The notes under the pieces are model-generated. The model had not been told where the DNA came from. It did no database searches and worked only from the letters and a program-made list of their open reading frames with translations. Shown in pieces: positions 1-64,000 of a stretch of DNA of 64,000 nucleotides. Positions within the stretch are counted from its first letter, which is position 1, and each line of letters opens with the position of its first letter. The stretch is from Candidatus Parvarchaeota archaeon. GTDB taxonomy: Archaea; Nanobdellota; Nanobdellia; WJKC01. The DNA is taken from NCBI GenBank assembly GCA_030615175.1, contig JAUWZX010000001.1:652044-716043 (forward strand), read 5' to 3'. The translations under genes and the position numbers were made by a program.

Positions 1-2034
1 CTCATCCCTCCATATGTCAGGGTATCCTGGACCGTAAAGAATAATGTATAACCCAACCATTTTCGCTTCCTTCCTGTAAGCCTGAGTGAATCCTTCTAAT
101 TCAGAAGTTAAGATAATCGAATCATACTTTAACTGGTAAGCTTTATCGCTTGTAGGTTCCTTCTCAAAGTCAATTGCCTTAATCCTCAATGATTCAATTT
201 TTGCTATAATCTCATTGCCAAGGTCTTCCTGTTCAAGAGTGAAGTTATAATTCTTGCGTATTTCAATGACTGCCCTCTTCTTCTTTAACTTATCAGCCTC
301 TTCCCATCCATCATTGCGCGCCCTGTCAACTGCGTTAATATATTCATCGCCCAGTCCTCTTAGAACTGCTGCACTCCATTCACCATTAAAGTTAAACCAG
401 CTCCTGCCGCTCCACTCATCACAATTCCAGTTAATATTTAATCTTATGAAATCATTCTCAAGCACTTGCTTCCACTCGCTAAGACTTAATCCCTCAAATT
501 CATCTCCCCATATTTCAGCAGTTCCAGGAGTGTAAATCATGACGTAAGGACCTACCTGTCCCATGTCATCACAAAGCAGTGAGTCGCCAGTGCCTTGAAA
601 CTTTCCTTCAAGAAGAGTAATATTATATTGAAGCGCGTAAATGTTATCAGGAGTGAGTCCTGCTGCTTCAATAGCTTCAACTTGTTCAACAATTGCGTTA
701 ACGTCGTCAATGATTTCATTAGCAATCTCCCTGTTCTCAGGAGTAATCGTGAACGTTTCAAGATATTCTTTGAGTCTGCCGGCAACCTCTAACTCCTTTG
801 CTTCTTCTTCAGCATCACTCCTTCCGCGCTTAATGGCATCCCCATACGTTATCCTGCTGTCCCTGTCAAGGTCGCCTCCAAGCCACATATTAGTCCTGTC
901 CTCATAACTATCCTCCCAGCAGTTAAATCGTAATCTGAATCCCTGGCGCGTTGCGCTTTCATAGAATTCAAGGTCTCCAAATTCAATGTTGCCGAACTCG
1001 TTTTCCCATAGATTAGCCTTTCCAGGACCATTCAGTTTAGCATAATCACAAGCTTCCTTTACTCCTGAGCCTGAAGTACTGTCTGATATCCCTCTCAACA
1101 TTCCTTCAGCCACTCTCTGAGCATAAGCAAGGTTGTAAGCAGTCTCGTCTGAAGGGTTTGCGTCAAAAGCTTCTGCCTTAGCCCTTATGTCATTAATTAC
1201 TTCAAGCAATTGGTCGCCGAGTGATGAGGAAACAACAGTAACCTGTCCTTTCAAAGCATTCTTTCTCTGCTCATCCTCCCAATCCCAGTAATCCTGCTCA
1301 GCTCTCTTAACATCAGCCTCATTAACATCCGGGAACTCGTTCCATTGAATATTAAAATCAGCTCCAACCTTTTGCTCAAAATCATGCTCCCACCTGTTAA
1401 AGCCAAAGCGAAGTTTTTCATTAACATTCTTCCAATTACTAACCCTTATATTCCCATCCTCGGTCCAGTGGTCAGGCTCTCCTCTTGAATTAATCATTAT
1501 GTACGCCACGAATTCATCCCAGTCAGCATCACTTAGTCCTGCAAAGACTGAAGCACTTGCCCTGGCAAGGTAACTAAGTTTCCTGCACTCTAAATTCATG
1601 TCATAATAACTTCCTGAATCTACTTGAGCCGCGCAGTCACTAATATAGCCAATAATTACACTGGCAGCGTTCTGCTCGTCAGCGCTTAAAACAAGAGTTG
1701 CCGCGTAGTCCTCTATGCTTTCTTCACGCTTCACAACTTCTGTAGAAACACAGTCAAGAGGGCAATTATCATAACTCTCCCCCTTCTCTCTTTCGCAGAT
1801 AGTATCCCCGCACACTGCTCCGCAGTCATTTTCAGGGCTTATAATGCAAATCCATTCTCCATCTGAACAACCGCACCATGCAACTTCACTCCCGTCAGGG
1901 CAGGAGTAGTATTGCACGTCTCCTTCAATGCACGTGTCCTCTCCTGTTGGAGTCTCATTTGCATTTACAGCTGCCACGCCCTGAGGCATCATGGAAGTTA
2001 ATAGTATTAACATTAAAAACAGAGTCTTCCTCAT
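1..2034 (-). CDS. Large secreted/surface protein, 3'-truncated by the window edge (>678 aa), with a Cys-rich N-terminus and ~165-aa internal repeats
   Basis: Not in the ORF track because it has no stop in the window. Manual translation from ATG 2034 gives a signal peptide MRKTLFLMLILLTSMMPQGVAA and the motif CGDTICEREKGESYDNCPLDC, and the frame is open to position 1. Confidence 0.85.
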   Translation of the reverse strand, partial: MRKTLFLMLILLTSMMPQGVAAVNANETPTGEDTCIEGDVQYYSCPDGSEVAWCGCSDGEWICIISPENDCGAVCGDTICEREKGESYDNCPLDCVSTEVVKREESIEDYAATLVLSADEQNAASVIIGYISDCAAQVDSGSYYDMNLECRKLSYLARASASVFAGLSDADWDEFVAYIMINSRGEPDHWTEDGNIRVSNWKNVNEKLRFGFNRWEHDFEQKVGADFNIQWNEFPDVNEADVKRAEQDYWDWEDEQRKNALKGQVTVVSSSLGDQLLEVINDIRAKAEAFDANPSDETAYNLAYAQRVAEGMLRGISDSTSGSGVKEACDYAKLNGPGKANLWENEFGNIEFGDLEFYESATRQGFRLRFNCWEDSYEDRTNMWLGGDLDRDSRITYGDAIKRGRSDAEEEAKELEVAGRLKEYLETFTITPENREIANEIIDDVNAIVEQVEAIEAAGLTPDNIYALQYNITLLEGKFQGTGDSLLCDDMGQVGPYVMIYTPGTAEIWGDEFEGLSLSEWKQVLENDFIRLNINWNCDEWSGRSWFNFNGEWSAAVLRGLGDEYINAVDRARNDGWEEADKLKKKRAVIEIRKNYNFTLEQEDLGNEIIAKIESLRIKAIDFEKEPTSDKAYQLKYDSIILTSELEGFTQAYRKEAKMVGLYIILYGPGYPDIWRDE

Positions 2035-2111
2035 TAATGTAATCATAAGACTCATCAGGTATATAAATATTTTCAAAACTCTTAAAAGAGGATTTCACGT
2101 TTAATTCTTTC

Positions 2112-2717
2112 ATGCCTAAAAAGAAAAAAAAGGAAGAAGCCAAGGAGGTAGTTATTGACTTGTCAAGCCTTGCCAGGAAGCCGTGGCGCACTGCAGCAAT
2201 TATTCTTGGAATAACTTTAATGATTATAATATTAATACAGATTAATTCAACGCCGGTAAACACTGCATCAGCCCTGCCTGAAAGCATTCAATTAATAATA
2301 AATGACATTTACTCCGCATACCCTGAACACTTAGGATTACTGTTATATTTATTTGGGAATCCAATGGCTGAGAATAACTTCACTGAGACAAGTTTCCCTA
2401 ACTCAATGACTGATGACGTTGTTAACATTAAATTCTTTTACTCGCCTAGAAGTATTTCAAGCGTTAGAACTAAAGCGTTCACGATTAATGATTTAGAAGC
2501 ATTACTTGGCAATAAGACTGACATTGAATACATTAATGTTGAACGCGTAGACGTTGAAATAATTAATGAAACGCTTAATAAATTCATTGATTACTTAACA
2601 ATTGTTCCTGCATTAGTCATTAATGACAAATACATTGTTAACGGCGAGGTTGACACCCGCTCAGTGCTTGAATTAGTGTGCAATGAATATGCTGAGAAAC
2701 CATTAATTTGCACGTAA
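2112..2717 (+). CDS. Membrane-anchored protein with a thioredoxin-like C-terminal domain lacking CxxC
   Basis: One TM helix; IKFFYSPRSISS and VPALVINDKY resemble the thioredoxin/glutaredoxin fold. Confidence 0.5.
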   Translation: MPKKKKKEEAKEVVIDLSSLARKPWRTAAIILGITLMIIILIQINSTPVNTASALPESIQLIINDIYSAYPEHLGLLLYLFGNPMAENNFTETSFPNSMTDDVVNIKFFYSPRSISSVRTKAFTINDLEALLGNKTDIEYINVERVDVEIINETLNKFIDYLTIVPALVINDKYIVNGEVDTRSVLELVCNEYAEKPLICT

Positions 2718-2762
2718 TAATAGAAAAACAATTATAAACAATTAATATATATTATTATCATT

Positions 2763-3326
2763 ATGGCTTACCCGCAGTCATGGACTTGCCCTGCTTGCGG
2801 TAACACTGTTTATAATTCAGGGCAATGCACTATCTGCACTTACAAGCCTAAGGATTTTAAAGGGAAGTTAAAAAAATCTAAATCAGTTAAGAAGGGCGGC
2901 GCCAAGTTATTGAAGCAGAGAATTCTTTCATTCATTATTGATTCATTAATAATTCTTGGAATCTCATTATTCGCGGTGCTGGGCTTCATCTTAAGCATTT
3001 ACATGTCAATTGGCAAGGATTTCATGACAATACTCTTTGCCTTCATAGTCCCTTTAATCTCAGTTCCAATAATAATGCATCCTTTTTACTTCTTATTCTT
3101 TGAAGGACGTTATAATGGACAGACTTATGGCAAGAAAATACTTAAGATAAAGGTTGTCAGGACTGACGGCTCTAAAATCGGCTTCAAAGAGTCAGTAATC
3201 AGGAATTTGGTGCGGATGATTGAGGCATTAACATTATATATTATATCTGTTGTTTTAATCATGAAGTCGCATGAAGGACAAAGACTTGGCGACATTGCAG
3301 CGAAGACCATTGTCGTCTCTGCTTAA
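2763..3326 (+). CDS. RDD family membrane protein with N-terminal zinc ribbon
   Basis: CPACG..CTIC; QRILSFIID, GQTYGKKILKIKVV, QRLGDIAAKTIVV. Confidence 0.9.
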   Translation: MAYPQSWTCPACGNTVYNSGQCTICTYKPKDFKGKLKKSKSVKKGGAKLLKQRILSFIIDSLIILGISLFAVLGFILSIYMSIGKDFMTILFAFIVPLISVPIIMHPFYFLFFEGRYNGQTYGKKILKIKVVRTDGSKIGFKESVIRNLVRMIEALTLYIISVVLIMKSHEGQRLGDIAAKTIVVSA

Positions 3327-3970
3327 TTTTTCCCATCCCATTCATCAAGGAATTCTTTTAAGTATTGTTTCATGAATTCATGTCTTTTTTCAGCAATTTT
3401 ATTAGCAGTTTCAGTATTCATTAAATCCTTTAATAGTAATAATTTTTCGTAAAAATGATTAATGCTTGTTGTGGGCTTTTTATATTCATCAAAACTTTTA
3501 TGTAATCTGGGCTTAATTCCAGGGTCATGAATCATACGCTTTAATCTTGCCCCTGTTGCAAAACATCTGGCAATACCAATAGCGCCTAGAGCATCTAACC
3601 TGTCAGCATCCTGAACAATCATTCCTTCTTTTGTTTTCATTTCGGATTTAACGCCTGCACCCTTAAATGATAAATCCTTAATTATTTCACAAACGTGCAG
3701 GATATTATCTTCATCAACGCTTAAACTCTTAAGCAAGTCTCTTACTATTACTGGACCAGCAGGGTAATCACTTGAATGAAATTTCCAGTCAGCAATATCA
3801 TGTAATAATGATGCTAATTGAATAATAAATAAGTCAACACTGCCTTCTTGTTCAGCAATTCTTAGAGCCATCTTCCAAACTCTATAAGTATGATGCCAAT
3901 CATGACCAGTAACTTCACTGCCTAATCTTTCTTTAACATAAGTCAATGTTTTTTCAATAACTTCATTCAT
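3323..3970 (-). CDS. HD-domain phosphohydrolase (YedJ/YpgQ-like)
   Basis: GHDWHHTYRV, LLHDIAD, VQDADRLDALGAIGIAR, HFYEKLL; start placed at MNEVIEK. Confidence 0.92.
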   Translation of the reverse strand: MNEVIEKTLTYVKERLGSEVTGHDWHHTYRVWKMALRIAEQEGSVDLFIIQLASLLHDIADWKFHSSDYPAGPVIVRDLLKSLSVDEDNILHVCEIIKDLSFKGAGVKSEMKTKEGMIVQDADRLDALGAIGIARCFATGARLKRMIHDPGIKPRLHKSFDEYKKPTTSINHFYEKLLLLKDLMNTETANKIAEKRHEFMKQYLKEFLDEWDGKN

Positions 3971-3972
3971 TG

Positions 3973-4404
3973 CTATCTCTTGCTGGTCTGCTTGCCTCTT
4001 CTGGCGCTTGACCTGCATGGCTTATGCGGCTCTGTCTGCCTGTCATCAGCAATGAGCAAGTGCCTGTCATAAGATAAGTACTTCTTCCTTAACTCTTCAT
4101 CCTTAAAGAATTCAACTAATCCTTTAGCAATCGTAAGCCTCGCCGCCTCTGCCTGGCTCTGGAACCCGCCTCCTTTAACGTTAACATTAATATTAACTTT
4201 ATTAGCGTAATCACCGGCAAGCACTAAAGGCTCGTTAAGCCTTATCCTTATGAATTCATTGCCGTAAATGCTTAAAGGAATTGAATTTATCTTCACTAAT
4301 CCACTGCCTTTCTTTATTGTAGTCCTCGCTATCGCCCTCTTCCTCTTGCCTGAAACATGCACTACAATCGGCTTTACTTTCTTTACTTTTTTTACCTTCT
4401 TCAT
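3973..4404 (-). CDS. rps9: 30S ribosomal protein S9
   Basis: SGKRKRAIAR, VKGGGFQSQAEAAR, YDRHLL, C-terminal QTSKR. Confidence 0.97.
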   Translation of the reverse strand: MKKVKKVKKVKPIVVHVSGKRKRAIARTTIKKGSGLVKINSIPLSIYGNEFIRIRLNEPLVLAGDYANKVNINVNVKGGGFQSQAEAARLTIAKGLVEFFKDEELRKKYLSYDRHLLIADDRQTEPHKPCRSSARRGKQTSKR

Positions 4405-4823
4405 GATTTCATTCCACCAACCTGCCTGCTTAATTCTCCTATAGTCATGTACTTTAAAATATTACGCTTCTTCATGCTCGCATCTTCTAACTCAACAGCC
4501 CTGCCTTCATATTCCTTTGGCACTCCAATGAATACTTTAACGCGCTTAAATGCCTTAGCGCCATGACTCTTCTTGTAAGGCATCATACCTCTAATAATCC
4601 TCCTCAACATCCTGTCAGGACGCTTTGGAGTGTAAGGTCCTTTAAACGGGTTGCCCCTGTGAATCCTCTCCAAGTAATCTTTAAGTATTGATTTAGGATT
4701 GCCTGTAATAATTGCTTTCTCAGCATTAACAATGACTACGCTCTCGCCTTCCAGTGCCATCTTAGCAATCCTTGTAGCGAGCCTGCCAGCAATCGCGTTC
4801 TCAGCGTTAATTACTTTAACCAA
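4401..4823 (-). CDS. rpl13: 50S ribosomal protein L13 (TTG start)
   Basis: INAENAIAGRLA, NAEKAIITG, PKRPDRMLRRIIRGMMP. Confidence 0.97.
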   Translation of the reverse strand: MVKVINAENAIAGRLATRIAKMALEGESVVIVNAEKAIITGNPKSILKDYLERIHRGNPFKGPYTPKRPDRMLRRIIRGMMPYKKSHGAKAFKRVKVFIGVPKEYEGRAVELEDASMKKRNILKYMTIGELSRQVGGMKS

Positions 4824-5169
4824 TTATCCTCACCTTTTTAGTAGGCTTCTTTGAGTTAAGGAATTCATTAATGCTTATTAACTCACTCTTTGACTCCTTA
4901 ATCTTCTTTTTTGCCTGCTCACTTGCAGTGTAAGCAATGATTTTTAAAGCATGATTTAACTCGCCTGACCCGAGGACTTTCCCGGGCACTATCACTGTCT
5001 CGCCTTTCTTCGTGTTCCTATTTATCCGCGATAAATTAACTGCGCGCCTAATCCTTGAAGGCTTCTCCAGTTCCCTGGCCATCCTGCTCCAGAAACTCGT
5101 TTTCTGCTTCTTCAATTCCTTTATTAAAGCCATTAAGTGCTCATTACTTGGTCCAGTTCTCTTCACCAT
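4816..5169 (-). CDS. rpl18e: 50S ribosomal protein L18e
   Basis: AVNLSRINR, VIVPGKVLGSG; start placed at MVKRTG. Confidence 0.97.
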   Translation of the reverse strand: MVKRTGPSNEHLMALIKELKKQKTSFWSRMARELEKPSRIRRAVNLSRINRNTKKGETVIVPGKVLGSGELNHALKIIAYTASEQAKKKIKESKSELISINEFLNSKKPTKKVRIIG

Positions 5170-5247
5170 GAAGTCCATAGGATTAAAAATTCATTTATAA
5201 ATATTGCTGTGTAAAACTTAAAAGTAATTAATCCCTTATTAAATTTA

Positions 5248-5595
5248 ATGTCCAAGAAGATTCCTGTTAACGTGGAATTAGGTGATGAAGTATTCCTTGT
5301 CACTGGCATCACAATCAAGCATAATGTGCCCGGATTCTTTTTCATTGACTTTAAACAGGCAAAGGAAGTAACTGATAATGTATTCGGAGAAACGAGAACA
5401 GCAATCCAGATTAAGAGGCGTACAATAGCCATTAATGCAGTATTAATAAAGGATTTCATCAGGATTTTAAACCATGCATTAAATAAATACGAGAAATTTT
5501 ACGGAAACATTAAGATGCCTGAAATACCTAAGAAATTTAAGATTAAGCCGAAGAGCAAGGAAATAACTATTTCATCAGAGAATTACATTGGGTGA
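5248..5595 (+). CDS. DUF3467-like protein
   Basis: FFFIDFKQ and KDFIRILNHALNKYEKFYGNI pattern; ends in YIG. Confidence 0.6.
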   Translation: MSKKIPVNVELGDEVFLVTGITIKHNVPGFFFIDFKQAKEVTDNVFGETRTAIQIKRRTIAINAVLIKDFIRILNHALNKYEKFYGNIKMPEIPKKFKIKPKSKEITISSENYIG

Positions 5596-5603
5596 GTGAT
5601 TAA

Positions 5604-6008
5604 ATGCCTAGAAGAATATTAACCCGCTCTAAAAAGAACAGAGTGATTGCAGGAGTATGCATTGGTATTAGTAAATACCTTAATGTTGAACCAGTACTAG
5701 TCAGGTTCGCATTCATACTTGCCTCACTCTTCGGTGGCTGGGGCATCATTACTTACATCCTCTGCTGGGTCTTAATACCAAAGCAGGGTTCAAAAATGAG
5801 TTTATGGGATGAATGGACTGTTAAGCCTGGTGAAATGAAGAGGCGCAGGAGTCCTGCAATGACTCTTGGAACAATAATGCTGTGCATGGGCGTGCTAATG
5901 CTGTTAAATAACTTAAACTTGTTCGGCCTGACTTGGAATTACACGTGGCCCATAATATTAATATTCATCGGGTTAATTATTACCTCATCAAGGAGGCGTA
6001 AAAAATGA
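5604..6008 (+). CDS. PspC-domain membrane protein with a LiaF/DUF5668-like C-terminus
   Basis: LTRSKKNRVIAGVCIGISKYL..VRF..YILCWVLIP; WPIILIFIG. Confidence 0.9.
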   Translation: MPRRILTRSKKNRVIAGVCIGISKYLNVEPVLVRFAFILASLFGGWGIITYILCWVLIPKQGSKMSLWDEWTVKPGEMKRRRSPAMTLGTIMLCMGVLMLLNNLNLFGLTWNYTWPIILIFIGLIITSSRRRKK

Positions 6009-6184
6009 GTGAAAAAAAAGGCGATCGGGTAATCACTTTCGGAATTATGACTTCATTAATCGGCGTATTATTCCTTATCAGCAATATTTTTGATTACAAT
6101 GCCTGGGAATTAATCAGCACTTACTGGCCCTTAATACTTATAGGGGTTGGCGCTTGGGTAATAATCAAGGAATTAAGAAGATGA
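6005..6184 (+). CDS. Small LiaF/DUF5668-like membrane protein (59 aa, not in ORF track)
   Basis: MSEKKGDRVITFGIMTSLIGVLFLISNIFDYNAWELISTYWPLILIGVGAWVIIKELRR; ATGA overlap with the pspC-like gene. Confidence 0.8.
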   Translation: MSEKKGDRVITFGIMTSLIGVLFLISNIFDYNAWELISTYWPLILIGVGAWVIIKELRR

Positions 6185-6232
6185 TTATAAAATAATAGTC
6201 TTTATAAATGAAATCATTACTAGATTTAGAGA

Positions 6233-7135
6233 ATGGCTCTTGATGAAATTTTAAGCAAGCACTCCACTAACTGTAGTAATAAAGATTTTGAAGTTAATGG
6301 AGGATTCCACGTCTGCACTGTCTGCGGTTTATGCATTAAGCCATTACTCGTTAATAAGTTCAGAAGAACTTTTACTAAAGAAGAATCAGATAAGAAGCTT
6401 CATAATGAAAAAGTGTATAAATCTTATGGTTGCAGGACTAAGATTGGGGATTGGAAAATAAAGGATGTGTCAGGCAAGTATATTCCCGGAGAGCAAAAAG
6501 CATTGTATAAAAGACTTCAAAGTGTTCAGAAGTCCAGTAATAGTTCGCTTGAAGTTAATTTCAAAATCCGCGACTCAATGTTCAGGAATTTCGGGAGTAA
6601 AGCGCCCAGGCACATCTTGGATGCTGCACTAAAAATTTATAATACTTCTTACAGGAAGAATTTAATGAGGGGCAGGAGTATTGAAGGTTTTGTTATTTCA
6701 AGCATTTATGCCGGAATGAGGATTTTGAAGCATCCGGTATTCCTTGGACAATTCATTATTGATTCAGATTTTGACTTTGCTGCTAATGATGTGATGGGTT
6801 ACTTGTCAGTAATGAATAAAAATGGCGTTTTCAGGGAGTTAGGTTATAAACTGCAAAAACCAGTTATTCCCTGGGGGGAAATTGAAACTAAATTAAATAA
6901 GGGTTATGATAATCATGAACAAATAATTACTACAGGAGAAGTTTATTCTGTTATGAAGAAGTTTAATAAGATTCCTGAACAGCGCAAAATCGGCAAGGAC
7001 GTTAAAGGAGTTATTGCTGGCCTGGCTTACTTAGAGTTTAAGGATACTGATAAGAAGAGGACTCAGTCATTTCTTGCTAAAGCATTTAATATTACAGAGG
7101 TTACTTTAAGGAATAGAACTAATGATATAAACTAA
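6233..7135 (+). CDS. tfb: Divergent transcription initiation factor IIB (TFB) paralog
   Basis: Zn ribbon (VCTVCG); cyclin repeats RGRSIEGFVISSIY and GKDVKGVIAGLAY; TQSFLAKAFNITEVTLRNR. Confidence 0.85.
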   Translation: MALDEILSKHSTNCSNKDFEVNGGFHVCTVCGLCIKPLLVNKFRRTFTKEESDKKLHNEKVYKSYGCRTKIGDWKIKDVSGKYIPGEQKALYKRLQSVQKSSNSSLEVNFKIRDSMFRNFGSKAPRHILDAALKIYNTSYRKNLMRGRSIEGFVISSIYAGMRILKHPVFLGQFIIDSDFDFAANDVMGYLSVMNKNGVFRELGYKLQKPVIPWGEIETKLNKGYDNHEQIITTGEVYSVMKKFNKIPEQRKIGKDVKGVIAGLAYLEFKDTDKKRTQSFLAKAFNITEVTLRNRTNDIN

Positions 7136-7173
7136 AAATTTATATTTACTGCACGTCTTAACTTTTTTAATCA

Positions 7174-7494
7174 ATGAAGTTGAAACCTGTTTTCAAGCCT
7201 GACTTGCTGAAAGTGATTATTACAATCACAATTTCCTGTTTCTTAATGGCTTTCTTAATTCTCTTTAACACGCGGTTCGTTCCATGCCTGTCCAAGCCAT
7301 TAGTCAGCCCTGAGTACGAACTGAATGTTACTTTCACGCCAAACCTTTGCTCGCTTGGAAGCCCTCTTATAGGAGTCACTATCGAGTTCTACTGGCTTTC
7401 TTATTTAACCATTATTGCCGCTACGGTCTTAGCGCCTTACCTTATTGTATGCTTATTAACTCATTACTTGCAGAAGCCGGGGAAGAAGCGTTAA
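7174..7494 (+). CDS. Hypothetical membrane protein
   Basis: Two hydrophobic helices; fills the gap between genes. Confidence 0.6.
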   Translation: MKLKPVFKPDLLKVIITITISCFLMAFLILFNTRFVPCLSKPLVSPEYELNVTFTPNLCSLGSPLIGVTIEFYWLSYLTIIAATVLAPYLIVCLLTHYLQKPGKKR

Positions 7495-7934
7495 AATATT
7501 TTTTTAAGTTCTTCATACAGGATTGGGTATTTTTTCTCTGACAGGTATATGTAATTTTGCGGCGGAGCAAAGTTCGGATAATCTTTTCTAATCTCTAATA
7601 ACGTTATTGGTTTTTCCAGAGTTATGAATTCATTAATCTTTATTGCTAATCCTTCTTCATGGTTATTATAGTATTTCATGAAAAAGTTTTTTGTGATTCC
7701 TGCTTTATCTTTGCATTTATTCCATAAGTCATTAATATTATTCCTTATCATTTCTTCTTTCTTAATTATCATTGTTATTGCTTTAGTTGGTGATGATTCA
7801 TATATCACGAAGTATTCTTCTAATCGAGTGCCGGGTTTGTCGAATGAAATCTTCCTGAACTCATATTCTTTAAGCCCTCCTATTATTGACTTAACGTGTT
7901 CTGGATGAATGCTGATTAAAATCATAACACTCAA
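7491..7934 (-). CDS. ASCH/PUA-like domain protein
   Basis: LISIHPEHVKSIIGGLKEYEFRK, IYESSP, PPQNYIYL. Confidence 0.85.
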   Translation of the reverse strand: MSVMILISIHPEHVKSIIGGLKEYEFRKISFDKPGTRLEEYFVIYESSPTKAITMIIKKEEMIRNNINDLWNKCKDKAGITKNFFMKYYNNHEEGLAIKINEFITLEKPITLLEIRKDYPNFAPPQNYIYLSEKKYPILYEELKKIF

Positions 7935-7979
7935 TATTAGCTCCTAATTATAATAAGGATTTCGTTTTTAAAGTGTATA

Positions 7980-8201
7980 TTAAGTATTGTATTCTTCTTT
8001 CTTTACGTTAAAACCAATGCCTCTTTTGGCTAACGCATTTAACGCGTATCTTAGAACAATGTATTCATTATCCGGCAAGCAGACAAAGGAACTGCGTGTT
8101 CTTAATAAAGCATTAAAACCGTTAATTTCATCTTTGGAATCAAGTTTAATGCAGAAAGCCGAAGGCTTTCGGGTTTCAAGCCATTTTTCCAGTCCACTCA
8201 T
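7980..8201 (-). CDS. Hypothetical protein
   Basis: 73-aa ATG ORF with host-like codon usage. Confidence 0.5.
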   Translation of the reverse strand: MSGLEKWLETRKPSAFCIKLDSKDEINGFNALLRTRSSFVCLPDNEYIVLRYALNALAKRGIGFNVKKEEYNT

Positions 8202-8299
8202 TTCAATCGATTTTTATCAGACTCTAATTTAAAAACGTTTCGCCCCGGCGCGTTGGCTTTAAAAAACTTTTTTAATTCAGGGCGATTGTACTTTCATTT

Positions 8300-8590
8300 A
8301 TGGTTAAAGTAATTAAGAGGGATAAATCACTTCAAGGTTTCCAAAAGGCTAAGATTATCAGGGCTTGCAAGAGGTCAGGGACTCCTGAACCAGTCGCTAA
8401 AGCAATTGCTTTAATGATTTACAGGAAAGTTAAGAATAAGAAGACAGTCTCCTCTGTTCAGATAAAGAAAATGATTTTCATCATTTTCGCGAAGACGTCA
8501 AAGGCTCCTAAGGAATGGAAATCTTATGCAAAGAAGAAGTATGCAAAGAAACCCAAAAAGAAGAAGAAGAAGTCAAGGAAGAAAAGATAA
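8300..8590 (+). CDS. Stand-alone ATP-cone domain protein with a Lys-rich tail
   Basis: VKVIKRDKSLQGFQKAKIIRAC..VSSVQI. Confidence 0.8.
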   Translation: MVKVIKRDKSLQGFQKAKIIRACKRSGTPEPVAKAIALMIYRKVKNKKTVSSVQIKKMIFIIFAKTSKAPKEWKSYAKKKYAKKPKKKKKKSRKKR

Positions 8591-8692
8591 GTAATCAATT
8601 ATTACTTCCTTTTTAAGTATTAATCCACTCTTGAGTGCTTTATATTCTTAAATTACAAAATATTTTAATAACTACAAACGTTTTTTCCTTTA

Positions 8693-9961
8693 ATGGTAAC
8701 TAATTATAGATTATTAACAACTGATAAATTTAATCCTCACGAATACACTGAAAAAGCTGTTGAATTCATAAAAAAATATGCAGAAGATGGGATGTTCTTA
8801 ATGCTGTCTGGCGGGGTGGATAGTTCAACTTGTTATAAATTATTTGAGAAAGCTGGAGAGTCAATTAAGGCTTACTTCTTAGACACTGGATTCATGAGGC
8901 TTGGCGAGCCAGAAAGAATAAAGGAATTATTTGGCGACAAAGTTAAAGTAATCAATTGCTCAGACGTCTTCTATCCTAAAGTCATGTTCAGGAGTGATGC
9001 TGAAGAGAAAAGAAAGAATTTCAAAAAAGCGTACACTGAAGTGATTAATGATTTAATCAGTAAAAATAATTTATCAATGCTTATTGACGGCACTATACTG
9101 CCTGACTTAGAGGAATCATTCGGGGTTAACATTAATTCATTAAGTGAAGTCATGAGTAGTGAAGAGGAAAAAGAAGTGATGAATGCTGAAAGCTTTATTA
9201 AAAGCCAGCACAACGTTGACATTGATTATAAAGGAATTAAATCAACTATTCAACCAATTGCTTCATTAACTAAGAATCAGGTGAGGAGCCTGGCATCATA
9301 CTTGAAACTGCCTCCTGAAGTAATATTAAGACAAGCGTTTCCAGGACCAGGCTTGTCAGTTAGGACTGTTGGCGAAATAACTCCTAACAAGTTAGAGGTT
9401 GAAAAGTATGCTCAGAAAATAGTTGATGAATCGTTCTTAGAATACTTTGGGAAGACCATGACCGTAAAGAGTGACGGAACCCAAGTCCCGTTCCAGAACT
9501 TTGCTGCAACAATGGATAATAAATCAGGAAGTTACTTTAAATTAAGCAACGTATTTGGTGATGATGATTTATTCAATGATTACGAGGGCTACATCATGAA
9601 GGATGTCAAGGCAACAGGCAAGCACCCGGAGGGCGGCGGCAGGGTTTACGCTAAAGCATTAATGATTCGCGGTCCTTACTATCTCAAGAAATTAAAAGAA
9701 ATTGGACGAGTAATACCTGAATTAACTGATTATGAAATTACTAAAGTTTTATACCAATTAAAGTACTTTAAACGCCTTAAAGAAAACTACTGCATCATCA
9801 TTAATTCATTTGACAGCAAGGACGCTCGTACTGCAACAATAACTGAATTAGATTATAAATTCTTATCAGATATTGCAAGGAAACTGATAAGGCACTCACG
9901 CGTCGACATGGTGGCTTTTAACGTAACTAATAAGCCTCCGGGAACCATTGAATTCGAGTGA
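8693..9961 (+). CDS. guaAB: GMP synthase ATP-pyrophosphatase subunit-like protein (no GATase domain)
   Basis: LSGGVDSS PP-loop, DTGFMR, IKSQHNV, FPGPGLSVR, KPPGTIEFE. Confidence 0.85.
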   Translation: MVTNYRLLTTDKFNPHEYTEKAVEFIKKYAEDGMFLMLSGGVDSSTCYKLFEKAGESIKAYFLDTGFMRLGEPERIKELFGDKVKVINCSDVFYPKVMFRSDAEEKRKNFKKAYTEVINDLISKNNLSMLIDGTILPDLEESFGVNINSLSEVMSSEEEKEVMNAESFIKSQHNVDIDYKGIKSTIQPIASLTKNQVRSLASYLKLPPEVILRQAFPGPGLSVRTVGEITPNKLEVEKYAQKIVDESFLEYFGKTMTVKSDGTQVPFQNFAATMDNKSGSYFKLSNVFGDDDLFNDYEGYIMKDVKATGKHPEGGGRVYAKALMIRGPYYLKKLKEIGRVIPELTDYEITKVLYQLKYFKRLKENYCIIINSFDSKDARTATITELDYKFLSDIARKLIRHSRVDMVAFNVTNKPPGTIEFE

Positions 9962-9969
9962 TTAATTCA

Positions 9970-10926
9970 TTAATTATCTTTATGCTTTAAATACCATTTA
10001 ATGAATTTCCTGAAATAATAATTACTATTTCTCGCAGCATTAATGTTAAAGAATTTCTTAAGATTATTCAAGCCAATAAAATAATTAGTACTCGTCTCCC
10101 TGTTAAGAATGCAGTCAAAAATGTCAAGGTCAGAGTCAATCCCTGGTTTCTTAAGAATAGTGTAACCGCCGCCAACCTTAACAGAGTAATGAGCATCACT
10201 GCCCCCTGTCTCACAGCAATTAAGTACCCTGGCAAGCCCGTCCTTAAAATGAAAAGTTAAAGAATTAGTGATTTCAAGAGCGTGAAGGTAAAAACCTTTC
10301 TTATATAAATTCAAAATAGATTTAAGCCCAACACCATGAATTTCAGACAAGTAATGAGCAGGCATCACAGTAACAAAAAGACCCTGCCTCACCTCTTCAG
10401 GAATGGAGTAACCACGAATTACTTTATGACCATCATTTAATTTATCCTGAGCCTGAATTAATTCCTCTAAAGATAAGTTCTTATCCTTAAAGACTTTAGG
10501 AAGCATTTCAGCACTCTTAGCATTATCAGGATTAACACCCCAGAAGTGAACAAGCATGTGCCCTCCCTTAATGCCTGGACTATTCTTACTATCAATCTCC
10601 ATTCCATAAGTAACGATTAAGGATGAATCCAGCTCACGCTTAATGCGTTCAACTTCATTAACCACTTCCTTTAAATTAAACACGCTGTGATGAGGAGTCA
10701 TGCTGATAGCACTCAAACCCCTCTTATCAGCCAGGTAAATCAATTGTTTAATATCAGGCAGATTACTGCCAGAATCAGGAGTGTAGTCAGGGTGAACATG
10801 GTCATCCCAGCAGGGATGCCCTTCATTTAACACCTGCCTCTTAACATTTAATAATGATTTAAAGAAGTAGTTAACACCTAACTTAAATGTTTTAAAAGGC
10901 GTGAATTCATTTAAGAAAACAGTCAT
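9970..10926 (-). CDS. PHP-domain metal-dependent phosphoesterase
   Basis: DDHVH, GMEI, GHML, PAH, GGSDAH. Confidence 0.85.
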   Translation of the reverse strand: MTVFLNEFTPFKTFKLGVNYFFKSLLNVKRQVLNEGHPCWDDHVHPDYTPDSGSNLPDIKQLIYLADKRGLSAISMTPHHSVFNLKEVVNEVERIKRELDSSLIVTYGMEIDSKNSPGIKGGHMLVHFWGVNPDNAKSAEMLPKVFKDKNLSLEELIQAQDKLNDGHKVIRGYSIPEEVRQGLFVTVMPAHYLSEIHGVGLKSILNLYKKGFYLHALEITNSLTFHFKDGLARVLNCCETGGSDAHYSVKVGGGYTILKKPGIDSDLDIFDCILNRETSTNYFIGLNNLKKFFNINAARNSNYYFRKFIKWYLKHKDN

Positions 10927-10973
10927 CTTCAATTAAAAAAAGAGAGTATTAACTTTAAAATATTTATATACTC

Positions 10974-11538
10974 GCGACAGGCAATTTTAACCTTTCTTTA
11001 ATTGATTAATAAGAGTCTTATACAAATTCTTATAAGTGCTCTTGTAAGACTTCCTGCGCTCTGCTTCCAAATCATCTATAACCTTTGTTCCACGCCAAGA
11101 AGTTCGTTTACTAACCCCTTTTAAAGGCTTGTACTCTTCTGTAAGTTCTCCACCATACCTGAAAAAGTCATCCAGGAACTCAGCCCAAGACACTTTTCTC
11201 TTATCTTTAAGAGCTAAATCATAACCCCTGCTGGTGATTACGTTAAAGGTTGCAAGATTAATAGATATTCCAACCTCTTTCTGGTATTCTAAGAAAATCT
11301 CATTTAAACCCATAACCTTTGGAACATACCAGTCAGGCAACTTAGCATCATACTTGTCAAAAACATCTTTAATAAAACCAGACCCTTGATTAATAACACC
11401 ATCCAAAAACTTCTTCTTACTCAAAACTTTTTCCATAAATAATTAAACACAACAAAGATTTAAAAGATATTGCAAATGAGTATAAAGGATTTTTGTTAAA
11501 ATATTATGTTTATAAATATATACCAGCGACAGGCAATT
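10974..11538 (+). repeat. 13-bp direct repeat GCGACAGGCAATT (10974-10986 and 11526-11538)
   Basis: Exact match read from the sequence. Confidence 0.7.
10987..11436 (-). CDS. Hypothetical protein
   Basis: 149-aa ATG ORF flanked by a 13-bp direct repeat. Confidence 0.65.
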   Translation of the reverse strand: MEKVLSKKKFLDGVINQGSGFIKDVFDKYDAKLPDWYVPKVMGLNEIFLEYQKEVGISINLATFNVITSRGYDLALKDKRKVSWAEFLDDFFRYGGELTEEYKPLKGVSKRTSWRGTKVIDDLEAERRKSYKSTYKNLYKTLINQLKKG

Positions 11539-11570
11539 AATAAAAAGGTTTAAAAAATTTAGATTAGACA

Positions 11571-13079
11571 ATGAAAATAGTTTACATTGGAGCAGGCTCA
11601 TTCCGCTTCTCAATATTCTTATTCTCAGACATCTGCCGGGCAGTAGAGATGTCACCCTTAGAAACCTGGTTAGTGGACATTGATAAAACATCATTAGAAC
11701 TCATGACAGGAGTGCTTAAGAATATGGCTGGAAAAGCAAAACGCAGAAACGGGATTGAAATTAAAGTACACTCCACAACAGACAGGATTAAAGCATTAGA
11801 AAACGCTGATGTAATATATAAGAGCATTTCAATTGGTATTCAGGCGCCTGAATGGTTTGATATTTACCTGCCATTAAAATTTGGAATCCCGCAGAATTCA
11901 GGCGGCGGATCAGGAGACTTACTTAGGAGTTTAAGAACTGACCCTGTAGTAGCTGACATAGTCCGCGACGTGAAGAAGTATTGCCCTAAAGCACTCTTAC
12001 TCAATTACACGAATCCAATGTGCACCGGCGTAATGACGGCGAAAACCACTGCACCTGAAGTTCAATTCATTGGCTTATGTCATGAATTATTTGGCGGAAT
12101 GAAAACACTAAATAAATGGTATAATAAGAAAATGAATGGTAAAGTAATGGATTGGAGGGATTTTGACATTGAATACGCTGGAATCAATCACTTCACTTTC
12201 TTAACAAAATTTGAATACCAGGGCAAAGACTTGTATCCGGAATTAAGAGCGCAGGCTCACCAATTAGTTCTTAAAAAATTCAATAAGAGAGGTTATAATT
12301 TTCACTTGCTGGAAAAGTATGGATACTTCCCTTACGCTGGCAGCCGGCACTTGGCAGAAGCCCTGCCTGATTATGATAATTACTTTAATTATAAAATACA
12401 GAGTCCTTACTGGAAGTTTCCGGTAATCCGCGACGTCTCAGGACTTAGCAGGATGAGGAAGTGGTTTTATAAATTCTATAAAATGATTGATAAAGGATTA
12501 ATCGTGCCAAAACCAAGGGATACCAGGGAAAAAGCAATAAACATGACTTTAGACTGGATGGATAGTTTTACAAACGACAATAATACTAATCACGTGGTAA
12601 ACATTCCTAACAAGCATCCGGGATTAGGAGTCATAGTCCCTCAACTGCCAGAGGACTGTATTGTTGAAGTGCCGGCTTACTTTAAAAACGGTGAAATCAC
12701 TCCAATAAAAAATATTGACCTGCCAGAAGAAGTAGCATGTCTTGTCCGCCCGCATGCAGAACAACAGAGGTGCAAGGTTAATGCCTCGCTTGGCAACAGT
12801 CTGGAATCATGCATAACTGCCATGCAGCATGACCTGATGGCTAATTGGATTGAAGATGATGATAAAATTGAATATTTAACCAAACTCATGTTATTCTATG
12901 AAAAACAATGGCTGCCAGAGGAGTGGAGTGAATGGATTCCAACCAGTGCAGAGCTTAAGGAATCAAAGTGGTGGGTGTCGCCAAAAGAACTCTCTAGAAA
13001 AGGAAACGCTTACCTGAAAATAAAATTCCCGCCAGACGAGAGATTAAGGAAAAAAGCATTCTTTTGGGATTATATATGA
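11571..13079 (+). CDS. Glycoside hydrolase family 4 (NAD-dependent alpha-galactosidase/glucosidase-like)
   Basis: KIVYIGAGS, LNYTNPM, GLCH, AGINHF, VEVPA. Confidence 0.92.
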   Translation: MKIVYIGAGSFRFSIFLFSDICRAVEMSPLETWLVDIDKTSLELMTGVLKNMAGKAKRRNGIEIKVHSTTDRIKALENADVIYKSISIGIQAPEWFDIYLPLKFGIPQNSGGGSGDLLRSLRTDPVVADIVRDVKKYCPKALLLNYTNPMCTGVMTAKTTAPEVQFIGLCHELFGGMKTLNKWYNKKMNGKVMDWRDFDIEYAGINHFTFLTKFEYQGKDLYPELRAQAHQLVLKKFNKRGYNFHLLEKYGYFPYAGSRHLAEALPDYDNYFNYKIQSPYWKFPVIRDVSGLSRMRKWFYKFYKMIDKGLIVPKPRDTREKAINMTLDWMDSFTNDNNTNHVVNIPNKHPGLGVIVPQLPEDCIVEVPAYFKNGEITPIKNIDLPEEVACLVRPHAEQQRCKVNASLGNSLESCITAMQHDLMANWIEDDDKIEYLTKLMLFYEKQWLPEEWSEWIPTSAELKESKWWVSPKELSRKGNAYLKIKFPPDERLRKKAFFWDYI

Positions 13080-14494
13080 ATACCATTGTTATTCTTGCTG
13101 ACAGTTTCAGAGCAGACCATCTCGGGTGTTATGCAAAATATATAGATGAATCCAAGAACAAGGGTCTTGGTCCTACACTGCCTGTGAAGACGCCCAGTCT
13201 TGACAGACTAGCGAAAGAAAGCTCATTATTTTATCATGCTTATCCGGAAAGCATGCCTTCAATTCCTGTGAGGACTTCATTATTCACAGGGAGATATACT
13301 TTTCCTTTCAGGAGGATTCTTAAGAAGAAAGATATACTCTTGTCAGACGTTCTTGGAAGGAATGGTGTGGAAACAGGATTAGTTACAGACTTGTGGGTTT
13401 TGTTCCGGTTTAATTATGATAGGGGTTTTAAATCAAAGAAGTTCATTCAGGGCCAGAAATATGATTTTGCAAAGACTTCCAGCTGCTATAAATACAAAAA
13501 GAAAGAGGGAGGAACTCTGGAGAAATTTTTATTGAAATTAAACGGCTTAAAAGAGTTTGGAAGAGAATTAACTAATAAACCTACCATAAACTGGCTGAAA
13601 GGGCTTGTAAAGGATGGTATATTCAAGCGCGAGCAGGATACTTTTGTTGCAAGGACGATGAGGGCAGCAGAATCCTATCTTGACAATCATAAAGGAGAAG
13701 ATAATCTGTTCCTGTGGGTTGACAGTCTTGACCCTCATGAACCGTGGAATCCTCCGCCTCCTTTTAACAGAATGTACAACAAGGATTATGATGGTATGGA
13801 CATCATTTCTCCTGAGCAAGGACTTATTAAAAATTATTTAAGCAGGGAAGAATTATTTAACACGCGCTCCCTTTACGCAGGTGAAATAAGTCTTGTTGAC
13901 AAATACGTCGGCAAGTTCGTGACATACTTAAAAGAGGAAGGGTTGCTGGACAACTCACTTCTCATATTCCTTTCCGACCACGGCGAACCCCTTGGCGAGA
14001 AACATGGAGAACTTCATGAACGAATAATAAAGAAAGCAAGACCATGGCTGTATCAGGAATTAATAAGGATTCCTCTTATGATAAGGCATCCTGAAGGTTA
14101 TGGTGCGGGGGAAAGCATTGGCAGCATGGTACAGACTTGTGACATAATGCCTACAATACTTGATTACATGAATGTGGAAGGGCCTTCAGTGATGGACGGG
14201 GAAAGCCTTATCCCGCTAATTAAGGGAGAGAAGGATAAAATCAGGGATTATGCTTACATTGGGAAATTCGGTCAGTCCTGGAGTATCAGGACGCCGGAAT
14301 ACAGTTTCCACAGGTGGATGAAAGACCCTCCTGAATTATATAACCTGACTAATGACTTATATGAAAAAAATAATATAATCAGGGAAGAGTTCGGCATTGC
14401 AAAAAAACTTGATTCCGAGCTTGAAGGTTTCATAAAAGAATTATGGAAAAAGCATTCTCATGAAAAGAAAAGACAAAGGTTCGGTTTATGGTGA
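13076..14494 (+). CDS. Sulfatase (Ser-type signature)
   Basis: ILADSFRADHLGCY, SIPVRTSLFTGRY, DPHEPW, SDHGE; ATGA overlap with the GH4 gene. Confidence 0.92.
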   Translation: MNTIVILADSFRADHLGCYAKYIDESKNKGLGPTLPVKTPSLDRLAKESSLFYHAYPESMPSIPVRTSLFTGRYTFPFRRILKKKDILLSDVLGRNGVETGLVTDLWVLFRFNYDRGFKSKKFIQGQKYDFAKTSSCYKYKKKEGGTLEKFLLKLNGLKEFGRELTNKPTINWLKGLVKDGIFKREQDTFVARTMRAAESYLDNHKGEDNLFLWVDSLDPHEPWNPPPPFNRMYNKDYDGMDIISPEQGLIKNYLSREELFNTRSLYAGEISLVDKYVGKFVTYLKEEGLLDNSLLIFLSDHGEPLGEKHGELHERIIKKARPWLYQELIRIPLMIRHPEGYGAGESIGSMVQTCDIMPTILDYMNVEGPSVMDGESLIPLIKGEKDKIRDYAYIGKFGQSWSIRTPEYSFHRWMKDPPELYNLTNDLYEKNNIIREEFGIAKKLDSELEGFIKELWKKHSHEKKRQRFGLW

Positions 14495-14499
14495 TAACC

Positions 14500-16971
14500 T
14501 TATTTGTTTTTCAAACATTTTTTCATCACAGTATAAATGCCAAAAGGCTCTATTTCTAATTCATCTGCCTGCTCTTCATCTTCCTCTAACAGGTTAACAA
14601 GAGAAAACCCTTCAGGCAAAGAGATTTTTCTTTCATTATTAGTATAATTGAACAGTCTGTACACAATTGAATCCGAATCCTCTGCTTTTTTCACAGCAGA
14701 AACCATAACTCCGTCTACTCCAAAATCCAGGAAACAGTTTTCCAGGGGCAGTTTCCCATCCTGGGAAGATATTCTCTCCGCGTGTATAGGATTATTAAAT
14801 TCCTCTCCTGTCTTGTAAGAATCACTTTTTGAAATACAGTACTCAAACACGTACTCTCCTTTCATCATGCCTTTTGGTGTTGGTAATCCCAAATCCGGGC
14901 TCATACACTTCTCTCCAACAACCCTCATACTCCTCAATAACCCCATCTCCAGCACGCCGTGCTCCAGTTTATGCTCAACAACACCCTTGTTCGCAACAGT
15001 AACGCCGCCCACTCTCACATAATTCACTGCTGGAAAAATCTGCCCTTCCCTTGTCTCCAGCTCGCCATAAGGAATCTGCCTGTAGAAATCACCTTCCACG
15101 CCCTCAAAGCATGCATTAATTTTTGAAAGACTTCCATCATGAACTATCCTTGTCTTAAAATCTATTCTTCCAAAATCCCTTAAAACAACTTCCTGCACCA
15201 CCTCGTCCCCGCCAATCATGCCTTTTATAACTATTTTCCCGGAACCAGATTCGCACTCCACACTTGACAAACCCTCAACTCTTTTTCTTTTCTTATCATA
15301 AAAATACCCGCCGCCCCTCTTCAATTCATCCAATGAAAGATAACTATTATACACTTTACTGGTGCTCTTGTCAGTTATTTCCACTGCTCCATTTTCCCCA
15401 ACTTCAACTTTAAAGTCATTGTTTTCCATCAACCCTTTAACTTCACTATTTCCTTCCACTACCCTGACAGTAGTATACCCTATTGCAGGGATTTCTGGTG
15501 AAACAAACTCAACAATATTACCATCTCTTTGATAACTAATCTCTTCATCATTAACGTCAACCAGACTGAAATCACCATCAAAATCAACCTCCACTTTTAC
15601 AATACCCTTCCTGCTCCAACCTAACTGGTTAAAAAGAACAATGCCTTCCCCGTCACAATCAATGCTGCCAGCAATGAAACCGCCAGCTCTTTCAATAATG
15701 CTATCAAGAATAGAGTCGCACCTTCCATATCTCTCCATTGCCCTGTCATAAACCTCGTCAACATGACATCCGCATATCACGTCATGGAACTGGTTGACCA
15801 TGATTAATTCAAGAGAATTATCCAAACACTCTTTATCATATTCCTTTCCAAGAATGAAGGCTATTGTCCCCATTGTCTCAGCCAGTTTATACTTATTCTC
15901 CATCTCCCGGTTCTTCGTCTTGATATCCATTCTGGACGTGTACACGCCTGAAAGAGCAGGATTCAAGTCCCCGCTTAATATTGGAAGCCTGTTTCCTGCA
16001 TCTTTAAAATACTCCTCTATGCTTCCGTGAACAATATCATAACCCTTGTTTTTCAATGCCTTCATAATATTCTTCATTCTAGGGTGGGGGCGGCTGAAAT
16101 CAGCACCAAGCGGCAGGAGCACTGGCATGGACTCAAGCATGCCTAAACTCTTCTCAAGATGCATTTTTTCCGTAACCTTTGGCAGAAACCTGCCTGCACG
16201 CAGGAATTTATCCAGAACCTTTCTTAAACCCGGACGGTCATCAAGCACGCTCTCTGGTATTTTTTCAGGATAACGCAGATGCGCAATACCATACCCTGCT
16301 TTAATGAAATTGAAGATAACCTTATCCTCATTCAAACCCTTCCAGTAAAAATTTTCAGGGGTGCTCTCATGAACTCCTCTCCTGCCAACATAATAATCAA
16401 TACCTGATTTCTTCAATATCTGGGGAAGATTATTTGAGTGCCCGAAACTGTCAATATTCCAGCCAACTTTCACGTCCTTGCCAAATATCTTCCTTATCCT
16501 CTTCTTTCCAACAAGGACCTGCCTCACAAGGCTTTCACCGCAGGGGATATTCAAATCAGGCTGCACAAACATGCCTCCTACCGGCTCTACTCTCCCTTCA
16601 TCAACAAGTTTTTTTAAAAGCGTGAACTCAGCTTCCCTTCTCGGCAGGTGTGAAAGATTGTTATTGTTTATTATGTAATCCAACTCTTCTTTGGGCGGGT
16701 CATCCCTGTAATTGAGAAACAAGTTCCTGATAAATTCACTAAGATTCACTGGCTTCTCTCTTTCACCCTTAACGTATTCTTGAGACATTAAAGCATTATA
16801 AGCAAACAATGGCTGGTCCAGCACGAAATGCCTGTCAGGCTCTTTGTAAAGGGTGACAATAACATCCCTCATGATTGAAGAAGTGATTCTTGAGTAGCCT
16901 CCTTCCCATGTCTTAAGCCAGTCATGGTCCAGGTGCGAGTGCTCTGCCAGGAAGGCTTTTTTCTTTGGCAT
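14500..16971 (-). CDS. Glycoside hydrolase family 38 (alpha-mannosidase-like)
   Basis: HSHLDHDW, GESLVRQ, WNIDSFGHS, NQFHDVICG. Confidence 0.92.
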   Translation of the reverse strand: MPKKKAFLAEHSHLDHDWLKTWEGGYSRITSSIMRDVIVTLYKEPDRHFVLDQPLFAYNALMSQEYVKGEREKPVNLSEFIRNLFLNYRDDPPKEELDYIINNNNLSHLPRREAEFTLLKKLVDEGRVEPVGGMFVQPDLNIPCGESLVRQVLVGKKRIRKIFGKDVKVGWNIDSFGHSNNLPQILKKSGIDYYVGRRGVHESTPENFYWKGLNEDKVIFNFIKAGYGIAHLRYPEKIPESVLDDRPGLRKVLDKFLRAGRFLPKVTEKMHLEKSLGMLESMPVLLPLGADFSRPHPRMKNIMKALKNKGYDIVHGSIEEYFKDAGNRLPILSGDLNPALSGVYTSRMDIKTKNREMENKYKLAETMGTIAFILGKEYDKECLDNSLELIMVNQFHDVICGCHVDEVYDRAMERYGRCDSILDSIIERAGGFIAGSIDCDGEGIVLFNQLGWSRKGIVKVEVDFDGDFSLVDVNDEEISYQRDGNIVEFVSPEIPAIGYTTVRVVEGNSEVKGLMENNDFKVEVGENGAVEITDKSTSKVYNSYLSLDELKRGGGYFYDKKRKRVEGLSSVECESGSGKIVIKGMIGGDEVVQEVVLRDFGRIDFKTRIVHDGSLSKINACFEGVEGDFYRQIPYGELETREGQIFPAVNYVRVGGVTVANKGVVEHKLEHGVLEMGLLRSMRVVGEKCMSPDLGLPTPKGMMKGEYVFEYCISKSDSYKTGEEFNNPIHAERISSQDGKLPLENCFLDFGVDGVMVSAVKKAEDSDSIVYRLFNYTNNERKISLPEGFSLVNLLEEDEEQADELEIEPFGIYTVMKKCLKNK

Positions 16972-17036
16972 AAAAAATTGATAAATCAGCATAATATAAA
17001 AGTTTATAATTTTGAGGAATACTAAAAGAGTCAGAA

Positions 17037-19430
17037 ATGAAAGCAGTAATAATTGATAAATTAAAAGGCTTGGATGACTGCTTATTCACTGAACCTGTTT
17101 TAATACCAAAACCAAAAGAGGTTCATAAATTAAGTAATCATGCGTACTCACTAACACCTGAATCAACAATTAGTCACGTTAATATTGAAGAAAGCAATGA
17201 CTTGGAAGGCTTATTAGATGCTGATAATGAGGAAGCATATAATTTAGAAGTTAAGGATGAAAGAGTAAGGATTTACTCTAATCATGAGAAAGGACTGTAT
17301 TATGGAATGCAGACTTTAATCCAGTTAATGAAGAATACGCGTTTAATTCCTGAAATAAGAATAAGGGATGCGCCTGACTTTAAAGTCAGGGGAGTGGCGC
17401 AGGACATATCACGAGGACAGGTTTTCACTATTGAAAACGCTAAGAGGTACATCAAGGTTTTAAGCCATTATAAGATGAACACGTACTGCCTCTACCTTGA
17501 AGACATGTTCGCTCACCCGAAACACCCTTTAATAGGCAGTAACCGCGGGGCACTGACAGTAGAGGAAGTAAAGGAATTAGATGAGTATGCAAGAAAACAT
17601 TACATTGAATTAATACCTATTTTCGAATGTTTCGGGCATGCAGATAACATATTAACTCATAAGGAATACGCGCATTTAGGCGAGTTCCCTGGAGCTCAAT
17701 GCTTTGATGCTTCAAACCCTGAGTATTATTCATTCATTAATGATTATATTTCATTATTAAGTGAAACGTTCTCCACTGACTGCTTTCATATAGGGTGTGA
17801 TGAGAGTTTTGATTTTGGCAGGCTGCGAACCAGAGGCTTGGTTAAGGAAAAAGGCAGGAGCACAGCATTAACTGAGGTGTATGAGAGGATATATGAAATC
17901 ACTAAAAGGAATGGTAATAAACACATCATAATGTATGATGATGTATTAAGACTGGATAAGGGGATTCAAAGAAAATTGAATAAGGACATAATCTTAATGT
18001 ACTGGAATTATGCTTCTAAAAAAAGGCATCCAAGTTTAAAGAAGTATTTAAACGCAGGCTTTAAAGTCATAGTCAGTCCATCAATGCTTAATTTACAGAG
18101 AAATTTTCCTGACAATAAGAATTCAAGCAGTAACATAATAAATTTTGTGAAAACAGCTTATGATTACAGGGATAGGGGCTGCCTGGGCGTGTTGACTTCC
18201 ACATGGCAGGGTCAGAGGTTTCATTCACTGCGGGAAAACGAGGTATTCGGGGCAGTTCTCACTGCAGGGGTTTCATGGAGTACTAAAGGATTTGATTATG
18301 AAACATTTAAACAGGATTACGGGCACTTATTTTACGGTATTAAGAAAGAAAAATTAAAGTCATTTAATGAATTATTCACTCTTTTAAGTTCATCTGCATC
18401 AAAGTATTATTTAAAATTCCTTAATATACCATTAACTACAATACACCCTCCGTTTGGCACTTACATGTTTAAACATCCTTTAATTAGGAAGAATGATTTT
18501 GAAGAATTAGGTGATTTAGGCGTTAAGTGTTTAAGGTTATATGATGAACTTAAGCCAGGCGTGTTATTTGAACGTGAAAACTTTGAGTGCATGGAATTCG
18601 GCGCTGAACTGGCAAAGTACTTGGGGAATAATAAGAAAGAGGATGCCAGTTACATTAGGGATAGATATGAGGAATTATGGTTGAGAGCTGCTAAGAGGCC
18701 TGGTCTGGATGAAATACTGAAACGCTTTGACACGTTAATCAGGCAGTATGATGAGGAAGCCGTTAAAGATCCTTATCTGCCATCTGAATGGATTTGGGCT
18801 AGAGAGAAGACCTGCCCTGTTAAACCGCGTTATTTCAGGAAGGTAATTGAGATTGATGGGCCGGTAAAGAAAGCGGTTATTCAGGGGGTTGCCTGCAATC
18901 AAATGAATGTTTATGTAAACAATCATTATGTTGGGGATGTTTTTTCAAGATTCTCATTATCCGTTCTCCCTGTTAAGAACAGGGTTAAGGCGTGGGATGT
19001 GACAAGATATTTGAATGAGGGTAAGAATGTTATTGCTATCAAAGCATTTAATTATGAGGGATTTAAGGGTGCTGTTAATCTTTATGGTCAAATCCAATTA
19101 AGCGGTGATTCATTAATTAAGGAAATAAAAACTGACAGGACGTGGGTTACTCAGAAGAAGATGATATATAATAGTGATGATTGGAGGCAGTTAAGTTTTA
19201 ATGATGATGACTGGAGAACAGCTAGATCTTACGGTCGCCCGCCAGAGTATAATGGCGACATCTATACGCCTGATTTATTAAGCGGAGAAGTTTCAGATAC
19301 TCAGGATTATTTTGGAGTGCAGGGGCATTTTTATCATTTATTAAGGAATACTGCAGGCAGTTTCCTGACTCGTTTAATAAAGCCATTTATTCCAAAAATC
19401 ATTAAGAGTTTAAAGCCTCGCATTAACTGA
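17037..19430 (+). CDS. Glycoside hydrolase family 20 (hexosaminidase-like) with a C-terminal beta-sandwich domain
   Basis: RGVAQDISRG, FGH, FHIGCDE; C-terminal WIW..YFRK..VYVN..LNEGKNVIAI. Confidence 0.9.
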   Translation: MKAVIIDKLKGLDDCLFTEPVLIPKPKEVHKLSNHAYSLTPESTISHVNIEESNDLEGLLDADNEEAYNLEVKDERVRIYSNHEKGLYYGMQTLIQLMKNTRLIPEIRIRDAPDFKVRGVAQDISRGQVFTIENAKRYIKVLSHYKMNTYCLYLEDMFAHPKHPLIGSNRGALTVEEVKELDEYARKHYIELIPIFECFGHADNILTHKEYAHLGEFPGAQCFDASNPEYYSFINDYISLLSETFSTDCFHIGCDESFDFGRLRTRGLVKEKGRSTALTEVYERIYEITKRNGNKHIIMYDDVLRLDKGIQRKLNKDIILMYWNYASKKRHPSLKKYLNAGFKVIVSPSMLNLQRNFPDNKNSSSNIINFVKTAYDYRDRGCLGVLTSTWQGQRFHSLRENEVFGAVLTAGVSWSTKGFDYETFKQDYGHLFYGIKKEKLKSFNELFTLLSSSASKYYLKFLNIPLTTIHPPFGTYMFKHPLIRKNDFEELGDLGVKCLRLYDELKPGVLFERENFECMEFGAELAKYLGNNKKEDASYIRDRYEELWLRAAKRPGLDEILKRFDTLIRQYDEEAVKDPYLPSEWIWAREKTCPVKPRYFRKVIEIDGPVKKAVIQGVACNQMNVYVNNHYVGDVFSRFSLSVLPVKNRVKAWDVTRYLNEGKNVIAIKAFNYEGFKGAVNLYGQIQLSGDSLIKEIKTDRTWVTQKKMIYNSDDWRQLSFNDDDWRTARSYGRPPEYNGDIYTPDLLSGEVSDTQDYFGVQGHFYHLLRNTAGSFLTRLIKPFIPKIIKSLKPRIN

Positions 19431-19491
19431 CTCATATATTATAAAAAATGAGTGTGGGGGACGTGGAATAACAAAAATAGAAGTTCACGAA

Positions 19492-20226
19492 TCACTTTTC
19501 ATCTTCCGTTCTCTTTGCTTCATCAACCTTTCTTGCTAAAAGACTCGTAAACATTATATATTCTAATGCCTTGTCAAGATTATCAAGTGTTATATCACTA
19601 TGAGCTTTGGGGTCACGTACACCCATAACAGCACCAGCAAAAAGACTTTGAAATCCTTGTTGCTCCGTTTTTTCAGTATCTGTTCTTAATTCATTAATTT
19701 TTAATTTTGGGTGAGTAACACTAAAGACCTTACGCATTAACTTCGCCCCATCTAATTCCTTTCCACTTTTTTTGTCCTTAGGCCTGCCAGTCTTTTCCTT
19801 AACTAAATTAATGATTCGCTTACTTGAAGCAAAGATGGCCTCAGCATAATGACCATTTCGAAATAACTTTTCTGAAACTTTTTTAATTTCAGGATGGATA
19901 TCCAGTATTTTATAAAGTTCATATGGATTGCTTGCTTTAATAACTTCAACCTTTCCACTCTTACTCCAAGGATATGGTTTTCCGCATTTATGACAAAATT
20001 TTGGAACGGGCACAGAGTAAACAGAAGCAACCCCACCCCTAACCCAAAGTTTTCCTTTGATTCCTTCTTGGCAGTTAGGGCATCTATGAATTGTTTCTGC
20101 ACCACATTCCTCACAAAAATTTCTGCGTAGTCTTGGATTCGATATATGATACTGTGTAATCTTGTGACCATTCAGACATACTTGCATAGTATCCTGAAAT
20201 CTTCCATCATGTCCATAATGAATCAT
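19492..20226 (-). CDS. DUF2321-like zinc domain fused to a TIGR02391 (Ymh-like) domain
   Basis: QVCLNGH, FCEECG, CPNC, FCHKCGKPYPW; LFRNGHYAEAIF, LDGAKLM, EQQGF..LFAGA..RDPKAH. Confidence 0.85.
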   Translation of the reverse strand: MIHYGHDGRFQDTMQVCLNGHKITQYHISNPRLRRNFCEECGAETIHRCPNCQEGIKGKLWVRGGVASVYSVPVPKFCHKCGKPYPWSKSGKVEVIKASNPYELYKILDIHPEIKKVSEKLFRNGHYAEAIFASSKRIINLVKEKTGRPKDKKSGKELDGAKLMRKVFSVTHPKLKINELRTDTEKTEQQGFQSLFAGAVMGVRDPKAHSDITLDNLDKALEYIMFTSLLARKVDEAKRTEDEK

Positions 20227-20876
20227 ACGTCACACGCCCTTCGTGCGGCCTTTACTGTTGGCGCCCTTCCCTCAGGAGCATTAATTGAATCACTCATTGA
20301 CTTTACAATTTGTTTAACTTTTTCAATTTCCTTTAATCTACTGGCGAATTTTTCTTTGCCCCTAGTTATGGCTTTATTGAGCTCCATTAAAATGATTTTT
20401 GGGTGTGATAACTCTGAGAGATTAATATATTCAAGGTTGACAGTTTCTTCAACCCTATCCATCCAAACATACCAGCCCTCAAGTCCTCTTGGAAATAAGA
20501 AGAAATTAAATATAACTTCATGACTAACACCTTCCTCATCTTCAAAAGAGTCAGACGTTTGCCCTATTTTTACTGATGCATCAAACTTTTTAAGAATAGG
20601 AGCTATCAAGTCAAATAATTCTTTATACTTCTTGTGAATACTTTCTTCAGTGATTGTTTTTTCAATGTCCATCGTAATGCTTTTTAAGACATCCTCAGTT
20701 AATTTAGAAATATTGATATTTTGGCTGCGAGCTCTTTCAATTACTCTTTTATCAACACTCAAGTTCAACTTTTGCTTTTCAGGTCTTTCGCCCATGAATA
20801 AAGGGAAATTGAATCTATTTAAATACTTTTTGATTTTGTCAAATTTATTTAAATAGTTTTCGATACTTTTCGGCAC
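20223..20876 (-). CDS. Ribbon-helix-helix (CcdA/DUF6364-like) DNA-binding protein
   Basis: KQKLNLSVDKRVIERARSQNINISKLTEDVL; GGAG RBS before the GTG; alternative ATG at 20795. Confidence 0.7.
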   Translation of the reverse strand: MPKSIENYLNKFDKIKKYLNRFNFPLFMGERPEKQKLNLSVDKRVIERARSQNINISKLTEDVLKSITMDIEKTITEESIHKKYKELFDLIAPILKKFDASVKIGQTSDSFEDEEGVSHEVIFNFFLFPRGLEGWYVWMDRVEETVNLEYINLSELSHPKIILMELNKAITRGKEKFASRLKEIEKVKQIVKSMSDSINAPEGRAPTVKAARRACDV

Positions 20877-20883
20877 TTATACT

Positions 20884-20903
20884 CCTTACAAGGTCTTACA
20901 AGG
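20884..20903. promoter_or_regulatory. Putative operator: tandem quasi-palindromes CCTTACAAGG and TCTTACAAGG
   Basis: Directly upstream of, and touching, the RBS of the RHH gene. Confidence 0.45.
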
Positions 20904-20996
20904 CGCATTCATTATAGTATAATGAATGGGAGAAGTAACACAGACCTAAGCGAGCAAGCCACTCATAAATGTTTCGTAGAGTTACTTAAGTATGAA

Positions 20997-21140
20997 TGCG
21001 GGGGACGTGATTTGAACACGCGCAGACACTAAGTCACAGGATGTCTCACCTTTATGCTGGTCTTAAGTATAGCACTCAAAGTCCAGTCATTATTCCTGGC
21101 TCTGAGTCCTGCCCCTTTGACCAGGCTCGGGCACCCCCGC
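20997..21140 (-). tRNA. tRNA-Leu(CAG) with a 58-nt intron at 37/38 (intron 21043-21100)
   Basis: Acceptor GCGGGGG/CCCCCGC-A; anticodon stem CAGGA/TCCTG; long variable arm; T-loop TTCAAAT; BHB with central helix CTCA/TGAG. Confidence 0.93.
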
Positions 21141-21196
21141 GTTAAGGAATAAAAAATAAGTAATGATATTAAAAAAGTTTTGGTTAAATCCCCTTG

Positions 21197-21982
21197 CTAC
21201 AAGAACATTCTCTCTGGATCATCACTGAACTTGCCCTTACTGTTAATAAAGGCTTCACGCTCCTTCTTTAAACTGTAAAAAGCAAAATACTTTCTTTTCT
21301 TATCCTCAAGAAAACCAGTTAATTCATCCTTCTTATCTGGAAATGAATTAATAATGCATGCTCTAAGCGGCTTCTCAATGAACTGGGGGTCAACTCTTTC
21401 AACATTAATGCATGATTCCAAATCCATTATTAACTTGGCAGAGTAATCATAGAAAGAGTAATACAATTTGACAGCTTCATGATTCATCCCGCCTAACTTC
21501 TTAAGCATGTTATTAAATAAAATAGCATAATAATTATTATCTATTTCATAATCCAATTCATTTTTTACTTCATTAAAGAGTTTATAATTCTTCTCCTCTA
21601 AATCAAAAAACTCTAATTTACCGCTGCGTTGCTGTTTAATCAAAAAATTTAAAAGAGTGTCATAAACAGAACATAATTCATCAAAAAGCAGAGACCTTAA
21701 ACAAACATTAAGATGCCTGTCACTAGTGTAATCAGTCAATGACTCATTAATGTAATCCCTGATTGAATCATCACTCATTATTTCAAAAAAGTTCTTACTA
21801 TCATTCCAGTTAACTAATCTTCTCATGCCAGCTATAAAACCCATCTTCCAGTAAAGCTGGTGAACGTCAGAGTAAATCTGATTAATTTCCTTGAAAGAAT
21901 CAGAATCATTCTTAACGCACTTCCTGACCTCCCTAATCAGCCGCCGGTAACCCCTAATGCATCTTTTTAATTCCTTAAACAT
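21197..21982 (-). CDS. Helical hypothetical protein, paralog of 30005..30814
   Basis: Shared blocks SFPDKKDELTGFLE / SFPEKSGELIKLLE and YFAFYS / YCKFYS; ends RMFL. Confidence 0.75.
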   Translation of the reverse strand: MFKELKRCIRGYRRLIREVRKCVKNDSDSFKEINQIYSDVHQLYWKMGFIAGMRRLVNWNDSKNFFEIMSDDSIRDYINESLTDYTSDRHLNVCLRSLLFDELCSVYDTLLNFLIKQQRSGKLEFFDLEEKNYKLFNEVKNELDYEIDNNYYAILFNNMLKKLGGMNHEAVKLYYSFYDYSAKLIMDLESCINVERVDPQFIEKPLRACIINSFPDKKDELTGFLEDKKRKYFAFYSLKKEREAFINSKGKFSDDPERMFL

Positions 21983-22107
21983 TAATAATTAATAGTGCAT
22001 CATAATATTTTAAGATTTATGCTGCTAAAAGCACCTGAATGAGGTACTATAAACATTATGTTATAACAGATAAATATTTTAAAGGAATTATAGGATAAAA
22101 TTCCGTG

Positions 22108-24135
22108 ATGCCTGAAAACATTATTAAATCAGATTTTATAGAAAGAAAGATTAATAGTTTGAAGAAGAAAAAATTCAAGAATGAGAACTCAAGAAAAACG
22201 GGTACAGTAATTTTATCCATACCTGCATTAGATGTAAAAAAAAATGACAGGGCGATTATCTCAGCAACTGATACAATGATATCCGGCAGTTTTGGTCCGC
22301 AGGACTATAATTACCGGAAAGTATATTTCTTAAACCCGTACACAAGCATTCTGACAACAGGCGATTGCATGTACATAGATTACATAGCAGTCACGGCAAA
22401 TTACTTATCAAGGTATATTCAATCAATAAATCAGTTTGAAAAAGGAATCAATAATCCTGAAGCAAGCCCTAAACTGGATGACTTCATAAGATGGATTCAT
22501 GAACTCATGTCATACGAAGAGGATAAAGGAGGAGTATTCATATTAAATGGTCAGTACAGGAATGGTAAAATGGACACGCTAAAAATAGACTGGGATGCAT
22601 TAATTGACTACATGGAAACTGACATGGAAGGACAGAATCAGGGAGAAGTCGGTGATTACCCGGTAAAGTACCCGGCAAGTGGTTGCGGGCAGGGGGAAGC
22701 ACTGCCAGTGCTGAATTACAACTTCGCATTAGAGGATAATGCTTACAATAAGATACCGCAAAAAAATGTAAGCAAGGCAAAAGCAAAATTAACAGCCCTG
22801 CTGTCCGTTTTTAGCGCTTTTAACTCGCAGCAGCATGCAACGGCTTTCGTTGGAGGGCATGGAGTGCTCAGTTCAATGGAGCATGGTAAGAGCTCGTCAC
22901 CAGACATAGGTTACTCAATACATGATGGCAGAAAATTATCATCACTAAAGGGATTGCAATTATTCCTGCAGGAAAGATACACAAGAGGTAATAGAACAGG
23001 GGATGTGGAGGAATTATTTGAATTAAAAGCTGATGATGATACGATAGATAAGAAAATTGAAGAAAAAATAGAGGAAACAATACTGGAATATGAAAATCAC
23101 AAGCACAAGTATGATATCAGGGACACGCTAATCTCTGTTGGCAGTTATAATAAAAACCTGGCAATATCAAGATGGAAGAAGCCTGATGAGATAAGAATAA
23201 ATGATGACGCAAGCGAGAGGACGTTGAAAACACTGAATAACTTGTACAAGAACATTAAAATTGATGAGATTAACCTTGAAGAAATAGATATTGGCACAGA
23301 ACCGCAAACAGAATTGGGGACTGCAATACAATTATATGAAGACGCGGTTGAAGAATTTAATAACATGATAATTGCTTACAAAGCAAAATGCAAGGCAGAC
23401 CCTGACGAAAAGGGATTCTATAAGGGCAAAAAATCATTTGACGGCGTAGTAATACTAAGATACTTATCACCCGCAGAGTTAAAATTCAAAGAGCATATTG
23501 GAGCAGTAGAATTAATTGATAAATCAAAAGCAGGATTCACTTCAATAGCAAGCGACGGGGGATTAATATCAAGGCAGTTAGAAAGGGATTTATACATGAG
23601 TTTCATAAATGAGTTATCAGACCATGAAGAAAGCAATCTTGAATCAATCATAGGTGACGCGTATGAATTCCCAATAAAACAAATTTTCTTTATTGACAGC
23701 GCTAAGTTCGAGAACAGGTACAATGTTGCGGGTTTTGAAGCAATAGGAGTGAAAGTAGGAGAAAATTCATCAGACATAATAAAAATGGACTTGCAGGGAT
23801 TATCAGAACAGGAAGATATTAAAGTAGCAGGACCAGTAAGTAACTGGTATATTGCAGAAGAATACTTAAAAGCACTGCCAAAAAAAGCATTTAATGAAGA
23901 TGTATGTTATCATTCAGGAATCATGGCATTATACACAGCCTTATGCAATAATATTGAAGCGGACGGGGACTTGGAAACAATAAAAAAAGAGAAGAAGATG
24001 ATTCTTGAAGACATGAAAAAGAAAGTAGAGATAGTGCATTTAACGTATCAAAGAGATACTTATAACTCTAAACTGAGTCAGGGAAGAATCAGCAACATCA
24101 TAGGCAACATAATTGGCATTGAAGAGCTGGGGTGA
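22108..24135 (+). CDS. Putative proteasome beta-like plus alpha-like (double Ntn-hydrolase) fusion protein
   Basis: N-terminal half: RKTG|TV, SATD, RKV, TTGD, ASGCG. C-terminal half: YKAK..DGVVIL, IDKSKAGFTSIASDG, IGV..IIKMDLQG..KVAG. Confidence 0.65.
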   Translation: MPENIIKSDFIERKINSLKKKKFKNENSRKTGTVILSIPALDVKKNDRAIISATDTMISGSFGPQDYNYRKVYFLNPYTSILTTGDCMYIDYIAVTANYLSRYIQSINQFEKGINNPEASPKLDDFIRWIHELMSYEEDKGGVFILNGQYRNGKMDTLKIDWDALIDYMETDMEGQNQGEVGDYPVKYPASGCGQGEALPVLNYNFALEDNAYNKIPQKNVSKAKAKLTALLSVFSAFNSQQHATAFVGGHGVLSSMEHGKSSSPDIGYSIHDGRKLSSLKGLQLFLQERYTRGNRTGDVEELFELKADDDTIDKKIEEKIEETILEYENHKHKYDIRDTLISVGSYNKNLAISRWKKPDEIRINDDASERTLKTLNNLYKNIKIDEINLEEIDIGTEPQTELGTAIQLYEDAVEEFNNMIIAYKAKCKADPDEKGFYKGKKSFDGVVILRYLSPAELKFKEHIGAVELIDKSKAGFTSIASDGGLISRQLERDLYMSFINELSDHEESNLESIIGDAYEFPIKQIFFIDSAKFENRYNVAGFEAIGVKVGENSSDIIKMDLQGLSEQEDIKVAGPVSNWYIAEEYLKALPKKAFNEDVCYHSGIMALYTALCNNIEADGDLETIKKEKKMILEDMKKKVEIVHLTYQRDTYNSKLSQGRISNIIGNIIGIEELG

Positions 24136-24145
24136 TTATTAAATC

Positions 24146-26272
24146 ATGAAACAAGAATTAGAAGACATACTTAATATGGCCAGGAAGAAGCTGAAGGATT
24201 CAATAAGCATATTTGACGAAATACACTCTTATTCAAAATCAAATGGTGAAGATGAAGACCAGGCAAGAGCCTTCGCCTCATACATTATAGAATCTAAAAT
24301 AACTGAATCAGACACGTTATTAAGATTATTTGCAATAATTAATGGTTATAAGAGAGATGACCAGAAAGTTTTTTTCAGGGCAAACAATTGCATTAGTTAC
24401 TTATCAGACGTCCTTGAATTAATTGATTCAACATACCCTGTAATAAAGGAAATACACGGGAACAGGGGAAGAATAATGAATCGGGTAAAAAAAGAAATGA
24501 GTTTAGAAGAATTTAATGATGAAGTATTCAAGGAGTACAAATCATGGAATGAAGTTAATAAAGACATAAATAATTTAGGCAACACTCACACAAAAGTTGC
24601 AGCATTATACATTCTTGACTTCATTAAATTCATGGACTTCTTCGTGGAGAATTATGAAAAAGTAATATTTGATGAATCAGAATTTGAACAAGCAGACGCA
24701 TTGTTTGAATACATAGCGAATACGGTTACTGTGCTGAAAATTAAGAGAGGAGATAAAATGTTTTATAAAAAATACGGTATAGTGCCTAACAAGGATATCA
24801 GGATACAAAAATTAAGGAATATGTTAAGGAATGTGAAAATCACGGGATTCAAAACAGCTAAGAAAACAATTATTGATGATGATGGTTCAAAAATTATTAT
24901 GGATATAGATAATGCATGGGATTTTTTAAAAGATAAACTTATAGGTCGTTACAAGCACTCGCAGAATGAATTCTTTATTTCAGATATTAATCTTGTTCAA
25001 GAAACATTAAGCATTCTTGGAGACAGGACGACAGGACTCAGCAATGAAATAGAACTGAATTTAAAAACGGGAAATAAAAGTATTCTGGAAGATTTTAATG
25101 ATAAATACAGTAAAATAAAGTTAAGCGGGGAAGTAATTGAGGGGGATAATATAATTAACAGCTGGTATTTCGAACTGCACAGTGGTTTATACATGCTGCA
25201 TAAATCCTTATATCACATTTTCCTTGGCAGAGGAGAGGATAGAAGAGGTGACTTTGGATTGCCTGAAATGAATGAAGAGGAAGAAAAGGACAGGATGAAC
25301 AAGGAGTTAATAATCAGATTAGCAAAGAATTATGCAATTACTTCTTTAGATGATTACATTAAAACAAATGAGGTTTTTGACAGGATTACAAGGCAAATGT
25401 TAAATAATGAATTAAGGATACCTGTAGAATTCACTGAGGATAAATTAAAAATAATGATTGAAATACACTCAAAAATTGATGATTACTTAAGGGAATTAAA
25501 AGAAGGTCTTGAAAGCACTGAAGAAACAGAAGAGCCGGGGCAATGCCTGCTTAAACCACTTGTTTGTGCTAATGGTTTATCATTACTCTTATTAACGAAC
25601 ACGGAAACTTATATTGATAGATGGAATGACCTGCTGAATCATGTGGAAGCAAACTTCTCTAAAGAAATTACTTGGGCAACTGCGCAGGGAGCGGAAATGA
25701 CCATAGACACCTTAATAAATAAGGATTACAGAATACCATTAAAGCATAGGGGTATGGAAAAGTTCACTGACTTATTCATAATAAATGAAATCACTTATGA
25801 TACTTCAGATATAACAACAATAACAGGCAATATAGAAGATGGCATAAAAGAGTATGACAGTAAGAAAAGAATATATGACCAGTCAAAAAAGTATATGAAG
25901 AAAATTAAAAAATTATTATACCAGAGACTTTTGAAAACTGAACAGGAAATAAATGATTATTATGACATAGGAATAGAAATACTAAAAGGACTGCTTGAAT
26001 TTCAAGCTAAAATAAATGAAATAGAAGTTCCAATGATTTTAGAGCCGGGAAACCCTAATGAAAGATTTAATAATATTATAGAATGCATTCCAAGCTTGAA
26101 TTATGAGAATGATTATTTAAATGAGTGGAGCGGGCTCTTAGAGTCAGCGGCAAGCATAACTTCTGGGAAAAACTTATTTTATTATAAGGAGAAAATAAAA
26201 GGCATAAAAGCTCCTCTGGCAGGGCAAAAAAAATTAAAATTAAAGTATGCTTACAGGAATAAATTAGATTAA
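24146..26272 (+). CDS. Large helical protein of unknown function (708 aa)
   Basis: Long ORF 10 bp downstream of the Ntn fusion with a GGTGA RBS; no recognisable motif. Confidence 0.8.
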   Translation: MKQELEDILNMARKKLKDSISIFDEIHSYSKSNGEDEDQARAFASYIIESKITESDTLLRLFAIINGYKRDDQKVFFRANNCISYLSDVLELIDSTYPVIKEIHGNRGRIMNRVKKEMSLEEFNDEVFKEYKSWNEVNKDINNLGNTHTKVAALYILDFIKFMDFFVENYEKVIFDESEFEQADALFEYIANTVTVLKIKRGDKMFYKKYGIVPNKDIRIQKLRNMLRNVKITGFKTAKKTIIDDDGSKIIMDIDNAWDFLKDKLIGRYKHSQNEFFISDINLVQETLSILGDRTTGLSNEIELNLKTGNKSILEDFNDKYSKIKLSGEVIEGDNIINSWYFELHSGLYMLHKSLYHIFLGRGEDRRGDFGLPEMNEEEEKDRMNKELIIRLAKNYAITSLDDYIKTNEVFDRITRQMLNNELRIPVEFTEDKLKIMIEIHSKIDDYLRELKEGLESTEETEEPGQCLLKPLVCANGLSLLLLTNTETYIDRWNDLLNHVEANFSKEITWATAQGAEMTIDTLINKDYRIPLKHRGMEKFTDLFIINEITYDTSDITTITGNIEDGIKEYDSKKRIYDQSKKYMKKIKKLLYQRLLKTEQEINDYYDIGIEILKGLLEFQAKINEIEVPMILEPGNPNERFNNIIECIPSLNYENDYLNEWSGLLESAASITSGKNLFYYKEKIKGIKAPLAGQKKLKLKYAYRNKLD

Positions 26273-26335
26273 TAAGTATACTCACAGGAATAAATTAGAT
26301 TAATAAGTATACTTAAAGAAAGAAATTAGATTAAT
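26243..26335 (+). repeat. Tandem repeat, 3 x 31 bp (AAGTATRCTYAMAGRAAKAAATTAGATTAAT)
   Basis: Units at 26243, 26274 and 26305; the first contains the stop codon of 24146..26272. Confidence 0.9.
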
Positions 26336-26342
26336 TCTCTTA

Positions 26343-27113
26343 CTATAAGGCCTTGCTGAACTCGTCAACCTTGGCTTTTAATGCTTGAAGACCTAGTTTC
26401 ACGAGTGCTTTAGGATTATGCTGTCCCCAGGATTCAATGCTGAAAATGAATTTAGAGTCGTCACCTTTAACTCTTAACGCATCTTTAGGGCATGCTTCAA
26501 CGCATGCAAGGCATAAATCGCAGGCATCTAAATCCTTAATTAATAACTTCCTGTTCTTGAATTCGAAAACCTTTTTAGGGCATACACTCACTGCTTTAAG
26601 GCAGTTCTTCAAAACATTAATCTGAGGGTAGTACCTGTAAGTTGCTGCACATGGAGTCCACTTCGCATGCTCCTTGCCGAATCCTAATTCAGCAATTGCT
26701 TCAATCTTAATGGACTGGTTTTCGAATAATTTAATGACAGGCAGGTCATTAATTGCTGGCACTACTTTATGGTCGCTTGACTTTAAGTCACTGGAGTAAA
26801 CAGTGCATGGACCTGTTTTGTCAAGAGTTAATTTGACAGTGCATTTAGGGCAGCCCTTCCTGCACTTGCATTTGCTTCTTAAATTATAATTCTTTAAGTC
26901 CGTTTTTAATGGGATGAGTCCAAACCTTAAAGCAATTACTTCATCATATAATGCACTGTTATTAGCGCTGATGTTAACTTCCTCAATAGCCATTACTGGT
27001 ACTTCAGCAATCATCGCCCTTCTTAAACTGTTAGCGAATTCAAAGTAAGAATTGCTTAATATGAATTTAAGCCTTAAAGGACTGTCCGTTTTCAAGTATT
27101 TAATTTTCATCAT
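26343..27113 (-). CDS. rpoD: DNA-directed RNA polymerase subunit D (Rpo3) with Fe-S domain
   Basis: [44 protein letters not shown]. Confidence 0.97.
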
Positions 27114-27514
27114 ACTCTTCTCCCCCTCCTGCCGCCTTTCTTCTTAGTGCCATCCTCAGGTATTGGAGTCACATCCTCTATTAAACCAATCCTTAAGCCA
27201 GACCTGGTTAATGCCCTGATAGCTGCTTGAGCGCCCGGTCCCTGATACTTCTGCTTATTGCCTCCTGGAGCCCTGATTTTTATGTGAACAGCGTTAATGC
27301 CTGCATTTCTTGCTTCAAGCGCTGCCTTCTTAGCAGCCATCATTGCTGCTGCAGGGCTTGATTCAAGTCTGTCAGCCTTAACTACTTGTCCTCCTGAACT
27401 CCTGCTAATAGTTTCAGCGCCTGAAATATCAGTTATGTGAATAATAGTGTTGTTATGACTGCTGTAAATATGAGCTAAACCCCACTTTAAATTATTTTTT
27501 TTCCTTTCTGCCAA
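27110..27514 (-). CDS. rps11: 30S ribosomal protein S11
   Basis: [35 protein letters not shown]; start placed at TTG after a GGAGGTG RBS. Confidence 0.97.
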
Positions 27515-28004
27515 CCTTAACACCTCCGCTCCTGCCAAGTTTGAATTTTTTAATGCTTATCTCTTTCTCCTCTTTAATCATTAATAACTTGCTCGGACTC
27601 GTGACTTTCCTGCCTGAAACGAATACATGTCCATGAGTGATTAACTGCCTTGCCTGCTTAACCGTGTTAGCATATCCTTTCTTGTACACTAGTGTTTGAA
27701 GTCTTCTGCCAGACACGTCATTAATCATTAAACCGAGCACTGCATCAACAGTTGCGCCTTCATTTATGAGTCCTAACCTAATTAGTTTCGCGAGTAATTC
27801 ATTCTTCTCCTTTTCCTGCTGCTTTGTCCTGATATTCACCAGTCTTTTCGCAATGTCCCTGTACTTCTTTACAATTGCCTGCATCTTCCAAATCTCGCGC
27901 TTATTCTTGTAAGCGAATTCTTCAATTAATGCTTTCTCCGCTAATATCCTCTGCTTTTCCCATGGATGCACTGGCTTCCTGTACTTCTTCCTGAAACGTA
28001 TCAT
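27492..28004 (-). CDS. rps4: 30S ribosomal protein S4
   Basis: [27 protein letters not shown]. Confidence 0.97.
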
Positions 28005-28006
28005 AA

Positions 28007-28465
28007 TTAATTACCTTTTTTGCCTTTTCTTCTCTTAACACCTAAAGCCCTTCCCTTCCTTGGATGAGCCCTGGTTCTCTGTCCTCTAACTTTTAATCCT
28101 ACTCCATGCCTGAAACCCTTGTATGACCTTGTTGCCTGCATTCTCTTAATATCCTCTCTTACTTGCAGTCCAATGTTAACGCCTATTAAGTGCTTGTCTT
28201 CTCCTGTCATTAAGTCCTTGCGCCTGTTATAAAGCCATGATGGAATCCCATGCTTTGATGGGTTTTCAAGAATATCCTTTATTTTATTTAATTGAACTTC
28301 ACTTAACGCGCCTAACTGCTCGTCAGGGTTTAATTTTAAGGCATTAATAATGGCATTATTTAACATGAAACTAACGCCTTTAATCTTAGTCAGGGCTATG
28401 CACAGTTTCTTATCTCCTTTTAAGTCAACTTTTGCAATCCTGACTATTTTCTTAATTTCAGCCAT
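28007..28465 (-). CDS. rps13: 30S ribosomal protein S13
   Basis: ALTKIKGV, IPSWLYNRRKD, GLKVRGQRTR. Confidence 0.97.
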   Translation of the reverse strand: MAEIKKIVRIAKVDLKGDKKLCIALTKIKGVSFMLNNAIINALKLNPDEQLGALSEVQLNKIKDILENPSKHGIPSWLYNRRKDLMTGEDKHLIGVNIGLQVREDIKRMQATRSYKGFRHGVGLKVRGQRTRAHPRKGRALGVKRRKGKKGN

Positions 28466-28493
28466 TAATAAGGAAAGAATTGAGTAAGGTTTT

Positions 28494-29948
28494 TTAAACC
28501 TTTCGAAAAACAGTCTTCTTAATTAGTAATTTATAAGAACCGCTTCCTTCGTCAATTACTTCAGATTCCTTTATTACAATTTTCTTCTTAAACCCTGGAG
28601 CATTAAGGACTAGTGTTTCGTACTCGCCTCCCTCGCCTGCAACGTTAAAGCCGGCATTATCGCGTAACTTGCATAACTCGTCAGCGTCTTCCTTAGTAAT
28701 CACTCTGCCAAGCCATGATGCATCCAATCCTTCTGCTGCAGTGCGCGTCATTATGAACTCGTAGCCATTGCTTAACAGGATTCTTAACTCTTCTTCCTGA
28801 TTCATATGCCATAAAGGGGAGAAAACTTTAAGCCCTAAATCCATGCAGACCCGCTTAATGCGCGTTACCTGATAATTAGAGTGTAATGCACCGTTAACTA
28901 TGCCTGAAATGCCATAATCCTTCTTTGCTCTCATTAAAGCTTTCTTTAAATCCTTTAATTCTCTTTCTTTAATGCCTTTAGAGTTCTGAAGAATAACGGG
29001 TAATTCAAGCGCTTCTGCTTGTAATTTAACGAGTTCAATGTTAGGCGTGTGGTACATGTAGGAGTCAGGATTCTCTGATTTAATCGTGATTAAACAGGAT
29101 ATTTCAAATCCTTTTTCCTTCATTAAGTCAAGCGCTAAGTTAGAGTCCTTGCCTGAACTGTAAAGCACTCCTAATTTCATTAATGACTTCAAGTACTCGC
29201 TCTTGTACTTAAAACCATTATTTTTGGCAATTCTTAGTATTGCCTTATCAGCATTACTTCCGTACTGCGCTGCCTTCTTGCGCCTTAAAGCAAATTCTTT
29301 GCTAACCCCTAACTTCATTGCTGCTTCCCTGAATACTGCTTTCTTAAGTCCATTCTTAATCTTTAATTTATCAGGAATCCTCATGCCTGTCTTAATTAAT
29401 TCCAAGTCAAGGTAAGGCTTTATTAATTTAATGCCAAAGCACTGAGCAACTGCGTCATCCCTTAATGCTTCCTTGCTTAAGTTAGCAATGCCTTTGTTTA
29501 ATTCACTCTTCAAGTCACTGGCTTTTAAGTGGCGGTGGTAACCGGCGAACACGTCCTCAACACCAATGCCAATTAATACTTGTTTAATCATTAATTTCTC
29601 TGCAGTCCTGAGCGACGGGTAAAGCGTTAATGCAATGCCAGCGTCCACAACGTTAGGACCAATTAGTGACACAACCTCTTTTAAATCCTTCTCCGCCTGT
29701 TTTAAGGAAACATTTGTCACCACTAACTTGAATCCGTACTCCTGAGCAGCCTTTCTTGCCCACGCTAAGTCAGGCGATTCCATGCCAGCTCTAAAATTAG
29801 TTGTGAAACAAGTGAATTCCATGCCTGCCTGCCTGCATAAGTAAGCGAGGAGTAATGAATCAATGCCTCCGGAGAATAAAATGCCGAAGTAACTTCTTGG
29901 CAGATGCTTTAACACTGCTTTTTTAATAACTTCGCTTAACTCATTCAT
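28494..29948 (-). CDS. Asparagine synthase C-terminal-like domain fused to diphthine-ammonia ligase (Dph6)
   Basis: FSGGIDS and KKAAQYGS in the N-terminal half; YSSGKDS, SYMYH, SPLW, GEGGEYET in the C-terminal half. Confidence 0.9.
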   Translation of the reverse strand: MNELSEVIKKAVLKHLPRSYFGILFSGGIDSLLLAYLCRQAGMEFTCFTTNFRAGMESPDLAWARKAAQEYGFKLVVTNVSLKQAEKDLKEVVSLIGPNVVDAGIALTLYPSLRTAEKLMIKQVLIGIGVEDVFAGYHRHLKASDLKSELNKGIANLSKEALRDDAVAQCFGIKLIKPYLDLELIKTGMRIPDKLKIKNGLKKAVFREAAMKLGVSKEFALRRKKAAQYGSNADKAILRIAKNNGFKYKSEYLKSLMKLGVLYSSGKDSNLALDLMKEKGFEISCLITIKSENPDSYMYHTPNIELVKLQAEALELPVILQNSKGIKERELKDLKKALMRAKKDYGISGIVNGALHSNYQVTRIKRVCMDLGLKVFSPLWHMNQEEELRILLSNGYEFIMTRTAAEGLDASWLGRVITKEDADELCKLRDNAGFNVAGEGGEYETLVLNAPGFKKKIVIKESEVIDEGSGSYKLLIKKTVFRKV

Positions 29949-30004
29949 ACTTATTACTATTAAGTTAAACTTTGCTTTATAAATCTTCTAAAAGGGAATT
30001 GGGA

Positions 30005-30814
30005 TTAACTGTACAAGTGTTTTACATCATCACTAAGCTGATTATCATCACTAAGCTGATTACTTTCATCATCACTTATTTTAAACCTGTTAAAGCGTTT
30101 ACTAACCATTGCGTTAGATGCGTTAACAAAGCTGTAAAACTTGCAGTAAATCACTTTAAAATTTTCTAATAACTTAATTAATTCACCGCTCTTTTCAGGA
30201 AAACTCTTTTTAATATTGCTTATAAACAAGTCCTCAAGTGAGAGGTCAAATTTGTAATCCTTTAAACCCTTTATGAATTCAGAAAAAAATTCAGTGAAAG
30301 ATTCATATAAATTAAACGCGTTTTCACTGTGCTTATTAAGTTTAATATTAAAGTCGTACAAAATAATGTTCTGCTTGCTAAGAGATGCATTATAATCTAA
30401 CTCATTTAATTTCTGGTAAATCTGTTCATTCTTTTTTAATAATTCATAAAACTTGTTTTTCTTTTCAGGATTCCCATTCATAAGTTCCTGCCTTAAGAAT
30501 TCTCCAAGGTCGCGATTTACACTTGTTAAATAACGAAATAATTTGGTGTTTAAGAAGTATTCAAGACCTGTCTTACCAGCGAATTCATTAAAACCCAAAT
30601 CTTCAAAACCCATTATGCTTAAATATTCATTAGCCATTGTCCAATTAATTAAAGTGCTTGCTTTATCAAACTCCAGTTTCCTATTACAACTTAGGCACTC
30701 ATAACTAAGCTTCTTTAATGAATTTAATTTTTCAGCATCACACTCAACGCTTGCCTGAACCTCTTTAATGAAATTCCTTAAGTCCTTAACACGTTTTTTA
30801 TATTCATTCAGCAT
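30005..30814 (-). CDS. Helical hypothetical protein, paralog of 21197..21982
   Basis: Shared blocks with the paralog; short NQLSDD repeat; ends HLYS. Confidence 0.75.
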   Translation of the reverse strand: MLNEYKKRVKDLRNFIKEVQASVECDAEKLNSLKKLSYECLSCNRKLEFDKASTLINWTMANEYLSIMGFEDLGFNEFAGKTGLEYFLNTKLFRYLTSVNRDLGEFLRQELMNGNPEKKNKFYELLKKNEQIYQKLNELDYNASLSKQNIILYDFNIKLNKHSENAFNLYESFTEFFSEFIKGLKDYKFDLSLEDLFISNIKKSFPEKSGELIKLLENFKVIYCKFYSFVNASNAMVSKRFNRFKISDDESNQLSDDNQLSDDVKHLYS

Positions 30815-30900
30815 AATTTAAATAGTTAATAGAGATATTATATAAAACTTGTGTTATACTAAAATTTTAATAGTCATTAATCCATTAAAGGAGATTACTA

Positions 30901-31632
30901 ATGAAATTCTATGAATTAAGCAGGGAGGAAAGGACTAAGTTAAGGACTGGGATAATCAATGAAGTGAAAAGAAGGCAGGGATTCTTAAAATACGCGGCCA
31001 ACGAAGATGTGTATATTAGGAAGATTGCTGCAAGGACTATTGGTAAGGTTAAAAATTTAGGATTTCTGAATTCGCATATGAATGATGATAATGAATTTGT
31101 AAGACAGACTATTGGTTATGCATTATTATGGATTGGGAAGAAGAATCCTGTACAGGTTATTAGTAATTTAAAAGAACTTGCAAGTGATGGCAGCAAGCAT
31201 GTTAGGAGCGCGTGCATTGAAGCATTAAGGGGGATTGGAAAGAGCAGTCCAGGCCGGATGGTGAATTTATTAAAGCCATGGCTTAAAAGTGACAATCCTA
31301 ATATCAGGGCGTGCGCTGTGAATGGTGTTGAATTGGTTGGCAGGGATGTTGACCCTGATATTGCATTTAAGTTATTAAGGCTTGTTCGAAATGATGCTGA
31401 CGTGCAGTGTGAATTAATCCGCGTGCTTGTGCAAGCAAGTTATAAGTATGGTCCTAAGAAGACTTTTATTGAATTAAGGAAGTGGAAGGTGAATGCAAGC
31501 GACTCTGTCTTAAAAATCATTAATGAGGCAGTGAGTGAAATCCTTTCAATTCATAAGGACAAACCAAGACTATGCATCAAGTCATACAGGGAAGTTTTAG
31601 AACTTTCAAAAAAATATAAATTAACTACTTAA
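30901..31632 (+). CDS. HEAT-repeat protein (DNA alkylation repair-like)
   Basis: Repeats DDNEFVRQ, DGSKHVRS, SDNPNIRA. Confidence 0.8.
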   Translation: MKFYELSREERTKLRTGIINEVKRRQGFLKYAANEDVYIRKIAARTIGKVKNLGFLNSHMNDDNEFVRQTIGYALLWIGKKNPVQVISNLKELASDGSKHVRSACIEALRGIGKSSPGRMVNLLKPWLKSDNPNIRACAVNGVELVGRDVDPDIAFKLLRLVRNDADVQCELIRVLVQASYKYGPKKTFIELRKWKVNASDSVLKIINEAVSEILSIHKDKPRLCIKSYREVLELSKKYKLTT

Positions 31633-31693
31633 AAGTAATAAAAATAGTAAGGTTTATAAATGCCCTTTGTGTTACTACCTATTGGTGATTAAT

Positions 31694-31849
31694 ATGTTGA
31701 TTAGGGATTTTGAAACTTTCAGGGTAAGGTGCAGGATTTGTAAAGTAGTTAAAGAAAGAGAGGATTTCAAGAGGATGTCCTACAGGATTTGCACTCAGTG
31801 CAAGGATGCTTACTACAAGAGGATGGCTAAAAGCGTTATGGCATCCTAA
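31694..31849 (+). CDS. Small zinc-finger protein
   Basis: CRIC..CTQC; GGTGA RBS. Confidence 0.6.
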   Translation: MLIRDFETFRVRCRICKVVKEREDFKRMSYRICTQCKDAYYKRMAKSVMAS

Positions 31850-31869
31850 AGAAAGGAGGTGTAGTTAAA

Positions 31870-32169
31870 ATGACTGAAGAGAAAGTTATCAAAGAATATA
31901 TAAAAGGAACTGAAGAGATGGGCGGAGCTCCTAAATATATATGGTGTGATGAGGATTTTAATTCTTACGAAAACCCGGAAAAAGCATTATGTGGAATAAA
32001 TAATGATGATAAAGGAGAATATATTTTATTTTATAGAAAAGATCTTCCGGAAATCATTAAAGCTCTAGGTAATCTTTCTACCAGATTAAAAAGACTTGAA
32101 GATAGTACTGAAGATGAACGAATTGACCGCACTAAAATAAAAGCATTATTTGAGGCTCGGTACGGTTAA
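31870..32169 (+). CDS. Hypothetical protein
   Basis: Strong GGAGGTG RBS; 99 aa. Confidence 0.7.
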   Translation: MTEEKVIKEYIKGTEEMGGAPKYIWCDEDFNSYENPEKALCGINNDDKGEYILFYRKDLPEIIKALGNLSTRLKRLEDSTEDERIDRTKIKALFEARYG

Positions 32170-32186
32170 TAATCAATATAATGAGC

Positions 32187-32621
32187 CTAACTTCTTTTAT
32201 ACCTTCCAATTACTTCTGTTTTTGCAAGGATGATGCCTCTTATTTTATCCAGAAAGTTCTGCTTAGTCACTCCTTCCAATTCCTCAACGCTTAAAGCGTA
32301 CACTATGAAGTAATACCTGTGAACCCCGCTGGGAGGGCATGGACCGCCGTAAGATGTCCTGCCAAAGTCATTAATTACTTCAACTCCAGGCACGGGACCA
32401 TGTTTAGGAATGCGGTTCTCATCCGCCGGGATGTTAATAATTATCCAGTGAATCCAGTTGCCTGCAGGGGCATCAGGGTCATGGCAGTAAAGTGCAAAAC
32501 TCTTAGTTTCAGGAGGAGCCCTGCTCCAAATTATTTCAGGTGATGCGCCGTCGCCGTCGCAAGTGTACTCGGGCTTTATCAGGCCATTCTCTCCAATTAA
32601 ATCAGGCATTTCAAGTTTCAT
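32187..32621 (-). CDS. YbhB/YbcL (PEBP) family protein
   Basis: YTCDG, DPDAP, WIHW, YGGPCPPSGVHRY. Confidence 0.95.
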   Translation of the reverse strand: MKLEMPDLIGENGLIKPEYTCDGDGASPEIIWSRAPPETKSFALYCHDPDAPAGNWIHWIIINIPADENRIPKHGPVPGVEVINDFGRTSYGGPCPPSGVHRYYFIVYALSVEELEGVTKQNFLDKIRGIILAKTEVIGRYKRS

Positions 32622-32646
32622 GTTTAATAACAGAACAAGTAATTGC

Positions 32647-33639
32647 TTAAATAAGTTTAAGCCCTAACTTCTTTGCAAGATTATACACTTTCTTAAATTC
32701 ATCACTTGTTAAGCACCTGTTAATCTCAGGGTAATTGTAAGCCTTAAAGCAAGGTCTGTACTGAGACATTACATTAATCACTGCCTTGCCTTTGACGTTC
32801 TCAGCCAGCCACTTAATTATTGGCACTGCATCACACTCAACGTGGTTAGGAATAATTAATACTCTTACTAATAAATCACCCCGCTTCACAGCAAGTTTAT
32901 GATTCCTCGCAGCAATCTCAGGGTAATTCCTCGTATCACTTAATTTCATGCCGCACGCGTCACTGAAGTATCTGAAGTCAAACAAATACAAGTCAATAAC
33001 TTTGCTGAGCAATTCCATGCATTTACTTGAACAGTAAGCATTACTGTTAAAAATGATTGGGATATTCACGTCTAATAATTTTAATGCCTTTAGTATTGCT
33101 GGCACGTTGGGGGTTGGGTCCCCGCCCACTAAGTTAATGTTGCGGCAGCCTCCAAGCCGCATATCCTTCATCCATTCAGCCATCATTAACGGATTCCACG
33201 GCTCGCCTGCCTTGTAAGTAATGCTTTCAGGAGCGTTCTGGCAGTATAAGCACTTCATTGTACAGCCAGCAAAGAATATCGTCGCGCTGGGAGTGATAAA
33301 GGACTCTTCACCCCAGTGAGTGTGCGCTCCGAAAACGCGTGGATTAGGACCTACACCGCAGAAACCTTTTGTTTTATGTCTATTAATCATGCATTTACGC
33401 TCGCATAACTCGCACTTCTTAAGCATTCTCTCTCCTAACTCAATTTTCAAGTCCAAGAGACTCTTCTTAACGCTCTTTTTTGAAGGCGCCTTTTTTAGTG
33501 ATTGTTTGTGAATCCTCCATAACTCATCATCACTCATTCTCTTATTAAAATTAACGCTCACTTTCTTGGACTGCAGGAACTTCGCTGTTTCTTCATTATT
33601 AACTATTTTAGTATAATGGGAGTGCACTTCTCGAATCAT
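32647..33639 (-). CDS. Radical SAM protein (PflX-like)
   Basis: CELCERKC, HWGEE, CTMKCLYCQN, NINLVGGDP. Confidence 0.92.
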   Translation of the reverse strand: MIREVHSHYTKIVNNEETAKFLQSKKVSVNFNKRMSDDELWRIHKQSLKKAPSKKSVKKSLLDLKIELGERMLKKCELCERKCMINRHKTKGFCGVGPNPRVFGAHTHWGEESFITPSATIFFAGCTMKCLYCQNAPESITYKAGEPWNPLMMAEWMKDMRLGGCRNINLVGGDPTPNVPAILKALKLLDVNIPIIFNSNAYCSSKCMELLSKVIDLYLFDFRYFSDACGMKLSDTRNYPEIAARNHKLAVKRGDLLVRVLIIPNHVECDAVPIIKWLAENVKGKAVINVMSQYRPCFKAYNYPEINRCLTSDEFKKVYNLAKKLGLKLI

Positions 33640-34121
33640 TATTTTACCCTATGATTCCTCTTCTTCCTTTTAACACTTATTTGCCCGTCCGGCTCTAACC
33701 GCGCAATCCTTGCTTCTGAAAAATGCTCAACATTTTTCTCCCTTAAGCGTGAGCGCAGCTCTCCCTCCGTCATCTTTGACTTCTTAAGATTCTCCTTGAT
33801 TAATTTGCCGTTCTTAACTAATATTATAACGTCGCCTTCAATTAACTTGCCTATGCTAAGCGGCGCCTTAAATAATAACTTCTCAATAAAATAGATTAAG
33901 AAAACTATTGTTGTAATAGCAGTCATTGACCTCACGATTGAAGTAACATTATCAGGGTAAATCATCACGTCACCCACTGCAGAGCCTAAAGCGATTATTA
34001 TTATTATGTCAAATATGGTGAACTGGACTAACTGCCTCCTGCCCCTGACGCGCATGACGAGGAAGGTGAAGAAGAATATTAATGCTGTTCTAATAATTAC
34101 TTCAATAACTATGTTAATCAT
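33639..34121 (-). CDS. DUF421/YetF family membrane protein
   Basis: GRRQLVQFTIFD, LVKNG, LEPDGQISV. Confidence 0.92.
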   Translation of the reverse strand: MINIVIEVIIRTALIFFFTFLVMRVRGRRQLVQFTIFDIIIIIALGSAVGDVMIYPDNVTSIVRSMTAITTIVFLIYFIEKLLFKAPLSIGKLIEGDVIILVKNGKLIKENLKKSKMTEGELRSRLREKNVEHFSEARIARLEPDGQISVKRKKRNHRVK

Positions 34122-34207
34122 TAGAGATTACTTAATGACTGCATAGTATTTAAAATTTTATAATTCTCCCGCAACACTTTAATTCCTGTAATTACTTTAC
34201 TGTTTTC

Positions 34208-35515
34208 ATGCGCGTCATTCATGAACGCGAGTTCAAGAATAAGTTATCATTATTTGACGCGGTCATGCTTGGTGTTGGCTCAACTATTGGGGCTGGCATT
34301 TTTATCCTGTTATCTCCTGCAATTAATCTTGCTGGTCCTGCAGTCATTATTGCATTCATCTTTAATGCATTTATTGCATTTATCATTGCAGGCAATTACG
34401 CTGAAGCAGCAAGTTTCTCGCCTGTTGAGGGGGGCGGGTTTAGTTTTGTTGAAGAAGTTTACGGCAGGAAGGCGTTATTCCTTGGATGGATTATATGGCT
34501 TGGCAACGCTAGTTACGCCGCGCTCGTATCCATTGGCGTGGCTAAATTAGTTTCGAGTTTCCTGCCAATTAATGAATTATTCATCTCGGTTTCAACACTC
34601 CTATTATTCACTTTCTTGAACACTGTTGGCGTTAAAAAAGTTGCATTAATAGAGAAGCCTCTTGCCCTATTACTAATCATTGCATTATTAGCAATTACTT
34701 TATTCCTCTTCATGAACCCTGCGAATGACGGCTTCACTTCTTTCTCTGCTAATGAAGTGTTGTTAATTATTCCTGCAACCAGTTTATTATTCGTATGCTT
34801 CACTGGTTTTGAAGCAATAGCGACTATTTCTGCTGAAATTAAGAAGCCGAGAATTAATGTGCCTAAAGCTCTTCTCTACACTGTCGGGATAGTCACTATT
34901 ATTTACTTAACCTTAATTACTGCAATGTTTTACTCAACAAGCACTGATGCTCTTTCCGGCAGCAAGATTGCCTTGCTTGAAGCAGTGAAGTCGTCAAGCA
35001 TTATGCAAGTGGTTGTCATTGCAAGCGCTGTTATTGCAATGCTGTCAGTCTTGAACGTGACGTTAATGGCTGCTTCAAGAAATATTTATGCTCTTTCAAG
35101 GGATGGTTTCCTGCCTAAATCATTAAGTGATATTAACCAGCGCTTTGAGTCTCCATTAAAAGCGGTTCTGTTAACATTTTTTATTTCCCTGATACTGGTG
35201 TTTTCAAACCAGGTTGGGTTTGTAGCGTCAGTGTCAAATCTTTCTTACATGATTATTGTATCCAGTGTCGGTTTCGCTGTTTTAAAATTAAGGAAGTTTG
35301 AAGATAAGGATACTTTTAAGCTGCCGTTTCACCCTCTTGGTTCAATATTATGCATTATTCTGCCAATAATCCTTATTCCATTCCTTGAATGGCATAGTTT
35401 GTTAATCGGGCTTGCATGGTTAATAATTGGATTAATCATTAACAGGTATAACAAGCAAAGGCTTAGGAAGCCTAAAGGAATGCTCTCACCTGCTAAGTTA
35501 TCAGGCAGGCCATAA
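34208..35515 (+). CDS. APC family amino acid permease
   Basis: GSTIGAGIF, FTGFE, SRDGFLP; about 12 TM helices. Confidence 0.93.
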   Translation: MRVIHEREFKNKLSLFDAVMLGVGSTIGAGIFILLSPAINLAGPAVIIAFIFNAFIAFIIAGNYAEAASFSPVEGGGFSFVEEVYGRKALFLGWIIWLGNASYAALVSIGVAKLVSSFLPINELFISVSTLLLFTFLNTVGVKKVALIEKPLALLLIIALLAITLFLFMNPANDGFTSFSANEVLLIIPATSLLFVCFTGFEAIATISAEIKKPRINVPKALLYTVGIVTIIYLTLITAMFYSTSTDALSGSKIALLEAVKSSSIMQVVVIASAVIAMLSVLNVTLMAASRNIYALSRDGFLPKSLSDINQRFESPLKAVLLTFFISLILVFSNQVGFVASVSNLSYMIIVSSVGFAVLKLRKFEDKDTFKLPFHPLGSILCIILPIILIPFLEWHSLLIGLAWLIIGLIINRYNKQRLRKPKGMLSPAKLSGRP

Positions 35516-35520
35516 AGACT

Positions 35521-36393
35521 TTAAATTGCCAGTAAACTCAGCCCTGTTAGTATTATTCCTCCGCCAATTAACCTTGTAGTCACGTGTTTTTCCTTGAATA
35601 CTAACCAGCCCATGAGCACTATTAAGAGGATGCCTGAATAACTTATAGGGATTACGAGTGAAGCGTTGGCCATGTCAAGTGCTGCTACATACGGCGGCCA
35701 CTGCATGAAGGCGAAAACGCTTGCAATCACCATTATTAACAAAGTATTTCTTCTTATTGATTTCATATGCCTTAATGCTCTGTTCTTATTCTTTATTAAA
35801 ATTGAAATCCAGAATCCCAGGCTAAAGGCGTAAATCACTATTAGGAATGCTGTTGTATTAATGTATGATAACACTATTTTTTGCAGTGCATGGGCGATTC
35901 CGTAAATAATTGCAACTACGAGGAATGGAATGCCTTTGCTAGTGAAGATGAACTTTATTGGTTGAAGAATGTCTTTTTTCATTATTGAGGCAGTATAAAT
36001 TCCTATTATTAACAAGATAATTGCTATTCCCTGGATTAATGTCATGGTTTCCATCATTAATGTCACTGCAATTAGAACAGTGAATAAAGGGGCTGTTGAG
36101 GTGATTGGCGTGTAAAGGGATACGTCTTCTTTTTTAAATAAGAATGTGGCAGTGTATTCTCCTGATATTAAAAATGCTTCCATTAGTATCAGCCAAACCC
36201 ATCCTTCCAGTGTTTGCGGGAATACTGGTGCTTTAATAAAAAAAGAGTATAGTGTTAATGCCAATAGCCCGACCGCGTTTATTATTAACCCGTATTCAAG
36301 TGGTTTTAAGTTCTTAATAGCTGCTTTGGAGATTATTGTGCTGGCAGCCCATATTAAAGTAGATGCAAGTGCCAGTAAAAACCATGGTTCCAT
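35521..36393 (-). CDS. EamA/DMT family transporter
   Basis: Two EamA repeats, about 10 TM helices. Confidence 0.88.
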   Translation of the reverse strand: MEPWFLLALASTLIWAASTIISKAAIKNLKPLEYGLIINAVGLLALTLYSFFIKAPVFPQTLEGWVWLILMEAFLISGEYTATFLFKKEDVSLYTPITSTAPLFTVLIAVTLMMETMTLIQGIAIILLIIGIYTASIMKKDILQPIKFIFTSKGIPFLVVAIIYGIAHALQKIVLSYINTTAFLIVIYAFSLGFWISILIKNKNRALRHMKSIRRNTLLIMVIASVFAFMQWPPYVAALDMANASLVIPISYSGILLIVLMGWLVFKEKHVTTRLIGGGIILTGLSLLAI

Positions 36394-36403
36394 AAGTGGT
36401 TAT

Positions 36404-36919
36404 TCACCTCTTCTTCCATTTCAGGATTACTGCTTCCCTTCCTTTACTGTCAGTCATTGTTTCACTGGTTTCTTTAATAATGTATTGCCCGGTGATATTC
36501 TTGTTTTCTGCAAAATCATTTAAGTAAAATATTACTGGCTTGCTTGACTGGAAAAGCATGTTTCCGCCGTGCAATCCTTTGGGCGGTTCATTTCTGTATA
36601 ACGAGTTTTGGCTTCTTTTAAAGAATTTTTTTAATCCTTCATCACTTGTTTCAGCATCGCAGAGTATTGATTTCATGTCAATTTCTCCCTGTACCTTGTT
36701 ACTGGTGAATAATGAGTTGAATAGTAAGTCAACTTCATTGCTTCCCAACCGCGCTTCCCAGTCATTGCCTTTTATCTCTGCTGTGAATTGCGTTTCAGAG
36801 TCCATTAATACTTTAAGCAGTGTCCGGCCGCCAGGGTATTGCTGTACTGAAAACAGTTTAGCAGTTTCAAGGCATTGCGTTACTTTATTCAGGAAAGCCA
36901 TGTACTCTTCATGATTCAT
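36404..36919 (-). CDS. Hypothetical protein
   Basis: 171-aa ATG ORF co-oriented with the EamA gene. Confidence 0.65.
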   Translation of the reverse strand: MNHEEYMAFLNKVTQCLETAKLFSVQQYPGGRTLLKVLMDSETQFTAEIKGNDWEARLGSNEVDLLFNSLFTSNKVQGEIDMKSILCDAETSDEGLKKFFKRSQNSLYRNEPPKGLHGGNMLFQSSKPVIFYLNDFAENKNITGQYIIKETSETMTDSKGREAVILKWKKR

Positions 36920-37027
36920 TAAGGAAGATTGATTACTGAACTTGCTTAAATCCTTTTATATGCTAAGAGAGGGATAAATGTTGCTGAACAATAATTCTTA
37001 TAAGTGATTTATTCATTATTTCGTGTT

Positions 37028-37630
37028 ATGAGTGGCCTGCCTGACAGGACAAATTTATTGTTTATTATAGACGCTTTAGAGGTGAACAATAAAGTTGTGA
37101 AGAATGCATATTCCTTATACGCATTAGTTAAGAGATTAGAGAAGAAGAAGGGATTAAGGTTTGGTTATATTAAGTATTATGAGGATGAGGATGAAGTGGG
37201 AAAGTATAATGGGCTTCTTAACAGGGACATTAGTGTTTTGCGCGACGCGGGCGAGGTGTCGCCAAGGGGCGGTGAGATAGTGATGACTGAATTTGGACAA
37301 GGAATCACATCATATTTAAAAGGTTTTTATTCCAGTGCTTATGAGTCTATTAAGGATTTCATTGATGGGGAAGTTAAAGAGAGTCCTGAAAGTTTTTATG
37401 ACAGGGATGGAATGACTGTTAGAGGTATTAATACGCTTAACGGCGGAAAAGTTGATTTAAGTCTTTACAAAGTTGGTTTTCCTGATGGTAATGTCGTGTA
37501 TATTATTGGCAGGTGGGAGAAGGAAGTTGCGGAGAAATTGACTGAACACTTTGGCGTTAGTGATTTAGAGATTAAATTGCTTGATGAGGATTCTTACTTG
37601 ATTAATGATAAACTTATGCGTATTTATTAA
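37028..37630 (+). CDS. Hypothetical protein, possible winged-helix N-terminus
   Basis: LNRDISVLRDAG..IVMTEFG resembles a wHTH wing. Confidence 0.55.
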   Translation: MSGLPDRTNLLFIIDALEVNNKVVKNAYSLYALVKRLEKKKGLRFGYIKYYEDEDEVGKYNGLLNRDISVLRDAGEVSPRGGEIVMTEFGQGITSYLKGFYSSAYESIKDFIDGEVKESPESFYDRDGMTVRGINTLNGGKVDLSLYKVGFPDGNVVYIIGRWEKEVAEKLTEHFGVSDLEIKLLDEDSYLINDKLMRIY

Positions 37631-37904
37631 TAATTTCTTCAACTTCTTTCTTGCCTTTCTTTAATTCTTTTTCCTGTTCTTCATCAAGTCTTAATAATAA
37701 TTCCTGCAACTCGCCTACATGAGTTTTCTCTTCTTTTGCAATGTCAAGGAGGACTTTTTTAATGAGGTCGTCGCTGGATATTGCAGCCATTTGTTCATAA
37801 AGATTAATTGCATCTAATTCAGCGATTATTCCAGTCCTTAGTATTTCCTTGTTCAAATTTTCCTTGCTCACTTTCTTAAGATTAACTGGTATGACTGATA
37901 GCAT
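37614..37904 (-). CDS. Ferritin-like/rubrerythrin-domain protein
   Basis: AELDAINLYEQMA, DIAKEEKTHVGE. Confidence 0.9.
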   Translation of the reverse strand: MLSVIPVNLKKVSKENLNKEILRTGIIAELDAINLYEQMAAISSDDLIKKVLLDIAKEEKTHVGELQELLLRLDEEQEKELKKGKKEVEEIINKYA

Positions 37905-38076
37905 ATCCTTTTCATTAATCATTTCTTGTTTATTTCTTTTTCGTAATCTTTTAGTCTAAAAGAGTTCGGCAAACAACATATTAATGATTATCATGGCTTT
38001 AAGCATATCCTTATTAGAATAAAAGAAAAATAGTCAGAGGAAAGATATAAATTACTATGATTATTATAAGTAATTT

Positions 38077-38355
38077 ATGGTAATGAAGAAAATGGATAAA
38101 AAACAGTGCTGTACAATGATACCGAAAATACTGGTTTTCATGGCAATAGCATTCATAACAACATTACTATTGATAAAATTATTATGGGACTGGATAATAC
38201 CAGATTTATTCCCGGGACTGGTAGCGCAAGGATTATTAATTGGGATAATGAGCTGGGACACGGCATTTAAGATGGCCATACTAGCAACAATAATAATGGT
38301 AATAAAAGTAATGAAGAAAAAGCACTATATGTTGAAACACTATAAAGGAAAATAA
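38077..38355 (+). CDS. Small membrane protein
   Basis: Two TM helices; LWDWIIPDLFPG. Confidence 0.7.
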   Translation: MVMKKMDKKQCCTMIPKILVFMAIAFITTLLLIKLLWDWIIPDLFPGLVAQGLLIGIMSWDTAFKMAILATIIMVIKVMKKKHYMLKHYKGK

Positions 38356-38473
38356 TTCTTTTTTTTTTAAATTATTTCACGTAAACAAGGAATCAATATC
38401 ATTCCTGCAGGCAAAGTAATTATTATAAGGTTTAAATACCAAGGAATTCTTGGTTTAATAAGTGGTTGATTAA

Positions 38474-38671
38474 ATGACTCAAAAAATTAAGATTTCAAAA
38501 TTTCCTTTTATTAAAAAGGCAGGCAGGAGTAAGTTAGTTGATAAAGAGAAAATAATTTGCTTTAAATGCAATTATAAGAAGATTCACACATGGGCTTGCA
38601 CTATTAATGTTGTATCAAAGTTAGATTATAAAAATAATGCTTGCAAATATTTTAAGGACTCTGGAAAATAA
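38474..38671 (+). CDS. Small Cys-containing hypothetical protein
   Basis: CFKC..C..CKYF. Confidence 0.5.
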   Translation: MTQKIKISKFPFIKKAGRSKLVDKEKIICFKCNYKKIHTWACTINVVSKLDYKNNACKYFKDSGK

Positions 38672-38715
38672 CAATAACAGAAATACTTTTAAATAATTTC
38701 AAGTTTAGTTTTATA

Positions 38716-38898
38716 ATGCCTGTTGGATATTCAGAGTATAAGGGACATAAATTAATTGTTTTAAAAAGTGATGAGGAATCCAGATATCCTTTTAGTTTTG
38801 GCAAGAAGAAGGCTAAACTGATTGTTGAAAACTTTGAAGCAATTAAGGTCTTTGCAGAGGAAGAGTCCCGTACGGAAGAAGTTGTAAAAGAAGATTAA
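38716..38898 (+). CDS. Small conserved hypothetical protein
   Basis: SEYKG..PFSFGKKKAKLIVENFEAIK pattern; TATA-like element upstream. Confidence 0.7.
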   Translation: MPVGYSEYKGHKLIVLKSDEESRYPFSFGKKKAKLIVENFEAIKVFAEEESRTEEVVKED

Positions 38899-38982
38899 AA
38901 ATAATTTTTTTTTAATTAACTTCTTAACTGTAGACTTGAAGATTCAAGTATAACGTGATTGCATAATTACTTACTGTTTCAG

Positions 38983-39288
38983 TTATTTTTTGCTTTTTGC
39001 TTTTTTCTTTTTCTTAGGTTTTACTTCTTCTTTCACTTCTTCCTTTACTTCTTCTTTCACTTCTTCTATTATTTCAACTTCTTCAGCTTTGGGTCCTCTA
39101 TCCCCCATAACTGTTTTAAAGGAAACTCTGTCTCCTTCTTTAATGATTTTTCCTTCTCGCCACTCGTTTATTCCGCTTGGGCCGTGGACAAAGTAATCTT
39201 TGCCATCATCCCCTGAAATAAATCCGAATTTTCTTAAAGTGTCAAAAAATTTTACAGTCCCTTCTTGCTTTACATCGTTTTTTGCCAT
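38983..39288 (-). CDS. Cold-shock domain protein with KEEV repeats and a Lys tail
   Basis: GTVKFF, FGFI, DYFVH, GDRGPKA. Confidence 0.93.
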   Translation of the reverse strand: MAKNDVKQEGTVKFFDTLRKFGFISGDDGKDYFVHGPSGINEWREGKIIKEGDRVSFKTVMGDRGPKAEEVEIIEEVKEEVKEEVKEEVKPKKKKKAKSKK

Positions 39289-39439
39289 AAAAAGGGTTAT
39301 ATGTGGGCACAATTTATAAACATTTTTATTATATGCCCGCGCAACGCCATGAGTTAAGAAAGAGCTTAATAAAGATTTTTTTAAAAAAATAATAATAATT
39401 TAATATTGTTTTATTCTGCTATTTTAAGTAGTTACTAAT

Positions 39440-39742
39440 TTAGAAGTTCTCAGATTCTTCTTTAGCTTCTGCAGGTTTTTCTTCTTTAACTTCTGCAGGT
39501 GGTTCTTCTATTCTTTGTTGCCTTGGTTCTATTCCTTTTCTCTTTAAGTAACATTCTTTACAATAGACAGGTCTGTCGCCGCTTGGCTTAAACGGTACTT
39601 CGCATTCTTTTCCGCATTCAGCGCAGGTTGCTTTATGCATTTCTCTTGGTCTGAAACCACCGCTTCTGTACCCGCCGCCTCCTCCGCCTCTGTAACCGCC
39701 GCCGCCTCTGCCGCCGCTTCTTCTGCCTTGATTATACGCCAT
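39440..39742 (-). CDS. CxxC-x17-CxxC domain protein with an RGG-rich N-terminus
   Basis: REMHKATCAECGKECEVPFKPSGDRPVYCKECY; GGAGG RBS. Confidence 0.92.
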   Translation of the reverse strand: MAYNQGRRSGGRGGGGYRGGGGGGYRSGGFRPREMHKATCAECGKECEVPFKPSGDRPVYCKECYLKRKGIEPRQQRIEEPPAEVKEEKPAEAKEESENF

Positions 39743-40071
39743 ATACATCCTCCTTTTTGTTTTTATAGAGATAGACAATCATTAAACTAATTGCTATTCT
39801 TGTCTAAATAAATTTTCCACCCCTTTATAAATCTATTTCTTTAAGTTAATTTAATAATTCTTATTAAAAGATGACGCTAGGGGCAGGAGAGGCACCAGGA
39901 ATTACATGAAGAAGTTTTAAGAAGTAAAATAAGAAAATTATGTAATTATACAGTACAATTTACAAATGAAGAAATTAAAGCATTGCCCAAGGACTTCACA
40001 CTATAAAAGATGATATCCTGCCCGCAACTAACGCATTTATTAGATTAAATTTATTTTTATATTAAGACAAC

Positions 40072-42351
40072 ATGAAATTTGATTATATGATGAAGAACAA
40101 ACACTATCTTGGCATCTTTTTAATATCACTCGCAACCCTGATGCTTGAAGTCGGACTCGTAAAACTCTTTTCAATAATACAATTCTACTACTTTGCTTTC
40201 CTGATTGTAAGCGTAGCCATGTTCGGCACTGCAGCAGCAGGAACATTCCTCTACATAAAAAAATTAAAGAAACCACTACTAGCATCTGCAATACTATTCT
40301 CTATAACAACACTAATAGGATTCTTATTCCTAAATAACTACGCCTTTAGTCCAATAGAGGCATCAGTCAGTTACGTACATTGCACAGGACTAATTCTTTA
40401 CTACATCCTGCTCGGACTGCCATTCTTTTTCTCAGGAATCATAATAACACATATATTAATGGAGCACAAAGAAGAGTCAGGTAAAATATATTTCTGCAAC
40501 CTATCAGGCGCAGCATTCGGAAGCCTGGGGGTATTACCAATAATTTCCTTACTAGGAGAGAAAATAATATTCCTTGTTTTCATAACTGGCCTGCTAGCAA
40601 GCGCTTTATTCGCAGAGAAAACAAGAAAAGCATTAATAATGGTTCTAGCAAGTTCATTAATTCTCCTAGCCCCAATACAACTAAATCTTTCTCCATACAA
40701 AGAACTAGAACGAGCCCTTGATTACCCTGAATCAAACCATTTAAGCACTGAATGGAATTCTTACTCAAGAGTTGATGTTGTAAACAGTTCTTTTGCCAGG
40801 TACGCGCCAGGCTTAAGCTCAGAGTACAGGACGCGGCTCCCAAATCAGGTCGGGGTCTTCGTGGACGGCTCAAACATGAATCCAATAACAGAGTACAAGG
40901 ATTTAGGATTTATTGATTACCTGCCAACTTCAATTGGTTATAATCTAATAGAAAAACCGAGAACACTGATTATTAATGCAGGTGCAGGTCTTGATGTCTT
41001 AATAGCATTAGAGAAAAACGCGAATGTCACAGCCGTTGAATCAAATCCGCTCGTAATAGACTTGTTAAAGGAAGAGTACAAGGATTACTCAGGCAATATT
41101 TATAACAAAGCCGGCATCCATGTTGAGGAAGGCAGGGGTTTCATAAAGGGACGCGGAGAGTATGATATAATCATTCTCTCACTAGCCGGCAGCGTCTTAG
41201 GCTCAGGATTCTACGGCTTATCTGAAAATTACTTACTCACAGTTGAAGCATTCAGAGAGTATTACGACCACTTAAGCGATGAAGGCATCTTAATTATTAC
41301 AAGATGGCTTTATTACCCGCCAAAAGAATCCTTAAGACTGTTCTCCTTAGCCCTTGAAGTTAACGAATCAGCAAAGAATATAGGGTTATTCAGGACCTGG
41401 ACAACAGTCACATTATTATTAGGCAGGAAAGAGTTTAGTGAAAACAGGATAAAGAAGATAATGGATTTTGTTGAAAAAAACAAGTTCGACATAATATATC
41501 TGCCAGCAGAGTTTGAACCAAACAAGCATGGCGAGTTTGAAGAACCATATTATTATGAAAGCGTGAATAACCTGCTTGAAGACAGAGAAGGATTCTACAA
41601 CAACTACTTATTTGATGTCAGCCCGGTTTATGATGACAAACCATTCTACTTTAACTTCTTCAAATTAAACAAGGCAGGAGCGCTCTATGAAATAATCGGA
41701 GAGTCCTGGCAGCCGTTCATGGACCAAGGATTCCTGCTATTATTTCTGCTAGCCCAAGCAGCACTCTTAAGTTCAGCTTTCATCTTACTGCCCTTAAAAT
41801 TTTTAAAGAATACGAAGATTAAAAAGAAGCCTCTAGTATTCTTCTTCTGTATTGGCTTAGCTTACATGTTTGTTGAAATAGTTTTCATCCAGAAATTCAT
41901 ATTATTATTCGGCATGGTTATCTACTCTGTTTCAACAGTCATATTCTCCACACTATTATCCTCAAGTATTGGAAGCCTGTACTCACGGAAGCTTAAAGTA
42001 AAGGATACTTCTAAAATAATAATCATCATATCCACTTTAATTATCCTATACTACTTCTTGACGCCGGTAATAATTAATTCAATCATTAGTTTTAGCATGG
42101 CAGCAAAAATGATTATTGTATTCCTAATAATTGCCCTGCCTGCTTTTTTCATGGGCATGTTATTCCCTATCGCAATAAAGAGTATAAATAAGAATCTTGT
42201 TCCATGGGCGTTTGCTGTTAACGGCTCCGCCTCTGTCTTAAGCTCAGTGCTCGCCATCCTGCTTGCCTTATCCTATGGTTACTCAATAGTCCTGGTCTTA
42301 GCTGCAATCTCTTACCTATTCAGTTCATTATTCCTGAAAAGAAATGCATGA
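40072..42351 (+). CDS. Membrane-embedded spermidine synthase-like SAM-dependent transferase
   Basis: TM blocks flanking a soluble domain with WNSYSRVDV, LIINAGAGLDV, AVESNP, DDKPFYF. Confidence 0.85.
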   Translation: MKFDYMMKNKHYLGIFLISLATLMLEVGLVKLFSIIQFYYFAFLIVSVAMFGTAAAGTFLYIKKLKKPLLASAILFSITTLIGFLFLNNYAFSPIEASVSYVHCTGLILYYILLGLPFFFSGIIITHILMEHKEESGKIYFCNLSGAAFGSLGVLPIISLLGEKIIFLVFITGLLASALFAEKTRKALIMVLASSLILLAPIQLNLSPYKELERALDYPESNHLSTEWNSYSRVDVVNSSFARYAPGLSSEYRTRLPNQVGVFVDGSNMNPITEYKDLGFIDYLPTSIGYNLIEKPRTLIINAGAGLDVLIALEKNANVTAVESNPLVIDLLKEEYKDYSGNIYNKAGIHVEEGRGFIKGRGEYDIIILSLAGSVLGSGFYGLSENYLLTVEAFREYYDHLSDEGILIITRWLYYPPKESLRLFSLALEVNESAKNIGLFRTWTTVTLLLGRKEFSENRIKKIMDFVEKNKFDIIYLPAEFEPNKHGEFEEPYYYESVNNLLEDREGFYNNYLFDVSPVYDDKPFYFNFFKLNKAGALYEIIGESWQPFMDQGFLLLFLLAQAALLSSAFILLPLKFLKNTKIKKKPLVFFFCIGLAYMFVEIVFIQKFILLFGMVIYSVSTVIFSTLLSSSIGSLYSRKLKVKDTSKIIIIISTLIILYYFLTPVIINSIISFSMAAKMIIVFLIIALPAFFMGMLFPIAIKSINKNLVPWAFAVNGSASVLSSVLAILLALSYGYSIVLVLAAISYLFSSLFLKRNA

Positions 42352-42353
42352 AT

Positions 42354-43103
42354 TCACGTTTTTTGAGCTTCGCCTGTCATTGGCACGAATCGAACGCCAG
42401 TAATGACTTTTGTCTCCAAGTCATCCCCTTTCTTCGTGATTAAATTCAATGTTTGAAACCCGGTAATGCTTCCAAGAGGGATTATTAACCTGCCGCCATC
42501 CTTAAGTTGTTCACTGAGTGTGGGCGGCACGTGATTAGATGCTGCTGTAATAATTATCACGTCAAAAGGCGCTTCATCCTCCCATCCAAAGTAGCCGTCA
42601 GCATGCATTACTTCAACGTTATCATAGCCAAGGCGTTCCAGAGTTTCATTAGCCCTGCCTGCAAGAGCTTCAATAATCTCTATTGTGTAAACCCTGTCAA
42701 CGAGTTCAGCCAGGACTGCTGCCTGATAACCTGAGCCTGTGCCAATCTCTAGAACCTTGTATGAATCATTCACTTCCAGTGCCTGCGTCATTAACGCAAC
42801 GATGTAGGGCTGACTTATTGTCTGGCCATAACCAATCGGCACTGGACGGTCTTCATAAGCTTGCTCTATATAATCATTCATGAATTTATGTCTTGGCACT
42901 GCCTCCATGGCTTGAAGGACTCTTAAGTCATCAATATCCCTTGTCTTTAATTGCGTTTCAACCATTTGCTTTCTTAATTCAGAATACTCATCAAGCTCTC
43001 CTGTAATTGTATCAGTAATTTCTTCTGGACTTATTTGGGTCAGGACTAAGACAACGAGGAGTAAGGATGCGCATATAATGAAGACTTTTTTCTTGTTTTT
43101 CAC
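42354..43103 (-). CDS. pcm: Protein-L-isoaspartate O-methyltransferase with an N-terminal anchor
   Basis: VPRHKF, GQTISQPY, VLEIGTGSGYQAA, VRFVPMTG. Confidence 0.95.
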   Translation of the reverse strand: MKNKKKVFIICASLLLVVLVLTQISPEEITDTITGELDEYSELRKQMVETQLKTRDIDDLRVLQAMEAVPRHKFMNDYIEQAYEDRPVPIGYGQTISQPYIVALMTQALEVNDSYKVLEIGTGSGYQAAVLAELVDRVYTIEIIEALAGRANETLERLGYDNVEVMHADGYFGWEDEAPFDVIIITAASNHVPPTLSEQLKDGGRLIIPLGSITGFQTLNLITKKGDDLETKVITGVRFVPMTGEAQKT

Positions 43104-43234
43104 ACCAAGAATTAGAAGGTAGTTGTTAATAAAAATTTAGAATCCCTGCCAGCACCAGCATTAATCCATCCCGTGCCACCACAAGTAATGCCATATAGAA
43201 CGCCGAGTATAAAGACTAACAAGGATGTAAAGTT

Positions 43235-45700
43235 TTAAAGCAACTTCTTTAATGTATAAATCCCGAACGATTCAACACATAATTCATTAATGCTCTCACC
43301 GTTCTCCTCTAATAAGTCAGTCAGTAAGTAATCATTCACTTGAATGCTTTCAGGATGATTAGTTGGATTAAATAACCTGTAAATTAGGCTGTCATCAACT
43401 TCGGCTTTCTTCACAGCAGTGACTGCAAGCCTGCCAGGATTAAAGTCAAGAAAACTATAAGACTTTGGCAGTGAGCCATTACTGCCATTAATGTTAACAG
43501 CGAATAAAGGATTATTAAATTCCTCACCGCACCTGTAAGCATCACCAGTACAGAAAGCATAATCAAAAGATTGCAGTCCGCGCATCAAAGCTAAAGGAGT
43601 AGGAATAGAAGGACCCTGAAAGAATAAGGATTCGCTGACAACTCTGGACCCGCGCAGTAAACCAAGTTCAAGGCAGCCGTCACGCAGCACGTGCTCGACC
43701 ACTCCTTTATTAAGAATTGAGTAATCATCAAGACGGACATAATTTAGTGCAGGGAAAGCGCGTTCTCCGCTAGTCCTTAATTCGCCGTAAGGAATCTGCC
43801 TGTGAAAATGAGAATTCTTAAAACCATTGAATACGGCATTAACTTTAGAGATGCTGCCATCATGCTTAATCCATGTCTTGAAATCAATCCATGGCAGGCC
43901 ATGCAGCGATACTTCCTGAACTACCTCATCCCTGCCAAGAAAACCTCTGACAAGAAGTTTATCAAAAGAGTTGCCGTGAAGAACATTAAACTCAACACTG
44001 GATAAGCCGTTAATGCTGGCACCGCTCTTCTCATAAGAGTAACCGCCGCTGCGTACTAAATCATTAATAGATAAGTAACTGCGTAATCCTTTATTCAGGA
44101 TGAGAGTGCCGTTATCAGAAATCCCAACACTAAATAATTCATCCTGGATAAAATTAGTCCTGGACGTTGAAGCAGCAGGATTCGGAGTGCTGGAAGGAAT
44201 AATTCTTATAACATGATAACCAAGTGCTGGTACTGTAGGGGAAGTGAATTCAATAAAGTCATCATTAACAAAATCATAAGGCACTGCCATGCCATTTGAA
44301 TCAAGCAAGTTAAAAAAGCCATTAGAATTAACGCGCGTCCTGACAACGCCTCTGCGCGGCCATGATAACTGGTTAAACAGGATTAAAGCATTACCATTAC
44401 ATTCTACATTGTCACTGATGAAGGTGGAGGAATGATTAATAAGCGAGTCAAGGATGGATTCAGCTTTCTCAAACCTGTTCATGGCATCCAGGTAAACACT
44501 GTCAATACAGCACCCGCAGATAGTGTCATGAGAATGATTTAATAAGATTAAGTCAAGGGATGAATCAAGACTGTCACTGTCATATTCTTTGCCTATTGAT
44601 GAAGCCATGGATTCAAGAATTTCAGCAAGCCTGTACTTGCCTTCAACCTCGTTATTCATGATTTTGAAATCAGACCTGCATGAATAAACGCCTTCAAAAA
44701 CAGGATTAAAGTCGCCGCTTAAAACAGGCAAATCACTATCAGACACTTCCTTAAAGTAACCATTCAGGTCGCCGTGCCTGACAGCATAATCCTTGCGCTT
44801 GAAGAAATCCAAAATCATTTTAAGCCTTGGATGGGGTTCAGTGAAATCAGAGCCGAGAGGGATAAAGAGGTAATCATTTAGGCTAATATGTTTAAAGTGT
44901 TTGAGAGTCTTTTTTAAGTTAAGTTTTTCAAGGATGCCGGGAATGAATTTGAAGAATTTTAAACACTTATTCAGGATTTTCAATATGCCAGGATGCCCTG
45001 ATAAGTAATCATCAGGAAGCCTTTCAGGGAAGGGTATTCTGCCAATAGAGTAGCCGCTGGCAAGAAAGCTGGTAAGGATTTCATCACCATTCAAACCCTT
45101 CCAGTAGAATTCAGTTGGTGTGGACTTGACTTCACTGCCGGATTTATAATATTCAGGTATGCCTCTCCACGCCACGTAAGCATTAAAACCTGCTTTCTTA
45201 AGAATCTGGGGCAGGTTGTTAGAGTGCCCGAAGCTGTCAATATTCCAGCCCACTTTCACGTCCTTGCCAAACACCTTTCTTATCCTCTTCTTGCCAATAA
45301 GGACCTGCCTCACAAGGCTTTCACCGCAGGGCATGTTCAGGTCAGGCTGGACGCGCATGCCTCCGGTAAGAATGACGCGGTCATCCAGGACTAAGTCCTT
45401 TAATGATTCAAGCAGTGAGTTGCCGGGCTTAACGCTTTTATCATAATTAATGAATGCGTCAGTTAATAATTCAGAAAGGTTTCTGGAGTAAGAAAATCTG
45501 TCACCAGTGAATTCAGGACTGTTCAGGGCGTCAGCAACCACTAATGGCTGTCCAAGGATATAGCGCCTGTCATCATCACTGCGCAATGTAGTGATTACGT
45601 TGTTAATAATGCCTTTAATGTAGTCAGAGTAAACGCCTGCCCTCTTAATCCATTCCAAGTCAATATGACCATGTTCAAACAAGTAAATAACTGGCACCAT
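43235..45700 (-). CDS. Glycoside hydrolase family 38, paralog of 14500..16971
   Basis: HGHIDLEW, WNIDSFGHS, NHSHDTICG. Confidence 0.92.
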   Translation of the reverse strand: MVPVIYLFEHGHIDLEWIKRAGVYSDYIKGIINNVITTLRSDDDRRYILGQPLVVADALNSPEFTGDRFSYSRNLSELLTDAFINYDKSVKPGNSLLESLKDLVLDDRVILTGGMRVQPDLNMPCGESLVRQVLIGKKRIRKVFGKDVKVGWNIDSFGHSNNLPQILKKAGFNAYVAWRGIPEYYKSGSEVKSTPTEFYWKGLNGDEILTSFLASGYSIGRIPFPERLPDDYLSGHPGILKILNKCLKFFKFIPGILEKLNLKKTLKHFKHISLNDYLFIPLGSDFTEPHPRLKMILDFFKRKDYAVRHGDLNGYFKEVSDSDLPVLSGDFNPVFEGVYSCRSDFKIMNNEVEGKYRLAEILESMASSIGKEYDSDSLDSSLDLILLNHSHDTICGCCIDSVYLDAMNRFEKAESILDSLINHSSTFISDNVECNGNALILFNQLSWPRRGVVRTRVNSNGFFNLLDSNGMAVPYDFVNDDFIEFTSPTVPALGYHVIRIIPSSTPNPAASTSRTNFIQDELFSVGISDNGTLILNKGLRSYLSINDLVRSGGYSYEKSGASINGLSSVEFNVLHGNSFDKLLVRGFLGRDEVVQEVSLHGLPWIDFKTWIKHDGSISKVNAVFNGFKNSHFHRQIPYGELRTSGERAFPALNYVRLDDYSILNKGVVEHVLRDGCLELGLLRGSRVVSESLFFQGPSIPTPLALMRGLQSFDYAFCTGDAYRCGEEFNNPLFAVNINGSNGSLPKSYSFLDFNPGRLAVTAVKKAEVDDSLIYRLFNPTNHPESIQVNDYLLTDLLEENGESINELCVESFGIYTLKKLL

Positions 45701-45806
45701 AATGAAAATGATTTCATAAAATTTAAGGATATTGGCTTTAGTACTTAGAATAATATGCCAGGGGCGGGATTTTCAATCCTTTTTTAAATCTCTTACTTCT
45801 TATAGT

Positions 45807-46193
45807 ATGTTAAAGATGTTGACTTTTATTCTTGCAATAATAACGGCTATTCTTATAGGCGTCGCAGCCAGTTTGCAGAAGGCGGGATTAAATAAGCTTG
45901 GCAGGGTTAGATTCAGGGGCTTTAACAAGAAGTCTATTAAAGGGTTAGCTAAGCAGTTATTAAAAGCGCGTTTATGGATTTTCGGGTTATTGATTTCAAT
46001 TATTCCTGGATTGCTTTACATGTGGTTATTATCAGTTGAGGATGTGTCAGTGATTAATCCATTAATTAGTTTATCACTTGTAGTAATCCTGTTTAACGGC
46101 TATTTCTTCTTAAAGGAGAGGTTAAATATTAAGCAGTTAATCGGCGCTGTTGGCTTAATAATCGGTGCCGTATTAATGGGGTTGGCTGCATGA
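45807..46193 (+). CDS. EamA/DMT-like small membrane protein
   Basis: DVSVINPL, FFLKERL; 4 TM helices. Confidence 0.8.
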   Translation: MLKMLTFILAIITAILIGVAASLQKAGLNKLGRVRFRGFNKKSIKGLAKQLLKARLWIFGLLISIIPGLLYMWLLSVEDVSVINPLISLSLVVILFNGYFFLKERLNIKQLIGAVGLIIGAVLMGLAA

Positions 46194-46501
46194 AGGGAGT
46201 TCACTTAGGGATAATAGCGAGTATACTAATCTCAATGAGTACTGTATTAATGAAGATTGCTTTAAGCGGCGGATTCTCAATATTCCCTTTCCTGCTCGCC
46301 GGCGTTTGCGGTTTCTCAGGCATGGTATTACTGCAGGTTGCCTTGAAAAAGGAGAAGTCTGTTATAATAATGCCGTTAGCCTCTAGCCTGGCAGTCCTGA
46401 TTCCTTCATTGATTGGCATGGCTTTGCTGGGTGAAGCATTCAACACGTTAAAACTTGGTTCAATAATCTTAATAATTATTGGCGGCATCCTCGTTAGTTA
46501 A
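46190..46501 (+). CDS. EamA/DMT-like small membrane protein
   Basis: 4 TM helices, LLGEAF; ATGA overlap with the previous gene. Confidence 0.78.
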   Translation: MKGVHLGIIASILISMSTVLMKIALSGGFSIFPFLLAGVCGFSGMVLLQVALKKEKSVIIMPLASSLAVLIPSLIGMALLGEAFNTLKLGSIILIIIGGILVS

Positions 46502-46544
46502 AGCTGCCAGAAATTTTTTATACACAAGAAAATTACTTATTAGC

Positions 46545-46937
46545 GTGGTTGACTGGAATAAATTTGCAAAAAAGAGAAGGTTTTATGTTTACGCTCCAAT
46601 ATCAATTATTTTCGGCATTGCATCATTATATTATGCTTTTATTCTTTGGGATTGTAACATTATTGCTAGTGTTTTGTTAGGTGTTTGCGGCGCCCTTCCT
46701 TTAATAAAAGCAGTTATTTTAGTATTTATTTTTAAATCCAAGGTTGACTGGAATAAGCTTGCCAGGAAAGGGAGGATATTCACTCCGATACCAATTATTT
46801 TTGGCATCGCATTATTGTATTACGCTTTCACTGCATGGGATTGTAATAGTGTTGCTAGTGCTTTATTAGGGTTTTTCGGCATTCTTTACCCGTTAGGAGG
46901 ATTCTTAGTGCTTTTCACCAGCAGAAAAGTGAATTAG
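46545..46937 (+). CDS. Membrane protein made of two tandem ~65-aa repeats
   Basis: VDWNK..IIFGIA.LYYAF..WDCN occurs twice; GTG start inferred. Confidence 0.65.
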   Translation: MVDWNKFAKKRRFYVYAPISIIFGIASLYYAFILWDCNIIASVLLGVCGALPLIKAVILVFIFKSKVDWNKLARKGRIFTPIPIIFGIALLYYAFTAWDCNSVASALLGFFGILYPLGGFLVLFTSRKVN

Positions 46938-46938
46938 G

Positions 46939-47172
46939 CGCCAGGGGCAGGATTTTCAATCCTTTTTGGTGAAGCTTTTTTGACTTGCTTCGCATAAAAA
47001 GGTTCTTTGAACCTGCGAGTGCTTGCGCACATCTGGTCTCAGGCACAGTCCTTACCATTTCACTTTCCCGCTCCACTGGGTGGGGGGAGGTAATGCGCTA
47101 GGATGGGGGAGGGTACTCCTCCCCCGCCTGCGTCTCAAGCCAGACGCCTTAACCGGGCTGGGCTACCCTGGC
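46939..47172 (-). tRNA. tRNA-Ser(UGA) with two introns: 37/38 (47038-47133, 96 nt) and 59/60 in the T-loop (46953-47005, 53 nt)
   Basis: Acceptor GCCAGGG/CCCTGGC-G; anticodon arm TCTGG-CT-TGA-GA-CCAGA; long variable arm; GCAGG-TTCAAAT-CCTGC after splicing; BHB geometry at both introns. Confidence 0.9.
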
Positions 47173-47223
47173 ATTAATAATAAAAATATACATAATACTT
47201 TTTAAAGATTTACTAAACCGTCT

Positions 47224-47457
47224 TCACCTTAACTCTGGCGGAAGCATTATTGGAATCCCATCTTCAATAGGGTAAATTATCCCGCATTTCTTGCTCTTGC
47301 ATACTAGTTTACCATCCCATTTCTTTTCCTTAGAACTCTTCTTCTTGCCTCTTAAATCCACTAGTTTAACGTCAGCCTTGCATACAGGGCAGGCGAGAAT
47401 GTCAAGTAATGCCTTATCAACTAAAGGCTTCTTTTTCTTAACTGTTTTTTTAGGCAT
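47224..47457 (-). CDS. Trm112 family protein
   Basis: LLDILACPVCK..YPIEDGIPIMLP. Confidence 0.92.
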   Translation of the reverse strand: MPKKTVKKKKPLVDKALLDILACPVCKADVKLVDLRGKKKSSKEKKWDGKLVCKSKKCGIIYPIEDGIPIMLPPELR

Positions 47458-47483
47458 GAAGATTAAATATTATTGAATAGTAT

Positions 47484-48074
47484 TTAAAGTTTTTTACTAT
47501 AATAAACCCTGAATCCGCCGCTCCTGCATAATTCCTCCGCATTACCGTAAACTTCAAGCATTCGCTCCTTAAGCCGCTTACCGCCTTTATTGTGCCTGGC
47601 AACTAATTGCAATGAACCTCCTTTCTTTAAGTGATTAATTGATTCATTGATTAATTTATAATTAAATTTTAAGCCCCTGGCAATTGGCGGGTTAGTAATG
47701 ATTGAATCAAACAATCCTTCAATATTATTAAACAAATCACTTTTTATCACTCTTGCCTTAACATTATTCAACTTCACATTCTTCCTTGCAAGCATTAAAG
47801 CCCTCTCATTCACGTCGCTCATAATGACTTCACATCCTAATTTTGCAGTTATTATTCCTATTACTCCATAACCGCAGCCTAAGTCAAGGACTCTCATTCC
47901 ATGCTTCACTTTCAAGTGCTTGATTAATACTATAGTGGCCCTGTCAACGCGCTTGTAATTGAAAACTCCTGTCGCAGAGTATAATGAAACGTTAAATCCT
48001 AATAAATTAGTTGTTAACTTGAATAATTTAAGCCTTGAAGTAGGCTTTTCAGTGTAGTAATGCTCTGCCTTCAT
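47484..48074 (-). CDS. RsmC-like class I methyltransferase
   Basis: EHYY, GVF, VLDLGCGYG, TNPP. Confidence 0.92.
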   Translation of the reverse strand: MKAEHYYTEKPTSRLKLFKLTTNLLGFNVSLYSATGVFNYKRVDRATIVLIKHLKVKHGMRVLDLGCGYGVIGIITAKLGCEVIMSDVNERALMLARKNVKLNNVKARVIKSDLFNNIEGLFDSIITNPPIARGLKFNYKLINESINHLKKGGSLQLVARHNKGGKRLKERMLEVYGNAEELCRSGGFRVYYSKKL

Positions 48075-48532
48075 ATTTTCTCAATTGTCATGATTTTAAC
48101 ATTAAATATTATGTCTTGACCTACCAGTAGGTGGTTAAAGTCAACAAACACCAATTCATCTGAAATGTTAATAATTCTTCCATCCCCGCTGCTTGTTTTA
48201 ACCTCATCATTAAGTTCTGGTTCCGGATCCCTGAATATTTCCCTGTCAAAACCAATTATTTTTGATTCATCATACTCGCCGTAAGCAAGGCTTGGAGGCA
48301 CTGTGAATGTTTTCTCCTCGCCAAGCTTCATGCCAACAACTCCTACTTCAAGTCCTGGCAGGACACTGTGCTCGCCAACTATGAATGATATGGTTCCTGT
48401 ATCAAAAGTATGATTCTGCACTGTTACTGTGAATTCAATTAAAATCTTGTTACCGTTATTCACCACCATGCCGCCAGTAATGCATCCCATGAATAATGCA
48501 ATAGTTAATAATGAAACAACTTCTTTACGCAT
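48071..48532 (-). CDS. FKBP-type peptidyl-prolyl isomerase (SlyD-like) with an N-terminal signal
   Basis: LPGLEVGVVGM, VPPSLAYG, VDFNHLLVG. Confidence 0.9.
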   Translation of the reverse strand: MRKEVVSLLTIALFMGCITGGMVVNNGNKILIEFTVTVQNHTFDTGTISFIVGEHSVLPGLEVGVVGMKLGEEKTFTVPPSLAYGEYDESKIIGFDREIFRDPEPELNDEVKTSSGDGRIINISDELVFVDFNHLLVGQDIIFNVKIMTIEKI

Positions 48533-48615
48533 ACTCAGTTCTGAGATTTGAATTACTTAAAAAAGTTTTGTCTTGAGGAAAAGTTTATAATGTTAACCGC
48601 GGTTAATCCTCTTTC

Positions 48616-48843
48616 ATGAAGTCTAAAGTCATGAATGCAATTAATGAAATCAGGCCTTCATTGCAGGCTGATGGCGGTGACATAAAGTTAGTCAGTGTTA
48701 ATGAGAAGACCGGCATCGTTAAAGTTGAATTGCAGGGCGCTTGCAGGGGCTGCCCAATGGCTCAAGTAACTCTTAAGCAGGGAGTTGAAGCATTCCTGAA
48801 GAATAAAGTGCCTGAAGTTAAGAAAGTCGTTGCAGTGGATTAA
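48616..48843 (+). CDS. NifU C-terminal (Nfu) domain protein
   Basis: IRPSLQADGGD, LQGACRGCPM. Confidence 0.95.
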   Translation: MKSKVMNAINEIRPSLQADGGDIKLVSVNEKTGIVKVELQGACRGCPMAQVTLKQGVEAFLKNKVPEVKKVVAVD

Positions 48844-48851
48844 GACCTGTC

Positions 48852-49685
48852 TTATGAAAATATTAAGTTGCATGCAGTTTTTGTTTGCGCGTCAATAATT
48901 TTTTCGCAAAGAGTCTCGTCAAGCAGTTCTTCTGCTAAACGCTTATAACATTCATCCCTGTACAAGTAAATGTTTATTCTCTCGCAATGAGATTCATCCT
49001 TTGTTTCTACAGCAATTTCTGAATAACAGGTGTCACGGTAATCCCCTCTTATTTCCTCACAATAAGAGCTATTCAATAATTCGACAGCGAATTCAAAGTA
49101 ACATAAATCTTTTTTATCCATACTTACTATTATTTTCTCGCAAGTTGATTCACCGGTATGACGGCCTACTTTCTGATAGCAGTACTCCATTAAATTAGTG
49201 CTGTCAAGAAGCTCGCACCATGAATCATTTTTAAAGTATGATCCTGCTACTGCATAGCATTTCTCCTTGTTAACAGGCAGTAATTCGCAGATTAACGGGT
49301 CATTCTTCTTAAAAGCAATCATTCCATAGCAAAAACTCTTGGTTTCACTAACTATTATTAAATCGCAGTATGAGTAATTAACTGTTGCATTTGCCCTGTC
49401 CCAGTAATAAGTTTCATCATACTCATCCTCCTCCATTAACAGGAAGGGAGGCAGAAAGATTATTGCTATAATAATGACTCCTGCAAGTATTCCTGCTGGC
49501 AGTAATAAATTACTTATTTTCCTGGATTTAGTGCCTGAATTCTTAAAATATTCTTCAGGCTTCACTGATTCCTCTTTTGTTTCAGCAGGCTGCTCCTCTG
49601 CTAAGTATTCCTTACAATTAGAACAATAATGTTTCTCATAATCCTTTATAAAGAGTGCTTCTCGACCGCACTTAGGGCACTTCAT
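48852..49685 (-). CDS. Membrane protein with an N-terminal Zn ribbon and extracellular Cys-rich repeats
   Basis: CPKC..YCSNC, one TM helix, then about 7 CxxI..CY repeats. Confidence 0.8.
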   Translation of the reverse strand: MKCPKCGREALFIKDYEKHYCSNCKEYLAEEQPAETKEESVKPEEYFKNSGTKSRKISNLLLPAGILAGVIIIAIIFLPPFLLMEEDEYDETYYWDRANATVNYSYCDLIIVSETKSFCYGMIAFKKNDPLICELLPVNKEKCYAVAGSYFKNDSWCELLDSTNLMEYCYQKVGRHTGESTCEKIIVSMDKKDLCYFEFAVELLNSSYCEEIRGDYRDTCYSEIAVETKDESHCERINIYLYRDECYKRLAEELLDETLCEKIIDAQTKTACNLIFS

Positions 49686-49771
49686 TATTTTTTTATTTAA
49701 TCATCATAGTTATTTAAATATTTCATGAGAACAGTAATATTTAATATCTTAAAAAGCATTATCACAATGCA

Positions 49772-50092
49772 ATGGATGCTGTTAAACTTAAGGCAATGCT
49801 TAACACTTTTTCGCAGATGCTTACTGCTCAGAGCATTTTCGGCAAGCCAGTAACTCATGCAGGTAAAACAATTATTCCTGTTTGCGCTATCGGATTCGGT
49901 TTTGGCAGCGGCAAGGATGTTGGAGGCGGCGGAGGCGGAGGAGTCCTGCCTGTTGCTTTAATAATAATTGACAAGAGTGATGTGCGAATAGAGCCTTTAG
50001 GTCCTGCAGGCGTTTTAATTGATAATTTAATTGAAAGATTATTTGAAGGTGTTAAGAGCATTGTCGAAAAAAAAGGCAAAAAAAGTGCTTGA
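49772..50092 (+). CDS. YtfJ/GerW family protein
   Basis: FGKPV..TIIPV..GFGFGSG..GGGGGG..PVA. Confidence 0.9.
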   Translation: MDAVKLKAMLNTFSQMLTAQSIFGKPVTHAGKTIIPVCAIGFGFGSGKDVGGGGGGGVLPVALIIIDKSDVRIEPLGPAGVLIDNLIERLFEGVKSIVEKKGKKSA

Positions 50093-50229
50093 AGTAATTA
50101 AGAGCACTAGGAGTGAAGGGAAGTACTCGTTTATTATTAAATCACAGAAGATTATTTGGGATTCAAGCTTCATATGCTTTTACTTATTAAAGCCTGACAG
50201 CGTTAAATTAAATGGCGTGGAGTACAGGA

Positions 50230-51108
50230 TTACATAACTCTTTCAAGGCTCGCGACTAATCCTTTAGTTTTCTTCCTGATTTCCTTGCTAGTCATTTCCG
50301 CCTTGCCCAGGGCTATTAATTCATCATCAATGCTTATTAATGCTATAAGTTCTCCTCTAATTATTCCTTTATTATACTTGCATACGCCTGGCGCGTAGAC
50401 TTTTGAGCCGTGCCCTACTCTTTGAACTGTTTTATCATCAATCCATACTTTCTTTAAGTGCTGTACTGCCCTCTCAACTGGTGCTAAGTATTTCTTAGGA
50501 TTCTTTTTGAATTCTTCCAGCGGCACTGCATTCTTCAGCGTGAACGGTCCTGCCTTAGTTCTGCGCAAGTGCTTCATGTGTGCTTTAGTGTTCATTAATT
50601 CACCCCAGTCTGAACAAATCTTCCTGATGTAAGTTCCTGCTTCGCATCCTATGGTGAAGTAAACTTCCCTGCCTTCTATTTTAGTGATTTTTAAGTAGTA
50701 TACTTCCCTCTCCCTTTCCTGTCTCTTCACTGCTGAGCGTACTGGCGGCACTTGCTTGATTATGCCGGTAAATTCCTTCCTGGTCTCGCGTATCTTCTTC
50801 TTCGTGACGTCTGAGTGCACGTGCATCACGCACTCGTATTCCTTGTCAGTTCTTAATGCTGTAAGCACTTTAGTGCTGTCATTAAATCCTATTGGCAGGA
50901 CTCCTGAAGCTTTAGGGTCTAATGTGCCTGCATGACCTGCCTTCCTTGCATGAAGTGCTTTCTTTACTTTATCAGTCACCCAGTATGAGAATGGTCCTGA
51001 AGGCTTGTCAATGATTATTAATTCACTTCTTGGCTTGAATGCCTTCTTAGCCCTGCACTTCTTCTTAGCCAGCTCTTTATATTTCTTTTCAATTGGCAGT
51101 TTATTCAT
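50230..51108 (-). CDS. cbf5: Pseudouridine synthase Cbf5/TruB with PUA domain
   Basis: IDKPSGP, GHAGTLDP, PPVRSAVKR, CEAGTYIRK. Confidence 0.96.
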   Translation of the reverse strand: MNKLPIEKKYKELAKKKCRAKKAFKPRSELIIIDKPSGPFSYWVTDKVKKALHARKAGHAGTLDPKASGVLPIGFNDSTKVLTALRTDKEYECVMHVHSDVTKKKIRETRKEFTGIIKQVPPVRSAVKRQEREREVYYLKITKIEGREVYFTIGCEAGTYIRKICSDWGELMNTKAHMKHLRRTKAGPFTLKNAVPLEEFKKNPKKYLAPVERAVQHLKKVWIDDKTVQRVGHGSKVYAPGVCKYNKGIIRGELIALISIDDELIALGKAEMTSKEIRKKTKGLVASLERVM

Positions 51109-51132
51109 CTATTATTAATTAGATTTCATTCT

Positions 51133-51522
51133 TTAAAAATAGTTTTGCTTAATGCTTTCTCGCAGTACGTCAAGAAGTTCTTCAGGCTTTTTTATTAATT
51201 TTACTTCCTTTAAAATTTTTGTTAAGTCGCTTGCCATTTCATCTACTTTATCTGCATTGTCTCCAATAATGATTCCGATATGCCCTCCGCGCGCGTACCC
51301 TTCCTGCATTTCTTTAAACCTTTCATCAGGATATAGTATCCATATCTGGTACTTGACTGAATGCCCTTCTATGTTCTGCGTTAGGGTTGCGAAATCCGTT
51401 CCAACAATGTTTCCATTATTGCTCATTAAATTTTCATATTCATTAATGTAGTCTTTAATCTCAGTATAGTATTTCTCGTCTTGCGGTTTTATTACTATTT
51501 TAAACAGTGAGTCATAAGTCAT
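51133..51522 (-). CDS. Rab-like small-GTPase derivative lacking the P-loop
   Basis: YDSLFKIVI, VGTDF, KYQIW, ERFKE, YARGG. Confidence 0.7.
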   Translation of the reverse strand: MTYDSLFKIVIKPQDEKYYTEIKDYINEYENLMSNNGNIVGTDFATLTQNIEGHSVKYQIWILYPDERFKEMQEGYARGGHIGIIIGDNADKVDEMASDLTKILKEVKLIKKPEELLDVLRESIKQNYF

Positions 51523-51559
51523 TTTTAAATCACCATTTTAGTATTAAAAATATTCCTTT

Positions 51560-51970
51560 TTAAAGGTTTCTTTTTCTAATAACTGCTTCAAGGGTTTCGT
51601 AAGTCGCTTTAATCAGGTTTTCAGGTTTGTTTATTATAGTTGCTCTGTCAATATACTGCATTAATTCGTCTGTCATTTCATTTAATTTATCCGCGTCGCT
51701 TCCAATAATGATTCCAAGCGCTGCACCCCCGTAATAATCTTTGCGCAGGGATTTGAATTTGTCATCAGGAGATATTATCCATATCTGTCCTGTGACTGTT
51801 CGCCCTTCTAATTCTTTTGTTATGGTGGCGAAGTCTACGCCAAGACTGTTTTTATACCCGAATAAGCAGCCGCTCTTCCTGTAAGCCTTAATGTATTGTT
51901 TAACGTTATTATATAATTTCTTGCCCTGGACTCGAATCACTACTTTCAGTAGTATGTTTTTTTTGTTCAT
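51560..51970 (-). CDS. Rab-like small-GTPase derivative lacking the P-loop (tandem paralog)
   Basis: LLKVVI, LGVDFATIT, GQIW, KFKSLR, YYGGA; alternative start at 52030. Confidence 0.7.
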   Translation of the reverse strand: MNKKNILLKVVIRVQGKKLYNNVKQYIKAYRKSGCLFGYKNSLGVDFATITKELEGRTVTGQIWIISPDDKFKSLRKDYYGGAALGIIIGSDADKLNEMTDELMQYIDRATIINKPENLIKATYETLEAVIRKRNL

Positions 51971-52040
51971 TGCAATTAGTTGCCCCGATAATTTATGCCT
52001 GATTAAGTTTAAAAATCTTCCCCTTTCCATTGCTTTGCAA

Positions 52041-52571
52041 CTATTTCTTCTTCACGGCTTTTTTCTTTGCAGGCTTCTTCACTACTTTCTTCTTGGCCTT
52101 CTTCTTAACTGCTTTCTTCTTCACAGGAGCTTTCTTCTTCACTGCTTTCTTCTTTGGCACTTTCTTAGCTGCCTTCTTCTTTACAGGCTTCTTAACTGCT
52201 TTTTTCTTGGCTTTCTTCTTGGGTTTCTTCTTGGCTTTCTTCTTCGGCACTTCCTCAAAAATTTTCTTTACTGCATGCTTCTTCCTTGGCCTCTCAGTCT
52301 TCTTCTCCTTCTTATCTTTCTTCCTAATCTTCTTAATCTCAGTCTTCCATAACCCTGCCTTTTTCAACGCTACCTTAACGTCTTCAGTTTTTGCTTTGCC
52401 CTTAATTTCCAGTTTAAACTCAAGAGGTATTAAGTGATTCACATTGCACCTGCGCCTCTTAACTTCACCATCAATTAGTACAAAATTATCATTTATTTTT
52501 TCAACAATCACTGCTTTAAGCCCTGCTTCTTTACCAGCAATCTTCACGTAAACTCTTCCAATTTCAATCAA
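52041..52571 (-). CDS. rpl14e: 50S ribosomal protein L14e with a long Lys/Ala/Pro/Val tail
   Basis: IEIGRVYVKIAGKEAG, NFVLIDG, KRRRCNVNHL. Confidence 0.95.
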   Translation of the reverse strand: MIEIGRVYVKIAGKEAGLKAVIVEKINDNFVLIDGEVKRRRCNVNHLIPLEFKLEIKGKAKTEDVKVALKKAGLWKTEIKKIRKKDKKEKKTERPRKKHAVKKIFEEVPKKKAKKKPKKKAKKKAVKKPVKKKAAKKVPKKKAVKKKAPVKKKAVKKKAKKKVVKKPAKKKAVKKK

Positions 52572-53119
52572 TTCACAGCACCCCCTTTGGACTTTAATAA
52601 TTCCTTTATTATGAACTCAATTATTTTATTCATCTCATTAATCGTCCACTGACTTGTGTCAAGGATTAAGTTATAAGGGTTTAAATCATTTATGTCTATG
52701 CCGTAAATGCGCTTCCAGCGCTTCCTGTTACCATTCCAGCGCGTTTTAATATCAGTTAACGCTTCCTTAATGCTTGCCTTCTCTCTTCCAGCAATCCTTT
52801 CAGCAGCCTCTGTTTCAGTTAATTTAAGAAATATTTTATAATCCGCTTTCTTAACAGTGTATCCTGCCAGTACGCCGTCAATAATCACGTTTCCTTTACG
52901 CGCCTCACGAATTATCATTGAATCAATTTTCCTGTCAATTTCATCATGCTTTTTTAAATAATCATGAAACTCGTTAAACTCTGCAATACTTAAGCCGCCC
53001 GCTATTCCGCGCATCTTGTCGCCAGCACTCACATGCCTTAACTTTAACTTCTTCGCCAGGTGCTTTGCAACCGTTGACTTACCTGAACCCGGCATGCCGG
53101 ATATAATTATGGTAACCAT
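52568..53119 (-). CDS. cmk: Cytidylate kinase (archaeal type)
   Basis: ISGMPGSGKST, SAG, YGIDI; adjacent to rpl14e. Confidence 0.92.
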   Translation of the reverse strand: MVTIIISGMPGSGKSTVAKHLAKKLKLRHVSAGDKMRGIAGGLSIAEFNEFHDYLKKHDEIDRKIDSMIIREARKGNVIIDGVLAGYTVKKADYKIFLKLTETEAAERIAGREKASIKEALTDIKTRWNGNRKRWKRIYGIDINDLNPYNLILDTSQWTINEMNKIIEFIIKELLKSKGGAVN

Positions 53120-53183
53120 TACTATTCCTAAGGAATCCTGTAATAAAAAGTTTTTTAAATAGAGCATTTATATTCCTTCACTC

Positions 53184-53474
53184 ATGGTGAAATCATCGCA
53201 TGGCCCTAGACGCGGGACTCGAAAGAAGTTAAGGAAGAAACTGCGCGAGAAAGGTAAAGTAAACATTGCAAAACGATTGCAGAAATTCAAGACTGGTGAC
53301 AGAGTCGTGATAAAACCTGAACCAGCAGTGCATAAAGGCATGCCTGGAAAACGCTTCTTCGGTCGCGTAGGCGTAATCATTAACAAGAGAGGCAAGGCTT
53401 ACATGTTAAGCGTTAAGGACGGCAATGCAGTCAAGCAGGTAATAAGCTTGCCTGTTCACTTAAAGAAGGTGTAA
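53184..53474 (+). CDS. rpl21e: 50S ribosomal protein L21e
   Basis: SHGPRRGTR, VHKGMP, PVHLK. Confidence 0.97.
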   Translation: MVKSSHGPRRGTRKKLRKKLREKGKVNIAKRLQKFKTGDRVVIKPEPAVHKGMPGKRFFGRVGVIINKRGKAYMLSVKDGNAVKQVISLPVHLKKV

Positions 53475-53480
53475 TAATTA

Positions 53481-53825
53481 ATGCCATTACATTTTGAGAT
53501 AACGGATGAGAAATTCGTCACCCTGAATACTGTTAAGAAGGTCTTAGGCAAGCGCAAGAAGAGTGAAATGACTTATGAGCAGAAAATGGCTTACGAGAAT
53601 GCCAAAAACTTCTCAAAGTTAAGTGATAAGAACGTGAACGCCTTGCATGAAGAATTAATGAATCTTGAGATGAGAAAGTTAACTGATAAACTCATAATTA
53701 AGATTATTGACATCGTACCTGAAACCATTGATGATTTAAAAGTAATATTTAAGTTAAGCAAGATTAGTTTTAAGAAAAATGAGTTAGACAATGTTTTTGA
53801 AATAGTGAAAAAGTATGTTAAATGA
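53481..53825 (+). CDS. rpoF: RNA polymerase subunit F (Rpo4)
   Basis: MTYEQK, KIIDIVP; conserved rpl21e-rpoF-DUF655 order. Confidence 0.9.
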   Translation: MPLHFEITDEKFVTLNTVKKVLGKRKKSEMTYEQKMAYENAKNFSKLSDKNVNALHEELMNLEMRKLTDKLIIKIIDIVPETIDDLKVIFKLSKISFKKNELDNVFEIVKKYVK

Positions 53826-53839
53826 GTTAATGATTAATT

Positions 53840-54493
53840 ATGTACGAAATCTTTGGCTACGAGAGAAGAAGAGAAAGGTTAGCGCGAGAAAGTAAATCAT
53901 TATACGTTAAGAGGCGCGACCCAAGGGTTAGGGAAGATTTCGGCATTATACTGGATTTCCTGCCTCACGGTCACATCGGGCAGTCACGCAGGATGCCTGT
54001 TGCCCAGTTAGTAGGCACTAAACACTTAAGCCTGCTTGAAGTAGTGCCTAAGAAAGACATTTTCTTAAAGCCTGGTGAAAAGGTTTACATTGGCCCTGAC
54101 AAGCGTGACAAGATTCATCATATTAGTAATAAAATTTCTTATCAGAGTCTTACCAAGACTGCTAAGCTTGAATTAGATTCCTTGATTAAGGATGCTGTTA
54201 ATAAGAATCCTGACAGGATTCTGGAATTCTTTAATAAGTGCGGTCCAATTAGTACCAGACTTCATCAATTGGAGTTAATCCCGGGTATTGGCAAGAAGCA
54301 TATGTGGAAGATTATTGAGGAACGCGAAGAAAAACCTTTTGAAAACATTAATGAGTTGAAAAAGAGGATTCCATTAATCCCTGACCCTGTTAAAGCAGTT
54401 CTTAACAGGATTACTGACGAGTTAGGTGGAAAGGATAAATATAAATTATTATTAAACTTAATAAGTATTGATGAGGAAGAAGAAAAAAAATGA
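53840..54493 (+). CDS. DUF655 family putative nucleic acid-binding protein
   Basis: ILDFLPHG, RLHQLELIPGIGKK. Confidence 0.93.
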   Translation: MYEIFGYERRRERLARESKSLYVKRRDPRVREDFGIILDFLPHGHIGQSRRMPVAQLVGTKHLSLLEVVPKKDIFLKPGEKVYIGPDKRDKIHHISNKISYQSLTKTAKLELDSLIKDAVNKNPDRILEFFNKCGPISTRLHQLELIPGIGKKHMWKIIEEREEKPFENINELKKRIPLIPDPVKAVLNRITDELGGKDKYKLLLNLISIDEEEEKK

Positions 54494-55283
54494 TGGTGGA
54501 ATTATTGACCGGCTGTCATTCCCAACTGAATTTAATAATGTTAAGGAATTAAAATTAAATATTATTGTTTTATTCCTTACCTGTCTTGCATTCTTCATTA
54601 CCAGCACCATAGTGATTAGTTTTAACTTAATCTTATTCACTAAAGTCCTGCTCGTTGGCACTATTGCTTATGAATTAATCCTTTTCTACTTATTATTCGA
54701 GTACACTAAGAAGTTCATCATGGTTAACATTAAAGGGTCTGGCAGGACTGCTGTTAACCTGCTGACTTACCTCATTTTTGGAGGACTGCTCTTAATCACT
54801 GCCCTGAACCTTATTTACACGATGGCTACTGTCGCGCCGACTAGTGAGGATAAATTCATTAGTTTAAGCGTTGCATTATTAATCATTGTTTTACCTACTT
54901 TTTTCTGGCATGAATTCGTTCAATTATTTGATAAAAGTTACTTTAAGTACCTTAAATTCATAGTTCTTTCAGGATTAATTATTGGCTTGTTCTTTAATCC
55001 AGTATTAGCTGAGGGGAATGAAACTATTAACGCAACCCAGCAGGGCGTTTTTAACTGGTTTTCTCAGGGCATTGACTTCTTTTCCTCTGCTTCAAACATG
55101 TTTAATTCTTTCAAGTCAACTATTGAAGGAACCCTTAGTCTTGACCCGTGGACTTCCCAGATGGTCATGATTATTTTAATTCTCATCCTGGCATTCCTCT
55201 TATTCAAGTTCCTGTCACTAGTTATTAAGTGGGTTGTGGTAGGATTAATTATCTGGGTTGTCGCACAGTTATTCTTCCTTTAA
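54468..55283 (+). CDS. Multi-pass membrane protein
   Basis: About 7 TM helices; start uncertain. Confidence 0.7.
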   Translation: MMRKKKKNDGGIIDRLSFPTEFNNVKELKLNIIVLFLTCLAFFITSTIVISFNLILFTKVLLVGTIAYELILFYLLFEYTKKFIMVNIKGSGRTAVNLLTYLIFGGLLLITALNLIYTMATVAPTSEDKFISLSVALLIIVLPTFFWHEFVQLFDKSYFKYLKFIVLSGLIIGLFFNPVLAEGNETINATQQGVFNWFSQGIDFFSSASNMFNSFKSTIEGTLSLDPWTSQMVMIILILILAFLLFKFLSLVIKWVVVGLIIWVVAQLFFL

Positions 55284-55300
55284 GCACTTAATAATGGTTT

Positions 55301-55750
55301 TTATAAATTGTTTTCGAACGTGATGACTGCTCCTATTGAAGGGTTATTATCACCAACAAGCAGTATTTCCGTTCCTGATAAGTAATTGCCTGTTAGCATT
55401 GAATTCGTTGAGTAATTAAGGCATCTGGTCATTACAACATCCCCTGTACTCCTGGCGCATAACCTGTTACCGTCCACGAAAACCCTGTAAGAGCTTCTAT
55501 CAATTTTTGACGGCATGCCTCCGGTTATTGTGAAAGTCGTGTTAACTCCGCTCCTCATCTGATAATCAACCCTTACTATCATTGAATTAACCTGGTTGAT
55601 TATGCCTTCTAACTGCTCGTTATAACTAAACCTTTTTATTTCAGGAATCATTGTCGTGTTGAACATGGCTGTGACTGTTACGAGCACTAGGACTCCGAAC
55701 GTGAAAGCAAATACTTCCCTTAGGACTACCATCATTGATTTACGGTTCAT
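55301..55750 (-). CDS. Pilin-like/secreted protein
   Basis: Short basic leader MNRKS, a hydrophobic helix, then a beta-rich domain. Confidence 0.5.
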   Translation of the reverse strand: MNRKSMMVVLREVFAFTFGVLVLVTVTAMFNTTMIPEIKRFSYNEQLEGIINQVNSMIVRVDYQMRSGVNTTFTITGGMPSKIDRSSYRVFVDGNRLCARSTGDVVMTRCLNYSTNSMLTGNYLSGTEILLVGDNNPSIGAVITFENNL

Positions 55751-55755
55751 TGCAA

Positions 55756-56580
55756 TCACAGAGTTATTAAGTCAAGTATTGTTTCCATTTTATCTTTCTT
55801 CTTTTCAAGGCTTCTCATCACGTCCTTATAAATTTCCTCTGACACCCTGCTGTTAACTAACTTCTCTCTTAGCATGTCCATTTGATTATTTAACTTAGTT
55901 ATTTCCTGCACTACCTTCACTGTCTTGTCCTGAGGCACTTCCTTTATCATTCTATCCTCTGGCTTGACTTTCTTCATGTATTTCCTTGCTAAGTCATCAT
56001 ATACGTAGCTCATGTCATCTTTCAGTTTGTTAAGTATTTCTTTCTTATCCTTATCAGTGTCAGCGCTTATAACCACTCTTAAATCTGCCTTTAATCCTTC
56101 AACATCATATACGCCTACCATTTTCACCCAGGCCATTGACTTAACGCTTTCCTTCATTAAGAATACCATTAATCCTAATGGTAGTGTTATCATTGTGGTC
56201 CAGAATAATAAGTCTTTGTTTAATTCCTCGTACGGCAGGAAGTAGCCTATGAGTGCTATCACGAATACTGTTAACAGTATTTTCCAGATTGCAGGGTACT
56301 TGGCGCCTATTGACTTGCTTTTCACTCCTTTAATAATGCTTTTTATTGGCTTTAAACGCCCTCCTCTGAAGAAGTTTTTGAATTCAGTGCTTTCGAATTC
56401 AGTCATCTCGTTTAAGCTTATTCTGTAGCCATTATCAGTTAGTGTTTCAACGCACCTGCGTCTGAATTCCTCAGGGTCCTGCACCCTGATGTTTAAGTCG
56501 TGGAATACCCTCTTATCTCTTAACTTGTCTGTTTTAAACTCTTTTTCCAGGTCCTCAACGTATGGTCTTCTCCAAAACAT
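55756..56580 (-). CDS. Membrane protein with two TM helices and a coiled-coil C-terminus
   Basis: Hydropathy pattern read from the translation. Confidence 0.7.
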   Translation of the reverse strand: MFWRRPYVEDLEKEFKTDKLRDKRVFHDLNIRVQDPEEFRRRCVETLTDNGYRISLNEMTEFESTEFKNFFRGGRLKPIKSIIKGVKSKSIGAKYPAIWKILLTVFVIALIGYFLPYEELNKDLLFWTTMITLPLGLMVFLMKESVKSMAWVKMVGVYDVEGLKADLRVVISADTDKDKKEILNKLKDDMSYVYDDLARKYMKKVKPEDRMIKEVPQDKTVKVVQEITKLNNQMDMLREKLVNSRVSEEIYKDVMRSLEKKKDKMETILDLITL

Positions 56581-56615
56581 GTCAGTTATTAATATATCAT
56601 TTAGTACTTATATAA

Positions 56616-57176
56616 TTATTCAAGCCACTGCTTTTCGCGCAGCAGGTCATATAATTCTTTTTCAAATCCTTTTAATTCTTTGGGCTCTATTCTTTTTAAA
56701 TCATTTACGTAATCTAGTGGGAATTCATGTTTTTCAGCTGCCTTTATTATCAGGTTTAAGTAATCCTTTATTACAGGCACTTCTTTGTTTTCCTCTTTTT
56801 CTTTTTTCACCTTGAATGTTTTTACTTTAATCTCTGTTCCTTCAACAATTGAGGTTAATTCTAATTCATAATAATCCCCTATAGGGTCTTCTTTGCTTTT
56901 TATTTTATCATAATCCTCGTTAGTTAATTGCAGGATTAACCCCCATAAGTCTTTTTTAGAGCTGAACGTCATATTGGCTGCTCCAGTGTACCATTTAGTT
57001 GAGTAGTAATTAAATGTTATTGTTGCTTTCTCAATTCTTGCTTTAACTGCATTATACTTTATTGGTTCGTACCCTTTATTTATGAGCCATTGCTTTACGT
57101 TTTCTTCATTCATGTTCGGGCCGTACACGAAGTAGTTTACTCCATTATTCAATAATAACTCACGTACTGCATCCAT
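56616..57176 (-). CDS. Gamma-glutamylcyclotransferase (AIG2-like) family protein
   Basis: YFVYGPNM, YLNLIIKAAEKHEFPLDY. Confidence 0.8.
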   Translation of the reverse strand: MDAVRELLLNNGVNYFVYGPNMNEENVKQWLINKGYEPIKYNAVKARIEKATITFNYYSTKWYTGAANMTFSSKKDLWGLILQLTNEDYDKIKSKEDPIGDYYELELTSIVEGTEIKVKTFKVKKEKEENKEVPVIKDYLNLIIKAAEKHEFPLDYVNDLKRIEPKELKGFEKELYDLLREKQWLE

Positions 57177-57232
57177 TGTCTAATCATTTCTTAGTGTTTA
57201 GAATGTTATTTAAATACTTTATGCACACTAAT

Positions 57233-58210
57233 TTATATTATTTTGACATCTCTTCGCTTTAAAATTTTTATTGACTTCGGGAGAGTTTCTAATTTATTAT
57301 CATGTAACTCTAGTCTTTCGAGAGATTTTAGGTTTTTTATAGAATCCGGAAGAGTCGTTAACTGATTATACCCTAAATTTAGTGATTGGAGTGATTCTAA
57401 ATCTCCTATTGACTCAGGGAGAGCCGTTAATTGATTATAACTCAAATCTAGTTTCTGGAGTGATTTTAGGTTGCCTATAGATTCCGGAAGAGTCGTTAAC
57501 TGATTATACCCTACACTTAGTGATTGAAGTGATTCTAAGCCTCCCATTAACTCCGGGAGAGCTGATAATTGATTCTTATACAAATGTAGTTCTTCGAGAG
57601 ATTTCAGGTTTCTTATAGACTCTGGGAAAGTCCCTAATTTATTATCATGTAAATCTAGTTTTTGAAGTGATTCTAAATTTCTTACTGACTCCGGGAGGGT
57701 TTCTAATTTATTACCATGTAACTCTAGTTTTTGAAGCGATTCTAAGTTTCCCATTGACTCCGGGAGAGTCTTTAACTGATTATTATATAACAATAGTCTC
57801 TGGAGTGATTTTAAGTCGCCTATCGACTCTGGAAGAGCCGTTAACTGATTATACCCTACACTTAGTGATTGAAGTGATTCCAAGTCTCCCATTGATTCTG
57901 GGAGAGTCTTTAATTGATTATTATACAAATCTATTTTCTTGAGATATTTTAGGTTGCCTATTGACTCAGGAAGAGTTGATAACTGATTACCATGTAAATT
58001 TAGTGATTGGAGTGATTCTAAGTCTCCTATTGATTCAGGGAGAGCTGATAATTGTGTTTCATTTAATCCTAAACCAATAATGTCACCATCCTTAACTTTA
58101 AATCCGGTAGTGTCAATTTCTTCTACTTGCGGAATGGATTTACCAATAATCTTTTCCAATTCTTCCAGGACTTTCGCTTGATCGGGTTTTACATCATCTT
58201 TTTCAGTCAT
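57233..58210 (-). CDS. Leucine-rich repeat protein (about 11 x 23 aa)
   Basis: [23 protein letters not shown] repeats; 69-bp DNA periodicity. Confidence 0.97.
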
Positions 58211-58233
58211 TAGTTTTTCTCCTCATTATTCTT

Positions 58234-58743
58234 TTATAAGTCTTTGCTTAACCGCCAGACGTAATTTCTTGATAACCCCGTGATTCTTGCGAGTTTCCTT
58301 AATGACACCCTGCATGCCTTGTTCAGTGCTGCGCAGGCAATTCCAGTTCCATACGCATCATTGCATAACTTTATTGCTTCACTTATCTCTTTTTCACTTA
58401 ACCTTAATTCCCATCCTATCCTGCTGGCGTACATGTGAGCTTCCACTCGCCTTTGCTTTAATCCTGTCACCCTGTTCACGTATCGTTTCTGCCTCATTAA
58501 TTCCCTGCTCTTCCATTCCTTAATCATTAAAGGGTAATTCAGGTTATCGCTTGCTATCATAATGCATGCCTTAACTAACTCATCCCTGTTCCTGCCCCTG
58601 GTTCCTTTACTGTTCATTAACTTCTTGTATACTTCCAGTGCTGTTCTAACTACTCTTTCAGGCAGGTAGTGTTCGCCTTTTAATTGCTGGATGATAGCGT
58701 ATGCTGGCATGAATGCTTTTTTGAATGATTCCTGCTTTGTCAT
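58234..58743 (-). CDS. Short TFB-like cyclin-fold protein without a Zn ribbon
   Basis: LPERVVRTALEVYKK..RGRNRDELVKACI; C-terminal HTH SLRKLARITGLS. Confidence 0.65.
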   Translation of the reverse strand: MTKQESFKKAFMPAYAIIQQLKGEHYLPERVVRTALEVYKKLMNSKGTRGRNRDELVKACIMIASDNLNYPLMIKEWKSRELMRQKRYVNRVTGLKQRRVEAHMYASRIGWELRLSEKEISEAIKLCNDAYGTGIACAALNKACRVSLRKLARITGLSRNYVWRLSKDL

Positions 58744-58787
58744 TGCTTTTCCTGCTTGTCTGATTCTTTATTTAAATATTTTCTTTT

Positions 58788-59477
58788 TTATAGGACTCGG
58801 TTCTTGATGTATGATTTCTTTATGCTTTTAATCTGGTTAAGGATTCTTTTGATTACGAGTTCACTGCTTAAACTGTTTATAATCAGGAAGCTCTTGTTTT
58901 CTTTCACTTCTTTAAGAAAGTCTTCCAAGCTGTCTTCTTTTCTCTTGTATAATTGTCTGGGCGACACTTGCGCTAGTGAAAGCATGTTTTCCGACATGAC
59001 TGTTAAGGTTTTCATTATATTATTAGCCCATTGAGGAGTATTTTTTTCAATTAGAAAATAAAAGTGATTTAAGATTCTGCGCCGCCCGTCAAGGTAAGAT
59101 TTCCATAACGTGTTATCCCCATCGCATAACACTATGTCGTATGATTTCTCTTCTCTTATTAATGATGATAATTCTTTAAGGCTTGTCACTGTGTAATCTG
59201 CCAGTTCATGCGCGCCGCCATTCCTGTCTATTAGCACGTTGTCAGTGATTACTTTTCCTTTCCACTTGCCTGCTTCCAGTGCTTCCTTTAAGTTGCTACC
59301 CTGTTTCAGGTCCCTGTAATTATCGCCTGCCACCATTATCTTCACAGGGTTATGTCCTTTCTTCTTATAGTATTCAATTACTTTGTAATTATCCAGGAAT
59401 TTAATTACTGCTTTAATATTTGGTTTATACCCGCGGTGCATGATGCCGTCTTCATAAGTTATTAAACCTATATTCAT
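58788..59477 (-). CDS. HAD-superfamily hydrolase, circularly permuted
   Basis: KP and GDNYRD come before DGDNT. Confidence 0.7.
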   Translation of the reverse strand: MNIGLITYEDGIMHRGYKPNIKAVIKFLDNYKVIEYYKKKGHNPVKIMVAGDNYRDLKQGSNLKEALEAGKWKGKVITDNVLIDRNGGAHELADYTVTSLKELSSLIREEKSYDIVLCDGDNTLWKSYLDGRRRILNHFYFLIEKNTPQWANNIMKTLTVMSENMLSLAQVSPRQLYKRKEDSLEDFLKEVKENKSFLIINSLSSELVIKRILNQIKSIKKSYIKNRVL

Positions 59478-59582
59478 GCTGGTATAATTTAAGAGCCTAG
59501 TTATAAACGTTGCGATTACGTTCTTTCTTATTTACTTTGTCCCTTATTTAAATAGTTCTTCTTCCCATCTTATTTTACTGGG

Positions 59583-59978
59583 ATGCTGTTCTACTCTCAT
59601 GTTTTCTTTGCAGCGTTAATCTCCAGAATGCTTGGTCTAAGCCCTTTCCTTTTCATTCTTGGTTCCTTGCTGCCTGATGTGGATAATCCTAACTCTAATG
59701 TCGGCTCCTTGTGCAAGCGCTTGTCTTATTATTTGAAGGAGAATTATTCTCACCGGGGCTTGACTCATTCATTATTATTCGCCGTGCCATGCCTGTTAAT
59801 TCCTTCTTTTGGCTTGGGCGTTTTATCCCATATTCTTCTGGATTTACTGAATAAGCGCGGGGTTAGGTTATTGTATCCTAGTAAGTCATGTTTTGTTCTC
59901 CTTGGAGGCCCTTTGGTTACTGGAAAGCATGATTTCATTTTTTCAGTGTCATGCCTGGTGGTGATGCTTTTATTCTAG
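59583..59978 (+). CDS. YdjM-like membrane metal-dependent hydrolase
   Basis: GSLLPDVD, HRGLTHS, SHILLD, GVRLLYP. Confidence 0.9.
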   Translation: MLFYSHVFFAALISRMLGLSPFLFILGSLLPDVDNPNSNVGSLCKRLSYYLKENYSHRGLTHSLLFAVPCLLIPSFGLGVLSHILLDLLNKRGVRLLYPSKSCFVLLGGPLVTGKHDFIFSVSCLVVMLLF

Positions 59979-60730
59979 TTGGTCGTGAGGAATTAATCAG
60001 TAAAGTATTAGGTTACGTTAGTCATCGACGTTCGCTTTTCATTAAGGCTTGCGCTGGCAGCGGGAAGACTGCTTTACTGACTCATCTTGAATTAATTATT
60101 TACAGGGCTGCTTACGCTCTTCCTCATTCTAAGAAGGAGATTCTTTCATGCATTGCTAAACCATTAAGAGTTCCTGTTAAAGGCAGGCGCGTTTTCGAGT
60201 TGTACAGGGATGTTATTTTCGAATTAGAGTATTCTTCATGCATTTTATTACTGGATGATGTTCATGAATTAACTAAGTCTGTTAAAGCAGTTGTTATTAA
60301 GTTATTAAGTCATGGGCTCGTAGTCATCTGCGCGGGCGAGCGCAACGTTCTTGGCCTGCCTGAGACTAATATGCCTTCATTGTCCAGGGAGGAGGTTGAG
60401 TTAATTATTAATTCAGGGCTTGAGAGGCCTGATCCTTTGCTTGCTAAATTAATCATTAATGAATGCTCTACGCCTCAGGAGGTTAATCTTGTTTTGCGCA
60501 GAGTGAAGCGTTATGATTTATCTTCCCGTGATAAGATTCATTCATTTATTGATTCAATGCGCCGCAGGAAGAGGGAGTTAATGCCTGTATGGTCTCTGGC
60601 AATCATTATTTCATTAATGCTTTCAATGCGTTACTTTTTTTACATGAAGCGTGAATTCCAGACTGGTTACGTTATTGCTTTCACTGCTTATTTATTAAGG
60701 GCTTTAACCAGTTTCAGGAAGCGCGGTTAG
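59951..60730 (+). CDS. P-loop ATPase (AAA-like) with two C-terminal TM helices
   Basis: VGREE, AGSGKT, LLLDDVH. Confidence 0.8.
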   Translation: MPGGDAFILVGREELISKVLGYVSHRRSLFIKACAGSGKTALLTHLELIIYRAAYALPHSKKEILSCIAKPLRVPVKGRRVFELYRDVIFELEYSSCILLLDDVHELTKSVKAVVIKLLSHGLVVICAGERNVLGLPETNMPSLSREEVELIINSGLERPDPLLAKLIINECSTPQEVNLVLRRVKRYDLSSRDKIHSFIDSMRRRKRELMPVWSLAIIISLMLSMRYFFYMKREFQTGYVIAFTAYLLRALTSFRKRG

Positions 60731-60771
60731 AAGTAATAATTAATAAATTCAGAATACCTTGTTAATATTTA

Positions 60772-61122
60772 ATGGTTGTAACTGGTCACATAATACATAA
60801 AAGATTAAGAATTAAGGATTTTGTAGATATAATTAAGTATTACAGTACAGAACAAATTAAATGTACTGACCATACTTTTTTCAGGCTTAGTGAAAAGCAA
60901 AGAAAGGAATTCTTAAATTGTGAAAAACTAAAAATTTATATAACTGAAAAAATACCAATATTTGTTGGAATACAAAATAACGGGTGTTATGCCATTTATT
61001 ATTCATTTAATAAGATGAACGCGTTAAAGATGATTTTGGACGTAAAACCAAATAATATATCAATAATAACATTTTATATTATTAATAAGGTAACTATACC
61101 AAAGATGAAGTATGAAAAGTAG
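60772..61122 (+). CDS. RelE/DUF4258-like putative toxin
   Basis: TDHTFFRL and IITFY motifs; overlaps the DUF2283 gene. Confidence 0.5.
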   Translation: MVVTGHIIHKRLRIKDFVDIIKYYSTEQIKCTDHTFFRLSEKQRKEFLNCEKLKIYITEKIPIFVGIQNNGCYAIYYSFNKMNALKMILDVKPNNISIITFYIINKVTIPKMKYEK

Positions 61123-61492
61123 ACATTTAAAAGGTAAAGGAATATTCGATTATGATTACATTAATGATATTCTTTTTTTTAAAACCAAAAACAGAGAGTA
61201 CGCGAGGTCTGTTGAATTCGGTAACATGGTATTTGACATAGACCCTGAAAATTTCATTATCAACATACAAATATTTGAAGCATCAAAATTCTTAGGTATT
61301 AAAAAAGTATATTTAAGGAAGGTTCCTAAATGGCGTTTTAACGCTATCGTCCATGATGGAATTGTTGAAATTAGATTATTCTTTCAAGTGTTAATAAGGA
61401 ATAAAATAATAGAGAAGAATCCTATAATCCAGCAACCAACGAATTTGCCGAATTCTAGATTGGAATGCGTTGCCGTGCCTATTAATAAATAA
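61112..61492 (+). CDS. DUF2283 family protein (putative antitoxin)
   Basis: DYDYINDILFF, FDID..IINIQIFEASK. Confidence 0.8.
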   Translation: MKSRHLKGKGIFDYDYINDILFFKTKNREYARSVEFGNMVFDIDPENFIINIQIFEASKFLGIKKVYLRKVPKWRFNAIVHDGIVEIRLFFQVLIRNKIIEKNPIIQQPTNLPNSRLECVAVPINK

Positions 61493-61541
61493 TCTCCTGC
61501 ACAGGGTAATTCTTAAGTAGTGTTCACGCTTATTAATTATT

Positions 61542-61883
61542 ATGAGTAAATTAAGCATGATTGCAGTTCTCGGGTTGTTAGTAATCCTGGGCTGCACGCA
61601 GGCGGATAGTGCTGGGTTGGCTAATCCTTCTGCAGTTCATTGTGAGGAGCAGGGTTATTCTTATGAAGTGAGGGTTACGCCTGCTGGCAGTAAGGGTTTC
61701 TGCGTTTTCAGTGACCTGACTGAGTGTCCTGGCTGGGATTATTATAATGGCATCTGCACTCTTGAGACCGCGTTTGTTTGTAAGGATGTGTGCGGTGACG
61801 GTGAGTGCCAGGAGATTGTCTGCATGGCTGTGGGTTGTCCTTGCAGTGAGAGTGTTAGTTCATGTCCTGATGACTGTGCTTAG
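61542..61883 (+). CDS. DUF333-domain Cys-rich lipoprotein
   Basis: ILGC lipobox, LANPSAVHCEEQG, CGDGEC..CPDDC. Confidence 0.85.
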   Translation: MSKLSMIAVLGLLVILGCTQADSAGLANPSAVHCEEQGYSYEVRVTPAGSKGFCVFSDLTECPGWDYYNGICTLETAFVCKDVCGDGECQEIVCMAVGCPCSESVSSCPDDCA

Positions 61884-61890
61884 AAAATTT

Positions 61891-62160
61891 TTATTGGCAG
61901 AATATTTGCATTGGGTATGATTCAGCGATAGTGCATTCTCCTGAGTTGCAGCGGGTGCATGGGTTTCCTGCCCAGCAGATTGGTGTTGTCTGGTCCCGGA
62001 ACTTGTAGCAGTCCATTCCTCCGGGGCATGGCGTTAACGCGTCGCATGTGATTTTTTCAAAGTCATCGCTTAACTCTCCTAAGCCATTGCCAGTCACTTC
62101 TGTGCTGGTGCATCCTGCTATTAATATTAGTAATGTTATTGCTCCGAAAATCTTTTTCAT
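61891..62160 (-). CDS. Small Cys-rich lipoprotein
   Basis: IAGC lipobox; C-terminal CTIAESYPMQIFC. Confidence 0.8.
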   Translation of the reverse strand: MKKIFGAITLLILIAGCTSTEVTGNGLGELSDDFEKITCDALTPCPGGMDCYKFRDQTTPICWAGNPCTRCNSGECTIAESYPMQIFCQ

Positions 62161-62218
62161 CTGACAAAAAAGTAATTAGTAATGATTTAAATAATCTTTG
62201 ATGATTATATTATTAATC

Positions 62219-62623
62219 ATGAAGGTTTTCGGCAAGTCATTGAGCGAGTACTTATTGCCGGTTAAGTTTTACGTTATTGGCTGTATTATAGTCGTGTTAT
62301 CACAGTACCTTATCGGCATCCCTGTGCAGGACGCGTTTCCTTTGTTCCTGAATTTAACTCAGGCTGCCTGGGCTTTACTGGTTGCCTTGTCAGTGGTTAA
62401 ATTAATTAAGCATTATGATTTCAGTTTTAAGAATGTTTTATTCCTTGGCGTTCTTTACTCCTTGATTATTCATGGCTTAAAGGTTTCCATCAGGGCAGTC
62501 TTTTACGCCAAGCCTCTTGATTACCTTATTAACCGGTTCCTTTATGGCAGTTCACTGGTAATGATGATAGTCTTAATCCTTGGTCCTTGCTTTATTTACT
62601 TTAAGCGTAAGAGGTTATTATGA
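62219..62623 (+). CDS. Membrane protein
   Basis: 4 TM helices. Confidence 0.7.
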   Translation: MKVFGKSLSEYLLPVKFYVIGCIIVVLSQYLIGIPVQDAFPLFLNLTQAAWALLVALSVVKLIKHYDFSFKNVLFLGVLYSLIIHGLKVSIRAVFYAKPLDYLINRFLYGSSLVMMIVLILGPCFIYFKRKRLL

Positions 62624-62841
62624 CAGGCTTAATGATGTTTAAGGCATTATTCTTATTGTTATTATTAGTTATTGTTAGCGGGTGCACTTCAACTGGAGGC
62701 ATTGACTGCGTTCTTAATGGTGACTGCGTGGTTTACGGTGAGTCTGGTGACTGTAATTGCGGGTGCTATAATAAGGATAATCTTCCTGTAGGGACTGGCG
62801 GCGAGTGCGTTAACGGTGAGTGTCAGGGCATTTTTGAGTAG
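62620..62841 (+). CDS. Small Cys-rich lipoprotein
   Basis: VSGC lipobox, CVLNGDCV..CNCGC. Confidence 0.65.
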   Translation: MTGLMMFKALFLLLLLVIVSGCTSTGGIDCVLNGDCVVYGESGDCNCGCYNKDNLPVGTGGECVNGECQGIFE

Positions 62842-63215
62842 AGGTCTTTCCTTCTTATCTTCTCTGTGTATGATAAGTAAACGTCAATGTCAGATACTCG
62901 CTTATCCTGTTTGTTCGTTTCCAGTTTAATGCATGTTTTCTTTAATTCGTATGGGTTTATGTTTGGCGTGACTTTTAAGACGTAGCCTTTTCTTTGGCCT
63001 GCTATGAATGGGTGCCTGAAGTTCCTGAGGCAGTCTGTTTTTTTAGTGCGCAGGAATTCAATTTCAGGATATTCTTTCTCCAAGTAATGCTTTACCCGGT
63101 TAACGTATGGTTTCATGTATTTAGCCCAGCGGTCTTCTTTAACCCAGATTTCAATGACTAATGGTTCAACAGTGCATAACCTCTTTATTCTCTGGAACAG
63201 GTTTAACCGCGTCAT
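62823..63215 (-). CDS. Hypothetical protein with a CitX-like C-terminal motif
   Basis: ELKKTCIKLE..RVSDIDV. Confidence 0.5.
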   Translation of the reverse strand: MTRLNLFQRIKRLCTVEPLVIEIWVKEDRWAKYMKPYVNRVKHYLEKEYPEIEFLRTKKTDCLRNFRHPFIAGQRKGYVLKVTPNINPYELKKTCIKLETNKQDKRVSDIDVYLSYTEKIRRKDLYSKMP

Positions 63216-63285
63216 CGAGCAAAGTGATGATTTCATTAATTTAAAAATGTTTTTATATTAATTCCTTCCTTAAGTGGGAGTAATT

Positions 63286-63594
63286 ATGCGTGAACTGGAT
63301 TTTTATAACTTCCATAAGGGTTGTATCTGTTATAATGAGAAGAAAGAGGCAGGAGTCCTTCTCTCAATTGAATTAAAGGATGAGTTAAAAGGATTATATC
63401 ATGCTGTTGGAGTTTATCTTGATGGAAGATTTGACTGCGAGTACAGGCGTACATGGATTAAGGATGTTAAGACGCGTTCAGGGTGGACCGGGAATAAGTT
63501 GAGGATGGTTGGTTTCATAAATCATGAGGACCTGGAGGATGCCATAAGATTAGCTGATACTGGTCAGAGTTTCGGCACTGAAGTTGAGGAATAA
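63286..63594 (+). CDS. Hypothetical protein
   Basis: GGAG RBS; 102 aa. Confidence 0.6.
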   Translation: MRELDFYNFHKGCICYNEKKEAGVLLSIELKDELKGLYHAVGVYLDGRFDCEYRRTWIKDVKTRSGWTGNKLRMVGFINHEDLEDAIRLADTGQSFGTEVEE

Positions 63595-63607
63595 TAAAAT
63601 TTTTTAC

Positions 63608-63988
63608 TTATTTCTTCTTTTCCCGGTATTTTTTTATCGCATCATGCAAGCCATCGGCAGCTAAATTGCTGCAATGCATTTTTATAGGCGGAAGCCCGTC
63701 CAGGTTCTTTGCAACATCTGCTCTTGTAATCTCTAAAGCTTCATCTAATGTTTTCCCTTTCGCTAACTCTGTTACCATTGATGATGTGGCGATAGCTGCG
63801 GCGCATCCAAACGTTTGGAAAGATATATCTTCAATAATCTCTTTACCGTTCTCTTCTTTGACTTTAATGTATATTTTCATCAAGTCACCGCATACAGGAT
63901 TACCTACTTCTCCAAATGAATCTGCATCCTTCATTTCTCCTATATTATGGGGATTTCTAAAATGCTCCATTACTTTTTCTGAGTAAAT
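63608..63988 (-). CDS. iscU: Fe-S cluster scaffold IscU/NifU N-terminal protein
   Basis: HFRNPHN, GNPVCGD, FGCAAAIA, KMHCS; start is either ATT 63988 or ATG 63970. Confidence 0.95.
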   Translation of the reverse strand: MYSEKVMEHFRNPHNIGEMKDADSFGEVGNPVCGDLMKIYIKVKEENGKEIIEDISFQTFGCAAAIATSSMVTELAKGKTLDEALEITRADVAKNLDGLPPIKMHCSNLAADGLHDAIKKYREKKK

Positions 63989-64000
63989 TTTGACTCACCT

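Follow-up and report, generated by a model that had tools for sequence, protein, structure and literature searches.

The window analysed here, 64,000 nucleotides long, is part of a 727-kb contig from a 1.02-Mb, 87% complete genome of a Candidatus Parvarchaeota archaeon (G000). The labels of relatives and homologues, Nanoarchaeia or Parvarchaeota, place it among the DPANN archaea in the class Nanoarchaeia; within our Nanoarchaeia genome set this genome has three other genomes in its family and no further kin at the level of order. Between rpl14e and cbf5 lie two small genes, A and B, whose products we call pseudo-Rabs (Table 1). Both genes are on the same strand as the flanking genes, with small gaps to each, and their products share 40% identity over 121 aa (E 2e-32). 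A reading of the DNA from its letters alone (hereafter the sequence-only reading) had described a tandem pair inserted between rpl14e and cbf5, and the above-cut-off model matches of the flanks confirm this arrangement. The frame of gene A is open to 52030 and its first ATG would give a protein of 156 aa (51560-52030); we prefer the start at 51970 because two other strains carry insertions at 51953-51980 and the N-terminus of a close homologue, P0005, differs. We take the GGTGA ahead of gene B to follow the ribosome-binding-site consensus, while a scan for sigma-70 promoters and terminators gave matches at chance level only, the sigma-70 model being unsuited to archaea. An independent cold-seep run yielded a 1293-base contig that covers the 5' end of cbf5 and both pseudo-Rab genes with 24 letters different, which rules out an assembly artefact. 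The long Lys/Ala-rich C-terminal tail of rpl14e occurs in three further genomes (G003, G004 and G023). Elsewhere in the window, genes for glycosidases and sulfatases cluster at positions 11571-19430, and positions 43235-45700 hold a second GH38 mannosidase.

Table 1. Genes and signals at the pseudo-Rab locus (positions are those of the window)
Feature	Position	Strand	Remarks
cbf5 pseudouridine synthase (flank, outside system)	50230..51108	-	NF003280 and TIGR00425 above cut-off
Pseudo-Rab gene B	51133..51522	-	129 aa; net charge -7; predicted Rab fold, truncated and without G1, G3, G4
GGTGA, ribosome-binding-site-like motif	51530..51534	-	7 bases ahead of gene B start
Pseudo-Rab gene A	51560..51970	-	136 aa from ATG at 51970; net charge +9
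rpl14e, Lys/Ala-rich tail (flank, outside system)	52041..52571	-	NF003320 above cut-off

Every motif quoted in the sequence-only reading, which had assigned segments of the two proteins to Rab beta1 and RabF1-F4, is found in them, and the closest PDB sequences agree with that assignment: these are Rab35, Ypt31, Rab1 and Rab11 (E 8e-7 for gene B and 3e-8 for gene A), with matches that extend over beta1 and switch I to beta4. The segments that we take to be RabF1-RabF4 align to Rab1, Rab35 and Ypt31, and there is no RabF5 match. The Pfam Ras scores of 18.4 and 17.5 bits are under the 21.6-bit cut-off, all Ras and Roc matches lie below their curated cut-offs, and none of the six family members tested matches an NCBIfam family. 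AlphaFold2 models built from a 14-row alignment have mean pLDDT values of 90.4 and 87.1 for the two window proteins and predict, in order, a strand, a helix, a short switch I segment, the beta2-beta3 hairpin, the switch II helix, a strand, a helix, a strand and a C-terminal helix, with five strands in each model. The P-loop is gone from the model because strand 1, which stops at residue 13, runs almost straight into a lengthened helix 1 that begins at residue 16. Foldseek, named as a check in the sequence-only reading, found similarity to the Ras/Rab fold, with Rab-family chains filling all of the top rows listed for both models. Likewise, VIA-align, which is independent of Foldseek, ranked Rab23 first (Z 14.6, rmsd 1.9 A, 125 of 129 residues placed on a 168-residue chain). 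Compared with Rabs, the predicted models have about 40 residues absent from the C-terminal half; we infer the loss of one helix together with one edge strand, G4/G5 included, the exact elements not being fixed by the outputs. The family census found no prenylation cysteines at the C-termini of the pseudo-Rabs.

Which residues were lost, which were replaced and which were kept? A column census of 15 family members mapped on a Rab1-type sequence shows that the G1 P-loop GxxxxGK[ST] and the G4 motif [NT]KxD are found in no member; the loss of P-loop, DxxG and NKxD claimed from the letters is confirmed in both window proteins and across all 15. At the P-loop Lys site 14 members have Tyr and one has Phe, the first G1 Gly site is Pro in 11 of the 15, and the G2 Thr site is Thr in four, neither window protein among them. 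At G3, the Asp site is Leu, Ile or Val and the Gly site is Pro in every member. The claim that the effector-facing surface is kept also stands, both across the family and in the Rab fold of the models: beta1 Lys8 (15/15), switch I Gly41 (14/15), triad Trp61 (15/15), an aromatic residue at the triad Tyr site (14/15) and, in switch II, Phe or Tyr (14/15) and Gly79 (15/15). The triad Phe site is Phe in nine members and Leu or Ile in six, and a Tyr directly follows the switch I Phe in nine of 15. The hydrophobic triad is described as a recognition motif for Rab effectors in the available part of PMC3327705; folding alone may explain why the positions with Trp, Phe and Gly are retained. Members share just 19-37% identity with the query, and because new residues are nevertheless fixed at dead catalytic sites, these replacements appear to point to a selected new state instead of decay.

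A three-sequence profile searched against 1.84 billion representatives gave 450 matches at E<=0.001, and at least 12 family members were chosen by eye among the 150 matches listed of these 450; with the genome matches included, the set holds at least 15 sequences, two of which are near-duplicates. Word-indexed homologue searches returned one protein with a single query and five with an alignment query. When 401 Nanoarchaeia genomes were scanned with the family profile, eight matched. Five of these (G000, G001, G067, G075 and G090, from two orders) carry family members that score above 110 bits, all being represented in the profile, and the remaining three matches, scoring 33-38 bits, are Rab-likes of intact or intermediate form. 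The family is found in three of the nine genomes of the second order; it was not found in the other six, nor in G002 or G003. The 218 pattern matches in viral contigs included no confirmed family gene, and a scan of metagenome contigs gave one locus and no family gene.

The family forms one clade in both trees, with support of 100/99 (15 of 84 rows) and of 99/96 (10 of 41 rows, mixture-model tree). Genes A and B are sister sequences in the two trees (99/83 and 95/89), and the tandem is therefore a local duplication. In one member of greater length, P0010, the entire architecture is that of a half-degenerate Rab-like found in G038 (22% identity over 245 aa, pairwise E 2e-10); this Rab-like is possibly an intermediate, although the two are not joined in the trees. 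Between G075 and G067 the pseudo-Rab gene has a dN/dS of 0.42, and four neighbour genes have 0.09-0.24. By this one pair, selection on the pseudo-Rab genes is apparently purifying, yet looser than on their neighbours, and that selection maintains the family we regard as very likely. In the literature, which was covered mostly as open-access text and apart from supplements (which may list such genes), no description of the family was found. It is a real, conserved family of archaeal pseudoGTPases that has apparently not been described before.

How might a Rab domain work without its switch? The pseudo-Rabs are not Rab GTPases in the strict sense and would work like a class i pseudoGTPase. We somewhat favour a switch-less adaptor in which a frozen Rab face holds a protein partner without GTP. 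With high confidence we predict that the pseudo-Rabs bind no GTP. Together, the invariant Tyr/Phe at the P-loop Lys site and the hydrophobic-x-x-Pro that stands in place of DxxG would fill the phosphate pocket and lock switch II in one shape. The putative partner probably binds through the triad face; it would dock on the face made of the beta1 Lys, the switch I Gly-x-x-Phe, the beta3 Trp and the switch II Tyr, and this effector face would be presented constantly, with the protein as a constitutive adaptor. The ancestor may have been an Asgard-type Rab-like GTPase gained by horizontal transfer, and the tandem pair would have arisen by local duplication within this genus. We give slightly better odds to action in the organism's own cytoplasm or at a site of host contact than to export into host cells.

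The closest functional parallels are CENP-M and AAGAB, which, in the available parts of PMC4080450 and PMC12490416, serve as binding modules, having lost both the same G motifs and the binding of GTP. The likeness covers a small-GTPase fold nearest to Rabs, lost G motifs, a predicted inability to bind nucleotide and a proposed binding-module role (same sources, in part). The losses differ in place: CENP-M deleted switch I and beta2 (PMC4080450, in part), whereas in the pseudo-Rabs beta2 and beta3 remain, as do the triad and switch II, and the part that is gone is the guanine-binding C-terminal one. Similarly, AAGAB is described as binding its partner on the face opposite the switches (PMC12490416, in part), whereas we propose the pseudo-Rab partner on the effector face. 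Unlike both, the pseudo-Rabs are archaeal, stand-alone and only 120-160 aa long. Thor-Rab (PDB 7EZB) resembles them in its RabF1-F4-like segments, its lack of C-terminal prenylation cysteines and its single domain, as far as the available text of PMC10933270 goes; it binds GDP and GTP and hydrolyses GTP (same text), whereas the pseudo-Rabs are without G1, G3 and G4 and about 40 residues shorter. The eukaryotic Rab1, Rab11 and Rab23 are the best matches in sequence and fold and share the conserved beta1 Lys, switch I Gly, triad and switch II Phe and Gly, but the pseudo-Rabs have no nucleotide motifs, no RabF5 match and neither a hypervariable tail nor its cysteines. The archaeal vesiculating GTPase ArvA/OapA is, in the available part of PMC10927574, likewise a small GTPase of DPANN; it is intact, Arf/EngB-like and widespread with arvB/arvC, and is not of the Rab-type pseudo-Rab family. 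Further related literature comprises PMC10134863, PMC12993045, PMC13162412 and 10.64898/2026.05.13.725050.

The source genome also encodes an intact Rab-like GTPase, L005 (C5:360928-361461, 108 bits). The family profile scores it at 2.9 bits, against medians of 37.7 bits for eukaryote-type and 35 bits for Asgard-like rows, which were picked by likeness to the query and whose scores are therefore inflated. Pseudo-Rabs as recent copies of this resident GTPase are thus out. L005 mirrors the pseudo-Rabs in reverse: G1, G2, G4 and G5 are retained, the triad Phe and Trp are gone, and Glu stands at the G3 Asp site. Its look-alike clusters are from Bacteroidota, Cyanobacteriota, Pseudomonadota, Thermoplasmatota and also Promethearchaeota; a word-indexed search with L005 under a strict E-value limit found three close relatives and no named donor. 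The sequence-only reading had called Rab-like GTPases characteristic of eukaryotes and Asgard archaea, yet 22 of the 401 Nanoarchaeia genomes have a Ras-family match at E<=1e-10, the source genome has an intact GTPase of its own, and L005 has the bacterial and Thermoplasmatota look-alikes just named.

Other Rab-likes of these archaea are reshaped in ways of their own. Two carriers have stand-alone, circularly permuted Rab-like GTPases (G075 L088:1300-1869 and 2309-2893, G067 L085:1486-2055, all on the minus strand) with the motif order G3-G4-G5-G1-G2. The same order is that of cpRAS in eukaryotic multidomain proteins (PMC2430557, in part), and the archaeal stand-alone form may be of independent origin. 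In G042 and G061, operons (L054, L056, L071 and L072) set two intact Rab-like GTPases around a gene of what we take to be a V4R/DUF835-like, Thermoplasmata-type kind, suggesting a different donor for family f10. Outside the pseudo-Rab family, eroded or missing P-loops or pieces are seen in L003 (G023), L037 and L084 (G038), L038 (G040) and L069 (G083), and in G038 one Rab-like gene is broken into three pieces. Rab-likes outside the family thus appear to have degenerated repeatedly and independently in these lineages.

Where did the family come from? We lean slightly towards an Asgard-type ancestry. The 84-row tree gives no resolution for the sister group of the family. The 41-row mixture-model tree splits the family together with Loki-like rows from eukaryote-type and other DPANN rows (80/87, unstarred); the Loki-like rows are archaeal-looking matches that we classed so, only one being named Promethearchaeota, and the labels are loose, one eukaryote-type row being labelled Gammaproteobacteria. 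The Tyr after the switch I Phe and the hydrophobic G3 site occur also in several Loki-like matches. As no more than a lead, the top sequence-atlas match of gene B is a Thorarchaeota cluster (0.90, 149 shared features). Of the 401 genomes, 16 have LRR genes; these include four of the five carriers and every genome of families f1 and f2, as against 0 of 7 and 1 of 17 genomes of the two families with the other Rab-like type. A Fisher test on this overlap was set aside, as the carriers are kin. Across the class, LRR genes cluster in families f1, f2, f3 and f5. The source genome has three LRR proteins (window 57233-58210, minus strand; C1:20898-21839; C1:71325-72404), whose style we take to be Lokiarchaeia-like. 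Motif detail, tree and LRR co-occurrence are weakly consistent with an Asgard source. In an EF-2 tree the carriers fall within one unresolved part, with the sister status of the two carrier orders not resolved, and shared inheritance of the family by the carriers is possible.

One alternative carries the Asgard link further: a symbiont would pass pseudo-Rabs via cytoplasmic contact into an Asgard host, where they would sequester roadblock/longin regulators or Rab effectors. We think this unlikely. It would fit a protein whose switch is lost and whose effector face is kept, and an in-house partner is not obvious, because roadblock proteins were not found in G000 (87% complete), G075 or G067, and conventional intact Rab-like genes were not found at E<=1e-10 in G075, G067 or G090. 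Longin-like queries from relatives likewise gave no clear match in G000. The runs that contain close strains sampled cold seeps and marine sediments, and such places are habitats of Asgard archaea. Neither window protein has a signal peptide or membrane segment (top 19-residue hydropathy 0.26 and 0.52), which would count against export, although passage across a cytoplasmic bridge makes an export signal unnecessary. Legionella, whose Rab-like proteins offer a precedent, has a type IV secretion route and a eukaryotic host, whereas no such route or host is identified for the pseudo-Rabs. Those proteins place a Rab-like domain in a host-dependent prokaryote and are suggested to subvert host trafficking, their function being given as unknown in the available part of PMC7542358. 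Lokiarchaeia are credited with 37 Rab-like, 38 roadblock and 41 longin proteins (PMC10933270, in part). The LRR genes, rare as they are, would fit as well, but the kinship of the carriers means that the overlap is not independent, and LRRs are described as promiscuous (10.1101/2020.10.19.343400, in part). Moreover, the trees do not single out a donor, and no DPANN partner of Asgard archaea was found described in the literature covered (mostly open-access text, supplements aside). That several Nanoarchaeia lineages living on Asgard hosts remodelled a Rab-like gene acquired from these hosts as a self-plugged, permanently exposed decoy jamming the host's roadblock/longin-Rab signalling is, in our estimate, rather improbable. 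Roadblock genes above the Pfam cut-off are present in G003 and G001 (L076 and L077), and G001 has a gene with a longin-like N-terminal domain, so labelled by eye, about 1.5 kb from a pseudo-Rab (L009:11263-12336).

Alternatively, two pseudo-Rabs may pair with each other through the conserved face, as a heterodimer here and as a homodimer where the gene is single. The opposite net charges of the window proteins speak for such a scaffold, as do the two copies of G001 and the further pairs P0017/P0027 and P0066/P0068, which are inferred from contigs of equal length and shared source. However, only one copy was found in each of G075 and G067, the pairs come from separate duplications, and the copies of G001 are 15 kb apart with one of them frameshifted, so that we hold a dimer scaffold to be a distinctly poor prospect.

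A third possibility, that the genes are functionless leftovers of a transferred GTPase in the course of decay, would account for the patchy distribution, the shifting neighbourhoods, the frameshifted copy in G001 and a dN/dS above that of the neighbours, and it has company in the three-piece Rab-like of G038 and the other independently degenerate Rab-likes in G023, G040 and G083. We consider it very unlikely given the dead catalytic sites at which members 19-37% identical to the query share fixed new residues, the confident fold, the frames that stay open in two orders and in other strains, and a dN/dS well under 1.

Finally, the position on the same strand as rpl14e and cbf5, with short gaps to both, could suggest helpers of ribosome or H/ACA RNP biogenesis, but this is highly improbable, since in G003 rpl14e directly adjoins cbf5 with nothing inserted and the setting is absent from all four other carrier genomes. 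There, by labels read from the sequence, the pseudo-Rab genes have as neighbours insertion sequences, a gene for an ATPase, or a nitroreductase together with a pair of membrane genes. Because G003 lacks the insert and the contexts of the other carriers differ, the ribosomal-gene neighbourhood is incidental; the site is a lineage-specific insertion with no functional link.

We therefore return to the constitutive adaptor as the preferred reading. The pseudo-Rabs would represent a minimal Rab scaffold, about 130 aa long, whose nucleotide pocket is apparently self-filled and whose effector face survives. As small soluble baits, they could be used to find prokaryotic binders of the Rab effector face, which bears on the origin of eukaryotic trafficking, an open question. 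The co-occurrence of pseudo-Rabs, LRR genes and reshaped Rab-likes in the same lineages names candidate Asgard symbionts. Should the pseudo-Rabs prove to be decoys aimed at such hosts, a proto-eukaryotic trafficking switch would have been mimicked inside the Archaea, and the family would provide a genomic marker for parasites of Asgard archaea.
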